A stretch of 63,987 bases of DNA, counting the filler, from Dirinaria sp. TL-2023a (taxonomy: Eukaryota): NCBI GenBank assembly GCA_051941275.1. It is 8 parts of 8 records of this genome, joined end to end, with 100 filler letters (N's around TTAATTAATTAA, not from the genome) between each part and the next. Parts side by side here need not be neighbours in the genome. Positions count along the whole stretch, not along the records: positions 48,663 to 56,631 come from JAVEBF010001249.1; 7 more parts are not named here. One strand, 5' to 3'. The notes under the pieces are model-generated. The model had not been told where the DNA came from, made no database searches, and was given only the letters and a program-made list of their open reading frames with translations. Made by a program: the position numbers and the translations under genes. Numbering within the stretch: the first letter of the stretch is position 1; each line of letters begins with the position of its first letter. Shown piece after piece: positions 1-63,987 of this stretch.

Positions 1-576
1 CACTTGCAGCATGCAATAAATATTCTTTGCCCCATAGGTAGGTAGGGTTTGATTCGGCGGTAAGGTAAATTGTAATGCGCTCCCGTTTCTTTTGATTGAT
101 TGGGAGGCCAGAAGTCAGAAGTAAGGTAGTAAAAGAAGGAAGAAATAATGTATGAAGATGCGGGAAATGCCGGCGCTGCGCTGTGAGACCCGGTCCGATC
201 CGGTCGAGGCGGATGGTGAGGTGGGACTACTTACTACCTTACGGAAGCAGCGATTCAGGATGGAATTTAATTGCAGGCGGATCAAAAATGCTTGCGCCAA
301 GTTTTTCAGTACAAGCCTTTGCTGGATAGTGGGTAAATCCGGAACCCGCTGAAACCATTTTTCGAACAGTGAGCGATGGTATATGCATCACCGCTCAACG
401 GAAGTAGGCGGTTAATGAAACCACTCATACACTGTTCAAGAAAGCATTCGCTTTGTAACAGCCGCGCTGTATATTAAGTAAGCGGATATAGTCCACTCAT
501 ATGTTAGGCTTTGTGAATAAAAACCCTCAATATATCCGGATGCCAGCACCATCGTATACTCGAAAACAAGGGGCAC

Positions 577-3500
577 TCAAGTCGTGCCTGGGACTCCACT
601 AGGACCAGGCCCACCGCCCTTAGCCCATCCAGCTTGCCTATAGCTCTGTCGGTGAGGTGCACCTCCATGGCTTGCCTGGCTATCACTGCTCCCTTGCCGT
701 TGGTGGGCATAGGGGCTATTCGGACGTGGGAGGTCCCAGTCGCGCTGCGGCGGTGTGCCTTGGCTGTTGCTCAGCGACGGGTACATCGGTGCGGCTCCCG
801 GGCCTTGTACATGCCTCACTGATGACTCCATTGGCCATTCATGATTGCCATATGGGTCTGCATCGACATGGGTGATGACTGGAGCGGCGGCGCGGGGTGT
901 GTTCGCTGCGGAATCTTTGTTCAAGGGTGGAGCGTCCGCGGTTTGGGTGGTGATAGCTGGGCGGTGCGTGCCAATGTTTCCGTAACGTTTCAGGATTTCT
1001 TTGGTGGTAATATCGGATGCGTTGTTGAAGAGAGAGGAGTCATTGAGGATGGTTTGGAGGTCTTCGGGAACCTGACAGCCACATACATTAATCGAAAGAA
1101 AAACTTGGGGTATGGCGGGACTACGTACTTCGCACATTTGATCGTTGTACTCGATGAGAGTATTGACGGCTTCGATAGCCAAGAAACTCTCATCTGATAC
1201 GACCTTCTTCGTGTCCTGATCCTTGAGGATATTGGGGCTGATGACGGTGGCAAGGTTGTGCGTGTCCATCTTACTGCCACTCTCCTCGTCCACTTGTGAG
1301 AACGAAGAGACCCATACCAAGAACGAGAAGAGGATCTCAAGGGAGTCTCGGTGACTCTTGGGAAGTAAGCAACAAGTCAAATGTAACACTCTTCGTTTCT
1401 TGTCCTCATCAGGTAGTTCTAGATCGATTGTTAGGTCAGTTTGAGAGGCTGAAGCTAGACCACTCACTTTGGGATGTGATCCACAGCCGATGCAGCTTGT
1501 AGGTCATGAGGGGATCGGGTAGTTCTCTGAGGAATTTCTTCAGCAGAGCAGCGACCTGGACAGGATTCTCGCGTGTGAGATCGGGATAGTTTCCTGCATC
1601 GATACGCTCGGCCAAGTCTTTCAATCCGCGAATGTTGCCGTTTTTTCGGAACACACCCTCGACAGACATGTCCATTTGCCTCATAGCCGCGATCGCGTCG
1701 TCAATGAGACCTGGCACCCTAAGCCGACCGGGACCAATACTGTACGTTGACTCTATGCCCTCTCTCTCGACAAGCGACTCCAACGGAACACCAAAAACAC
1801 CTTTCTTCTTGCCACCTTTAGGCTTATCATTCTTGAAAGCCTTCCCAAACTTACCCCAGAATGTTCCGGGCTTCCTAGTCTCGATCAAGCTCAGCAGTTC
1901 TTCCAGAGTGAAATAGCCTTCGAGCAGAGGCTGCATTGAAAGCACGGCAACGTGGCGAACGATGAAGTACTCCAGCGCGGAAAGTTCGGAGAAAAAGCGC
2001 TTCGTCCGCTGCGGTAGACCATCGGTTGGAATGTTATCTAACTCGTGGCCACCAGATACTTCTCGTTGATGGCCGCCGACAAGCTTAGGTGGTCGGCCTC
2101 CGCTTCCGATCAATTGATTTTTAGCATGCCGATAAGCGTTGGGTCGCTGCTCTTTCGCTTGCTCAGCAGCAACAATTCTTGGGATGTCGTCTAGCGTAAG
2201 TGCGTCTTGGTTTCCAAAAGCGAGATCTGTTCTACCCTGCCCGGGAGCATCGCGATCTTCGATGATTTTGAAGCCGTTATTCCTCTGCTCTGCACCCTCA
2301 GGACCTGCGGCACCGGGCCCTGTACTCAAACCTTCTGGGCCATCAATTATCCGTGACGTACGCGCCTTCTTGATGGTAGTGGACAGGTGCTTGTCCATTC
2401 GGGTTGACCTGAGCCTCTTCATCTCTCCAACGGTTTGCTCGTAGGATGATCCGGCATGTTCCATCGGAGATGTACCTCCATAGGACTTGGACCTCGACGT
2501 CGATCTCAATAATGGTGGTTCGGCTTGGCCACTCGGTCCTAGACGGTGCCCATCATTTGAATCGTAATGCGCTAGGTTTGGATCATCTATCTTACCCGTA
2601 AGTGATATTCAACTAAAGCCGCAAACGATCGTGAATACGCACCGGACGTATGAGGTAGAGTGCCGCCGGATCGGAGGACAGAAAGAAGCCTAGCGAGTGC
2701 TACACGAAGCAGATACACGTATTGTTGGAGCCTCGTGACATGGTCAAAATTTGCCACCGCATCCTGACCCGCACGTCTTGCTTCGACGCATCGTCGACAG
2801 AAAACTCGATGCTCTGCATCACTCCAGAATGCGTCCTGAAGCGTCTCACCGAGTAACGTCCGGCAATTAGCGCAGCTAAGATGCTTCGCATGCCATCGTC
2901 GTTGGCCGGACTGAACACACTCATCGTCTATTGGCTCGTGGCAATAATCGCACAAGTCTGACTGTTGGTCATCCAGGCCAGAAACACCTGCATTGAGACT
3001 TTGTGGCTCCTGAGACTCTTTGAGGGACTCCAAATCACCGAGTTCCTGTAGGAAGCGATGCAAACCCTCAATGCTACTTCGCTCCCTCTCTAGTTTGAGC
3101 GCACCTTGCAGGCTGATACGGATCAACAGCTTGAGGTAATGTGCAAGTCCTGTGACCAAGGACAATAGCTCTTGCGTCACACCCAGCTTCCTGACGCCGG
3201 TTTCCTGTGTCTTTGAGAGCAGAGAAAAGAAGGCCACGATCTTCTTGCACAGAAGCTTCGCTTCACGTCCGTACGCGAGGCCTGTGTATCAAACGGTCAG
3301 CTATGATGAACGCTGGTGCTATGATTGCTGGCTCACCTTTGATGCCTTGAGACAACATTAGATAATCCAATCGATCGGTCGCTCCAAAGAGAATATCAAC
3401 ATGCCAAATAAACTTCTTGGCTACGAGGACCCCATCAACGAAAGCGCCATTGCTCACATGGAGCAGCATATCCGAAATGCAAGCGGCAGACGACTCTTCG

Positions 3501-4536
3501 AAGGCCGAGAGTACGCTCCATATTCGGTACACTTTTGCCTCCATCTGTTCCTCCTTTTCTCGTACGAGAGTGCGCTCTTCTTCACCCGCGTCATCAAGTA
3601 GGGACTTCTCTATGTTGTCAGATCCCGGAGTTGCCAATCGGACGTTCCAAAACTTGTGAATCATGTAGCATTCTGGATGCCAGTGCTGATTTTGGCCATT
3701 CCTAAAAATCTCCACGAACTGCTTCAAGATAGCGGTCTGGCACCCATTGCATCGCTGGGCGAACTGGGTAGAATAGTGGTAATGGCAGTATATCTTTTCC
3801 TCATGCTCGTAATAGCTATCCTGGGCTCCGAAGACTGTAGGACACACGGAGCACGTGAAGTGCTCAATGTGATACTTCCGCTCCAATGCAGTGATGTAAG
3901 AACCGCGCAAGGCGCCGCCACAGGCGAAGCATATGAGATCGATGCGCCGAAAGTAGTCCGTTTCGCACAATGGATATTGCCCTTCTCCTTCTCCATCCTC
4001 CTCGTTCTTGGCTGAATCCACAGGGAAGAATTTCGATGCGACAACCTGTCCGCAGTCCTAGACTCGCGAGTTAGCAATTGGGTTCGGAGGATATAGATCA
4101 CGTTGGAACATACGCGGCACCTAAAGCAGTCTAAGTGAAAAGTGCCTCCCAGCGCTCGTACAAATTGCCCTGTCAGAGTCTCGCCGCATTTTTGGCAAGT
4201 CCGAAGGTTTCCACTCGATGCTTTGGTCCCAGTACCACCGTTGGCACGCGGCTTCGACCTCTCACGGATTGTTAAGTTTTGAGTGTTGTCTGGATCTCTT
4301 CCACTCCGCCCATCTACAGGAGGATTCGCAGAAGCCCCATTTGTAGTCATGCTGTTCCCTCCAACTAGCTCTGTATTGTTTCGTCCTTGTGCATTCGTTG
4401 GCTCGTAACCGTTCGCGGCACCAGGCGCATGATGGCCACTGGGGCTGAAGGTTGCTAGATTGTTATGTTGCGGACCGTGATCCCCATTCGCTGGCGGAGG
4501 ATCGATTAAAGGCCTCCCTTCTGCCTGTGAGCTCAT
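577..4536 (-). CDS. LRG1: LIM-domain Rho GTPase-activating protein (Lrg1/Rga1-like), multi-exon
   Basis: Consecutive minus-strand ORFs join through GT-AG introns (e.g. 4058-4113). LIM zinc fingers: CQKC...FHLDCFRC, CFAC...YHIEHFTCSVC, CNGC...WHPECY, CDYC...WHAKHLSC. C-terminal RhoGAP: EGVFRKNG, KKFLRELPDPL, SKMDTHNLATVISPNIL. Confidence 0.9.
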
Positions 4537-6317
4537 CGAATGGCAGGCTCAAAAGGATGGCTTGAGTGGAGTCCGATGCTGCAGCACCCGTGTTATCGCT
4601 TGGTGCCAGCACCAGCACTTATCCACTTCTAGTATGCTCAAAACGTAGTTTTAATAACAGAATATTTGATGTGCCGGGAACGGTAATGATGCCTTCTTCC
4701 CAAATGGAGGGATCAGCTGTTGTCGGAGTCCGCTGTCGAGGATAGTGTCCGTTTGTAAGACGTTTTGGAGCTGTCAGAGAGCGTAAACTATGGTTCTGGC
4801 ACCTGGCCTCATCATAGGGAATTCCCGAGTTGCAGGCACAATGGATGCGACTGGTACTGATGCTGAACAGATGAAGACCGAGAAAGCGAGGTTAATGAAG
4901 GCGGAAGGACAGTGGGGAAAGCCGGGAGGGGAGCTGAGCTTCCAACTCCGATGATTATTCTCTGTGGATATTGCCGGATCGGAGCATAGAGACCGTAGTT
5001 TGTAGCAACAGCGAGTGCACCGAAATTATGTGTCGCCTGCGATGGCGGAGTGATGATGATGTGGTCAGAGCAAATGCAGTGACCTTCGACTCCAATGATA
5101 AATTACGGTACGTAGCGCGACGACCGACCAGGCGCGAAAACCATTGGTTTGGAGATGGAAGACGTACAATGTATTATTCAGAGGACTTTGGAGCTGTCAA
5201 GTCTAGTTCAAACATACATGAGGTAGCTTGACCAAAATAAAATTAAGGCATGCACTTGTATAATGTAAGGTAAGTGTATCTATAGCAACTTTTACTTCCG
5301 ACTAATTCATGCTCGAGCTACCGGAGCTGGGTCAAGCCTCTCGAGCCTCTACGGGGAAGAGAAAGTGGTGGCACCTTATTTTTCCCCACACAACACAGCA
5401 CACCACCAGCATCATGCTGTGAACATGAGCGGCTTTATGTTGATTTAGATCTTTCAGTAGTACTTGCGATTGATCAATATTGAATGACCTGGACACGCGT
5501 ATGTAGACTGGGGAATGGAACTCGGCGCTCGATAATGCAGGTTTGATGCTCGGCCTCGAAGAGGGGGTGCAATGATTTCTGCCCCTGTATCGATCATCAA
5601 GAGACAGAATTCAATTGGTCGAATATTGAACGCCAAGAAAATTTCCCTCAACCTGATGGAACTCATGGAAGAGTCAAGCGGCAAGATACTACCTTAAGGT
5701 AGGACTCCCTACAGTAAAAAGTAAAGTAAGAGTACTTTAATGTAGGACGAATTTCTTCGATCAATCTTTCCCTGAACTATTGTACCCTTCGTTCGAGGGT
5801 ACCAGAGTAGTTTCAGTGGTTCTAATTAATCCTGTCTCTTCACGTTGATCATGAGCTGACGACTGCATTCACCAACACAACATTCTACTACTATGGGGGT
5901 GCCCAATGCAAGTAGTCACAGCCATCAGTGATACCCGAACTCTCCAGTACTTTACTGTACAGCAATTAATGTTCCATTTAATGCCGCACTTGCCTTTTTT
6001 TTGTCGGGTGTCTGCCTACATTACGGTAAGGTAAGCCCTGATGTTGCACAGGGCTGAGCGAGGGCATCAAAGTAAAGTCGCCTAAAGTACTACCTTAACC
6101 TGACGCTTTCCTGATTCTTCTCTCAAAATTTACCATGACTTCTCTCTTCTTCCTTTCATCATCTGTGGACAATCATGACCCAAGAGTGACCGACCATAGA
6201 CTCTCGGTTGACTTCTGCAAGAACCTTCTGTAGCAGCCTATCCCCTCCTAAAACCATCCCCATCTCCCTCACCATTACTCCGCCACGCTACGCCAACTTT
6301 CGTTACCTTAGCTTTCA

Positions 6318-7968
6318 ATGGCCGAATCGGGTGTGTTGCGTATCACCAGGGTAAGCCGCCAGTTCGATTCTACCTATGTGGTGATGATGCCTCATGCAGG
6401 ATTTAGGAGCTGTCAAATATTCAGAAAGGCAACAATGATCTGTGTATGGTGCTTCGCCCTTGGCGGATAGTGACCTTGTCGCGCTCACCGTTCAATAGCT
6501 CTTGCTGTTGCCTGTCGTGATAGCGATGTACGCCAAGTTAAAGCCTTGATTGTAGGGCCGTCCGTGACCCATCTTTCCCTGAAAAGTGACCTGCTCTGAG
6601 TAATTCCGCAGACCCGACACACCCTACCAGTTCGGCTTTTTCGAGGTTTGTAGCAATCTCTCCTACAGAGATAGAGGACACTAACAAGTCGCAAGTTTGA
6701 TGTGAAATTCCCTAACGGTCTGTAGCTGAAAGCGCCACTTTTGTAATAAGGACACTGAGGAACTGCAGACTACCCTGCTAATCCACCCTCGGTGACCGCG
6801 AAGACGACGAATGCTGGCCGATGCCGCTTCAATCCTAACATCTACGCTGACGGTAAAGTCTGCTTGTCGACCTTGGGTACTTGGCGAGGTGAGCAACCGG
6901 GGGAGGACTGGTCGTCGTGCCAAGGACTGGAATCGATCCTGCTTTCGATACAAAGTCTGATGTCACCGAATCCTTTCGAAAATGAGCCCGGCTTTGACCA
7001 TAGCGATGACAAGGATAGCATGGCCCACTACGTTGCGAAGGTATGCGTAGTCCAATTTTCTCATAGCTACCGATGCTCAAAGGTGATAGATTCGACATGA
7101 AACACTCAGGATAGCGGTGATCCAGCGTTTGGAAGGGTTTCTGGGCATTCATGAGGACGGGACGGTGGATGAGTTTCCGGCTCTCGATGTCGAGCCAGGC
7201 GTAAGGACTGAGTATGATGAAGATCAGGATGACACGCAATCCCTCTTTGAGCCGTTCAAAGATCTATGCAAACGACGCTTTTTATGGTACTACGACTCAT
7301 ACGTTGATGCGATTGATAGTGCGGAGAAGAGCACTCGAGTCGGCTCAGTGTTCAAAACAATGCCTTTTGAGGGTGATAACAATATCATGGCCGGCACGTT
7401 CAACTACCCAGAGCTTAAGAAGCGACTGGTTCGGATTAAGCGGACTTTGGATCTAGAGACCGAGTACTGGGCCCAAGAAGGCCAAATGCAAGTGAAACGG
7501 GAAACAAGTCAGGCAGCGTATCTGGAACGTCAAGCGCAACACTTGGCGGAGCAGTATCGGAAAAACGACAACGTTACTCTTGATATTGATCTAGTCAACC
7601 AAAACCCGTTCACATGGGTGTTGACCTATTTTGGACGGCCTATGACCCAGCTCGACGGAGGCATGTTCACCATCAAGCTCTCGATGAGCCCCAGATTCCC
7701 GGAAGAGCAGCCACGAATCGTCTTCGAGACCGCGTTGTTCCACCACCGCATCACGAATGCAGGCGTTCTCTGCTATGTGCCGAAACGTGCAGACGATATC
7801 AAGTCGCATGTCCAAGCCATTGTGGAAGCCATCGAAGACGCCAATCCCCCGTATGACCCGCGAACGCTTGTCAACCCGGAAGCATCCAAGCTTTACTGGG
7901 GCTCGGCGGACGAAAAGAAACAATACAATCGACTGCTACGACGAGCTGTGCAGAGGAGTTTGGAGTGA
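6318..7968 (+). CDS. Ubiquitin-conjugating enzyme, UBE2Z/BIRC6-like N-terminal UBC plus a second C-terminal UBC-like domain; several short 5' exons
   Basis: ATG at 6318 (MAESGVLRITR|gtaagc). Later exons encode ALIVGP, DTPYQFGFFE and RFNPNIYADGKVCLSTLGTW. Last exon encodes W...FGRPMTQLDGGMF...FPEEQP...FHHRI...GVLC. Internal exon borders are approximate. Confidence 0.85.
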
Positions 7969-8027
7969 CAAAACGCGACTGTACCCACGTCTGCACAATC
8001 TGCATTCGCTTACGGTTGGCATAATAG

Positions 8028-8127
8028 NNNNNNNNNNNNNNNNNNNNNNNNNNNNNNNNNNNNNNNNNNNNTTAATTAATTAANNNNNNNNNNNNNNNNN
8101 NNNNNNNNNNNNNNNNNNNNNNNNNNN
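8028..8127. other. Artificial contig spacer (44 N + TTAATTAATTAA + 44 N)
   Basis: The same 100-bp spacer, with stops in all six frames, recurs seven times. Confidence 0.97.
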
Positions 8128-8328
8128 GCAAGGGTGGGCAGTGCGGAGCAGAAGATTGTGAGTGGGACGTTGGAGCAGTTGGGCGAGGCGGATCTGGGGG
8201 GACCGTTGCATAGTTTGGTTTTGGTGGGGAAGCGGGTGCATGAGTTGGAGGAGGATGTGTTGAGGGAGTGGGCTGTTGATTTGGATGTATTCGATCAGGC
8301 ATGTAAGAAGTTGCGTGATGAGGTATAG
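8128..8328 (+). CDS. DPH5: Diphthine methyl ester synthase, 3' end only (truncated by contig edge)
   Basis: ARVGSAEQKIVSGTLEQL...LGGPLHSLVLVGKRVHELE matches the Dph5 C-terminus. Confidence 0.8.
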   Translation, partial: ARVGSAEQKIVSGTLEQLGEADLGGPLHSLVLVGKRVHELEEDVLREWAVDLDVFDQACKKLRDEV

Positions 8329-8759
8329 CGGGAGAATGTATGTGCAATCTATAGGCAGTTTGCACTTGCGTGCTGTGGGCTATGCTCTAAGCTCTATCTA
8401 TGGTCTATGGATATGAAGGTCGTTCCTTGTGAGAGGTTTGATGGTCGTTAGTCATCGTTTGTTTTCTTCCCTAGACTCATGGCACGCAGACGTCTCAATC
8501 CCTTCTTCGATAGGTTGACATTACCAGCACTATTCATTCGCTATAGCTCGATAAGTGTTTGCTTCTCCACAATAAAGCTCGAAGCCAGCATACCGAACGA
8601 TCGAGCTCCGAGGGATCCTGTGCAGCAAAAGGCTCACTGCTCCTTCGGGCACGAGGACGTGCGGGAACCAGTGGTGCAGACAAGCAACGAACAGCTCTGC
8701 CCAGCTTGGATGGCTATGCTCCTAGATCAGCGAACCCCGTCACTCCGATACCCAGGTAC

Positions 8760-9191
8760 GAGTAACCAACAACAAGTAAGCTACTGACCTCATTGCGCTC
8801 CTGTCCTTTCTCTGCGTCCTTTCTAGCGGCTTTCGCTCTCTTCTTCTCCCATTTCAGCCAGGCTCGCTTCAGGTCTTCTAGTTCTTCGTGCTGTTTTATA
8901 AAACGCCCAAGTCAGTTCTAGCCATCAACGTTTGATCAATCTCATTGTGGTGGTTTCTCCGGATATGGGTTTCGTCAAACGTACACGGTCATGCCAGAGT
9001 TCCTGCTCCGCCGACCATTTCTTGTGGGCCTGGTGCAGTTTGCCTTTGATATCCGCCAACTCCTGCTCATCTTCGTCGGTCCAGACCGATGCTATCGACA
9101 TGTCGCTCACACGTTGTTCGAGGGTTTCGGTCGGACGTAATTTAGGTTCTGACGAAGCGGGCACACCACGTCCGCTGGACAAGGAGCCCAT
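8760..9191 (-). CDS. Possible small hypothetical multi-exon protein
   Basis: 88-aa charged ORF (WTDEDEQELADIKGKL...) followed by plausible intron signals and further charged reading frame; no family recognised and ends uncertain. Confidence 0.3.
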
Positions 9192-10607
9192 TTTGGGAAA
9201 GTGCGGCTGTGGTTTCGGTCACCGTCGTTCTCGATTATTGGTGCTGCGGCGCTTATGTATGTATCTTTTCTGCAGTCAAGCTTGATTGTGGCAACGGGGT
9301 TTTGTGTAGAAGGGACCGGGTATCGAGATGCTGATACTGGTTCGAAATACCGTTGTCAGTGTTTGAAATCTGCGTGAATACAACACTCCGCTCCTGAGTC
9401 TTCACACCAAAAACACTCCGTGATTCATCTTGATGGGTCGAAGAACATTGTAGAATGAGGACTAGCCATGTAGGACCATGGGGTTCCAGAACCAGCCTGC
9501 AAATCTGTATACCAGGCCTCGAAATTCATCACTGTTGTAATCTCTGAAAGAGGCCTTCATGCTCATAGAACTGTGGACAGGAGAGGCGCCGGTCCTGGAA
9601 TCTCTCAGAGTATAGTCTTCAAGGGGTTCTGGCGGCTTTATCTTCCAGGCACAAGAGTAGTGGCCAGAGGATCGAAATGATGTAGGCTGGATATGGTTAT
9701 TAGACTGGTTCAGAAGCGTTAGTGACCGCTAGAAGTAATCGTAAATGGTGGCAAGCTGAGCAATGAAGACCGGCGTATTGTTCATGTACAAGAGCTCCCT
9801 GGAGTGGTATGTATGATAGATCATTCGGTACTGTGGGATATGGATGAGGATCGAGCTAGCTCACTCAGGATGGCTCATTCCCTGCTACAGTAAACGATGA
9901 GGCAGCATCAGGGCCCTATTCTAGACTCCAAGCTCTTGACGAAGCTGTGGCTAATACTATGGTATCCTGGTTGCTGAGTAACAGCCCTTGAATGTGGATC
10001 TAGCTCCTCAGCAAGGATGCACTCTGAGTAGCTAGATAATGTAATACTGCAACCTTTTGCAAAGATCCGAGCCATAAGGCACCTTGTGATTCATTTCTAA
10101 CGTGACGTCACAGCCAGTGGAGTTATGTTCAGGGCCTAGGGAAAGAGAAATCAATGCTGCAGCCTCAGCTGCTCCCCTGGTAGACCTTAGGACAATAAAA
10201 TATGAGAATGAAACCCAAATGAATTGCCGTATGCAGTCCAGCTAGAACAATGAGCCCACGTGACTCTGATATCTTTGGAAAAGACGCTACTAGACCGGCG
10301 CCCTACGCTATTCACCACTGTCCAGGTCAACAGATGATACCAAAACAATCACACACAAACAGACCCTCACTGCTCACCTTGCCCACAAATCGTTGACCCT
10401 GCCTTTCCTTTCCATCCTCAATTCCAATCAGGAATTAAAGCTTCTTTCAGGCATTCGTCTGATAACTGTAATCACTCTGTAGAACAGACCTTATTGCCTT
10501 GATCTGCCTCGAGTAGGAAATTTCCTCGATCTTGGCATCACACCGCCCCCTATTATCATAAGACCCACAATCAATCTCCTTCCCACCTGTCTCAAATCAC
10601 CCTCCTT

Positions 10608-11027
10608 ATGGGCAACCACTGGTCACCGACATATCTGCCGGTTCCTACAGTGCGAGATAGAGGAAATCCACTTGACTCGACTGACTTTGGGAAGAAGGTT
10701 CTCAAAGAGCGAGGCCTCCAGGAAGACCCAAAACCAGAGGCTGAAAGTAGAATCAAGTTCAACCCTGTCAATTTGTTCCTCTTCTTTCAACCCGTGGGAC
10801 ATAAAACCACAAAGCCTCAGAAGGCCAGAAGTGACACACGAGCAAAGCAACAAAAGGAGGCCGAAAAAGAAGCAGTCTACGAGGAATACAAGAACAAGGC
10901 CAAAGACGTCTCTATCACATACCTCCTAGCATATTCCTTCCTTGGTGGCAGGTTCAAGAAGAGGTACGACGACAAAGTCAAAGCAGCCAATGACCGTAGG
11001 AGAGCCGCGGGAAAGCCAACAAAGTAA
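10608..11027 (+). CDS. Hypothetical lysine-rich protein (139 aa)
   Basis: ATG-initiated ORF with protein-like composition; no family recognised. Confidence 0.45.
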   Translation: MGNHWSPTYLPVPTVRDRGNPLDSTDFGKKVLKERGLQEDPKPEAESRIKFNPVNLFLFFQPVGHKTTKPQKARSDTRAKQQKEAEKEAVYEEYKNKAKDVSITYLLAYSFLGGRFKKRYDDKVKAANDRRRAAGKPTK

Positions 11028-11225
11028 GAAGAGTACATACCCATCAGCAATGCACTTCTAGTCAAGCCGACATAGTAGCTGTCTCTTCAACCGTACATTC
11101 TCGGCTCGTCCCAGGGGCTACCTCAAGTGTCTCGTTCTGTTCCCTGTCACTGTTCAACGATCCTCACCAGCCTGCCTCCTTTCGCCGGCACTCCTGGTTC
11201 AATTCGCAGTCAAGGAGCAGACATT

Positions 11226-12902
11226 ATGCAGAAGCCAACGGACCGTCGCTCATCGGCGACATATTCAAATCGGCGTTCATCCTATTTAGCCAGGTCAGAC
11301 CGGCGTGCATCCTACAGAGCAAGTCTTGAGGATTACCCCGCGGATAATGATAGCCAAAGAAGCTTTGTCACTTTCCCAAGCATTATCTTAGGAGAAGGAG
11401 TCAGGCCAAACTCAGGGGTACCTCCATTCCTCGGCAGTGATACGGAACGCAGAGAGAGCTTCGCATCCAAGAAGTCAGGGAAAGAAGCATTACCGTCCTT
11501 CGGCGGAACCTCGAAACAGCCTACAGAACGAGAGGGTTTGATGGCCGGGCCGTCTTACTCGTACGCAAGTCCTTCTTTAAGGAGGACTTCAAAGTTGAGC
11601 CAACCATCAGGGAGAGACGCGCCTACTATGACAGGTGTAGTAGCAGGATTGGATGGCATAGCAGATGAGAACGAAGAAGTCCGAGCAGCTACGACCACAG
11701 TGCCCATGTTGACCGCCGGCTTTGCTGCTCATTCTACATCCTCATTCAAGACTTCATGGGACATGCTTGAGACGCCCGATTATGGTCCTGACATATTCCA
11801 ATTGGATCAAATGGCGAAGCGGTTTGGCGAAATCGGACGGGAAGGAACAGCTCCGGCAGCGCCGGCAGCAACAGCGCCGGAAGAACCAGTCTGGGTAGGA
11901 CCAGTCCTAGAAGACACAGCTCATGATGCAAAACACGAAGATGTTGTCGCGCCGGCAGCAACAGCGCCCGAAGAACCAGTCTGTGTAGGACCAGTCCCAG
12001 AAGACACAGCTCATGATACAACACACGAAGATGTTATCGAGGCTACGTCCAGTGAAGGCAATAGCTCGGAAGATAGCTCGGAAGATAGCTCAGAAGATTC
12101 CTCTGAAATTCACGTGATCGAGGCTGCCTCAAGCAAAACTAACAGCGAGAAGGTTGAGGAAGTTGTAGCAGCGTGGAGAGAAACCGAGGCTCTTCGACGA
12201 GCCTCTTTGGAGACAGGCGCACAGACAGGTCCAAGGGGCCACTCTGTTGATAAGTCGCGGCCATGGAAGCTCTCCAATCTGAAGAAGGGTATCGCTGGTG
12301 AGAAGGGTGGTAGAAGACATCGAATACTTGCGAGGGCATACGAGCTCCTCAAAAAGGTTGTGCCCTGGAAATCCACTCCTAGAATGCCGAGTGGTTCGAA
12401 GCAACCACAGATGAATAGCAAGAAATCAGTCCGATTCCAGAAACCGAAGAAAGATGTTGAGCGTCGTTTGAAGGTAGATCTCCTGTTGATGTTCAAGGTA
12501 GAAGGCCATGCTAAGCTCTTTTGGCAGCGCAAAGTCGACGAGTGGAGAGGGCAAATAAGGCTTGCTGAAGAGCAGCAAGACCACTCATCTGTAATGCAGG
12601 CATCAGCTGACCTTGCACAAGTCTATGCCACAGCAGGTTTTCCTTCAAGCAACGCAATAGATAATGAGCTCGTGCGAGCCAGAGAGGCAGAGATACGGAG
12701 GCATAGCCAACTTCTGAACGAGTTGCCTACAGAAGCAGCTCGCATCGAAGCTCGACGCAGCGGTATCGGACCAGTAATGCCTGATACAGCGCTGAGCTCT
12801 AATCCGACAAGCGTGGAGGATGCTCTTAACGCTTACTTCCTGGCAGAACAGATCCGCCGCAGCCGCGAAGATGGCAAGGTTCGAGCAGAAGCATCAACAT
12901 GA
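11226..12902 (+). CDS. Hypothetical low-complexity protein with internal repeats
   Basis: Long open frame (first ATG 11226, MQKPTDRR); S/E-rich. May extend via an intron near the 3' end. Confidence 0.6.
   Translation: MQKPTDRRSSATYSNRRSSYLARSDRRASYRASLEDYPADNDSQRSFVTFPSIILGEGVRPNSGVPPFLGSDTERRESFASKKSGKEALPSFGGTSKQPTEREGLMAGPSYSYASPSLRRTSKLSQPSGRDAPTMTGVVAGLDGIADENEEVRAATTTVPMLTAGFAAHSTSSFKTSWDMLETPDYGPDIFQLDQMAKRFGEIGREGTAPAAPAATAPEEPVWVGPVLEDTAHDAKHEDVVAPAATAPEEPVCVGPVPEDTAHDTTHEDVIEATSSEGNSSEDSSEDSSEDSSEIHVIEAASSKTNSEKVEEVVAAWRETEALRRASLETGAQTGPRGHSVDKSRPWKLSNLKKGIAGEKGGRRHRILARAYELLKKVVPWKSTPRMPSGSKQPQMNSKKSVRFQKPKKDVERRLKVDLLLMFKVEGHAKLFWQRKVDEWRGQIRLAEEQQDHSSVMQASADLAQVYATAGFPSSNAIDNELVRAREAEIRRHSQLLNELPTEAARIEARRSGIGPVMPDTALSSNPTSVEDALNAYFLAEQIRRSREDGKVRAEAST
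11859..12038 (+). repeat. Two-copy 90-bp in-frame tandem repeat
   Basis: GCGCCGGCAGCAACAGCGCC...CACGAAGATGTT at 11859 and 11949, encoding APAATAPEEPVxVGPVxEDTAHDxxHEDV; followed by ~3 copies of 12-bp ATAGCTCGGAAG near 12061. Confidence 0.9.
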
Positions 12903-13589
12903 GGCCAAAGCGGATGCAGGTAAAGATTATGTATCCTTATCAGGAGTTGTGGGCTAATACTGTGTGTCCAGATGTAGAAGCGGCATCTCAGAACATGGAC
13001 CACGACTGCTTGCCTGCAGGATCTTTAAGCACAAGTGGGGCTTACCGAGATTCACTTACTGTCTCTCACTCTTCATGCTATCGGAAGAGACTGGCTTATT
13101 CGCAGTGGCTTGGTAACGAGAAAGGTTGCGGCTATGAGGAAGCTTGGAGAGCAAGATGAAGGGTCTAACCTCCAACAAGAAAAACTTTCTACTTCGCAGT
13201 AGCTTGCAGTGAATGATAGTTGTGCACTTAATTATCGCTACTGGCAAACAACGAGAATCACTTTTACTTTTCCATCATCAAATCTTGAAATTGCTGTGAT
13301 GATATAGACTCTCAGATATGAAGGAAGGACTACGAACCAAACAGTCTTCGACAGTCGACAACTAAAATTCACGCTAAAACCCCATGTCCAGCCGGGCAAT
13401 CGTGTTTAACCTATCAATACCAATGATAATGTTTTCCAACTTCATAAACCTTAACACAAGACCACATACATTGCAGCCTGATCCAAATATTGCTTCTTGA
13501 CCCAAAATTCATGAAATGATAGGCTCAATCTTTTAAAGGTTTGCTCCGACACATAGAATTTGATCGAGGACATACCAAAGAGATTCAAG

Positions 13590-15506
13590 ATGCAGGCCCC
13601 GGTGGTTGTGATGAGTACTTTACCATATTGGATGTCTGATGGGTTGAGGCTGAGCTATATGAACAGACACCCAGGCTGGTGACAGGCAGACAGGGCGTAA
13701 AGCCCAGCTTTCCAATATCACAGCTGCCAAGATGTATGAAGACCGCCTGTCGCGAGCTATAGATACAGGGGATTAATCTTGCGAAACAGAGTCGCAGACA
13801 TTATACGGTCATGCCTCGGGCCTAAAGCTATGCTGAAAATGCTACTCGATCCTATGGGAGGTATTGTCTTAACGAACGATGGGCACGCTATATTACGAGA
13901 AATCGAGGTCGCCCACCCTGCGGCCAAGAGTATGATCGACCTGAGCAGAACGCAAGATGAGGAGGTCGGGGACGGTACAACTACAGTAATAATACTCGGT
14001 ATGGTTTCAGGATCCATGGCAGGAAAAGGCTTCTGACGAGGTAAACATAGCTGGAGAAATCCTTGCGCAAGCGCTCCCCCAACTCGAACGCAACATCCAC
14101 CCGGTCGTCATAATCTCCGCCTTCAAGCGTGCCCTGGCGGACGTCCTAAACATTATCGAAGAAATATCCCTGCCCGTGAACGTCAACGATGATAAAGCCA
14201 TGTATAACCTTATCTCCTCTTCAATCGGCACGAAGTATGTCGCAAGATGGTCGGAACTGATGTGCAACCTCGCTCTGAGAGCAGTTCGAATAGTCTCGCA
14301 GGAAGTAGGCGGTGGGAAAAAGGAAATCGACATCAAGCGCTACGCCAAGGTTGAGAAGATACCCGGTGGGGAGATCGAGGACAGTAGGGTACTGGACGGC
14401 GTCATGCTGAACAAGGACATCACGCATCCGAAAATGCGAAGGCGGATAGAAAACCCGCGAGTCATCCTACTGGACTGCCCTCTAGAATACAAAAAGGGGG
14501 AATCGCAAACAAACATCGAAATCAGCAAAGAAGAGGACTGGAACCGGATCCTGCAGATCGAAGAAGAGCAAGTCAAAGCCATGACAGACGCAATCATAGC
14601 CCTGAAACCCGACCTCGTCATAACCGAAAAGGGCGTCTCAGACCTCGCCCAGCACTTCCTCGTCAAGCACAACATCACCGCCCTGCGCCGCGTGCGCAAA
14701 ACGGACAACAACCGCATCGCGCGGGCCACAGGGGCCACGATCGTGAACCGGGTCGACGACCTGCACGAGTCCGACGTCGGTACGCAGTGCGGGCTATTCG
14801 AGATCGAAAAGATCGGCGACGAATACTTCACGTTCATCACGCGATGCCGGGGGCCCAAAGCGTGCACCATCCTGCTGCGCGGGCCGTCCAAAGACGTGCT
14901 GAACGAGATCGAGCGCAACCTGCAGGACGCCATGTCCGTGGCCCGCAACGTCGCGTTCCACCCGCGGCTCTCGCCGGGGGGCGGCGCGACGGAGATGGCG
15001 GTCTCGGTCCGGCTGGCGCAGATGGCCAGGGCGGTCGAGGGCGTGCAGCAGTGGCCATACAAAGCCGTCGCCGAGGCCATGGAGGTGATCCCGCGCACGT
15101 TGATCCAGAATGCGGGCAGCAGCCCCGTCCGCGTCCTGACGCGGCTGAGAGCGAAGCACGCCGAGGGCGCACACACGTGGGGGATCGATGGCGATAAAGG
15201 GGCCTTGGTGGATATGAGGGAGTATGGGGTGTGGGAACCCGAAGCGGTCAAGTCGCAGAGTATCAAGACCGCGATCGAGGTAAGTTCCCTTGACCATGAT
15301 CTTCTTTCCTTTCTCTCCCCCTCCCCCCCCCTCTTTCTCTTTCGTTCTTCAGAGAGGCCAGCTAGCTAACACGTGCTCCTTTCCCACCTACCAACATACA
15401 GGCCGCATGCCTACTCCTGCGCGTCGACGATATCTGTCCCGCGAAATCGGCAAAGCAATCAGCAGGAGGAGGAGGTGGTGGTGGTGGCGGAGGCGGAGAA
15501 GAATAA
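13590..15506 (+). CDS. CCT3: T-complex protein 1 subunit gamma (CCT chaperonin)
   Basis: MQAPVVVM start, RSCLGPKAMLKMLLDPMGG, GDGTTTVIIL, CPLEYKKGESQTNIEI, final exon AACLLLRVDDI...GGGGEE*; four introns. Confidence 0.97.
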
Positions 15507-15895
15507 ATTTTGTTTCCCTTCTCTCTCTTGATCAAAGAACTACGATAATTGGCATGCATGCATGACCGATTTGATTTTTGTTACATCCAAAAGTCGGAAA
15601 AAGTAGTCCAGCGATTACGCATTCATAGATCGATTGTAGAGAATAAAATAATAATAATAATCATGATCCGGTCCTTGATAATGAATAATATGCCAAAAAG
15701 GGGGGGTATCATTCTATCAGTAATATAAAACAGCTATAAAACACCCCCCGGGGGAGCGCGCGGATTCCCCAATATCGAATATATTCTCCCAGATCAATCA
15801 ATCTCAAGCGCACGAAGAAGAAAAATGGTTGTATTCCTCTCTCCCCCCCTGCCCCCCCCCCAAAAAAAAAACTCAGGTATCAAAAAAAAAAAACC

Positions 15896-16149
15896 TCAAA
15901 GAACACTCCCCTCAAAACTCCGCTCCGCGATCTCCCGCCTGCGCAGCTCCTGCACCGCCTCGCTATCATCATCCACATCGCTCTGATCGCCCAGGGTATC
16001 CGCTCTCGCGCGGTGCGTACCCGGCTTCTCCGCCTCGTCACCACCCATCTCGAATGAAAAAACCGGAGTTGAAGAAGATAGTTCGCCGTTTAAGGCCATT
16101 GCCATGCTGTTTTTGTTGTTCTTCTTGATGGGTGTGTTTGGTATGTGCT
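15896..16149 (-). CDS. Possible 3' end of an unidentified protein, truncated at the contig edge
   Basis: Acidic reading frame near the gap (...DQSDVDDDSEAVQELRRREIAERSFEGSVL*). Confidence 0.35.
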
Positions 16150-16249
16150 NNNNNNNNNNNNNNNNNNNNNNNNNNNNNNNNNNNNNNNNNNNNTTAATTA
16201 ATTAANNNNNNNNNNNNNNNNNNNNNNNNNNNNNNNNNNNNNNNNNNNN
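16150..16249. other. Artificial contig spacer
   Basis: N44-TTAATTAATTAA-N44. Confidence 0.97.
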
Positions 16250-16889
16250 TATTCTCTTTCTTCTTTTCTTCACTTCCCAATCCCATCTAATCATCCATCT
16301 TCTCTCTTCGTCTCTTTCTTTTCTTTGTTTATTTATTTTTTGGTTTGGAAACGGGTTTAGTTTTTCGTGGATCTTTACCCTTCAGATTTAAAGATTTTTT
16401 TTTTTTTTTGACGGATAAGAATTATTCAGTTGGTGTTGGTGTTTTGTGAGGATGGGGGGAAGAGGGAGGAGCAGATTCTTATACTGAGAGAGAAAAAGAG
16501 AGAGATAGAGAGAAGATGGATGATTAGATGGGATTGGGAAGTGAAGAAAAGAAGAAAGAGAATAAAGTAGTGGAGCGGTGACGGGATCAATGAGTGATAT
16601 ATTGGGGATGAGAGGGGTGTGGCGATTTTTTTTCTCCGTGTTTGGGGTTGGGGTTTTTTTTAGGTTATTCGATAGAATAGAAAGCAAATGCTGGCTTCTC
16701 TAGTGACCCTGCAGTTGCGCCGATGCTCATGCATCCCCATTCGTATTACCTACTTTATGTTCGACTGTACCAGACATCCCATAGGGTCTAGTCTAGTCTC
16801 ACTTTAGAGCCCGCAAGGCTTGGAGAACCAAGGATCCAGTACCCGAAAACCGTCCCAGATTCGCCTATATGGACACGCCTGTGTAACGT

Positions 16890-17831
16890 TCATCGATCCG
16901 CGCTCTTAAAGACACCGTGCTCGCTGAAAATGTGGTCTTTCTCCTCATTATTCGTGTCCACCATGATACGGTGCAGCTTCTCCTGCTGGACCTCCACCTC
17001 GCGCTCCGCCCTCATCTTGACCGCCTTGATGTCTTCCAGCCCATGCTTCATCGCCGGCGCGGCTTGCGTGACCATCGCCTGCGCGTCTTTGAGTTTGTCT
17101 CCCAGGCTCTTCCCGCCCATGCCTTCGGGGGTAGGCACTTGATTCCCGGCCTCGGTCTTCTTCATCAGCGTCGCAATCGCACCTTTCGGGGCCATGACGT
17201 TCCCCGGAGCGTTATCTGCCGCCGTCTGGCGCACCTCTTTGTACATTTGCACAATGGACTGGACGACCTCGTCCACGTCGAGGGTGCAATTGGCCTCCGT
17301 GAACTCACGTTCCCGCTCCTCGATATGCTCTCGCAATGTTCGGAGAAGGTGCAGAGACTGCTCGAGCCGCGCAGGCAGACCTTGGCCTTTGAGATAGGTG
17401 AGGATCCCGGCGACGATGGTATTCACAGCGCCGAGGATGGTGACTGCAGCCGCGGGGCCGCGGGCTGCGCCTAAAGCGGTGAGGGCAGCGCCAACGATGA
17501 TCTGTAAGAGGAAGAAGGAATTGACAATGTAGGTGGTCAGGACATATCCGGAGTGGGCTTTCGATTCTTCGTCCACGGTTCGTTTGTATATACCTGGGTT
17601 TGGCGCAGGTCGGCCGGGAAGGACGGTTCGGATGGACTGGATGCCTACGAGGTTTTGGAATTTGATGAGTTTCTCCGTTTGTTGGAAAGGAGGGGCTTGG
17701 TTGGACGGTAAGCCGTTGCGATTGGACTCGGCGCGGTGTTCGATGTCTTTCTCCTGGTAGGCGAGGTTGTGTGTATAGGTGGTGGGTTTCTTGGGGATCA
17801 ACCCAGTGATGCGCCGAAAGAGTGAAGCCAT
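16890..17831 (-). CDS. SLATT (SMODS/SLOG-associating 2TM effector) fungal-type domain protein
   Basis: Two hydrophobic helices with the characteristic pattern N...LQIIVGAALTALGA...AVTILGAVNTIVAGILTYLKGQGLP.RL, then a helical segment (LREHIEEREREF); intronless; first ATG 17831. Confidence 0.75.
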   Translation of the reverse strand: MASLFRRITGLIPKKPTTYTHNLAYQEKDIEHRAESNRNGLPSNQAPPFQQTEKLIKFQNLVGIQSIRTVLPGRPAPNPGIYKRTVDEESKAHSGYVLTTYIVNSFFLLQIIVGAALTALGAARGPAAAVTILGAVNTIVAGILTYLKGQGLPARLEQSLHLLRTLREHIEEREREFTEANCTLDVDEVVQSIVQMYKEVRQTAADNAPGNVMAPKGAIATLMKKTEAGNQVPTPEGMGGKSLGDKLKDAQAMVTQAAPAMKHGLEDIKAVKMRAEREVEVQQEKLHRIMVDTNNEEKDHIFSEHGVFKSADR

Positions 17832-19119
17832 TGACAATCTAATCTGTACACGCTTCACTTCTTGACAAGAAAATAGTAGATTAAGGTCTTGGAAAGGAAG
17901 TCGCTAGGAATTAGGGATATGATGATGCTGGAAAAGGAACGGTTTCTCGAGGGATAAGACGCCCATTGTTTCGCGTGTTGGACAGATGGACGTGCACCTG
18001 TCAGGTGGCTCGGAATACATGATCAGCGACATTATTTCGCAGTTGTGGCGAGCTGAAGATTGGGGGAAGGCGCGTGTTGGAAGGTCTCGTACAGGAAATG
18101 CGATGCAGATACGCAGTTCTAGATCCGGGCCGAGAAGCGAGAACGGAAACCCAATTCGGCACGCTATCACCAATGGAGTCTAGCGTCTTCAAGCCACCGT
18201 TGCCCACAGCGTCCATGGAACAGCTGAAAACCTCCCATAGTACTTAGTAGTGGTGTGAAGCTCTGCTAATAGCATTAGAGTAATGCAGAATCATCATCCT
18301 TGTCTAATATTACATTGATAAGAGGTGGAGAGGTTCTGAGACTCTTGCTCCTATTGGTGGATTCGTTCCTGGTCTGTTGGCCTGAGCATACCATCGCGTC
18401 AACGTTTTTCGATGTACCTTAGGCAGAAATTTAAAAAGCCTCTCCAAGGGAATCGAATGCCGGTCGATATGATAATTCGTCCATATCGAATAACCCTATG
18501 CCTTTCCGGAATAATTCCGTGCGTATTCCCGAGTCTAGAATGATAGAATCTTCCTACACACACAGTTCGAACACAAATACTGGAACGTCTCAAATTTGCT
18601 GACTTCGCCTATTTCACATACACGGTGTAGCGACTGATTCCGAACTCACTTCACTGCTTCGAACGCGTGCGATGTTGGTAGCAAGCAGCTCACCTGCTAA
18701 AAGCACTACATCTGATCGGAGTCCGAAAGTCGTTGAAAATTTTTTAATGCAAAAGCGTTCCTTTGCAGAAGGACCAAAACCTGAAGGTCGGTCGGTGGAA
18801 TTTGTATCAGGCAAAAAATTACTAGCAGATCAACAACTATGAAAGGGAGAGGCAAAAGGAAAGAAACTTATGAATTGAGGATGTCTTCGGGATGGACTCA
18901 AATGCATATCTCAAGATAAGTGGCTTTGGAGTCATGCATTTCTACTGTGCGCAAATCTTGAACAAAAGGAAGGGTCAAGAATCAGTCTACTTAAGCAACG
19001 TTTGCGTTCTGAGCGCACAAGTCTAACGGCATTCGACTTTCAATCGTGGTGTGCATGGCTGGATGATATATTTGCCTTCCTAAGTTATACCCTAATTTTG
19101 CAATAGGTAAATGCTTTCT

Positions 19120-20498
19120 CTATCGGCTAGCAAGCCTGACTTTCTTCGACCTCGCGCTTCTCTTCTTCAGCTTTATAGGATTGTCGTTGAACACGCTGCC
19201 CGGTCCAAAATCGGGTTTGCCACCCAGTGAGCCGAAGATGTCCCCGATATAGTTTGTCGCATTGATACCCTTTGCGAAAGTCGCATCCCACCCATTCAAG
19301 ATCCCCTCAACAACTTTGATGCCGGCGAGATAGATATTCGCTACCGCCGGCTCAAAGCCTCCCTGTGGGGCATAGAAAAGATTGTCCTCAGGCGACTCGC
19401 CAGGATAAGGGCGGTCAAAGTCAGATGCTGTCCGCATCACGATGATACGGCTAAAATCAGTCAGATTACTGATAGCGCCCCGCAGAAGAGCCTCCAGCGT
19501 CGCATTATCTTCCTGGGCCGTAGTGCAATAAACACCCGTGCCGTTAGTGAAAAGCTTGGTGGTATTACCGAACGCTTCACCGAGCAATGTGCCGCTGAAG
19601 TAGACATCTGAAGTTGCTACATCGCAACCCACTACACTTGGCGCCTGGCTGCCAGCTATGTAAGCCGAGTTCTTGGCGTAGTTGGCGCGATAAGCTACTG
19701 CCTCGCTAGAGTCGTTAAGTTGGGCGGTTTTCGCGAAGCCGATAGCAAGCTGGCGAAGAGGCTCATTGACTTCGAAAACTTCGGTACCATAAATGCTTTC
19801 GGGGTACTGACTCGGTGCCGTGGCGCCCAGCGGAATGTATCTGGCGGATGTGTTAATTGACAGATCGTGTCCGGGACAGTATCACTAACCCGGTGCTATA
19901 ATTGCTGGGGATCTCTCTTGCGTCGAATTCATATTGCAATGCGACTTGCACGGCGTAGCGCGCAAATGTAACGGAGCCTAGAGTGGCGACTTCGGGATTG
20001 ACGCCTGCGATCCCGGCGATCATGAAATAGGTACTTTTGAAGTCGAAAAGTGGCGAGAAGGTCAGAGCTGTAATGCTTGAAGCCGCATTGATTTCTGTGG
20101 ATTGCTTATTCAGCTGAAGATACCTGAGACGTTTGCTCGCGCTGCATCGTACCGCTTTCGCCGGTGATGATCTGGCAGACCTCGCCGTTGGCTGTACAAT
20201 GAACGTCTGGGAATAGCGGTGAAAGACCGGGCACAGTGATGTTCCTCGCAAGAAGATTGAACTCTGGAATGCCGTACCAGACTTCACCTTCTGGAGGAAA
20301 CTACTACTGCTCAGCCGCGATAGCAGCAACCACATCCACTTCACCTACCATGTCAATCAAGAAGACCTTGGGCTTGATGCAGCCATGTTCATGCTTCTTG
20401 CCCCTTGGCTCGAGGCTGGTGATTGGCTTGCCGAGGGCATTAGACACAAAAAGCACGAAGGTCAAGACCTGGCTAGCGACAAAAGTCGACAGATGCAT
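19120..20498 (-). CDS. Purine nucleoside permease (NUP family), secreted-type, multi-exon
   Basis: Signal peptide; KPKVFLIDM; EINAASSITAL; YFMIAGIAGVNP; QVALQYEFDAREIP; CDVATSDVYFSG; YCTTAQEDNATLEAL; RIIVMRTASDFDRP. Confidence 0.9.
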
Positions 20499-21924
20499 TT
20501 TTTTAGGATCCTCGGTTCAGAACGCTTTTAGGAGAGGAACACATAACGAGAAAGAACAGAACGCGAGGGAGCGTGTGTAGAAAAGTAAGGTACGGTACTT
20601 GGAGTACGCACCTGCGCCAGATGACGCAAAGTCCAGATTCACTGATCCTCCCGGACTGGCATCGACGGCAGTACCTGAGCATTGATAGAGCTACCCCGTC
20701 ATAGCTCCGGCCGCTCATTGGAAACGGCATTCATGATTCGTTGCCTTAGCGATCAACATCTCTTATCATGCCTGATCTGACTTGATCTGACAGCGTGCAT
20801 GCATCCTGCAACTGATCGAGGGTCCCCTAACTGGCCGCAGTTCGCCCGGGAGCCAAGCATGGTAAGTAAGGTACTTTAAGGTAAGGTAAGGCAGCTGCCA
20901 CAGGGCATCAACGATCAGAGTCCTTGCCGGGGTATTCCTGCCCCAATTGCTCGGAAGTAAGGTAAGGTAGGTAAGGTACCTTCCTGAGCAAGCATGGTGT
21001 CACCACATAGACTATGGAACTAGTCTCAGTAGCTTTTTTGGTTTTAGGATCTCCAAGGACCTCCATTCGATACCTACTTTATTAATATTACCTCTCTGAA
21101 ACCATACCAAGTGAAGTCGAATATAAGGTAAGGTTTCCGGAACTCTGTTCATGGCAGTGAGAGCGCGTGGAATGTAAGTGCAGGAAGCCTTGATTTCGAT
21201 AAATAATGCTTTGAAGCTCCGCAGCTCGCTTTATCTGCAGTTCTTGCCTTATTAAGAAGGTCTTGTCATCGAAAGAGCTCCCTTCTGGCGCCATCCCACG
21301 CTATGGTACGAGTGGCGCATCCCGGCTGGAAAGCTTTGACGACGTACGTACCCCGCACACAGCCTTCCCTGATGCCTCTAAAACGGCAACCTTGTCAGTA
21401 AGGACTACTGCTTCCTTCTCGAAGTTCTCGGAAGTATCCACAGCTTCATTATTTCTGCTAGCTTTCCACATTCAGAACCTCAGGTATGGAATTGAAGACC
21501 ATTTAAATGGCAGGATAATGACTGGGCGTCCTAGCGACTGATGTCTTGGCTCCGGCGGGCTGGTTCTGCACCGCGCGCGAATCATGATTCAGGCGGCATC
21601 ACGTGATTCACGCAGGGACTTTTTTTTTTTTTCTTGATTATTCTAGTGTGGAATTCAAGAACTAAATGATTTTGACTTTTCCCGTAATTAAGGTATTACT
21701 CATCCTCTACAAGCTTCATTGGACGTCTTGACCTACTCATATAAAAAGGCGTCACCGGTCGTCACCAGGTCGTCACCCGGTCGTCATAGGTCCCCTATGG
21801 CTTACCAATTCCGCACCCTGAAAAAGCTCGCAATATACACCCATAAAACGAGACATGATGGCGAGCATCAATACGAAGCACCACATTGTCGACGCTCTGC
21901 TAGGCCTCAGAAGGCTGCAACGCC

Positions 21925-23608
21925 ATGGTTGGAAACACCTTGACTGCAGTACACTCACGGACAAGCAACTACGAGTCCGAAAGCCATGCAAGGAGTAAAG
22001 GCGTGGAGGGAATAGCTGCGGAAGATGGAGAGCGAGCACGGATCGAGCGCCTTGGGCGTGAGAGGCCACAACAGTTCAAGTCAATCTGGGCTGAAATGGC
22101 CTTCGTCTACTCCATACTCGCTTCTCAAATTCTAGCCGTATGCAACATGCACCAATTTCACTTCATTACCGTCTTCCAGCTCCTGACACGCCAGATAGGA
22201 ATACTTTGTGAGTGGGTTCAACGTCATCCTGCCGACATTGGTCGACGATCTCAGCATCCCACCTGCCTCGCAAGTATGGCCCTCGAGTGCCTTCTCACTC
22301 GTGACAGCTTCCTTCCTTCTTCCGTTCGGTCGGCTGGCAGATATGTACGGCGGTTATCCGGTCTATATCGGAGGGCTGGTCTGGTTCTGTACCTGGTCTC
22401 TCATCGCAGGATTCTCCCAGAACGAGCTCATGCTGGATTTTTGCCGCGCCATGCAAGGTCTCGGGCCCGCTGCGTTTCTACCCTCCGGGGTAATGCTGAT
22501 GGGAAGCATCTATCGGCCTGGACCGCGCAAGAACCTCGTGTTCAGTCTGTATGGCGGTAGCGCTCCTCTAGGGTTCTTTATTGGCATCTTCTTTGCGGGA
22601 CTGATTGGCCAGTTTACTCGGTTCGGGTGGTATTTCTGGATTGGGACCATACTCGTGGCCAGCACGACGATTGCGGCAATTTTCGCCGTACCGTCTGACA
22701 TGGAACAGCACAAATCGATGGGAATCACAATGGACTGGCTTGGGTCAGGACTCATAGTATCCGGCCTCATCCTCGTTATATTTGCCATCACTGATAGCTC
22801 CCACGCGCCGCAAGGCTGGAGAACCCCTTATGTTTACGTGACTCTTGTCGTTGGCTCTGTGCTCCTCTCTGGTATGGTTTATGTTGAGGGCTGGGCGGTG
22901 TCAAATCCCTTGTTACCGCCTTCATTGTTCAAAGTCAAGTACCTCAAGCCGCTCATGCTGTCTTTGTTCCTTTCCTACGGCATACTCGGGGTTTACCTTT
23001 TGTACGGGACACTGTACTTCACAGATATCATGGGTGCGTCGCCTCTGCAAATAGTAGCATGGTATGTGCCGTGGGGGATCGGAGGCTGCGTACTCTCGAT
23101 CGCCGGTGGCTACGTGTTCCATCTCATTCCAGGCACGTTACTGATGCTCGTCGGCGGTCTGGGCTGGATACTGACATCTCTCCTCTTGGCCCTCGCCCCA
23201 AAGGGGGCGAGCTATTGGGCGTATGTTCTCCCTGCCATGATCGGAGCCACCTTGGGCATCGATATCACGTTCAACGTGGCCAACATCTTCATCACCACGA
23301 GCCTGCCGCAAAGCCAGCAAGGCCTGGCTGGTAGTCTGATCAACAGCTTGCTGTACCTTGGCATCGCTTTCGTCCTCGGCTTCGCGGACGTCACGCAGAC
23401 ACAAACGGCTTCTTCGGGCCTCAAGAAGAGTTATCAATACGTGTTCTGGTATCAGTTCGCGGTGCAGACTCTGGCCTTGCTCATCATGGTTGGGCTTGTC
23501 CGGGTGCGAAAAGCGGAGAGCGATTTGACCGCTGATGAGAGGGCGGCTCGTCGAGGAGAAGATCAAGGGGATGATGAGGTGAGGGAGGTAGAAATGGGAT
23601 CGCGATAG
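21925..23608 (+). CDS. MFS drug:H+ antiporter (DHA2/14-TMS, Atr1-like)
   Basis: Motif A-like GRLADMYG, CRAMQGLG, many TM helices; intron ~22138-22198. Confidence 0.9.
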
Positions 23609-24267
23609 ATTTTTATTTTTTTGTTTTCTAAATCAGTGAACATGACAAGCCCTCCTGCGTCACTCTTAGAAAAGGAAAAGCATACAATCTCATGTTCAAA
23701 AACAAAACCTCAACCTCGTAGTAATACCCAACGAGAAAAAAAAGATCCATCAAACCACTCCGAACCCAAATTCCAAGTGATGATTTTCTATTTTAAGAGA
23801 AAGTAAGAGAGCCGCTCGTCCTCGAGTCCTGATACGCTGTATTTTAAAAAAACAAAGAAAAAAAAAAGTAGATAAATATCTATATACATACATCCAGTCA
23901 ACCATGGATAGCATAAGGTAGGATTTATTGTGCAGGGTCTAGCTAAGGTACCTTAGCCCAGTCGATATTAAATGGTTAAGCCATTCCATATAAGGTATCT
24001 AGGAAAGGGAAAGCATGCAATAATAAACAGAATTTCATTTCATTTTCGTTCCATTTTATTCTATCGAAATGAAATCCAAGTCGCCCTTTTTTATTTTTTT
24101 TCTTCACTTTTTTTTTTTTTTTTTGGCTTTCACTACCGCCACACCACATCACTCTCCTCCCCCTCCCCGCTAAATCCTCATTGTCTCGCAATGAAGTACC
24201 TTCATTTTTCTGCTTTGAAAACGTAAACGCGATGTTTTCAAACAACATTCATCACGCACGTGATCAT

Positions 24268-24367
24268 NNNNNNNNNNNNNNNNNNNNNNNNNNNNNNNNN
24301 NNNNNNNNNNNTTAATTAATTAANNNNNNNNNNNNNNNNNNNNNNNNNNNNNNNNNNNNNNNNNNNN
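24268..24367. other. Artificial contig spacer
   Basis: N44-TTAATTAATTAA-N44. Confidence 0.97.
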
Positions 24368-24905
24368 GTAAGGGAGCTGTAGCTGAAGGCACTTCCGTCA
24401 TACTACATGTAAGAATACGGTACTCGTACGAGGGATCAAGTATTCCAGGGTTCGGTTAATCTAAAATTAGAGCATCCCTCGATCCAATCGACAAAGCGCG
24501 GAAATTGGCCGATAGAACTACTGTAGTCTGTACCCTAAAGTACCCTACCCTGACCTAAGGTACCTACTTCTATCCGAACCTTAATCCCTACCTTAAGGTA
24601 CTCGTACCCTCGCTCCCTCGTACCGTCTGATTATTACGCGCGATTAGGGCCCATTATGATATTGGTGCGTTTGATCGGTTGTTGACCCGGTTCTGCATAT
24701 GATCGACGATTAATTCTAATATTGCCCGTGGTGCAGGCTTTGATGCTTGCCAGGAAGCAGCTCCGAAATCCCCTCACCGTCCTGACCAAACCCAATCACT
24801 GCGAGGCAGCACATAGAGATGGCGAGAATCTACGAAGACTGATCCCTCTCACAGTCTCTCTCGGGCCACTGATGTCCTTCCCTCCAGCTTAGGTCGAATG
24901 TTGTG

Positions 24906-25397
24906 TCATACGGTCCATCTCTTCTGAGATCGCTTGATGCCATGGGGACCAGGAGGATGGCCATCACTGAAGCCTTTGTAATGTTTGGGCGTGAAAGGGC
25001 CTAAGGAGACGAGAAACTCAGAGAATAACCCCGTGGTAGCTTGACCGCCGATATTAGCCTCGCCGTTCGGGATCGTACATGCCCGAAGAATCGCGACAGC
25101 GGTTTTGGCAATGTCGGAGCGAGATATCTCCCCGTCGTCGTAGCCGTCGGTTAAGTCGACGCTGATTTCGCAGGTGCCGGAATGCCAGGTACAAGGGACT
25201 CCGAAGGCGCCTTTTGCCGAGGTATTAAAGGCTATAGGCTCAGAGAAATTGTTGACTGCTAACACTGTGTCGAGAACGGACAAGCAGTCATCCAAAGCCA
25301 CGGTCTTTTGTCCGGCCCTTGGATCGAGCTCGTAGCATGACATTGAGGCCTTAGTCGACAACGTAAGTAGTGGCAGGGCCACAATCCAAGCAATCAT
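24906..25397 (-). CDS. Small secreted cysteine-containing protein (effector-like)
   Basis: 163 aa with a hydrophobic N-terminus (MIAWIVALPLLTL) and five Cys; pattern C...DC...W..GTC.ISV...I...C...GG. Confidence 0.7.
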   Translation of the reverse strand: MIAWIVALPLLTLSTKASMSCYELDPRAGQKTVALDDCLSVLDTVLAVNNFSEPIAFNTSAKGAFGVPCTWHSGTCEISVDLTDGYDDGEISRSDIAKTAVAILRACTIPNGEANIGGQATTGLFSEFLVSLGPFTPKHYKGFSDGHPPGPHGIKRSQKRWTV

Positions 25398-26476
25398 CGT
25401 CTCTTGTAGCGTCTTCGACTACAAGAACAGGTGTTCAGCTTTCATGAGACATTCGTAAGATGATACGGAAAAAGGACTGAGGTGGTGGAAGAGTTTCTAC
25501 AATCAGCTTCCAAATGATTTTTGATCTCGCTCTTAAGGCTTGAAGGTTTATATACCATTAATCAACCAGATTAATTAATGTTCCAACCCCCCCACATCAC
25601 CCCCTTCAATTTGACTTACTGCATCTTAGGTTGCCGCCTACGGGTACGCGAGGCAGGATTCCATGACGCGAGCCAGTCGGTTTTACCGCACCACGTTTCA
25701 AACCTTAGATAGCTGTTGAGAAACAAAAAGAGTCAGACTCTGTGGCTATCTTAATTCTTATCGTTCATTTAACGCGACCACTTATTCTTAGAGCATACTC
25801 CATGTTCTACCCGCAATGAAACAAGGTCGAAACGACCTATAGGCAAGACCACAATGGCACAACAGCCATACCTCGTCATAAGCATAATGATCAGTTTAGA
25901 CAGAGCCAGCAGAACGACATAACGACGAGGTCGTGTTGAATGCTCAACAGATGAGCGAAACTAACGATGTAAAGGAAGTCTTTCCAACTTTTGGAAAGTT
26001 TTCACTTCCAGAGCAACATCCAGTCTTGTATACTCCACTTGCGATATTCAATTAGGTGTGTATGGTAATTGTATTGTCCATTCGAGCACTTTCTCCAAAA
26101 CACTTTGGGCAATGTTTAAGTTGAGGGAGTGCTGCACGTTCGGTGCGTTGAGATCAGGAAGACAATTCGCTATGATAAAACCCACTCGTCATCATACATG
26201 CCAGCATCGAAGGCTGGTGCCAGATTCGCGATTTTTTGTTGACATTCTACATTCCTGGCGTTCACCCCTTGCTTAGCTCACGTCCAAGATCCTACTACAC
26301 TATCCTCTTATCCCTCTAATCCCAGATTTGATGATACCGGAAGTCATGGTTATGGTAGGTATCGCGATCTTGAGGGACTTTTCACTATGATTGCGGGTTC
26401 GTATTGAGTTTAATGGTCGGATCGAAGAGCAAAGGCTGTCGATTTAGATCGCTAGTGCCGTCCAAGCAGCTTAGCC

Positions 26477-29131
26477 ATGGCTGTAATGAGTCCAGGGTTG
26501 ACCATTTCACTGGCTTTCGTGGCAGGGTTTCTTGTTGTGGTGGTAGGCACGACGTTAATCATATGCCTTGGAAGAAGAAGACATCGACGCGCTCTCCTGT
26601 CGATGAACGCCGCTCAAGTGCGCAGGATGAGCAGCATGCCTGCTGGTAATACTAGCAGGACAGATACAGATATTCACACTTTACCAAGAGCTAGGGAGAT
26701 GCTTCGCAATTCTACACCAATCGCTCCGGGATACACGCCTTCATATGCCGCCATCTCCTCAAATGAAAGTCTGCCTCGGCGTCAAGTATCAACGAAGGCC
26801 CCAAAAGCCATACTCTCCAATCGCGCAATGAACGACTCAGATGCGCATCAACGATCATATCCATCGCCGCGGCGATTGACCAGGTCAAATATTATACCTC
26901 TCAAGAAAGTCAAGGCAGGAGACTCGTCCTCAGTGCCAGAGCCACCAGTGAATTTCGTAAAACAAGACCCTGCTCAAGCGACAGATGACCGCAGGACTTT
27001 ACCGCGCTCAGAGACTGAACCGAGATTTGCAAACCAAGTCCATGTTCCTACCGGTGCTCCTCGGTCAGACTTATTATTACCCGCGTCGTTAGAACCAAAG
27101 CCACTGTCGATCAATAAGCAGCGCAGTGTCTCTTTCGGTACCTTACCGACGCCTCCGCAGCGTGTAAAGAAGCCGGTTGGACTTTACGTTGTAGATTCCA
27201 GGGTAGAAGCAGCACAGCAGGAAGGGCTGTCATTGTTACCGAGATCGACAAGCCTGTGCGCGCAACAACCTGGACAAGTTCCAACCGAACCTGTGCCACC
27301 TCTTCCCCTCAACATTACCCCGAGGCGTCCTCAGAGTGTCCGCTGCCCGACTGAGCAAAGAGGTTCAGGTAAAAGCTTGTTGAGTGGAGACACTTCCGGT
27401 CTTGACGACGAGAGTTCAGGATGCTTTTCTAAAGGGGAGACGGACCACACGTCGCTAAGCCTAATCTCCCCATTGACATTCGACTCAGCCAGGCTCGAGA
27501 AAGGTGCTGAAAAGGGCTACAAGTGGGAGTCGGAGCATCTAGCTGGAACTATAAGTCCTACTAATGCATTTAAGCAAGTTACAGCAAGACCTCAGCTGCA
27601 GACACAACATTCTTTCCGTGCAAGCATCCAGCAAACTTTACCACGTAGTTCCAGTAGCGGCTTGTCAATGTCGCTGCTTGATCAAACACTTTCACGAAAC
27701 ACGTCGAGCACCACTGTGAACAAAGATAGGTCTCCAGTTTTTCCTCGAACAGTACTCAAGATACCCCGTGGTATAGATAAGATGTCTCTCGCCAGATCGA
27801 GCACGTGTCAATCGTCACCACTCAGCCGCCGTCCGATGTTCAACATCCATGAGGACGTCAAAAGTAAACGTGCATCTGCTGTATTACAAACTGTGTCAGG
27901 GAATGAAGGCAGTCCATTGCACGACGAAATCAAGTCAAGGCCTTTGTCGATTGCTACTAGCAACCCCTTCAAATGGGAGCAAGGTATGTCACTTCGAAAG
28001 GATAAGCCGTTGTCGATACAAGGTAAACTTGTGGGCCACAAACGCCGAAATTGTGTTCGAATCTCGAACATCCCGATCTATGTTCCATCGCCCGGTGGCC
28101 TGCATACTACAGCGGAAGAACAGGACGATCTTGCCAAAAACCTGACCAACCCTCGCGATGACACAAATCCTACCGAGGCCGATTTACGGCCGCTCTCGCG
28201 CACTACATTCGACCCACAACTTACACCAACTCCTGCACCACGCCCCTACCGTCTTCCAAAGATGCAAGCATCACCTACGTTCACTGATATCAAACTGCAC
28301 AGTCCTGTTTCCTATTCCTCCTCGCCTTCCTCGCTATCAACGCCCACCAATAAACCTAGCAACCGACGGCCCTCAGGTGCTCATGCGAACCGGCGCAGAC
28401 CAATCTTCGACATCCCATCCTCTTCCGAATTTGCTTTCATAACTCTAGAGAAGCCTGCACCACCGACATTGGCGGTCAAGCCAGCTGCGGATCCTATACT
28501 CAAGCCTGTGATCCTCCCCGGCTTTCCGGCCACTGATACGCCATCCCCAGACACCGAAACCAACGTTTTAGGGCCACGTCCTTCGTCTACCCTTTTTCCA
28601 TTTCCTTCTCCTCCTCATCCGCCAGCAAAGGCGGCACCGAATTGGCGTTCCCCAGTACGCGGGCCTAGGGCCATACCGCCAACCGCGTGGCGGCGATCAC
28701 CAACCAGCGTAGCGAAAATAAGCGTGTCCGGTAGCGTAGCCTATCCCGTGCGCGCAAGCAACCCACGCATGGACCTGCGAAAGATCGTTGGAGCATTGCG
28801 GAGGATGGATAGCGAAGCTTCTCGATTGGAGCGGAGTGACAGCAGTGCCAAAGCCCATCAGATGTTCACTTGTCTGGACGACGATGGGAAGGTCAACTTC
28901 TTTGACGTGGTGGACAAGGAGAACGATGTTTTTCGTGCAGGAGATGGGGTGGAGTGGAATGCGAGGGAGTCCTGTGTAGCGAAGAGGGAGAGGAGTGAGA
29001 CCTGTAAGGCTTTCGAAAGGGTGCTGAATGGACCGAGAGAGATGCCTAGAAGGGAAAGCGGGACGAATGAGGGCGAGGAGAGCAGGATGGGGAGAGATTG
29101 GTATGACGAAAGAGGGTTTCTACGGGATTGA
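26477..29131 (+). CDS. Hypothetical single-pass membrane protein with a long S/P/R-rich disordered tail (884 aa)
   Basis: Uninterrupted 2.6-kb ORF; N-terminal TM helix followed by RRRHRR; internal GHKRRNCVRIS motif. Confidence 0.8.
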   Translation: MAVMSPGLTISLAFVAGFLVVVVGTTLIICLGRRRHRRALLSMNAAQVRRMSSMPAGNTSRTDTDIHTLPRAREMLRNSTPIAPGYTPSYAAISSNESLPRRQVSTKAPKAILSNRAMNDSDAHQRSYPSPRRLTRSNIIPLKKVKAGDSSSVPEPPVNFVKQDPAQATDDRRTLPRSETEPRFANQVHVPTGAPRSDLLLPASLEPKPLSINKQRSVSFGTLPTPPQRVKKPVGLYVVDSRVEAAQQEGLSLLPRSTSLCAQQPGQVPTEPVPPLPLNITPRRPQSVRCPTEQRGSGKSLLSGDTSGLDDESSGCFSKGETDHTSLSLISPLTFDSARLEKGAEKGYKWESEHLAGTISPTNAFKQVTARPQLQTQHSFRASIQQTLPRSSSSGLSMSLLDQTLSRNTSSTTVNKDRSPVFPRTVLKIPRGIDKMSLARSSTCQSSPLSRRPMFNIHEDVKSKRASAVLQTVSGNEGSPLHDEIKSRPLSIATSNPFKWEQGMSLRKDKPLSIQGKLVGHKRRNCVRISNIPIYVPSPGGLHTTAEEQDDLAKNLTNPRDDTNPTEADLRPLSRTTFDPQLTPTPAPRPYRLPKMQASPTFTDIKLHSPVSYSSSPSSLSTPTNKPSNRRPSGAHANRRRPIFDIPSSSEFAFITLEKPAPPTLAVKPAADPILKPVILPGFPATDTPSPDTETNVLGPRPSSTLFPFPSPPHPPAKAAPNWRSPVRGPRAIPPTAWRRSPTSVAKISVSGSVAYPVRASNPRMDLRKIVGALRRMDSEASRLERSDSSAKAHQMFTCLDDDGKVNFFDVVDKENDVFRAGDGVEWNARESCVAKRERSETCKAFERVLNGPREMPRRESGTNEGEESRMGRDWYDERGFLRD

Positions 29132-30016
29132 AGAGGCATTCGCATCCGCAATTGAGCTGACCGATCTTTAGTCCTTGATCTTTCACTTCACACTTATACC
29201 CCTATTTGTTGTCGCGTCTACGGTACAACAATATAATCTCCATTGATGACTATGCCATGATTACTACTTTGGGAATCAATTGACGTCCTTGGACAAGTGA
29301 CATGGATTTTGAATTCGTTCATCCTTCTTAAACCTCCTTCCTACCTTACTCGACAACGAAGCGAGGTTTGATTTTTCTTTGCCGGAATTTCTCGAACGCT
29401 GCATTGTAATTTATTCTTGACTTGAAATCATGGGTAGAGATACCATACTTTTGCACGGCCTTCGCATAGATTCTGTCATTGATATGAGCCTGGATAGTTT
29501 CATTTTTGATGATTCGATAATCAAGAAAGCTTTTTTTTATTCAAATACGCATATCAGTGAGTGTCGCGCTGGAAACTCGACAGCCATCAAAGAAAATCTT
29601 GAAAGCTAGCATAATGGCTGAGTAAGGTACTCCGTATGTAGCGGTGGTTCCGTCGTGGAGTTTACAACCCAACAAACGACTGATGAATCCTTAATTAGGC
29701 TAGCGTGTGATCAGTACCTTATCATCTCGACTCACTGGAGGTTTCTACTCTACGTTATGACGCTATCGAGCCTCACGATATACGATACCGACATTGCAGA
29801 GAGGCGTAGCGCGCTATGCATTGGGATTATCTTCCAGCCATTATTGACAGCTACCTAGTTCTCTCCGGCTGCTTACACACCATGTCTAAGCCCCCACAAT
29901 CATCGCCGGGCGAATATGCCTTAGGCGTATTTTCGGAGAAACCGATATGTGCTTAAAAGACTCTGTCCTCCCAAATCATCAGTTCTAAAGGAAATTTTCC
30001 TTGTCGACAAGGTACA

Positions 30017-31728
30017 ATGCCGACTCGATTTTCTGCTTATCGTGACTCAATTCGCTCATCTTTGAGCAAGTGGCCGGAATTTTCCTGGCTGAATCGATTC
30101 CTCCAGACTCCAAAACAGGCCGATGGAGACAAGACTTCTGCATACGTCTTTGAGCTCATCGGTAATCGTTTTGTGGCCTCCCAAGCTGATGACACAGCAG
30201 CTTCACTCTCACAGGCTATCGATTTTGAAGTACAAGGTTCACGACTACGTGTCCTTCTCGTTGTCCATGGGGAAAGTTGGGACGTGGATCGCGATATTGT
30301 AGATCTCGTCTGCAGCAAGTACAGCATAGACCCTCGCTTTGTGGCAAGACATTTTGGCTACCCAAGAAATCAGTGGGAGAAGAATTGTCCTGGGGACCTC
30401 CGCCATGCAATACAGGAGTATGACCTATACTCTACAGGGGAATGTTCCTGGGACCTTGGCGGCGATGTCATGTCCTCCTTGTCAATGCAGCTGGGCTCAT
30501 GCTTCTATTTCTCTTATGAGAACGAATGCTTGTCTCTTGCCGTCCACCGGGAAAGAGGCAAGGTCACCTGTAAGTAGACATGGTTTCGAGTATTGCTGGT
30601 CTCTGCCTAAATCCTTCAGTAGTATTGCTCTTGCTCCGCGCTCCCAGAAGCTCGCTTGTAGAGACATCACGTATTTTCTATCATTACACAAACGCAAAAG
30701 TCACAGGGTCGTCTCTGCTAGAAGTTCGCCCCCCACAGTCTCTATCTACATGTTTTATCGATGGTCTCTTAGACATCCGTTTCTCCGAGACCGACAAAAC
30801 GGATTATATCATAGGAAAAGCAGTCGTCCAGTATATTGCCGGTCTAACAGCCTGCTGTAACGCCGACTACTGCAGGTGTATCGCGCCAAGGCAACTCAAG
30901 TTTCCACCTTTTCGAACGGATCACGATTGGCTTTTCAGAGACTTTCGTCAAGTAGTATCACTGCGACGTGAGGTTGAAGGTTTCTTAGCTATATTCAACG
31001 GAGAGGAAATCGACCTGGACAGCGCATCGCGTCAAGGTCAAGAAGCATGTCGTCTGCTGCGTGAGTTGACGGAGGACATCCAAGCCCTACTATCACATTA
31101 TCGCGCTAAGGAGACATCAAATAAATCTGATGAGCTTGGAGAATTGATCCAAGCACAAACAGACGAGGCTAAGGAAGCGAAAAAAACGTCGGTGAAGCTC
31201 GGATATCTAAGTCAGCTTGCCTATGTATTTCTTCCTTTGCAACTGGCTACCTCTGTAATGGGAATGAATTTGAAAGATTTCGGAACTGGGAATATTGAGC
31301 TCAGGACTTTCCTGCTCATGTTCACAACAATCGCTTGTCTATCGTTCGTACCTATGTTACTGCTAATGGTATTCAAGTCAGATTCAGATCCATCTCGCTT
31401 CTCCCAGATCCGCTCTATGTTCGAACATTCGCAACGAGCTGCCCTCCTGTTTGGATGGTTCTGCCTCTTTCATCAACAGACTACTAACGACAAACTTTGG
31501 GAAAGTGGCATCAGCTGGGATATCAGGTGTCTCACTGGCGTTTCGCAGCTGGATAGATCGGCGACAAGGAGTGTATGGGCCAAAAGGCGTGCCGAAATAT
31601 CCTCCGCCTTGAAACGCGGACCTTTCACTTTCTTTGCTCGCTACTGGCAGGGGGTACTCGATGAATTGTTTGACATCATCGATACACCTCAATGGGGGAG
31701 AAAGGATCCGAACCTACACACCGCGTAA
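30017..31728 (+). CDS. Fungal CorA-like domain membrane protein
   Basis: Two exons (intron 30570-30619). IDPRFVARHF in the N-terminal part; coiled coil, then LSQLAYVFLPLQLATSVMGMN (GMN signature) and a second TM. Confidence 0.75.
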
Positions 31729-32329
31729 AGCCAACCGCTATAGTTGGCCAAAGACTTCAAATTGTTGTCACAATGGAAGAGGCACAAGAGTCCTGTCCTT
31801 GAAGCAGATGGAAAATAAAGAAAGCCTACTATAGAGGAAAGAGTTCTCTTTTTGAAGGCCCGCTCAACTCCTTCCTAAACTTGGAGGCGTAGCGTTCTCA
31901 TTCGTCTAGAACGCAGAAGTGGTAGGGTTAAAATTACGATTGAGCAAATACAGAATTTAAACCTACCACTAGGCGTTCTGCATATATAACGAAAGAAGCT
32001 CCTAGCAATTGTCAAACTTTTTCGAATGGTTCGAAAGCTGATGCAATTTTCCCTCCTCCTGTTCTCTTTCATTCCCCTTGAATACACATAGACAAGAGTA
32101 ACGTGCTTCTATTGTGATATTGCTCAGGGACCCCAAGCCCCTTAGTTTATAACTCGTCTTCCATCTCCTAACACAGGATCTCTAGGAATCTAGCTTCTCC
32201 TGACTTTGAAGCTTCGAAGCCTTCAACCTACAAGACTTTTTTTTTTTTCTTCAGATTTTACGAGTCGAGTTCTGAAGTCGAATCTTACCGGGTGACGAAT
32301 TGATTTGGGAAAGAAGTATGTGCATGACC

Positions 32330-32370
<41 letters not shown>

Positions 32371-32470
32371 NNNNNNNNNNNNNNNNNNNNNNNNNNNNNN
32401 NNNNNNNNNNNNNNTTAATTAATTAANNNNNNNNNNNNNNNNNNNNNNNNNNNNNNNNNNNNNNNNNNNN
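32371..32470. other. Artificial contig spacer (preceded by a poly-T run at the contig end)
   Basis: N44-TTAATTAATTAA-N44. Confidence 0.97.
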
Positions 32471-33246
32471 AGACTTCAGACTTCAGTCTTTCTTCCCCTC
32501 TCCCTTTGCCACAGAAATTAAATAGAAAATAGAAAATCTCCAGTCCAAGAAACGCCCAAACAGAGAAAAGCAACAGAACCGCGAAACCATGATGCACGAG
32601 ACATTCCTTCCCTCCACCAAAAGCAAAGCCAGAGCACTTGAAACCGAACGGTGGTTTTAAGGGTTTAATGTGGTTCTACAAAGCGTAGGCACAGCGTGCT
32701 CTGCTTTCAGGGCCGAGACGTGAGATGGATATTGGATGAGGAACGAGGAGCAGCGAGGGCTGTGCTGAGAAAGGAATTTGGAGTAAGGTAGGTGCTGAAG
32801 GTGTGTAGGCATTTTGGGCTGTATAGGGCTGAAATAGGGTTGTTTTTATGAAATTTTGCTGCCGATGGGTGCCTTACCTTACCTTTCACGAGTGCGCTCA
32901 TTACCTACTTTATCAGACTGAAATAATAATACATCGAGGTGCGATTCCTTGCCACAGGCCTTTACTGGATAAAAGCCTGGGAATGTAGGCGTTATTCCTC
33001 GGTATGCTGTAAGAAGAAAAGTATGAGGCAACATCACTCCGAACTCCAAGGCATTGAGTTTCGTAGTTCGTATTCGAAGAAGTAATAAGCATATATGTAC
33101 ATCACCATCTCGCGATTAATATAAAAGACATACAGCATAGTCGTCATATATACAGGTTCATCAATCCTTCCAATTTCTCCAACGACAAAAAGGCAAAAAA
33201 GATTTGTCCAAGAAACGAATCATCAAATCAAAGATATAAGAGAGGC

Positions 33247-35612
33247 CTATGACGTGGCCGTTGAGCCGGTGTTGGCCGGTGTCAGTGCCAACAGACTGAA
33301 GAATCCTCCCACGGTAGGGCGGGCTGTGAAGCGTATGTCCGGGGTAGGATAGTCACCCCCTGTCGCGTTGTACAAGTCTGACATTGCCCTGTTCGTTGGC
33401 GTCTCGTTGATCCAGGTTGCAATGTCTTTAATAAACATGGCGGTCGTATTGGCAGAGCAAGTTGCTGCTGCGAGCATTTGTTCGTCATCTAAAATGTCGG
33501 TCAGCGGTGGCTCCCAGCGCTACATATAAGATGCCAGGTGAAAGTAGATTGGGAGAGCGTGATCGCGCAGGAAAAACTTACTCTTCGTTTCGTCGTGTCG
33601 CGTGTCAAGAGGAACACCATACTGCTCGTTGACGGTGGGGTAGAAAGCGCTTTCCATGTCGTAGACCGACTGCGGAACAAGGCCCAGATTAAGCTCCTTG
33701 TCTCCGTAAAGGTTGTAGAGCTGACTGTAAGTGTTGTTCATACCGTATGCCAAGGTTGTATGTGGCGGATTAGCATCCCGAGCTATGCCAAGGACTTGCC
33801 ATTCGGTGATGTATCTCTGTGCGATGTCCGTGTAATTGTTGTAGTCAGCTGTATTGCCCGTCAGATTTGCAACCTGTGCCATGGCTCCAATACCAATTAT
33901 GCCCTTGAGAGCGAGGTTGGTCTGGTTGGCCAGGGCTCCGGCGAAATCATCCGTTGAGATTTGGTTCGCAGGGATAAGGGCTTCCTCGATCAGGTACTGT
34001 GTCCATTGGTTGAGGATCGTGTAGTGTTGCTTGAGATATGCCGTATCTTTTGCTCTTTGGGCATATGCGAGTGTCATAATGAGCATGTTGCCGCATTCTT
34101 CCAAAGGCTGAGGCTCGTCCAAGCCGTCGCTATGACCTGTTGCATTGGGGTAATGCGTTCCTAGATCGTGCATTGAATACATATTGGGGTACTGGCCACT
34201 TTCCTGGTTTTGGAACAACGGGTCAAGAAGAAGCTTGAGCAAGGTTGGGTTGGTGTACAGCCAGATCGGATGCGAGGGGAAGATGACGTCCACGGTGTTG
34301 ACGTTTCCGTCCGAGCTAATCTCCTTGAGAAAGAGATATGGCGTATCCGGGGTTCCGGCCAGCGAGGTGCCGCCGAAGGCCTGACGCGCAGCGAGACTGG
34401 TCATTGTCACGTAATTAGGACCTCCGGCGTCAGCAGAGTCGGTCGACACGCGATTATCAAAGGTAGTAGCCAAGCCGGCAGCGGTACTGTAGTCGTCGTG
34501 GAAGAAAGATAGCGCGTCTAAATCATCCGAGTAGTAGCTGGTCCACAGTGAGGGCACGCTCACATTTCCTTTTGCGCCGTCAAATTGGACAGCCTGCTCC
34601 TGCGCCAAACCCACAGTGAATAGCGTGCTGGTGGAGCTGGAACCGACAGAGCCAAGGTCGACCGCAAATCCAAAAGTGGGATAGGCGTCACTGATCGCTC
34701 TGAAATTTGTGTCATTTGTGTTAGCTAGTTGGCCGGTTTTGGTAAAAGCGCCCCGAACATCCACGTCAGAGCCAGATTGATGCGTCAGATTTGCAACGTT
34801 GTCCGTGGCATAGTACCAGTTGCCATAGTCGGTCTGGTCAATGGTCTCAGAGAAGGCCAACTGGGTTTGCCGGTAGAACTGGTGGTAAGCGATGCCACCT
34901 GGGGCCGTCAATTTGGTGCCGTTGTTTTTCCGACGGTCGAATCTCATGGACCGTCGGGATGATGACGTGCTGGCGGCGGGGGCGATTACGCCGTATTGCC
35001 ATTGCGCGATCGCATTATTGTCGGCAGATGCCCATTCAGCCGTGATGTCGGTGTACAACTGAACATCATGTGTAGCGCCGTCCGACGAGGACACTGCGAC
35101 GTCGACATAAGAGAAAGGGAGCGACTGCCGCTTTAAATCCGTAGGAAATACAGGCGAAAGAAAAGTAATGTTCATGGTTACTGCCCCGGCAACATCCATG
35201 ATAAAAGTACTCCGGGTGGATGTGTACTCAAACGAGGTCTGAGACACAACTGTTGGTAGAGGATTCGGCCTCCCCATCCAGGTATAAGTCGTGCCATCGA
35301 CGCGAATAAGGCCAGTCCAGCCCAAAATTTTACCTCTGTGACTGTTAAGTACGTTGGTTGGACGTCACAGGGTAGCTAGACCTACGTCCAGAAAGATGGC
35401 CATGAACCAGCGAGATACCCACCATTTCCAGGGCCATTTGCTATCGGGTTCCCAGGCCCAACTGGTTCAAAGTCTGACCCAGCTTGCTGCCAGCAGCTAA
35501 CGTAGGGAGACTTGACAGCCAAGGGAATGGACGGAGGTCTGGCAGGAGAGAAGGTTGAAGCAGCAATGCATAGAGAAGGAACGAACAAGAGAGCGACGAG
35601 TGGTGACCACAT
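33247..35612 (-). CDS. gtaA: Glutaminase A (GtaA)-like secreted protein
   Basis: Signal peptide; PARPPSIPLAVKSPY; FLKEISSDGNVNTVDVIFP; HDLGTHYPNATGH; PLEECGNMLIM; STDDFAGALANQTNLALKGIIGI; ARPTVGG; two introns. Confidence 0.9.
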
Positions 35613-37385
35613 TATGTTAATCAGTGTAAGGAACGACGGATACAGCCTGAAAACAATGAGAAGGAATCGCTGGTCTTATAGCTCGAAGCTATGCTATAAG
35701 GCCCAGTTGCCCCCGTGTCGGACATTCCATACGCCATCCCCGCTGTTATTACAATATGCACGAATCCTCCATGGTCATTTGGCAACGAACGCTTGGTAAG
35801 TTGATCATGACATTGCGGGGTCGCATGGAATGTCAGTGAGTCCGGATTATTGCCTAGCAGTCTGGGACATTTGAACAGATTTAGTTCGTCCTTCCACCTT
35901 ACCTTAATTTCAATCTCCACTAGCCGCTCGAGGCCGTGCATGACATGGTGAGCCGCAGCTAGTGGCAGGCACCGAGGCTTTCCACGGACTGTGTTAGTGA
36001 TGGGATGACTCGTCCACGCTCAATAATTCGCTTTCGAGCAGTGGCAGGACACAGGCTATGGAGATGCCTCTTGATGTGCGTTTTATGACAGTGCATGGCT
36101 TGGCCGGCGCAAAACCCACTGCATTGTTGACTGCAAGATTACCAGCAGCTTTCTTTGGTCGTTGATCGTCATCTAAGCCTTGCAAACGCGGGCATTTGAC
36201 ACAACGTTCTGACTCGAGGGTCATCCTGAAGGCATCATCAACCTCCCGGCCGAAGCGTTGGTAGAGAAGTCCGAGACAGTTGATCCCGAGACGACTGACG
36301 ATCGTTCAGTTTCAAAGGCTCATGCGACCCGAAAGGGAATGAATTGACTGGCTGCCGCGACAGACGCGCGCCAAGAGCGACATCACGTGCATCGGTATTG
36401 GAGGGGTTGCAGAGGCTTAGAAGGGAGACTCGAGGGAAGAGGGGAGAGGGAGACCCTTGGGGGGGCTGAGCACATCCAACAACAATCCAAGTACTCATAC
36501 CTCATACCTTAGTCACCTTCCTTTCCGAGTAATGAATCCAGGAGATCTTCCCAAATTCTTACATGCGGTACATATGCCGACTCCTGATTTCTAAAATTGT
36601 CCTACATGTTTCTTCACCAAATCCCGTTTTCCCAAAACCCCCCTTTCAACAATAGTATACGTTTCCCCGCTCTGGAGGGGTTGCGACTTGTGAGGTCGTC
36701 TCGTGAGTCGTGCCGTCCTAGAAGCACGTCAGTAGCGCCCACTGCAGGTGTAAGGGGCCACTTCCGCAAGAGACGGGCTTTAAACATGCGGCTCTGAAAT
36801 GCGACCCTACCAACATTCTCCATTCTTCGCACCCAAATGACCCAAATCGCATCTGGTGATCTACCCCACATATCGGACCCCCGGATTTGGTGCAGGATCA
36901 ACCGCTCAGACCTGACATCCCACCTGTTGCCACTTCGGCCACTTCGCATCAAGGAATAATAAGAGTAATCTCCTGCCTTCTTGAGCTGCAAGCCAGGGCC
37001 GGCTATTGTTTAGTCTAAGGATTTATTGGGTATGTTCCTCCAACCCTAATTTCAACTTGCTTCTGGATTCTCGGTATTTATCAGGGAGATCGGTTGTGAG
37101 ATGGGATTTGCTCGACCGAGGAATCTATCTTTGCGCGAGCTCTACGCGTGCCGATGCTAATTTACCCCTTGAATTTTCAGTCCCCCACCTGAGAATTAGC
37201 CAGAAAGTCGGGATCTCAGTCACGTGGCTCTGATTGGCCCGCATTTTTAGACATAGATCAGAGGAAACTCAATTCGGAGTGGGAGCTCCGGGTCACTATT
37301 CTTGTTGTCGAATTCTCTCCTTGGAGCTACATATCCGCGAATATCTCAGTGTCATCGTTGCAATCTGGAAGTCCATTTGGCAAAG

Positions 37386-38501
37386 ATGCAGCTTCTTGAT
37401 CTACCATCCGAGATCCTTATTCGTATTTGGGAAAGCTTGGGCCCGTCTGAGCTCCGTACTAATGTGAATTATCTTCTGATATGCAAACGTCTGTACAATG
37501 CAGGAGTCCAAGTGTACCTATCAGGTCTATCGGAACTCCGCCTGTCGGCCTATGATGTGGAGCTCTTGCCTCCATTCGGCAGTCCTCTCCTCAGGGTCTT
37601 TCAGGGAGAAGTCGTTCATCTCTCAATTTACCTTGATCAGACACTTAGTAGAAAAGTGGCGACCACGCCATTCATCGAAGGACCTGAAGTCCCTCAATCA
37701 GATGACGAAGCTTCGATTGAGTCCATCGCTATAGAGAAGGAAGCGAAATCATCCGACTCAAGAGATGGGACAACCTTTTCCCTCCCGGGCCAAGGTATCA
37801 ATCCGAGGCTGAGCGATCTTGCCGATCAACTGGCAAGCTCGTTCAGCCTCAGGTCCTTCAGTCTCGAGGTCATGGCCGAGGTCATGGCTGATAGTGAATG
37901 GCTGCCCTACATTCTCCATGCCCGAACGTTTGCGAAGATCTTGAGGAGTCTGCCACCGGGCCTTCGGTCAGTGCATCTGGATCTTTGCGGGACGAATGCC
38001 GTTGCGTACGAAACAGACAACGCACACATCTGTCCAATCCTCGGTGCCCGACTCGGCGATTTCGAGTCTGTGAGATTAAGGCTGCGATGCATCTGTCCCG
38101 AGTTGATCCGAAGTAGTGGACCACAAGGACGGTTGCAGAAGCTGATCATTAGACTGAATCAGCCAATGCTCTCTGATTTCACAGGTGATCAAGAGTATTT
38201 TGATGCTAAACTATGTTCAAGCCAGTGTCTCGGATCGGAGTCAAAAGAATTGCTCAAGGACATGGTCTTAGCAGGTGTTGCCAAGGGGCGCCAACTAGCG
38301 AAGGACATGTTTCGGATTTCATTTCGAATTCCTGGGAAGTCAAGCATCGACGTGGAACTGATCGATTGCATCTCCAACCAACGTCTCTTCAAGGGAAGTG
38401 CCATCTTTTGCTACGAAGAAGAGGGCTGCAAATGGGACTTTTGGGAAGAGAGCGACTCACTACTCCCTGGCATCAACTTTGATTGGCAAACGACTCATTA
38501 A
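37386..38501 (+). CDS. F-box-like hypothetical protein
   Basis: Begins MQLLDLPSEILIRIWESL (F-box-like); LRR-like segments and HICP...LRLRCICP; intronless. Confidence 0.65.
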   Translation: MQLLDLPSEILIRIWESLGPSELRTNVNYLLICKRLYNAGVQVYLSGLSELRLSAYDVELLPPFGSPLLRVFQGEVVHLSIYLDQTLSRKVATTPFIEGPEVPQSDDEASIESIAIEKEAKSSDSRDGTTFSLPGQGINPRLSDLADQLASSFSLRSFSLEVMAEVMADSEWLPYILHARTFAKILRSLPPGLRSVHLDLCGTNAVAYETDNAHICPILGARLGDFESVRLRLRCICPELIRSSGPQGRLQKLIIRLNQPMLSDFTGDQEYFDAKLCSSQCLGSESKELLKDMVLAGVAKGRQLAKDMFRISFRIPGKSSIDVELIDCISNQRLFKGSAIFCYEEEGCKWDFWEESDSLLPGINFDWQTTH

Positions 38502-40470
38502 GTGAAGATCCTCTTCAATTCATGTAAGTTCGTCCAACCAAAATAATTAAAAAGTCTCCAAGCAGTAGTTAATGCGTTTCTCTCGTTCTCAACATCGCAC
38601 TTTCATATGAGAAAGGCTCAAGGAAACACGATGTACTTCCGCAATCAAGTGCTTAGAGAGCCGTTTTCACGAATATCCCTCATCATCGAGCGCATTCTTG
38701 CTTCTATCGCATTATTCTAATTCCTCGGCGTCTTTCTGTCTGACTACCATCCTAAAACAGCAATAGAAGACAATTAGAGAGTAGTTTTTTGAGATTGAAT
38801 CAAACCGCTCGTCGCTCGCTTATGGAAGCTCTAGCACTCCGGCCGGCTTCAGTACGTATCTTTACAGCTACGAGTTAATTTCTTAGAAAAGTTTTTTTCT
38901 CCAGTTCTTTTATTCCCCTATGCAAGAGACAAAGACAGCCTTCGATTTCGAGCGCTGGTTTTGAGGGGTGCAAAAGTTCGTGGAAGCCCTTCAAACCTCT
39001 GTCAGTCTATTGGTTCTGGCATACTATTTGCAAGAAGCAAAGCCGCTCTATCCCGCTCACAGCTTCCTTTATCATCTCTTACCAGTCTCGCAGTGTCGTC
39101 GTATCTGGTTTTCATCGAGTGTTATTCATATCCCAAATCCATTATGGATAACCTCTAGGCCAGAAAATGCCTTGAGATCCATATTTCGTATAGCACTCTC
39201 GGACGCAATCCTGCATTTGCCAAGGTTTTCAAAACAATGTCTACTTAGAACATGCGAGCACAATTTGGCGCAGCGACATTGCCTAATTTATACGATTACC
39301 TAAGGAAACTCGTAAGCTATCACGGTTTGTCAAGCTGACTCTGAGCAGGTATTGGTCGTTCAACTCGACACTCGCTCGTCGTCATGATGTGAGACTCCTT
39401 ATCTACAAGAATTCTCTTACTGCTGATAAAATCACCATTCATCACCATCGAAGTCCGAGAAAAGAAAAAAATACTTTGTACTAAAAGCACTAAGAAAGCT
39501 CCGGTACGACAATCCAAGCAGTGCGGGCAAGCTACTCCCGAGCCCAGATCCAGATTGAACAGGAAGCAACTCGCTTCCTCGGAGAAGCTCTTTTGTCAAA
39601 ACAAATAGTCGATATCGTTAGCTAGGAAGGAGAATGACTGAACCCGTCGCATATAACGACCGCAACATGGGCCGTACGGGAGGCTTCGGCGAACAGCTCA
39701 CCAGTGCAACCGAACATGAACAAACGGAGAGTACAGAATCAGGCTTTTCAAGAAGCATGCAGTGAAACATGATCATGGCTTTCAAAACCCCAGTGCCTTT
39801 GCAAAGTTGTTCAAATACTTGAGTACGACCACAGTATCGAGCACACGGAAGCGACAATTTTGCCTCTCCCAGCGTGGTCACCGCGGATCGCATCTATGCT
39901 CTAAATTCGATTTCTTTCGAGAAAGATAATCACAATACCACCAACGAAGTCTCGTCCTCGAATCCACAAAACCCCTTCAAATGGCCATTGCTTTTCAAAG
40001 CCATCGTATATCATCCAAGTTCAACAACCCCCTTCAGACTTCTATCGCCGGCTCCTTCTCAAGATAACTCTAGCGAAGATAGCTCCGCATTCCCTTCAAT
40101 CGTCTCTTGAATTCTATGACGAGAATATTCCGTACATTACTCAGAAAATACGTTGAGCATTATATTCTTTCGCAGAGCTCGAAAGCCGAGGTGTAAGAAT
40201 TTTGAATTGATAATTATCTAAAATACAGCCCCATTTCGGAGCATGGAGTAGAGAGAATTAGAAGATATATTGAATTGGGTGGACAAGGGAATGGAAGAAG
40301 CCGAGGAGGATGATGCAAGGATCCAAAAACAAGCGCAGGCAGGCAGGCAGCGAGATGGCAAGTGACCGAGCAGCGTCGTCACTGGTCTTTAACAAGCAAG
40401 GCCACGAGTCGCTATCATCCCAACGCTAATGAGAAGTAATATTCTCACCATGGCCCGGGGTTTATTAACT

Positions 40471-40570
40471 NNNNNNNNNNNNNNNNNNNNNNNNNNNNNN
40501 NNNNNNNNNNNNNNTTAATTAATTAANNNNNNNNNNNNNNNNNNNNNNNNNNNNNNNNNNNNNNNNNNNN
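40471..40570. other. Artificial contig spacer
   Basis: N44-TTAATTAATTAA-N44. Confidence 0.97.
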
Positions 40571-40863
40571 GAAGGGGGTTTTTATAGTGGTGGGTGTTGG
40601 TGGGTGAAAAGGGCGGGCGCTAGGGTCGTTTGGGGTTAGTGTGGGGTTTTGGGCTTCGCTTATTCGCTGCGCGAGGGGCCGAGGGGCAGGGGTGTTGAGT
40701 TTATGGTAGGAGATGGGTTGCTTTTTCGAAGACATACTTGCGCAGTAGTGAGGCAAAACGGTTGGCTGGCTGTGTATGCTATGTACAAATTACATTGGCT
40801 TAATGAAGGTGATCTCAAACTGTCATGATGTACCTATGCTACCACGAACGCACATTGCCATGC

Positions 40864-41751
40864 CTAGTATAACCGCTTCGGAGGGCTCATGCTAGCCTTG
40901 ATAGTCAAGCTCCCGACGTTCTGCCACCCTTTCTTCAGCAAGCTGACCAGGTAATTGATGGCCAGCATGATATTTCCGATCAGCTCGTCCTCCGTCATCT
41001 CCACGTTCCCCACCGCTACGCCGAGACACAACACTTTCTTCAGCTGGAACTTGATAGTCGATTTGACTTCGGTGATTTTCGCCGCAAGGTCTTCGTTGTG
41101 CGAGATGGGAGTGGGGAACTTGCCGGCTACAGCGCAGACAAAAACAGGTCAGCGATTTAATGGCCACAGATAGACGGTATCTGAGACAAGAGGGTTGCGC
41201 ACCTTTGGACAGACCCGGGCCCAGAAGGCGGGGAATCTGTTTGATCAGAGTGTCGGAGGCGACGAAGGCATCGTATTTGCGAGCAAGCTTCTTGATCAGC
41301 TTCTTGTTCTTGTTGAGCTTTTTTAGGTCATCGGCGGACATGGCGTCGACGCCGTGGTGCTTGGCTCGATCAATGTCGTGCTGGTCACCGAGGACACTGG
41401 CACCCAATTTTCAGGTGAGTACTGATCGTAAATCCGACACTCGTGATGCATTCAAGTATTTCGGAAGACATACCAGACGCTCATTCCTGGCCGCGGGACC
41501 CTTGGCAGCTTAACCGTGCCGGAGAAACGTTTGTCACGTTGAGGGTCATAGTTCTTGAGACCGATTTGCAACTCGACGGTCTCGAGGAAATTCCGCTTTT
41601 TTTCATTGAGGGAGTAATCGAGAAGGGATTGTACATTTGAGCGCACTCCGGCTAGAATTTCGATGGATTAGCGGGCATTACGAATGACAACAGAAATAGC
41701 GGCTTCTTGTTAGAGAGCTGCAGAGCACATACCGACTGTGATTTTCGACAT
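40864..41751 (-). CDS. RPL1: 60S ribosomal protein L1/L10a (uL1), multi-exon
   Basis: MSKITV|intron; [54 protein letters not shown]-terminal [11 protein letters not shown]. Confidence 0.97.
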
Positions 41752-42600
41752 CGTGAGAACAGTCTTCCAAGAGAAGGGCTAGTTCTTTTGGTGAGGATTT
41801 GCGCACGGTGTCGATAGAAATTTGGTCGAGGTTTCGGGTTTGGTTTGTGTGGGACTTTTCGGCGGATGTTGCGCTAGCTCAGCCCTGGATCAACCCTAGT
41901 AATTCAAATAGTGGCAATAATCACGAGGACACGCTCTTTGTCTCATCCCATCATAGAGTCATCGAGTCATCAGTATAGGTTGCATGACCATGCTCAATGC
42001 GTTGCTGTTTAACTACATCCGGTCTTCACTCAGTAGCAGGACCCCCAATGAGATCCCGGGCAGGTAGGCTCGGAAAGGATAGCTACCTGTTCATAGACGT
42101 TCTGATGCAGTTATTACTGAAATAGCAAACACATGAAACTAAGCGCAATTTCTTGATCGCTGTTCATGGGGGCATGGATCTGTCCGAGGTGGCACAGTGA
42201 TCATTTGGCTCAAGTATTAGGTATTAAGCAGCTCAGCCTGATCGATGGCGCCTAGCGATTGGGCTGGAGTGGCGTGGCGCCGCCCCCATGTTCCCGACTT
42301 GTGACTCCCCAATAATCCCATGATTAATGACTTACGACTTGGCCTTAACCGTCCAGCTCCCCAATGATATTATAATCCACACGCGGCGCATTTCTTTTTT
42401 TGTATAGTAGGATCTCCTTCAGCGTCTATGATCGGGAACTAGGATTCAAACGCTGTCTCATCGTTTCAAGCATTGTATGGGCGTCCTTGGCTTGGGCTAC
42501 TAAGTTCTTACTTTAATACCCCGTATTATCTGCAATCTACTTTTTCCTTGCGCTGGTGTTTCTGATCGTTTTCTTTCGTTCTTTCTCATCGCGGTACGGC

Positions 42601-44617
42601 ATGGCCGGTTTCAGTGATCTCCCTGTCTTTGAGGATTTCGACGACGAAGCTGTGTACAAAAAGGGCGAGCATTATCTATTCCAACCCGATGCGCTGAATT
42701 TTGTCATCGAGTTCGATAGTGATAAAGCTATCGCAGGCTTGAAGCTATCTGCAACATCTGTTCAAGAACTTATAAAGAATAAGGTAAGATTTTTCTGGAG
42801 CCAATATGGCTGTCGATAAACGACTCTGTGGGTTGACATTGAAGCATAGCCACCTCCTGCCATAACACGTTGGATGTAAGTCTTTACTCAGGCCTAGACT
42901 CCAATATAATCATTGACAGACCTTGCAGTAACCTTTTCTGTCCGGAAGAGCAGCGGGATACTGTTCAGGTAAGCCAGATTCAAGCCTGCTGAACCTATTG
43001 GTCTAACGACTCGGGACAGGCGCTTGCATCACACTATGGCTTCTCACCACGTTTGACCGGACTCATGTGTTCAAAGCCCTATACTCCTACACCTGCAGCT
43101 ATCAGCTTGCCAGATTACTCAAAACCTCACCACAAGCCCCAACGCAAATCCCAGGAAAGTCGTTCGACTGACCCTGAGAAGAGCGATTCGACTACATCTT
43201 ACGCACCAGATTTGCCTGTGATTGATCTAAACCATTATCGAATAGTCGATGAAGTCTGGTACTATTGTTCCGTTGACTGGGGTTCCAAATGTATGTATTT
43301 GTGTAAACGTCGAGTGTCCAATGCTAACACTATGTAGATCTATGTATTGGGTATAACTCGCTTTCCCAGCTACACGCTCCGGAGGTAAACGACATCCCCA
43401 ATGAGGATCATATGAGCAATAAGCCCCAAGGCCGCAGGCTATGGACATGGCTAATTCACTGTGATGATGGTGAGGCTTCCACAATCTTGGACCAAGGCAT
43501 TGCTCAATTTGTCGGTAGGAACGATCATATCAATTCATGAAAACCCATTTCCAAACCAACAAGGACCTCTCGATCATCGCCAGCAAAGCGCCATAGGTTA
43601 CATGCGACGGAATTTGTTCACTGTCTTCAAGCAACTCTCAAAAGTCAATGATTCCTGGAGAAAAGAAAATCCAATCGTATCATTGCCACTCCGATCAGGC
43701 TTCCAAAACATCGATGGCAGTGAGATTGAGACCTCTGACTCACCAAGCCTGCTCTTCTACTACCTCTTCGATGACTGGTTTTCGAGTTATAGCTTGGTAG
43801 CGAAGCAAGAGCATCAATATGGAAAGCAGCTTGGCCACCTTGTAAGTGCTTGGCTTTTGTCGCCTAGTTAGTCGCTCACGCCTGGTAGAGGAATAAAATG
43901 TTCGCAAGACCCGAAGTCGAACACATCCAACGGCTTCATCATATTGGGCAGCAACTCGCAGTCTTGAAGAAGATCTATCAGAGCTACGCGCTCATCATTG
44001 ACAGGATTCTGGATAGACAGAAGCCTGTTGATATGTCGAACAGTACTCAACTTTTGCAAGAAAATATTTCAGAAGATAAAGCCTTACTTTCCGCACGGAG
44101 TGTAAAGTATGCAGTTCCATTGTCCTCAGCTGCCACAGTACGGTTTGAACGACTCCGGGACCGTATCAACTCTTATGCTCTAAGCGAAATACAAGATTGC
44201 CTAGACGAGAAGGAGTCGTTGGTGTTTTTGGTAAATCTTACAAAAGCACTATCCGCGAAGTTATCTGCTAATACTGGCCACAAGAACTTCAACTTGATCA
44301 CCCTCAAGCAATCGGCCGCTGTTGAGCGTTTGACACGCATAACGATCCTATTAGCCAAGGTCACGATCCTCTTCATGCCAGTCAGTCTCATGACAGCGTA
44401 TTTTTCCGTACAGATCGATGATCTTCAAGGATTATATACTGCTGCGACCTATTGGGCCAGTTTCGCCGTGATTATGGCCTTGTCTTTCATTTTCCTGCTA
44501 GTTTTCGGGTATATCAGCGGAACTGTGGAAGGCAAGCCTATCTACCGGTCATTTACGCAAATTTTTGTCGACAAATCACGCGATTGGAGGCGACGCAAGT
44601 TTTCCTACAAACCTTGA
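42601..44617 (+). CDS. Divergent CorA-like membrane protein, multi-exon
   Basis: Exons read MAGFSD...NFVIEF, YGFSPRL, EVWYYCSVDWG, LLFYYLFDDW, LHHIGQQLAVLK and ERLTRITILLAKVTILFMPVSLMTAYFS plus a final TM; no GMN motif. Confidence 0.7.
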
Positions 44618-45474
44618 CACAAAAGTGTCTCTATAGGATTTTCGAGCCAGCCTTAGAAGCCTTCGCCAGGTCTTGGAGGTGCATATGTCAGTGCCAAGCT
44701 GATCGCTAATTTATTTAGTGTTAGTACTAGGAAACATGATTATGGCAGGGATTGCTTTGTTACCGTAGGCCGCAATAAAAATTTCTGTGAGTCTCACAAG
44801 AGGAGTTAATGATGGAGGAAGCCTAAAAAGTGCTAAGCCGTACTGGGAGAGCCATGATTTTCCAGGAGTTGACCATGTCGGTGTGCAAAGGGGTTAGGTA
44901 CTTTAGTCAGATACTGATACGCCGATGAAAGACCCTTTTAGGCAGTACTTCTGACCATCTTATGAGTAAGAAATTCGCGGTGAAATTGAGTTGCCTGTTA
45001 AAATTCGACTGACCACCTTGTCAATTTCATGCATTGGATCCATAAGGTACTATTTGAACCCAGCCGGTTACATATGTGCACTGCATTTCTTTATCTGTAG
45101 GTCAAGTTGTTCACAGTCAACACTCTGCCTGAGTCAGCACTGGATCACGTGCTTCTCCCGTACTTTAACCGGTTTACCGAATCGAGAGCCAGAAACTTTG
45201 TGGCCTTTCCTAAGACACATACCTACCTTATGTTGACGATCGTTGTCAGTACCTGTACAACAAAAGTTTAAGCAGATATACACCCATACAGTGAGTAGCA
45301 TTCTTCCATCTACCACAAAGCAAGCCTTTTCTCTCTACCGCGGCTGGCAAAGGCATCCGCACTTTCAGCCCGTGCACGATCTTCATCGCCAGCTGGAGCA
45401 GGCGCGATATCCAGATCTGTCGTTGGACGTATCACTGCCACGAACCCTCAGGCTGACCGCTCTTCACTAGCTAG

Positions 45475-46240
<766 letters not shown>

Positions 46241-47286
46241 AGAAGTTCCCTGAAAGTCTTGTGCCGGCAAAGATGTTTATCAAGTATTACTGCGTCGGTC
46301 TCCTCATCCGCCTCCGATAGTCTTTCCGTTGTCTCCCCTTTTCCACCTGTCCGAAGTACTTCCGCATTCCCTCCACATCTGGCGCGCGCTCGTGATCGTG
46401 CCCCCGATCTGATGCATACTTCGATGTGCATTCGGCGGTACAGCTCTATGCCATCTTGGTCGTCCTGCTTTTGTGTTGCTCATGTGGGAATGATAGGTGT
46501 TCATGCAGTGATAGATTTTAGTCCCTGAAAGCAATTCACGTTGAACGTTCTAATAGTCTACAACGCAAGTCACGGCCACTGCGTGATCCTCATCAAGCCC
46601 GCCTTTTCTTCAACTAAGTCCTGGAGCTTCTCAGCTTTTGGGTATATGATAGTGCCCTCAGAACGCAATATCCCTGCCATTTATAGCCGACTCCTGGTCC
46701 CACTGGTGTTCGACAAATTGCCCCCACATTTGTGATTTGCCAGCTATCGTATCAGTGTATCAATGTGGTAGCCTGTTTCAACCTGTACATCACATGCTGG
46801 CCCAATGATATCCATGGCTGTAGTTCGATTCCCTCAGGTAATTTATGACACTTTGGTCGTTCTGCAACGTCATAGTTACCTGCGCCTCAATCCAGCAACC
46901 GAACTGCGTACTCGTGCATATAATCACCAGTATTGTGGCATACTTGACTTTCAACTCTAGAGCAGAACATCGTATCAGAGATACCTCGTAGATAACGCAT
47001 TTAAACCCGAGACATCCACAGACAATAGGTACTTGGCCGTATCTCAAACATGTGGACAAAGGCCAAGTTTGCTCCTCCACCAAATCATGAGTCACGCTTT
47101 GTGAATAGGAAGTACAACACCTCTCTTCTTTCTATTCAAATTACATAAGAGGTCAAATTCATCTTCGTCAAGTATTCCCTCAAGTCTCTCTCAATCAATT
47201 CGTCCGTCGCTTGAACTCAACGTAGTTTGGGCAAACAAAACTTGAGTAGCAACCATCTGCACATAAAGAAACTCAAACCAGCAACT

Positions 47287-48562
47287 ATGCCTGCTACACG
47301 CGTAACTCTGGCTTCTAACGCAAACCAATCGATCAAAGCACCTTTGCTAGTACCATCGTCCGCTTCTCCGGATCCTGCATCACCGTCTTCCTATCGTGCC
47401 CTTGTCATCAAGACAGCGCTATCAAAACTGCGCTTAAAGAAGCCAAGCCGCGTCTTCGTTGCTGGCGGCAAGGAACTATTACATGCTGAAGATTGGAAAA
47501 TTGCGCTGAAGGACGACACAATCCTCCTCGTCTCAGCGGGCGAGGACTACGTGGGTGCGCGCCACGAAGATGCAGTGCGGAATGGTGTCGATAATATCAA
47601 TCCTGATTGTCGAATTGAGAATTTAGCAAGCAAAGCCTTTGTCGACGACCTTTCGCTCCGGCAATTGGAATCTGTAGCGCGAACTCTGCCAGGCATCATC
47701 CATGCGTGCGCTCAACCCGATCTGCATCCTGGCACCAAGTTTCCCATTGGTGCTGTACTTGTCTCACGGGGCTGGATACACCCTCCCCTGATCGGCTCTG
47801 ATATTGGCTGTGGAATGGCTTGGTACAAGACCACACTTACCAGAGCACAGGTCGAAGGGGACAAAGGTCGAAAGATAGCTGAAAAGCTACGGGGCTTGGA
47901 AGGTGCCTGGAGGAGGCAAAGTGATAGAGAAGTCTGGTTGACCAATGACAACAGGGAATGCTGTAAAGCTGGAGACGAATGGGATGCATCACTGGGCACG
48001 ATCGGCGCGGGCAATCATTTCGCAGAGGTGCAAGTCGTCGAAGAATCCTCGCCGGACGCTCAGCTCGGAGACACCAAACTGCAGCTTCACGAAGGGGATG
48101 TAGTTCTATTAGTGCACTCCGGCTCGAGAGGTTTTGGAGGTGATATTCTCCGCCGCTACACCGCGAATGGACACATCAGCCTCAAAGCAGACGAGCCAGC
48201 AGCCCAGCGCTATCTCGAAGAGCACGATCGCGCCTGCGACTGGGCATCCGGCAACCGCGATCTAATCGCCCTCCGATTCCTCGCTTGTCTAGAACCTGGC
48301 AACCCAGAATGGGACCTCGGCACCAACCTTACCCCCGTCGGTCAAGGAGAAACCTCACATCAATCGACCTTGCAAGCCAGATCTCAAATCTCGGAGCGAA
48401 AAGTTGTAGATATATGGCACAACAACGTCTCGATCACGCCTTGGCCACCATCAGCGCCTTCTTCTTCTTCCTCTTCTCCCACCCGATCCACCACCCCACC
48501 TCCCCAAAAACCCGAGCAAAAAGAACAAGAAAAAGTCTTCATCCACCGCAAAGGCGCCGCGC
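47287..48562 (+). CDS. RtcB-family RNA ligase (release-factor-H-coupled/RtcB2-like) with an N-terminal extension; truncated by contig end
   Basis: PDLHPG.KFPIG, PLIGSDIGCGM, SLGTIGAGNHFAEVQ, LLVHSGSRG, WHNN, IHRKGAA; no intron in the visible part. Confidence 0.88.
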
Positions 48563-48662
48563 NNNNNNNNNNNNNNNNNNNNNNNNNNNNNNNNNNNNNN
48601 NNNNNNTTAATTAATTAANNNNNNNNNNNNNNNNNNNNNNNNNNNNNNNNNNNNNNNNNNNN
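48563..48662. other. Artificial contig spacer
   Basis: N44-TTAATTAATTAA-N44. Confidence 0.97.
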
Positions 48663-48990
48663 CGGCATTAGCGTGCCTCGCTTATCTTCCAGCCTCGCCA
48701 AGCCATCTGTTTACCAACCTCGCCAACCTTCAACAACCTCCCAACCTCTTCCCACATCTCCAGGCTTCCCAGAATGCAAAGGACCATGGATCCACTCCAG
48801 CCATCGCGAATTCTATCATGGGATAGAATTCTGTTTCCTTACTTTTCTCATCTCCCAGTCCATCCCAGAACTTACATCCCACTAGCACCGTGCACGCATC
48901 CGCTCCTTGTACTTCTGCCCGTGCATTACTACCCACCTTGACTCGCAATTTTACCTCCTGTCAAGGAGATTACACTCTAACTCTCCAGAT

Positions 48991-49755
48991 ATGCGCTCAG
49001 CGCTGCCTTCCGCTCTGCTTGCTCTTACTCTCCCTTTACTCTCCAGCTGTGCTCCTTTACAACCGCAAGCCCCACGGCCTGTTGTCAAACGCGCCTCATA
49101 CTCAGTCGTCGCGGTCGACGGCAGCTCAGGCTCCGCGGCTACCTCAGACTCTGGCCAACCGGCCGCCGCGACCACCTTGGTACAAACACATGAGACGACC
49201 AAGACAGTAACGGCTCCAGCGAGCACGAAGCCTCCCAAAACGGAGGTGATTCTTTCGACAGTGGTGGTGCAAAATCCGCAGGTCACGAAAACGGTAGACG
49301 TCACGGAGCCGGGGAAGACTACAGTTATCACTGTGACAAAAGAGATACCGGATTCTCCATCCCCATCGGCCGAGTCCTACACGATCGTCAATCCTGCCGG
49401 GCCCTCTACCACAGCTTCATCGCCCCAAGTATCAGGCACCCCCAACTGTACAACATCGAAACCTCCGCCACCCCCTTCGATATCGTGCTCAAGCACAAAT
49501 ATCTCAACATCCACCTCTACATCGACAGCTACGGAAGCTGCAACCCTCTTCCCGCCAGCGCCAGTGGTGCCCGTTCCAATACCTGCTCTCCCAAGCACCT
49601 ACAGCGCAAGTCCTACAGCTGTGCCTCCACAGCCATACGATAACGGGCAATGGCATACCAACTACCGTGCATGGAATAGCACAGTGACCGCTGCTGGAAC
49701 AGGGACCGCTGCAGTAACGGGCACCGCTACATCCGTTTCATGGGGAGCATCATAA
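48991..49755 (+). CDS. Secreted Ser/Thr/Pro-rich (mucin-like) protein
   Basis: Signal peptide MRSALPSALLALTLPLL, KR site, YSVVAVDG, T/S/P-rich body, YDNGQWHTNY near the C-terminus. Confidence 0.8.
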   Translation: MRSALPSALLALTLPLLSSCAPLQPQAPRPVVKRASYSVVAVDGSSGSAATSDSGQPAAATTLVQTHETTKTVTAPASTKPPKTEVILSTVVVQNPQVTKTVDVTEPGKTTVITVTKEIPDSPSPSAESYTIVNPAGPSTTASSPQVSGTPNCTTSKPPPPPSISCSSTNISTSTSTSTATEAATLFPPAPVVPVPIPALPSTYSASPTAVPPQPYDNGQWHTNYRAWNSTVTAAGTGTAAVTGTATSVSWGAS

Positions 49756-51651
49756 GAGGGGCTTGCGACCAATTTCTTTCAAAGGAAGATGGACAGCAAT
49801 AGGGTTTGCGTCGGGGTTTAAACAGGTGGCGGATCACGACGATATTATGTCTTCGACTGTTAATATAGAAATGTAGTTTTCAGGATGACGAAGGTTCAGG
49901 TATGCATAGCGTCGGGAAAACCTTCCCAGGGACGGGACGTGGTTGAATTTCCAAAGCAAGGTGCTCCGGAGGGATATGGGCTTCAATTAAGATTTCACGC
50001 TTCCAACGAAGGGGATGCGAAGATCGGAATAGAATTGGGGAAATAATCTAATGCATAGAGTTACTTACATTAATCAATTCAACCAAGTTAATTTACCTAC
50101 CGCCCCCGCTTGACACTGCTCTTGATGCATACATGAGATTTCCAGTATCCTTCTTGGAATAAACTTCATCCATCTCCTTTCCCTCCCCAACATCTTCAAA
50201 AAGTAAAAAAAATGAAGCAACACTAAAAAAAGAATTCAAACATTCCGGCTTCTCGGAACTTGTACCCAAAAACCCAATATAAACATGCTAAGATAACTTG
50301 CAAACCAAAACCTCCAAACCCCTTTTAAAACTAAGCCGGCCTCCAATTCGCTCCGCGCAGCGAATCACATCCTCATTTCCATCCAATCAATACAGATATT
50401 CAAATCAAAATTAGAATGCACGAAATACGAACATATATATCTGGCTTTAAAGATGTGATTCATCATGCTTGTTGCTTCATAACCCATGATAGGAACGCGT
50501 GCAGGAGTAATTGTTTCTTCTTTTTTCATCATCTAACTGCCTTCTTGGACCCATGATGCCGAGATATTCCCTACGCTTTCTGTGTTCTGTCTAATGGTAA
50601 TGTTGAAAGTCCCACGGATCTGAGGTTAAAAGAGAAGTCGAGTCGTTTTTTTTGAACTGGCTTGATCTGGCGCTTCCCCGCACTGCCTTGATGGAGATGC
50701 CTGAGGGAAAGTAAGGTACCTTAAGGTGCCTGTATAAAGCGATTAGGTGTAAATGAGGACTGCAGAGATGGAAGGAACCCTAGCCACTATACTGGATCGA
50801 GGTTTGGATAGCTCGAGTGTGGGATCGAGAGTCTGCCCTAACCCTTACCCCCAATTTGCATTCTCTAAGGATGAGGTACTTTCTAGTATCTTAAGGTAAG
50901 GTAGGGTAGATCAGCGTGCCGTGTGGATGGCATGTCGTGTTGTCATAACCCTAGACAGGTATGTAGCAGACTTCTCTGAGATTTATGAACCAAGGAACGT
51001 ATGCAGGGCTGATTTTGCAAAATATATGTTAATGGCGTTCTGGTGAGGGTTTGGTATAAAATACATGGGCAGATTAGAGAATATGTCAACTGTATTGGAG
51101 TGTATGGAGAAGGGACGGTATCCATGAGCGGATCTGGATCTCGAATTTAGGGAGGCAGGGCGAATGTGGTTTCCTGGGTTTCCTTTCTCGCCTACACTCC
51201 CTTGTGACCTTTGCCCTTTGCTATACGGCCTTTATCACGGAAGGTCGACCTTTGCTTGAAGGTGCGACAGGGAATAAGGGGAGACGAAAAGATGGAGCAA
51301 AGGAGGAGTGTGTGTGTGTGGAATTTATCCAAGATCTGGGGAATCTCAATGTGTCCCTGCCCTAGCCAGGTAGTAGTTGCGTGGACCAGCAATGATGATT
51401 CTTAGGTGATTTTAGAAAAAAAATTGTGTAATGGAATGACGATAAACAATGAAGAGCCATTGGCAAATGGCCACATTGTAGAAGGTTGCATTGTATTTTG
51501 TATGAAAAAGGGGAAAAAAATCAATCTACTGCACTACCTTCAAAGGCAGATCAGAGAATAAATATGAATATTCAGCACGATATCCAACAATTCGTTTTAC
51601 TCAATTCCACGAGTATTTTCATACTTACTACACAAGAACGATGAACGCACC

Positions 51652-51972
51652 TTAGAGATGTATTCTCTCCACAGATCCCACCACTCTCGTCGTAAAGTTC
51701 TGCTGCAGTTTCGCTCCTGTTTCAACGCTCGTTTCGTTCTCTTTGTCGTCAATCCCCAACGATGTACGCTCTTCAATGCAGCTTTTCACGGCGTCGTGAT
51801 ACTTATTCCCCAAGGTTACTTTCATATTGTTCAGTTACTCCGTCTCTAGCAGTCTCTCTCGGATGATCTTCAACTCATCCAATTCTGCTTCTTCTGGATT
51901 TAGAAACTTGGTAATGTTCTCAATCTTGCCCCATACTACTATCTCAAGGAAAACAGTGCCGAGAGAGTAGAT
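51652..51972 (-). pseudogene. Relic of a kinase-like C-lobe of the type found in fungal HeLo-domain/pseudokinase proteins
   Basis: Manual translation: IYSLGTVFLEIVVWGKIE...RERLLETE*LNNMKVTLGNKYHDAVKSCI...KLQQNFTTRVVGSVERIHL*. In-frame TAA at 51835-51837; upstream part of the domain not seen. Confidence 0.65.
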
Positions 51973-52481
51973 GGGTACGATGCGGAGGGCATGCTTAATC
52001 GGGCTTAGCGCCATACGTAGGGCTTACCTATCTCCGGCCTCCTCTAAATCCTTAAGTGTTTGGTCCATTGTATCGCACCCAGGCCACAATGGACCGGTAA
52101 TTAGCATCTTCATTCTCAATACAGTTTTTCACCCACATCATAGTCATTTTTTTTATAGAGATGATGAAGATGGTGACACAGCTAGCTAGCAAATAGGCTA
52201 TTCAATTTGCAATGAAAGCTTGTATCGAATGCCAGAGATTGTGCAATGGAGAAGGGCTAAGAAAAGGGGCTCGGCTATGTGCCGTAGTATGATTGCTTAA
52301 GACCTCTCAAAGAATGAATTAGCAGCAGTAAGAGGTGGATGTACCATTTGATTCTACAAAAACAGTAAGAATTTGTCCGAAGACCCAGCGAAATCAAAGC
52401 TTAGCGACCACTCACTGCGCTCGTACCTTTCGAGTATCGCATGAAATAGCACTTGTGCATCTCGTCTGGTTTCATATCCCA

Positions 52482-53087
52482 ATGAAGCTCTTGGAGATTG
52501 AGCGGAAGTTCAACTGGAACCCGGCCAGCCTCAAAATTCTGATGTCGAACGGAGGCCAGCCCCCTTTTTCTTCCCGTCCTATGATCCAGTCGAAAACATT
52601 CCGGGACACCTACTACGATCTAGATGACAAACTCTCCAGCAAAGGCCTCTGGGTCCGAAAGCGTTTACTCTACGGCCCCAACAGAAAAGTCGAAAACGAT
52701 ACTTGGGAAGCCAAAAAATCCATGCCAGGAAGTTCTTTCGCGCGCTCAACCTATGATGAAACTCAAGACCCCAGTCGGATTCTGCAGATGATCAAGAACT
52801 ACGTCCCAGATTGTGCTGGAACGGATGAGTCTTTTGGATTAGAGAAAATGTGCCAATTTGAAACATACCGGCGGTCGTTTCTGGCAGACGGGAAGTTTAC
52901 AGTCGTACTCGATGAGACGGATTTTGGGCACTCGGCTGGCGAAGTCGAATTACTCGCTGAGGACGAAAAGCAGGCTCACGCGGATATTGATGTCTTCTTG
53001 GCTCGCTATGCGTGGCTTTTCGATTGCTCCAGGCCGAAGGGGAAGCTCACAGCTTATTTCGAAAAGTATCCTCGTAATAGTGTGTGA
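52482..53087 (+). CDS. CYTH / triphosphate tunnel metalloenzyme (thiamine-triphosphatase-like), 201 aa
   Basis: ExExKF signature (LEIERKF), FRDTYYD, LWVRKR, WEAK, F.T.RRSF, VVLDETDFGHSAGEVEL, KGKLTAYF; intronless. Confidence 0.88.
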   Translation: MKLLEIERKFNWNPASLKILMSNGGQPPFSSRPMIQSKTFRDTYYDLDDKLSSKGLWVRKRLLYGPNRKVENDTWEAKKSMPGSSFARSTYDETQDPSRILQMIKNYVPDCAGTDESFGLEKMCQFETYRRSFLADGKFTVVLDETDFGHSAGEVELLAEDEKQAHADIDVFLARYAWLFDCSRPKGKLTAYFEKYPRNSV

Positions 53088-53239
53088 ACTATGCCACCAA
53101 GCTATCATACACAAGTCTATCAGGACAAAAGCTGTAACATAAGAGGTAATGACCGAAACGGTCCAGCCACATCCAGTTCTCGGTCATCAAGATATCAAGA
53201 TGAGCAATGTAGTCCGAAATCTTGTTCTGCCGACCATCT

Positions 53240-54283
53240 TCACCAGTCCAGATCACCCTGAGAAGCCTCTCCCACGCAATCCGACTTCGACCATTCGTAT
53301 ATCCCCCCTCGCTCCTCAAACCCATCTTCATCCCAGAAGACATCTTTCAATGCCTCAGCGACTCCAACCTCGAGGATACTTTTTGTCGGCTTTGCAACAC
53401 CCTTGTTCAGGAAACGCAAGTACTCGTCAAGCAGCAAGTAAGAGCTCGCCATCACTTTGTTACTCTCTGGGACGAAACTTTCCTGGTGCTTATGCTTATC
53501 GCAAAAAAGATCGAACTCATGATCCTCAATAACAAAAGGGCTCGCATCACGAAGTGTCCGCTCGGATCCATTCTCCTCTGGCACGACGAGCACTTGGAAG
53601 CACTTCCAGCGAAAAGGTTGTATCTTTTCGATGTTGGCGTTCATGTCTTCCTCGAAATTGTACCGATTCACCACAGTATTGATCTTCAGCTTGATACCGT
53701 GTTCTTTGCACAATCGACTCAGGTTCGTGACCGTCTTGAGATGGTTACCGGCACCTCGTCCAATCTTAATGTTTGTCGCTTCGTCGAAGGAGTCGCAGGA
53801 AATGGCCATGATGTCCAGGAACTCGCCGTACTTGTCGAGCCATTTCTGCGTGACTTTACTACCGTTTGTGACGAGGGAGACAGATTCCAACTTGAGGGTT
53901 TCCTTGCAATATCTCACCAGTTGGCCAAGGAACTCGGCATTCATGAATGGTTCTCCGCCAGCGAAGTTCATCTTTTTCATCCCAGCATCTTTGAGAAGAG
54001 CCATGGCTTTCTTCGCATTAAGCAGAGTTTCAACATGGGAAGTCTTGGCTGTATGAAAGCAGAACCCTGGAGTAAAATTAGTGATGGGTCTCCAACAGAC
54101 CGAACGTGGAACATGAAATCCCATACCACAGGTATAGTTGCATTGCCTAGTCAAGTGATAGTTGACGGAGACGGGGATTTTCTTTGTGGCCGCTTTGGAC
54201 CTCACATGGTAATACAATTCGAAAATCAAACCCGTGGTTCCCAAAAGAAGGGCAATTACAACCAAGAGAGTATGGCTGAGCAT
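53240..54283 (-). CDS. RSAD2: Viperin / RSAD2-like radical SAM enzyme (putative ddhNTP synthase), 327 aa after splicing
   Basis: After removing intron 54067-54126: [20 protein letters not shown] (CxxxCxxC), [73 protein letters not shown].YEWS; hydrophobic N-terminus. Confidence 0.95.
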   Translation of the reverse strand: [347 protein letters not shown]

Positions 54284-54833
54284 CTCCAAATCGAAGTTTG
54301 TAAAAATGGATGTAGTGATAGAGAAGGCCAGATTTCGTGCTAGGAGACAGTCTGTACAGGGAGACCGACTGTTGGAAATAGGCCTGATTTGATGACCTCT
54401 AAGGAAAGAAATTCTATCTACCGGGATAACCCAGATACATAAAGGCATCTGAGGTTTGCCTATATGGTTGCCATACTAACAAGCATGATGAAAGAAATCA
54501 AAGGATTCTGAGAAAGAACGTCATGCTGGAAGGATGACTGGAGCGTCAAGACATCCTTCCAAATGGTGCTATTCCGGGAGGAGGAGTTGACCGGAACATC
54601 AAATCGCTCAAACAAAGCGATATGAGCAAACGTCTGATCATCTGCCCCAAAACGCGGATTGCATCGGCTAGCTGCACACCGCTGCCTGCTAGTACCATCA
54701 TTCAGACTGAGATGGATCGGTGCACTTAAATAAAAGTCCAAGGTACAGAAGACCACATTGGTGCTCTGAATTCCACGAGACCACGGAAGAAAGGTAAACG
54801 CTTGACTACCAGTGCTTAAAGTGTGCTACTGAA
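54284..54833. promoter_or_regulatory. Putative bidirectional promoter between viperin and the kinase
   Basis: 550 bp separate two divergent ATGs; inferred from geometry only. Confidence 0.45.
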
Positions 54834-55757
54834 ATGGAGATGACTCAAGAAGGATCTGACAAGAATGAGGCAACCAAGATCGTTTGCGTTATCGGTGAGA
54901 TCTTTGCGGCTCTACTAGTCCCATTGCCGGAAGCATGACTAACCAACCCATCCAGGAGGTCCAGGAGTAGGCAAAGGAACGCAATGCGCAAGACTGGCTA
55001 CAGATCTCGAGCTGGTACACATATCTGTCGGCGATCTCCTAAGGAAAGAGGCTTTGCGGCCAGTTCTCGGTCAAGATCTCCAAATCAAGTCCATCATGAG
55101 CAATGCATCCCTTGTTCCTTACGAACATGTACAGAAAACCCTCAGCCTCGGCCTCGTGGATCACATACAGAATGGGCGGGATAACTTTCTTATCGATGGC
55201 TTCCCCCGCAGCAAGGAGCAGACTCAATTCTTTGATGGAAAGGGAGGTGCCTTTCCAACTCAAGCGTTGAAGGGTGGGATACTGACTCTTCTCACAGAAC
55301 TGGAAGGCAGATGCGGTTCTTCACTTTCATTGCTCTGAAGCCGTTATGCTCGCGCGCATGTTGAAGAGAGCTGAAACGTCTGGGAGAGTTGACGATACCG
55401 CTGAAGTCTTCCGCAAGAGATACGCTGCACATATGGAAGAGATCTCAAGCGTCACGGAGGCATTCCCAGGGAAGGTTATTGACGTACGAGTTAGTCTTTA
55501 GTACTACGGAAAAGTCACTTACTATGATTAGGTGGATTGCGAAAGGGCTCTCGACGACATCTATGAGGAGCTCAAAGGCCAAGTTAAGGTAAGTAGCTGC
55601 TGGATGCCATCACATCCTTTATTAACAAAATTTCAAGGAGATCTTTGGAATCGTGCAGGAACCAAAGGAGGAGTTTGATGAAATTGGCGATGCAACCTCG
55701 CTTTCAGAGTCGGGCCCAAAGAGCGATCTGAAAGCTCATCCATCCTCAGCATCGTAG
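54834..55757 (+). CDS. UMP-CMP/adenylate kinase family nucleoside monophosphate kinase, 5 exons
   Basis: Manual splice: KIVCVIG|GPGVGKGTQC (intron 54895-54955), HISVGDLLR, FLIDGFPRS.EQ, VLHFHCSE.VML.RMLKRAETSGRVDD, VIDVDCERALDDIYEEL (introns 55484-55531 and 55589-55637). Intron 2 borders are ambiguous. Confidence 0.85.
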
Positions 55758-56346
55758 TGCTCAAACTCGGAGCCGAGACGTCAGCTGGCGAGCTTGCCTT
55801 GCAACTGATCATGAATTATGAAAACTCGTCCTCAAAGACATTCTTTCTGCATAGTGACCTCCCTACGGCACACCTTGTGCTACACTGTTCGCTGGTACTT
55901 TAATAGAGCACCCAATACCGATCAGTTTGAGTCGCATGCGAGGTGGCCGGCGTAAGCAGTACGGAATAAGGTAAGGTACGGAGTACGGAGGTTGCTATCA
56001 ACAGTCCTGGCTAGCGTCAGGTATGCCAAGAGTACCTGTCCAGGTGACTACGGGTAGGCTTTGCAGAGAACCAGCTCCACTCTGGGTATCAAGTTAGCGG
56101 GCATCGGGTGATAAGTTTAGGTAGTGCCCCAGGCGACTTTCAGTTGGGCGGTAAGGTACTAGCTGCATTGGCTGCGCTAGCTTCCGACTAGTGGTAGCGT
56201 CAAATCTCCTGTACTCATACCATCAATCTAACCGGCGGAAAATTGACCTACCTTACTTTACTAAGGTAATTTTCTACAGCTCTGCCAGTCCGCGTCTCTA
56301 TGCACCTCTGCGATAGCCACTCTCAATCACCTACAGAGCCATCATC

Positions 56347-56575
56347 ATGAAGCTCTCCCCACCCCTCGAATCTCTAGCTCGACTATTCAAAATCCCCTTC
56401 CCCTCAATCCATCGCCGCCCAGCATCTCAAATCCAGCAGCAGGCAGGCACCCCCATCATCCCAAAATCTTTATTCAGCAGCACCCCTCACCGCCCCAAAA
56501 AACGCGGCCTAGACGGCGTAAATTCAGGTCCACCTGGCACGACCAAAGTCCCCGTGAAATTCGACAAAAGAATAA
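56347..56575 (+). CDS. First exon of a probable mitochondrial protein (possibly ribosomal mL40-like), truncated
   Basis: Basic, presequence-like N-terminus (FSSTPHR) ending DKRI|gtaagt just before the gap; family assignment tentative. Confidence 0.4.
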
Positions 56576-56631
56576 GTAAGTCCCATCTACATCGCACCAC
56601 CCCCCCCTTCCCAATCCCCTCCCAACTCTAC

Positions 56632-56731
56632 NNNNNNNNNNNNNNNNNNNNNNNNNNNNNNNNNNNNNNNNNNNNTTAATTAATTAANNNNNNNNNNNNN
56701 NNNNNNNNNNNNNNNNNNNNNNNNNNNNNNN
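56632..56731. other. Artificial contig spacer
   Basis: N44-TTAATTAATTAA-N44. Confidence 0.97.
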
Positions 56732-57455
56732 GGAAGGCACGATGAGGTGGTACGGGAGGGTGGAGGGCGTGGGGTATTGCGTGCGGGCGAGGGAGAGAAG
56801 GGGGAGGAATTCGAGCATAGAACCTGGTTTGAGAGCGTGAGTTTGAGATGAGATATGTGCGTTCGGGGAGAGGGAGTTGGGATTAAAATACCGGGCCAGC
56901 CATGCAGACAGAGCAGTGGGATTGCGTCGGGCTTGGAAGAGAATAGGGCGACGAAGTGTATGCGGAAAGTATCTCCCTTGTCCTCGATGGAGGTCGTGAA
57001 ATGGTGGAAGGAATTCATGTGCGCTTCGCACGCACGCCTGAGACATAGCGATGTCAAATGAATTAGCGGAGTCATAGGAATCTCGTAATACGATTGGAAA
57101 AAGCTTCAATGGCTACGAATATCTTCGACTGATCACTTCTCCCTTTTTTTTTCTGCAAGTATACTACACCATCGCAAAAAGAAAGAAGACGAAAAAAACT
57201 TTTCCACGATATTGAAAGCCCTACCACCTCAACTTACCAATCAAAGCTATCAAGCCAATACTCCTTCGCATTCGCCAACCACGATGTAGTAATCCCATAG
57301 TGGCCATCTTCCTGCGAGCTTTCATACGAGGGCGCCGCGACTTTGCTATACCTTAGCAATGTGCGGAACTCCTGGATATCGCTCTCAGGGATGGAGATCG
57401 TGAAAAGGTCGATGGAGTGAGCTCCTTGCGGAAGAGTACCGAATGACTCAGACAT
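56732..57455 (-). CDS. Microsomal-type epoxide hydrolase, 5' part (truncated by contig edge)
   Basis: EHN N-terminus (FTISIP...YGITTSWL..AKEYW..FDW|R..E..MNSF.HF), IHFVALFS..PDAIPLLCLHGWPGS..EF, YHLIVPS. Confidence 0.9.
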
Positions 57456-58169
57456 GATTGATATATTGATTGCAGCTGGAATTGGAGGTCTGTAAATTTT
57501 GCCTTGGAAAAATAGAAGGGTAGGCTGCTTGTACGAATGTAGAAAATGTCAGGTGAGAGTAAAATTGTAGCTCTGTTGCAAAGGCGAGAGCTGAGAAAGG
57601 AATTAAGATGACTTCCTCACCTTTAGAATACCCATAGAACGATACGGTATAGCGGTGTATGTACTGCTGCCGCCTGCTAGTGCAATTATTAATCTCTGTT
57701 TGAGTCACTGGGAATTAGTAATACCTTATGCAGGTTAATTGCTCTCAGGATTCCACTGGGGACTGTTCCTGCAGTCATCTTTGCATATCCCACGGTTTTT
57801 TTCGAGAAGCGATCTGACCTTCGATGTCGAACATGATCCTCAGTAATGGAAGCGATCAAGTATGCAATAACAGAGACGAAGTAGCAGAGGTTGATACGAG
57901 CTTGAAAACTAGCACGAAGTCGATCATGGTAGACACTAGTGGCATTTGGGTATCCGGCTATTGATATCCTAACACTACTAAACCAAAGAAAAACCGAAAG
58001 CATTCGATGTACGTAAGGTAAGAGTGGCCTAATAATGCCATACAACGCAATTCGCATCGCTTGTCCTCTTTGGATGTTTACACTACTACATGTACCCAAC
58101 CTAGAACATTGCATTTTCTGCTTCCGTGGTTAGAGAGAGAAACGTGTTTAGCCCTCAGATACCACCTCC

Positions 58170-60075
58170 CTACACATTCTTCTCCGACTCCTGGCTCAAT
58201 TCTGCCAAACGCTTCTGCGTGTAGCTCTGCTGCCGCGATCCCATTCCCGGCGCGACCGAACTCTGCCTCCTGCCCATCATGCTCTGCCGCCGGTTGTCAC
58301 TCATATACGCCGCTGAAGGCACGAAAGAAACCCGTCGGCCGTCACCACCCTGCCGGGCATCCTGGAGTTGCTGTGCAAACGGCGAGCGCTTACGAAGAAC
58401 GGGCCCTTGCCAGTAGATGACGTAGACGGCAATGACCAGCACGAAGGCGATGCAGAAGAGGATCGTGGACGCGTCCTGGAGGTGTTTCTTGCCGCCGATG
58501 TTGGTGAAGAAGGGGGTTGCGGGGATCGTAAGAACACCGGCGAGAAAGTCGCGAGACCAGCCGTTGCCACCGGTTGCTGAGGCTGAGTACGGACCGTAGG
58601 CGCAGATCATGTAGTCGATGGTAGCCATGTAGATGGAGTAGTTGGCGATGCCGATGATGGCAGCGAAAATCATGGAGCCGATCCACTGCAAGACGGATTA
58701 GATACGAATGCTGGTACTTAAAGTGAAAGAACTCACGTGGATCGGTGGGCCACCGCTGGTCCATGCAAAACCTATAAGACCGATGGGCAGACAAGGAGCG
58801 GTCCACAGGAGCCACCAGAGCCGCGACTCGTATTGCGACCTCTCATCATCTGGATGCTGCTCGCGATCTCTTTTGTTGCGTTGAATGGCCGGGATGAACA
58901 GAATCCATGCAATGATATAGCCAACGCCGATAGAGCAGAAGGATAGACCCTGGGCGACGGTGCCAAAGTTCCACTGCTCGTAGACCAGCGTGAAGGATTG
59001 GATGAACATGAAGACCAAGGCATCGGAGAAACCGGACAGGAGGGACAATACCAAAACGATGGGTTCGGTCAGGAACATTTTGAAGGGCCGGATCCAGGTG
59101 ATGAGGATCTCTTTGACAGAGAAGCGCTCCTTGAAAGGCGTGATTTCGTTGGGTCCATAAACGTTGGGACTCTGTCCGCTCGCGCGTCGCTTCTTCGCAA
59201 TCTTATCTATCATGCAGGTCGTCCGCGTCTCGGGGACGAGGAGCAGATGAGCAAGCTGCACCGCTCCTCCAAAGATGAGCTGGATCCAGATGGACCATTG
59301 CCATGCAAGATAGCGTTCGCTGAATCCACCGACCACCGGGCCAAGTATGGAACCTCCCACGGACGAGAAAACCACGTAGGCGACAGCGTACTGCTGACTC
59401 TCCGCATCCCACATATCAGCAACCATGCCCAAGGTCACGGAACCTCCGGCTGAGGAGAGACCACCGAGAGCGCGGCCAACCATGATGGAGGCAAAGTTGG
59501 GGGCGAGAGCGACTGGGAGCTGCCAGATGTTGACCAGGAAAAGGGAGGCTTGAAGGACGGGTTTGCGGCCAAACTCTTCCGACCTAGATCATCTGTTAGT
59601 TTCTGGCTGTGAGGCAATACATAACGAAGTCGGCTTACCATGGAGCCCACAGCTCGCAACCAAAAGCGTAAGTGACGAGGAAGATCATGGCACCGCATCG
59701 TGCAGCTTGTGCGCTGACCCCAAACTGTTTGGAGATACCTTTGAGGCCGTTCGAGTAGAGACTGGTGTTGAAGTTCATGGACACTTGGACGAGGAAGATG
59801 ATCGTAAGGATAGTCCACTTCTTCCACGTGGGGAAGGAGTAGCCCAGCTCGTCGTAGCAGTCATCCTCCGTCAGCTCGATCCTATCGTCGTCAGGGTCGT
59901 TTGGAGCGACGGCCTTTTCATTGCCAGGAGACACATTCTCGTATTCTTGTGGAGCGGTAGCTTTGGTATTGGAAGAAGCATCGGAGCCATTGCCTGGTTC
60001 AGCTGGCTCACCTGGGCTTCCGGGTTGATGAACAAGCTGGCTGTCGTTGGTGGGAAAGTGGGCTACTTGAGCCAT
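58170..60075 (-). CDS. MFS transporter, DHA1 (polyamine/multidrug) family
   Basis: WKKWTIL, ELWAPW|SEE.GRKP, GRALGGLSSAGGSVTLGMVADMW, PETR, RPFKMFLTEPIV, IDYMICAYGPYSASA; two introns. Confidence 0.92.
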
Positions 60076-60341
60076 CGTGGGAGGAGATTGCGACGGAGAG
60101 TCGCTACGGGTAGGCGAATATGAGACCTCCCTCGAGAGGTACTCGAAGAAAGATGATCAACGGATGCAAAGAGTGAGGCAACGGACTTGGGGATGCAAGA
60201 CTAATATATCCAAATCACGAAGGATAGAATAGGCGAGGACGCAGACGATTAATATAACGGGAATCCCAACTGCGCCGCATGACCTGCGAGGGTGTCGTAA
60301 AGTAAGTAGTAGTGTTGTGTCGTAGCGACGGTAGTACTCCG

Positions 60342-60343
<2 letters not shown>

Positions 60344-60371
<28 letters not shown>
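60344..60371 (+). repeat. (GT)n microsatellite
   Basis: About 14 GT units upstream of the MFS gene. Confidence 0.9.
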
Positions 60372-60372
<1 letters not shown>

Positions 60373-63300
60373 GATTACTGGATTGTTGGGGAAGCACCAA
60401 TAGGCGTCCTGCTCTGCGACCGGGACTCGCGGGGCTGCGCCGGCAAGCAAGCGTTAGGTCACTTAGGTGGTGGTACTCTGTAACTCGGTAGGGATCGCCT
60501 TCATTATTGTGTTGTGCATTACATCACCAGGCAGATGCAAGCTTTTGTGTAAAGAAAACCGATGAACAACCCTAGCCCGAGCCTAAGTCAATCAGCCCGA
60601 GCGACCCGATTGCTTGTTTATTCTCCATCCGGCCTACGACAACAGACGGTGTGGCATCACTAGACTTTCCAGGGTCAAGCTCCATCATCTTGCCATGAGC
60701 TTGCCATGAGCGCTGGGTCGAAGGGGTGCATCTGACATGCAAAACGCCGCAAATGGAACTCCCTTGTACTCATATCCGAAGATTGCCCGACGATTGAACT
60801 GGTCTTGTGTTTCGGCCTTCGATGTTGGTTCAGGTTGGATCCGCGAAGGCAGATTCGACGCGGCTCTCCACCATCCCTCACCGCGCCGTTCGAGTCTACA
60901 TACAAGGATCCTCTGTGTGCGGACGTGTGCGGACGTGTGCGGACCACATCCGCCTCCCAATTCTTAAGAAGGACACCTGAGAAGAGCCCGGATCAAAACA
61001 AGACGAACATACTACTGAGTACTGATAATAGGATCTGAAGCCCGACGAAACGCGTGGAGGCTGCATCAGATCGAGATCTCTGCATGGTGCGCCAAGAATT
61101 TGAGGCTCACTCAATTTGCCTCCTACCGAGTAAGATTTTTAATACCACTCTGAACGACTTCATGAAAGCTTCCAAACCCTCGCAAATCTTTTGAATAAAA
61201 GCGTCAAAAAGCCCAGCTGCCAGCCTTGCACCCTCATCGTGAAACTTTCAACATCCTCAACAGACCGCCAGGGTTGCCTTGCGAAAATGCCAAGCACACT
61301 CTCCAGCTAGCTCGTCTACACCACCCAATCACAAGGCGCGAGACTCGGCTTAAGGAACCATCATCTAATCACCAACGTCCGAATTGACTTCTCCAAACGC
61401 GCCGTTGAACTCTGGCGAAATGCGGAGGACTGGCGGCATTATTGTTCGCGAAGCCCCACGCCCCGTCTTCTGGGGAAATTCCTGGAGAATGCGGATGCCC
61501 GCTGGAGATTTCGAGGCTGTTCAAGCACGCTAGCCCCAGATGCCTTGGCTCATCCAACGAAACCTCCAGTATTTCATCGTCGAATGAGCTGCTCACTCAA
61601 AGTTAGATTTCCCAGACCTTCAACCTTGCCAATTCTCAATGTTGTTAAGATGGGCTTGTCCCAAGCTGCCGGCTGCTTCCCTGAAATGCCCGCTATACCT
61701 CCTGATGTTCTCTATCGTCAAGGTAACCACAGTTCAATAGCTTTTACCATAAGGTAGAAATTGCGGAAAGCCATTGAACGTAATCGAAGCTGTTGCAGCC
61801 CAATCCCGTGTACCCAACTCCTTGACAGAGTCTCCCAAATCTTAGCCATCTTCTCTCCCTACGCATCAATCAGGAATAGCTTTCGACATTGAATGTGCCT
61901 GCTGCTGTCGTGTGAGGAACTTGCCGAAAACTTCCGTCATCAACCAGCCTTACCCACCCTTGCTTCCATTTCCGCCTTTGTCCGCTGATGGCGCTTGCAA
62001 TGTTACTAGCAGATAGAAGTGGGACTTGTGAGTTCATCTTTTCCGTTTTCCCGGTACCCCCAGTACTTTCGTTGATTTGCTCTTACCCAAACCTGCAAGC
62101 AGGGCGGAAATGTTCGTTGCCAAGACGAAAGAGGGTCAGACCGAAGTAAGTATTCGCCCGGTACTGCCGTGCTCCATTAGGTGTAGCCAGCTCTGTAATT
62201 GGCTTTATCATCTCCTGTTGCCGATGGCATTGATACAATAATAATGATGCGACAGTGTATCTTTGTTTGCGATGCTGCCCCTAGTCTTTGGTGCTGTCTG
62301 CAGAGATCTGAAGCTGGCCGCGGTCCACTACCTTAGTCGAATGCTGTACATTCGTTCTTAGCTTGGCGCAAAATAGGAGGTTTTTGCCTTTCTCTTGCCA
62401 ATTTTTCCCATGACGAAGTCGCCTCGAGACTGTTGAAGCCATTTGAGAAGTATCCGCAGCGCTCAGTAACTACGCATCTCCACTTTGAGAAAATCCTTCC
62501 ACCTCTGTCAGTAGTGCGGCGGATCTGTACATGCACTGAGTTATCCACCTATTTCTGAATCGTCCGTTCTTCGAGGAACTCAGCCGATCACATTATTCGG
62601 CGTACCTGGATCTTTGATAGAGGATGTAGATATACTCGAAGATAACTCGGAATAACAGCACATCCAACTTTAGGATCTGTAATTATTGATCAATGTAAAA
62701 ATCACAATTGCCGTGAAGCTCGACAAGCTCAAAAGGGCGACTATTCGAAACTCGTTTGGGTAAACAAGCACAACCATCCAATTTAACTCCCTAAAAGCTA
62801 CGCCATAAGACTGTCAAAGGGCATGACAGGAACTCCCCTTTACTTTGAAAATCCGGAAGATAACGTGGATTATCAGCACTCAAGCATAGTTAGAACGAGT
62901 ATTCAATTATTTCAAGTTTGGCAGTTGTCTACCTATGATGTTGAAAATCATTTTTGCTGTGGATCTGATTAGATTTGTTGGTTTTTTTTTTTTTTTTTTC
63001 AAGTTCGTTGCTTCATTATTAAGAGCCAAAACGCAACACACCCTTAAGTTTACATCATACTTACAACATGACAGAAAATACTCATTAGATTCATTTACGT
63101 CTACACCGAAGACTCCTTCTATTAGATTTGGAGGTGAATGGGGACTTTGGTATGTGTATTTGTGTATGTGTATGCTCAATTGCCCTGAAACTAAAGGAAG
63201 AACTTTTTGGGGCAGTAAATACCAGGGTCTGCTGACTAATCTACAGTCTAACGGCTTTCGTCAAATTATCTTGGCATTTTGTTAGTGGTGGTGAGTTTTC

Positions 63301-63987
63301 TCAGTCTTACACACCTTCATACCTTAAGTACTTTTCCCGTTGCAAGGCAAGGAAATATCTTCTGCTTCATCGCGTTCGATGAAAATCTGCTCTGACCGCA
63401 TCAACTGGGCGAGACTCAACAGGAAGTACCTCTCAAGGTCGTGCCAAGATTCCTGGATGCATGAGATACAATGTTTGAACTTGCAAGTACGGAGTATGCG
63501 ATCAGCATATTCCTTCGCAACGATCGATCAGAAGCAAGCTCGCTCGCTCGCTCGCTCCTCCTGACGATCCATTCTTGGCAAGAGAACCCAGCCATCATTA
63601 CTACTGCGCGCTCAGATCATATAAGGTACCTTCTCAGGAGATCTTCAGTACATGAAAATGCTACTTAACGACCGCCAAGCTGCACCAAAAAGCAATTTTC
63701 ATGAAGGATTCAGAATCAAATGCACTACAAACGCCCAGATGCCACGCGTATAGGGCTGCCCTGGCTTTTGATTCGTGCGCTTCCCGTTCTGATCTGCAAG
63801 ATGCAGATCTTAAGGTACACAGCCAAAATGCCAAATGGGGCTGAAAAACGCGGCTGAAGAGTTTATTTGTTTGATTGTTTTATTATTTGAGGTGCTCTTC
63901 TCATGAAAATTTTTAGAGGTGTTTGATTTTTTCTTTCTAGCTCAGCGAACTTCGGATTGCGAACAATTCTCAAGTGCTGTCTGTGAT

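Follow-up and report, generated by a model that had tools for sequence, protein, structure and literature searches.

Three adjacent genes occupy positions 52482–55757 of the window, by which we mean the whole 63,987-nucleotide stretch of DNA from the lichen-type fungus Dirinaria sp. TL-2023a analyzed here. One is an intact gene for a CYTH (triphosphate-tunnel) protein, the next encodes viperin and has a single intron, and the last encodes a UMP/CMP-type kinase and has four. The trio is kept across three fungal classes, with its gene order changed and its flanks unrelated. This conservation suggests an undescribed step in which the chain-terminating nucleotide made by viperin is processed. We give about an even chance to the reading that the three genes form a nucleotide-analogue module, conserved in filamentous ascomycetes (Pezizomycotina), in which the CYTH protein hydrolyzes the viperin product. 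What we observed directly, and what this reading starts from, are the identities of the genes, their intact catalytic motifs, the recurrence of the trio and a separate ancestry for the kinase.

The initial annotation of this DNA had claimed a three-gene module, and each of the genes was found where it had been placed, down to the 152 bp separating the CYTH and viperin stop codons (53088–53239) and the 550 bp separating the viperin and kinase start codons (54284–54833). The parts of the locus are as follows.

52482–53087, plus strand: THTPA-like CYTH/triphosphate-tunnel gene, one exon, 201 aa, matching Pfam CYTH
53240–54066, minus strand: viperin exon 2, running from FCFH to LDW at the C-terminus and with the stop codon, matching TIGR04278 and NF038283
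54067–54126, minus strand: viperin intron, 60 nt, GT–AG, in frame, inside the CxxxCxxC motif
54127–54283, minus strand: viperin exon 1, ATG at 54283, with a hydrophobic N-terminal helix and the first two cysteines of CNYTCG
54284–54833, unstranded: divergent promoter region common to viperin and kinase, 550 bp
54834–54894, plus strand: kinase exon 1, ATG at 54834, its N-terminus homologous in P0254 and P0255
54956–55246, plus strand: kinase exon 2, with the P-loop GGPGVGKGTQ and the NMP-binding part; 3′ end at 55242 or 55246
55298–55483, plus strand: kinase exon 3, LID region with SGRVDD; start at 55298 or 55311
55532–55588, plus strand: kinase exon 4
55638–55757, plus strand: kinase exon 5, stop codon at 55757, with a poorly conserved C-terminal tail

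The viperin protein, encoded on the minus strand, is 327 aa long after splicing, and its CxxxCxxC radical-SAM motif becomes whole once the 60-nt intron is removed. Exon 2 matches TIGR04278 with an E-value of 1.7e-101 and 339.7 bits, against a cut-off of 450 and in a scan that covered this exon only (274 of the 327 aa); it exceeds the cut-off of NF038283 (214.8 bits against 180). Two solved structures of viperin and viperin-like proteins, 6b4c and 7n7i, match at E-values of about 1e-110. Exon 1 was matched by tblastn in the related loci L001, L002 and L007. The C-terminus (…ERGGIYEW…GDLDW, then the stop codon) carries the RxxxY clamp and the terminal Trp, as these motifs are defined in passages of the literature.

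The kinase carries the elements expected of a P-loop, an NMP-binding part and a LID (GGPGVGKGTQ, SVGDLLR, FLIDGFPR and SGRVDD). Its exons 2 and 3 match Pfam ADK and the UMP-CMP kinase family TIGR01359, the latter with 71.5 and 42.8 bits for single exons where the cut-off for the whole protein is 207.6, and among solved structures it matches yeast uridylate kinase (1uky) best. The junction between these two exons is irregular, for the canonical GT is absent where the homologous donor of the relatives sits. In a model built on homology, exon 2 ends at 55242 and exon 3 starts at 55298, and in a model using the only GT donor, at 55247, exon 2 ends at 55246 and exon 3 starts at 55311. We count this irregularity in the window genome against the module reading. 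In an unrooted tree from a quick search, a branch with an SH-aLRT support of 94 (range given, 94–97) separates 13 viperin-linked kinases from a clade of HD-fused fungal kinases and from yeast URA6, which groups with plant kinases. The window kinase falls in the viperin-linked clade, which bears out the suspicion that it is distinct from the housekeeping URA6 lineage. It is CMPK1-like and not of the CMPK2 type.

The initial annotation had put forward conserved synteny as its main test, and viperin, CYTH and kinase do recur as a unit in other fungi. All eight related metagenome loci with flanks, which represent three lineages, have the complete trio within some 3.5 kb, and viperin and kinase are head-to-head in the window and in every one of these loci. 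In the promoter region between them, some 90 nt at about 54623–54713 form a block that is conserved in an alignment with L001. Loci L007–L009 are from a Pezizomycete (viperin and kinase 88 and 74% identical to those of Wilcoxina mikolae) and have the order CYTH–kinase–viperin instead of CYTH–viperin–kinase, so that CYTH stands on the kinase side. In Aspergillus pseudonomiae the three genes have consecutive accessions (CYTH KAB8261726, kinase KAB8261727 and viperin KAB8261728), and five more species of the genus (A. bombycis, A. nomiae, A. caelatus, A. pseudotamarii and A. pseudocaelatus) have near-consecutive accessions or locus tags for two or more members of the trio. Members of the trio are likewise close in Psora crenata (CYTH 000265, kinase 000267), Wetmoreana (008006 and 008007) and Loekoesia (006821 and 006823), and the viperin and kinase accessions are consecutive in Wilcoxina, Trichophaea and Usnea. 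At least 23 of the 119 listed CYTH relatives are on the same contig as a listed viperin or kinase relative, which is a lower bound among these relatives. In Lasallia pustulata the trio occurs twice, each time on a different contig, and the copies of CYTH and of kinase fall in separate branches of both trees.

The three genes co-diverge, as identity to the window proteins drops in the same order from L001 through L002 to L007 for viperin (82, 72 and 61%), CYTH (80, 56 and 43%) and kinase exon 2 (74, 56 and 43%). No other gene from the 44–64 kb part of the window was found in the flanks of these three loci. Since other fungi have the trio too, amid different flanks, its linkage is far beyond chance. 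It is improbable that the position of CYTH is inherited synteny lacking functional coupling, with viperin and kinase alone as the functional unit. Most linked examples do come from a single class, the Lecanoromycetes, which speaks for such synteny, but the linkage has outlasted the change of gene order in the Pezizomycete loci and Aspergillus, the complete turnover of flanking genes and, in Lasallia, the doubling of the trio as a whole.

Prokaryotic viperins (pVips) share the same radical-SAM chemistry, and kinases occur in a minority of their loci, adjoining 12% of bacterial viperins according to passages of a preprint (Shomar et al., 2023, 10.1101/2023.09.13.557418). CYTH sets the fungal loci apart from these. 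A Pfam CYTH search of 78 genomes with 80 viperin-like loci gave 57 matches in 45 genomes, none of them within 6 kb of a viperin homolog. Viperin therefore works without CYTH elsewhere, which we count against the module reading. Candidate CYTH proteins inside loci L015, L018, L022, L072, L082, L087 and L089 were rejected, as the matches were on other contigs; the 1673-aa and 1675-aa open reading frames adjoining viperin in L015 and L018 had no Pfam match.

The CYTH protein matches PF01928 with 30.8 bits (cut-off, 23.2) and retains ExExK and 18 of 18 invariant residues of the family. Across 52 CYTH sequences E5, E7, K9, R59, R61, K78, E93, R130, D144, E154 and E156 are invariant, and 90% or more of the sequences have W57. 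Its AF2 model (pLDDT 95.6) matches TTM structures, with mouse and human thiamine triphosphatase (ThTPase) as the best fold matches (TM 0.75), and a search of the ESM Atlas returned generic CYTH clusters only. W57, Y44 and K78 align with Trp-53, Tyr-39 and Lys-65 of ThTPase; passages of the literature describe Trp-53 as stacking against the substrate's five-membered ring, and the role of the Tyr-39/Lys-65 dyad is taken from the same kind of source. The idea that this CYTH is a cluster-type paralog holds in that all family members with known context are viperin-linked. A second fungal clade in the tree (17 entries from Fusarium, Cytospora and some Aspergillus) counts against the module reading, and so does the fact that, to our knowledge, hydrolysis of thiamine triphosphate is the only activity tested for the closest solved relatives.

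CYTH might instead act on another triphosphate, for example an ordinary NTP, thiamine triphosphate or inorganic tripolyphosphate, and so tune substrate supply or a stress signal that goes along with viperin activity. Its nearest relatives among solved structures, thiamine triphosphatases followed by plant tripolyphosphatases, speak for this, as does the preference of many TTM enzymes for tripolyphosphate described in passages of a review. However, the conserved Trp57 and plug-helix residues favor an organic moiety over bare tripolyphosphate, the same passages know no specific ThTPase in fungi, and tight co-inheritance with viperin is hard to square with a general housekeeping activity. We regard this alternative as unlikely.

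In the proposed module, the membrane-anchored viperin would use UTP or CTP to make a chain terminator, ddhUTP or ddhCTP respectively. Formation of a ddhNTP, and the choice of nucleotide, are predicted by analogy with characterized fungal relatives assayed by others, and passages of Shomar et al. (2023, 10.1101/2023.09.13.557418) give ddhUTP as the main product of fungal viperins. The divergently transcribed kinase, as a dedicated CMPK1-type paralog, would feed pyrimidine nucleotides to viperin, as modeled on RSAD2–CMPK2. From its linkage and its retained stacking pocket, the THTPA-like CYTH protein most likely hydrolyzes the ddh-nucleotide triphosphate, which would limit self-poisoning of fungal polymerases or start a path to the free nucleoside. 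A point against this step is that removal of the terminal phosphate alone yields a diphosphate, which nucleoside-diphosphate kinase can recharge; detoxification therefore calls either for additional steps or for cleavage down to the monophosphate.

In a second alternative, the trio would be a small biosynthetic cluster whose product, the nucleoside ddhU or ddhC, is secreted as an antibiotic or antiviral. CYTH would then begin dephosphorylation for export, and the targets would be competitors or symbiont-associated microbes, not intracellular viruses. The patchy distribution of the trio and its unrelated genomic contexts, as in fungal secondary-metabolite clusters, fit this idea, and so do the few recognizable domains in the flanks of the related loci and a gene for an MFS transporter 3 kb from the kinase in the window. 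The transporter gene is not conserved at L001, L002 and L007, however, and neither a nucleotidase nor a second phosphatase accompanies the trio. Moreover, viperin has an N-terminal hydrophobic anchor and a C-terminal RxxxY…LDW, like the intracellular animal enzyme. A secreted product seems to us a minor prospect, about on a par with the action of CYTH on another triphosphate.

The module reading, with CYTH acting on the viperin product, has a more speculative extension. THTPA-like CYTH proteins could be the phosphohydrolases still missing from the viperin pathway, their conserved pocket, in which a Trp stacks on a planar five-membered ring, recognizing the 3′,4′-didehydro-ribose of ddhUTP or ddhCTP; we consider this doubtful. 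Thiamine triphosphate may resemble ddhCTP in outline, in that it carries a triphosphate along with an aminopyrimidine and an unsaturated five-membered ring. The puzzling animal thiamine triphosphatase might then have an activity on ddh-nucleotides in common with these proteins, or stem from one. This would fit the fish and pig orthologs of ThTPase, which, according to passages of a review, are retained yet nearly inactive on thiamine triphosphate. The trio offers the first hint from genomes as to what fungal THTPA-like proteins do and, by extension, an idea open to testing for the animal thiamine triphosphatase family, which is poorly understood. The products of viperin are chain-terminating antivirals that occur naturally, and a dedicated triphosphatase co-inherited with viperin and a kinase over hundreds of millions of years is a candidate for the disposal or maturation of the ddh-product.

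Several known systems share parts of this arrangement. First, in vertebrates RSAD2 and CMPK2 are head-to-head with a common promoter region, and the kinase is thought to supply substrate. The fungal locus likewise has a viperin and a pyrimidine NMP kinase head-to-head over a common promoter region, but its kinase is CMPK1-like, its third gene is CYTH and there is no interferon system. Second, the linkage of fungal viperins to CMPK1-type and not CMPK2-type kinases is described in passages of Shomar et al. (2023, 10.1101/2023.09.13.557418), and that viperin–kinase pair resembles ours in having a CMPK1-type NMP kinase beside viperin. The initial annotation knew of no described fungal cluster of viperin, kinase and CYTH; this no longer applies to the viperin–kinase part, which is published, and stands for the CYTH member. 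The passages considered, which lie outside the supplementary tables, do not describe a separate CYTH as a conserved third member, and a literature search for viperin with CYTH domain, triphosphate tunnel or thiamine triphosphatase found no description of the trio. The supplements list kinase neighbors and fusion domains and may bear on novelty.

Third, animal 25-kDa THTPA (PDB 5a64, 3bhd and 3tvl) is the best sequence match of the CYTH protein (E-value, 2e-6). The fungal protein retains its ExExK, Tyr/Lys dyad, Arg pair, acidic residues, Trp-53 and KLxxY plug helix, but identity is only about 25%, and mouse Met-195 is replaced by Thr. We know of no description of THTPA as viperin-linked. Finally, Arabidopsis TTM1 and TTM2 (PDB 7z67) are fusions of a uridine-kinase-like domain and CYTH with pyrophosphatase activity, whose kinase is of another family and which have no radical-SAM partner; the fold match of our CYTH model to 7z67 is weak (rank 39). 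They nevertheless resemble the fungal trio in pairing a P-loop nucleoside or nucleotide kinase with a CYTH domain, and TTM1 is tied to pathogen resistance in passages of a review.

The trio of a CYTH, a viperin and a UMP/CMP-type kinase gene lies at 52482-55757 of the window, as the initial annotation stated; each gene was located and matched to its family, and the claimed spacings of 152 bp (CYTH to viperin) and 550 bp (viperin to kinase) are both exact. The genes and their window neighbours are as follows.

45723-46205, plus strand: Arf GTPase gene, neighbour of the trio
47215-48561, plus strand: RtcB gene, neighbour of the trio
52482-53087, plus strand: CYTH gene, single exon, 201 aa, Pfam CYTH match
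54283 (ATG) to 53240 (stop), minus strand: viperin gene, 327 residues, one intron
54126-54067, minus strand: viperin intron, 60 nt, GT-AG, in frame, splitting the radical-SAM motif
54834-55757, plus strand: kinase gene, five exons
56797-57105, minus strand: epoxide hydrolase gene (N-terminal domain), neighbour of the trio
58701-59588, minus strand: MFS transporter gene, neighbour of the trio

The viperin product has an N-terminal hydrophobic helix and a C-terminus reading RGGIY...LDW. In profile scans its exon 2 alone matches TIGR04278 (E 1.7e-101) and exceeds the cut-off of NF038283, and it matches solved viperin and viperin-like structures with E of about 1e-110. The kinase carries the P-loop GGPGVGKGTQ and matches the UMP-CMP kinase family, with yeast uridylate kinase as its best solved relative. 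Among the matches listed, the closest named species for all three proteins are lichen-forming Lecanoromycetes, including Bacidia, Psora, Stereocaulon and Lambiella. Viperin and kinase have the 550-bp divergent promoter region in common, in which a block of about 90 nt (about 54623-54713) aligns with L001, a related fungal metagenome locus, and is possibly a shared regulatory element. A minus-strand ORF of 51 codons (54546-54701) overlaps this block. The window also contains paired 44-base N runs at intervals of about 8.1 kb (14 runs with 616 N altogether), of which the pair at 56632-56731 breaks up the epoxide hydrolase gene region.

Scanning metagenome contigs with the window viperin gave nine loci, one of which (L006, 1705 nt) holds viperin alone. 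Each of the other eight has the whole trio inside about 3.5 kb. They represent three lineages, and whichever of the three genes is compared, identity to the window declines from L001 through L002 to L007.

Identity to the window of the trio genes in the three lineages
L001: viperin 82%, CYTH 80%, kinase exon 2 74%; gene order as in the window
L002-L005: viperin 72%; CYTH 56% and kinase exon 2 56% (L002); viperin shares 92% identity with one from Lasallia pustulata; gene order as in the window
L007-L009: viperin 61%; CYTH 43% and kinase exon 2 43% (L007); viperin and kinase share 88% and 74% identity with those of the Pezizomycete Wilcoxina mikolae; gene order CYTH - kinase - viperin

In L007-L009 the head-to-head viperin-kinase core is retained and CYTH lies on its other side. 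Neutral synteny is a rival explanation for the adjacency of CYTH, and the flanks speak against it: when window 44-64 kb is compared with L001, L002 and L007 by tblastx, matches are confined to the three genes except for one 21-residue match, the Arf GTPase, RtcB, epoxide hydrolase and MFS transporter genes are absent beside the trio at these loci, and the flanks of the three loci have no recognisable domain in common with each other.

The linkage is also found in named genomes.

Trio genes with neighbouring accessions or locus tags (a dash marks a gene not among the matches listed)
Aspergillus pseudonomiae: CYTH KAB8261726, kinase KAB8261727, viperin KAB8261728
Psora crenata: CYTH Q9163_000265, kinase Q9163_000267, viperin –
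Wetmoreana brouardii: CYTH Q9181_008006, viperin Q9181_008007 (3180-nt contig), kinase –
Loekoesia sp.: CYTH Q9225_006823, viperin Q9225_006821, kinase –
Wilcoxina mikolae: kinase KAF8244928, viperin KAF8244927, CYTH –
Trichophaea hybrida: kinase KAF8535407, viperin KAF8535406, CYTH –
Usnea florida: kinase KAM0805610, viperin KAM0805609, CYTH –

In A. bombycis, A. nomiae, A. caelatus, A. pseudotamarii and A. pseudocaelatus, two or all three of the genes have near-consecutive accessions or locus tags. By the criterion of contigs of identical size or adjacent locus tags, at least 23 of 119 listed CYTH relatives (the window's own excluded) are co-located with a listed viperin or kinase relative: 17 as direct CYTH-viperin pairs, 4 via cluster members and 2 as CYTH-kinase pairs. 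The count is a minimum, as the viperin relatives were the best 120 of 1901. Lasallia pustulata has two complete trios, on contigs of 1944371 and 1158130 bases, and the two copies branch apart in the kinase tree as well as in the CYTH tree. In the second trio, P0383 is a merged 768-aa gene model of a kinase fragment, an unrelated middle part and CYTH, which implies that kinase and CYTH share a strand there, separated by another gene or a spacer. Recurrence in other fungi, on which the initial annotation's module depended, is thus borne out by three independent routes (locus DNA, named genomes and shared contigs), and the observation of the trio is real.

As a control, Pfam CYTH was searched in 78 bacterial and archaeal genomes holding 80 viperin-like loci, many of which share just 27-36% identity with the query and are possibly not genuine viperins. 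It gave 57 matches in 45 genomes, and not one of the 57 has a viperin homologue within 6 kb, since just four are on the same record (one in G001, two in G012, one in G066), each more than 400 kb away. At one locus, L010 (6001-6777), in an actinobacterial bin titled Lapillicoccus sp., the viperin shows 55% identity to the fungal exon 2, far beyond the range of 27-43% seen at the remaining 79 loci; gene transfer or contamination may account for it. In two bacterial bins, an ORF of 1673 aa (L015, 1415-6433) or 1675 aa (L018, 6782-11806) follows the viperin homologue with a 17-base overlap; neither ORF has a Pfam match at E 0.001.

The kinase tree, unrooted and from a quick search, has 103 rows: 99 of the 122 proteins retrieved (the 23 exceeding 430 aa were dropped) with the window, L001, L002 and L007. 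All 13 rows known as viperin-linked fall on one side of a branch with SH-aLRT 94, and yeast URA6 clusters with plant and animal CMP/UMP kinases; the proposed separation of the kinase from the URA6 lineage holds in this tree. A third clade (SH-aLRT 99) comprises kinases that carry a fused HD phosphohydrolase domain. These CMPK1-like proteins of about 290-417 aa, with an HD/YfbR-like 5′-deoxynucleotidase domain, occur in many Pezizomycotina (P0286-P0352), in Emydomyces off the viperin contig, and are another kinase and phosphohydrolase pairing.

All kinase exons are intact apart from the exon 2/3 junction, where the donor is canonical in L002 (CAG/GTGAGT) and reads AAG/GGAGGT in the window and GAG/GAAAGT in L001. 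An uninterrupted 205-aa homologue, P0254, reads FFDKE/GWKAKDVLHF across the junction and looks like a transcript, as it is uninterrupted on a contig of 1054 nt. Homology with it predicts that exon 2 ends at 55242 and exon 3 starts at 55298, which would require a non-GT donor. The sole in-frame GT-AG option in the window (GT at 55247, AG ending at 55310) makes a loop 3 residues shorter, and a comparable compensated option exists in L001 (L001 8880-9020; window 55240-55311). Window and L001 alike offer a GT lying four bases downstream of the relatives' donor that, paired with a later AG, preserves the frame, a pattern suggestive of a shifted splice site that two lineages have conserved.

The best matches of the CYTH protein (AF2 model, pLDDT 95.6) are mouse and human thiamine triphosphatase (ThTPase; sequence E 2e-6, fold TM 0.75 at about 25% identity), and plant tripolyphosphatases and class IV adenylate cyclases rank below. 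In an alignment of 52 relatives, ExExK (E5, E7, K9), D42, Y44, R59, R61, K78, E93, R130, D144, E154 and E156 are invariant, and W57 is present in at least 90% of sequences. In the CYTH tree of 116 rows (11 outside 150-340 aa dropped), 29 of 29 rows with known linkage fall within a set of 99; the remaining 17 rows, with Fusarium, Cytospora, Pyrenochaeta, Myriangium and several Aspergillus, form a clade of their own (SH-aLRT 99) that has no context information. In mouse ThTPase, as described, Trp-53 forms a stack with the thiazole ring, and the pocket is closed off by Met-195 in the plug helix. The window protein keeps the Trp and the KLxxY plug motif and has Thr at the Met-195 position. It thus retains a pocket for an organic group, and this speaks against a bare tripolyphosphate substrate. 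A different triphosphate is a rival substrate; the consulted text of the Bettendorff review states that fungi have no known specific ThTPase, and describes the THTPA orthologues of fish and pig as almost without ThTPase activity.

By analogy with RSAD2-CMPK2, the kinase would boost pyrimidine nucleotide supply, viperin would next produce ddhUTP, perhaps ddhCTP, and the CYTH enzyme would hydrolyse this ddh-nucleotide, a step that we infer solely from co-inheritance and pocket conservation. Such hydrolysis might either cap the product level, shielding the fungus's own polymerases, or start conversion to the nucleoside; a rival explanation is that the trio is a secreted-nucleoside pathway.

In the consulted text of a preprint, the kinases neighbouring fungal viperins belong to the CMPK1 type and arose separately, and Trichoderma and Aspergillus viperins yield mainly ddhUTP (Shomar et al., 2023 preprint, 10.1101/2023.09.13.557418). 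In the literature searched and in the consulted text of Shomar et al., no description of a separate conserved CYTH gene was found. The viperin-kinase part is therefore already known biology, and the conserved THTPA-like third gene is the new element, offering a sharp and cheap biochemical test.

Follow-up and report, generated by a model that had tools for sequence, protein, structure and literature searches.

The window analysed here, a stretch of 63,987 nucleotides of Dirinaria sp. TL-2023a DNA (filler included), carries a viperin gene and a nucleotide kinase gene that point away from each other on JAVEBF010001249.1 (positions 48663-56631 of the window). The window joins eight contigs of about 8 kb by N runs, and its spliceosomal introns and closest named homologues indicate a filamentous ascomycete near the lichen-forming fungi. 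A preliminary description had taken them as a head-to-head pair that may converge on the vertebrate RSAD2-CMPK2 layout, and the question is whether the locus is such a pair or a larger unit. The coordinates and strands of the pair were confirmed. By their coordinates in the window, 550 bp separate the two start codons; the divergent intergenic region between them (54284..54833, no strand assigned) is a candidate for a shared promoter. A metagenome scan yielded nine further loci, one of which, a 1.7-kb contig without flanks, was set aside. The eight loci with long flanks fall into three independent groups, which are L005, L006-L009 (identical in the compared stretch) and L011-L013 (99%). In all eight, kinase and viperin point away from each other, and a CYTH gene is present as well; it meets viperin tail to tail in five loci and sits beyond the kinase in the three loci L011-L013. 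The unit at this locus is a trio of viperin, kinase and CYTH, not a pair.

The minus-strand gene encodes a predicted member of the viperin (RSAD2 / SAND) family. Exon 1 (54127..54283, minus strand, ATG at 54283) contributes a hydrophobic N-terminal helix at residues 5-23 (Kyte-Doolittle 19-mer mean 2.2), and exon 2 (53240..54066, minus strand, stop at 53240) the radical SAM barrel, the beta-8 loop NKGVAKP and the C-terminal LDW. The 60-nt GT-AG intron between them (54067..54126, minus strand) is in frame and splits the CxxxCxxC motif, which is formed as CNYTCGFC once the intron is removed, giving a product of 327 amino acids. In L005 and L006 the viperin match was interrupted at the same place. 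Exon 2 alone scored 215.3 bits with the NCBIfam viperin model NF038283 (cut-off 180) and 342.6 with TIGR04278, below the cut-off of 450; its dN/dS was 0.17 against L005. A protein search found at least one viperin match in the source genome. The best PDB match of exon 2 was chain 6b4c_A (E 1.9e-110), the viperin-like enzyme of T. virens, which was matched over the whole barrel (E about 1e-110) and has the same short beta-8 loop length. 6B4C is identical over the aligned part to 7N7I, which the text of Shomar et al. (bioRxiv 10.1101/2023.09.13.557418) gives as the T. virens viperin that makes mainly ddhUTP. The loop length matches the UTP-selective class, but the residue at the position of Arg257 in the UTP-selective T. 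virens enzyme (numbering inferred) is Lys in the window viperin, and Lys is found at this position in 97 of 108 viperin homologues. Since Lys replaces Arg257, it is uncertain whether the product is ddhUTP or another ddhNTP. All four ddhNTPs can be made by one fungal enzyme, according to the available text of 10.64898/2026.09.10.750538.

The kinase gene on the plus strand was modelled with five exons. Exon 1 (54834..54894) starts with the ATG at 54834, with a second in-frame ATG at 54840, and is followed by the GT-AG intron 1 (54895-54955). Exon 2 (54956..55242) encodes the P-loop, SVGDLLR, SNASLVP and DGFPR, exon 3 (55298..55483, 186 nt) the short LID with its arginines and DD, and exon 4 (55532..55588) adds 57 nt. 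Exon 5 with the stop codon (55638..55757) encodes an acidic, poorly conserved tail; its start matches the relatives P0255 and P0256. The model gives 237 amino acids without a stop or a frameshift. Every motif listed in the preliminary description (GGPGVGKGTQC, SVGDLLR, LIDGFPR, SGRVDD and SNASLVP) was found, and the assignment to the adenylate/UMP-CMP type was confirmed, with 73.8 bits for Pfam ADK and no match to the thymidylate-kinase models of Pfam and NCBIfam. With its P-loop, GDLLR, DGFPR and short LID with R and DD, the kinase falls into the short-LID AK1/UMP-CMP group. Of the checks that had been proposed, the HMM classification agrees with this group, and the tree sets the kinase apart from the housekeeping URA6. 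The spliced relative P0256 had the yeast uridylate kinase 1uky as its best PDB match, and scored 142.3 with the UMP-CMP model (TIGR01359, cut-off 207.6) and 147.7 with the AK1 model (cut-off 284.1), below the cut-off in both cases.

By this score, by a Val instead of Ala and by a position outside the housekeeping clade, the kinase stands apart from the UMP-CMP family proper, the URA6/CMPK1 orthologues. In the tree (99 rows, 96 columns, deep branches weak) it lies in a clade of its own (8 rows, support 98/89), and the housekeeping clade (99/95) is separate from it; the weak deep branches also apply to an origin of the viperin-linked fungal kinases as one clade. At least two kinase matches were found in the source genome by protein search, and its own URA6-like housekeeping gene is a separate gene, 40% identical to the window kinase. 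The window kinase is predicted to work like a UMP-CMP kinase but is a divergent paralogue. SNASLVP had been read as a hint at altered specificity. The Gly-to-Ala change in it is real and occurs in 12 of 13 kinases of one subclade, whereas 34 of 37 other kinases of the family have Gly, among them the viperin-linked kinases of L006 and L011. Because the change is confined to one subclade, it says little about specificity, and we rejected it as a specificity marker; it is a lineage marker. The change that is family-wide in the alignment is the Val in SVGDLLR, present in 45 of 50 kinase rows, with Ala or Thr in the four housekeeping controls and in the genome's own URA6. From work on adenylate kinase, this position presumably contacts the base. 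Together with Val, the kinase has Leu and Gln at two other base-contact positions, and its substrate is not settled by sequence.

Intron 2 of the kinase (55243..55297, plus strand, 55 nt) has a branch-like CTGAC and the acceptor CAG and would be spliced at these borders. It starts with GGAGGT; introns 1, 3 and 4 start with GT. The homologous intron starts with GAAAGT in L005, GTGAGT in L006 and GTAATT in L011 and is 54, 53 and 76 nt long, respectively. With exon 2 counted from the P-loop, the exon lengths of 285/186/57 are equal in the window, L005 and L006. The GG and GA donors keep +1G, +3A and the GT at +5/+6. Donors of other family members were decoded from unspliced read-through proteins, where Val stands for GT, Glu for GA and Gly for GG; within the subclade, the donors of the window and L005 were read as DNA. 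In the survey tree (47 rows, quick method), a group of 15 rows (support 91) contains the Ala subclade as its 13 core rows, and the two long-branch rows of this group were counted as outside. The 13 rows comprise one spliced protein (P0256), one gene model that carries two additional residues (P0255) and 11 read-throughs, of which eight have Glu, two Gly and one Val. Hence 10 of 11 imply GA or GG, and one member has a GT donor. Among the 34 rows outside, eight spliced models were set aside, and 24 of the remaining 26 read-throughs have Val, two being non-GT (Fisher P 1.9e-6 for inside versus outside, the rows being related and not independent). The introns of P0449 (E-S) and P0456 (V-S) begin similarly, the difference lying in the donor codon.

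In P0256, FFDKE is followed directly by GWKA, as expected from the ancestral junction, and the source of this protein, a 1054-nt contig without any introns, is probably a transcript. The dN/dS of exons 3 and 4 was 0.11 between the window and L005. Since this value is low between two non-GT lineages, the kinase frame downstream of the intron appears to be translated. When the 25 stop-free in-frame joins of the window and the 26 of L005 were scored, the ancestral non-canonical join came out best in both, and in the control L006 the method picked the GT join. From these comparisons, the GG or GA donor is probably used at intron 2. GA donors are known elsewhere, with about 95% splicing efficiency in intron 12 of Trema SYMRK (in the available text of PMC10668435) and with functional GA-AG introns in Eurytemora and Oikopleura (in that of PMC7072748). 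Unlike in these introns, GA and GG alternate here at one homologous donor across a fungal clade, and donor use is deduced by comparison. A variant U1 snRNA was considered and rejected as the explanation, as both copies found have a normal 5' end (both score below the Rfam cut-off). Our literature search found no paper on this kinase intron.

Could intron 2 instead be spliced from the GT at +5/+6 to a downstream AG, leaving the kinase two or three residues shorter? This GT is kept in the window and in L005, stop-free in-frame joins exist in both, the U1 copies are normal, and minor non-canonical combinations make up 0.257% of fungal introns (Table 1 in the available part of PMC7072748). However, the acceptor required differs between the window and L005, while the ancestral CAG is retained, as is the Trp codon of exon 3 (judged by eye from out-of-frame read-throughs), the exon lengths equal those of the GT-bearing L006, and P0256 was joined at the ancestral junction. 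With the GT four bases downstream as donor, the joins scored 6-10 bits lower in the window and L005, on a profile to which P0256 had contributed. Because of this margin and this profile, we consider the shifted GT unlikely but retain it. The kinase as a splice-dead pseudogene, or the GG as an assembly error, would agree with a donor that is not GT and with the degenerate family members P0533 and P0534. Yet non-GT donors recur across the subclade, exons 3 and 4 are more constrained than exon 2 (dN/dS 0.11 versus 0.31, both against L005) between two non-GT lineages, and the five-exon model is intact, so that this reading is very improbable. Two simpler ideas were rejected: a nested twin intron by size, as two introns need more than 55 nt, and retention of intron 2 by the read-through, which ends in a stop in the window and in L005.

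Use of the GA or GG donor would leave the public gene models of these kinases truncated or mis-spliced. The model of P0449 stops within intron 2, and the public model of the window kinase gene (P0515) is without the P-loop and wrongly spliced near the GG. Owing to such models, surveys could undercount viperin-linked kinases. A clade-wide GA/GG donor with GT relatives would also offer a natural system for the tolerance of the fungal spliceosome to changes at +2.

The third gene, a CYTH / thiamine-triphosphatase-like gene (52482..53087, plus strand), is intronless, encodes 201 amino acids and lies tail to tail with viperin, with 152 bp from stop to stop. Its product is a member of the CYTH / triphosphate tunnel metalloenzyme family, with 30.8 bits for Pfam CYTH (cut-off 23.2), the EXEXK motif, the tunnel fold and acidic and basic tunnel residues. 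A profile search matched mammalian THTPA (E 1.9e-16), and an alignment-based structure model (pLDDT 96.4) had THTPA as all of its top nine Foldseek matches, the best with a TM of about 0.73. Both proteins have this fold, EXEXK, the Tyr-Lys dyad, the Trp and the tunnel arginines, but the window protein is only about 25% identical to THTPA and is linked to viperin. Y44, R59, R61, K78, R130, E154 and E156 are kept in 73 of 73 aligned rows, and W57 is the retained tryptophan that is linked to thiamine binding in THTPA. The dN/dS of the gene was 0.12 against L005, and the source genome contains at least one CYTH match by protein search. Long CYTH matches were examined as possible viperin fusions and discarded, since a radical SAM match was absent from all nine proteins scanned.

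The catalytic motifs of all three genes are intact, and the genes are under purifying selection (dN/dS range 0.11-0.31 against L005). In the flanks of the window, L005, L006 and L011, which were compared, no further gene common to the four was found. Among the database matches, 16 of the top 120 CYTH matches lie on contigs of exactly the same size as one of the top 120 viperin matches, as against a mean of 0.25 and a maximum of 4 in a shifted control. In Aspergillus, 1-5 numbers separate the viperin accession from that of CYTH in 8 of 8 member pairs; being closely related, these pairs amount to roughly one event. A. pseudonomiae has a consecutive CYTH-kinase-viperin run. Adjacent CYTH-viperin locus tags were found in Xanthoria calcicola and Wetmoreana, CYTH and kinase tags two apart in Psora, and adjacent viperin-kinase tags in Usnea, Wilcoxina and Lepraria finkii. 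As a point against close linkage, the partners of two named viperin-CYTH pairs share a contig, yet their accessions differ by 8 and by 225 numbers.

In vertebrates, RSAD2 and CMPK2 are divergent, and it is on this general knowledge that the likeness in orientation rests. The available texts of PMC11053446 and PMC10058120 have no passage on the orientation. The other part of the claim, that the partnership was built independently from another kinase family, is supported but was in print before. Shomar et al. (bioRxiv 10.1101/2023.09.13.557418) describe CMPK1-type NMP kinases within three genes of fungal viperins as a convergence on the CMPK2 partnership that supports UTP-specific viperins. At our locus the NMP kinase is likewise at most three genes from viperin and is conserved there in relatives, so the pairing is one further case of the published pattern. 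Compared with the published fungal pairs, the kinase here is a paralogue in its own right, which carries Val at the base-binding site and, in its subclade, the GA/GG donor. As would hold here, the neighbouring kinase of vertebrates raises the substrate for ddhCTP synthesis (available texts of bioRxiv 10.1101/2023.09.13.557418 and PMC10058120), but CMPK2 is phylogenetically distinct and has a mitochondrial targeting domain (bioRxiv 10.1101/2023.09.13.557418), and a CYTH gene is not described for the vertebrate pair. In the accessible main text of Shomar et al., no match was found for orientation, promoter, intron or a CYTH neighbour; the paper may not report the head-to-head arrangement, or may show it in its figures. 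Triphosphatase or cyclase domains appear in that text only as four viperin fusions, and the available literature gave no linkage of viperin with CYTH or a triphosphatase beyond these. What is added to the published pairing is the CYTH gene as a third member and the conserved GA/GG donor in the kinase subclade.

Our best explanation of the whole, to which we give a probability of about one half, is a conserved three-gene fungal ddh-nucleotide module whose kinase is completed by splicing through the GG or GA donor. From the layout, the divergent viperin-kinase pair would be expressed together on induction. The kinase, its mRNA completed by short-intron splicing at the ancestral position, would convert NMP to NDP and raise the pyrimidine nucleotide supply, as its family and the vertebrate CMPK2 precedent suggest, and it is likely that it supplies viperin in this way. 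The membrane-anchored viperin, by analogy to the T. virens and Aspergillus homologues, would then convert UTP, perhaps also CTP, to ddhUTP or ddhCTP, which would terminate viral RNA chains. From its linkage and fold, the THTPA-like CYTH protein may remove a terminal phosphate, most likely that of ddhNTP, as an off-switch or for self-protection; for this step on ddhNTP we put the chances slightly short of even. An extended form, a self-limiting three-enzyme circuit in which the weak GA/GG donor was selected as a splicing valve that limits the substrate until infection or stress, seems rather improbable.

That the linkage of the three genes is functional is very probable. Chance neighbours with independent functions would be in line with the intergenic region, where, in the loci compared, no promoter motif was found in common beyond L005; with L005, the closest relative, whose intergenic distance is about 400 bp, the 550-bp region has only four short blocks in common, and it contains no match to the TATA-like pattern used. 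However, the linkage spans lichen fungi as well as Aspergillus and a Pezizales-like group, through changes of gene order and between flanks that are unrelated, which leaves chance hardly credible. A different role for CYTH is that of a true thiamine triphosphatase, which would repair thiamine triphosphate made by an AK1-type kinase back to thiamine diphosphate. Its nearest structures are all THTPA, it keeps the equivalents of Trp53, Tyr39 and Lys65, P0256 scored slightly higher on the AK1 than on the UMP-CMP model, and AK1 synthesises ThTP, on whose thiazole Trp53 stacks (in the available text of the review PMC8615392). But this review also states that a specific ThTPase has so far not been identified in fungi, the identity to THTPA is low, and the four published fusions tie triphosphatase or cyclase domains to viperin; we regard a thiamine role as unlikely. 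Somewhat less likely still is a small biosynthetic or recycling pathway, in which CYTH would take phosphate off ddhNTP on the way to a ddh-nucleoside or monophosphate that can be exported, and the kinase would re-phosphorylate ddhNMP, not UMP or CMP. The Val fixed at the base-binding position of SVGDLLR, absent from the housekeeping controls, would suit this, as would the tight clustering that is typical of fungal metabolite pathways. Against it, the loci compared have no transporter, regulator or other gene in common, and to our knowledge THTPA-type enzymes remove one phosphate only. In the three-gene ddh-nucleotide module that we prefer, the linked THTPA-like enzyme is a concrete candidate for how a cell tolerates or clears its own ddhNTP chain terminators, and a function for it would be the first for fungal THTPA-like proteins.

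The intergenic region between the divergently transcribed viperin and kinase genes was compared with the related viperin-kinase-CYTH loci from the metagenome scan. Short blocks at positions 54620-54710 and 54330-54341 were conserved with L005, the locus closest to that of the window, and the sequence comparison showed no conservation of these blocks in L006 or L011. The blocks are possible promoter elements.

Relatives of the trio genes were also found in other fungi. A kinase related to that of the trio is fused to an HD 5'-deoxynucleotidase-like domain in a separate fungal family, whose members include P0300, P0304, P0306 and P0327. Where the motif SVGDLLR is visible (P0283), the kinase of this family also has the valine. 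Judged by its domains, the fusion is another pairing of a kinase with a phosphatase. P0366, a public gene model of 768 residues, groups with a CYTH protein and has ADK and Kelch matches; it is probably an annotator's merger of adjacent kinase and CYTH genes. In one named lichen fungus, two viperins and two CYTH genes were distributed over two contigs (P0177/P0056 and P0187/P0068/P0288), which suggests a duplicated module.

On the contig of the trio, a Ser/Thr/Pro-rich ORF of 282 residues (48907-49755, plus strand) probably encodes a secreted protein. It had no match in the Pfam search, and no counterpart was observed when the related loci were compared.

The window strings together eight contigs that are unrelated to one another, with a short linker flanked by runs of N at each of the seven junctions (8028-56731), so that genes on either side of a linker are not neighbours. 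An RtcB-family RNA ligase gene (47227-48562, plus strand; Pfam RtcB, 125.8 bits) is incomplete, being cut by the contig end; the distribution of RtcB in fungi is patchy. The Pfam search also showed an ordinary, intron-containing Arf-family GTPase gene (45484-46250, plus strand) and, on the contig following that of the trio, the N-terminus of an epoxide hydrolase (56740-57075) and an MFS transporter (58000-60075), both on the minus strand and without linkage to the trio.

Because intron 2 of the kinase gene has a putative non-canonical GG donor, the U1 snRNA genes were examined. Two U1 snRNA-like genes were found in the genome of the window, L014 (G000:C322) and L015 (G000:C2187), which diverge in sequence outside the 5' end, and the canonical end that pairs with the splice site is kept in both.
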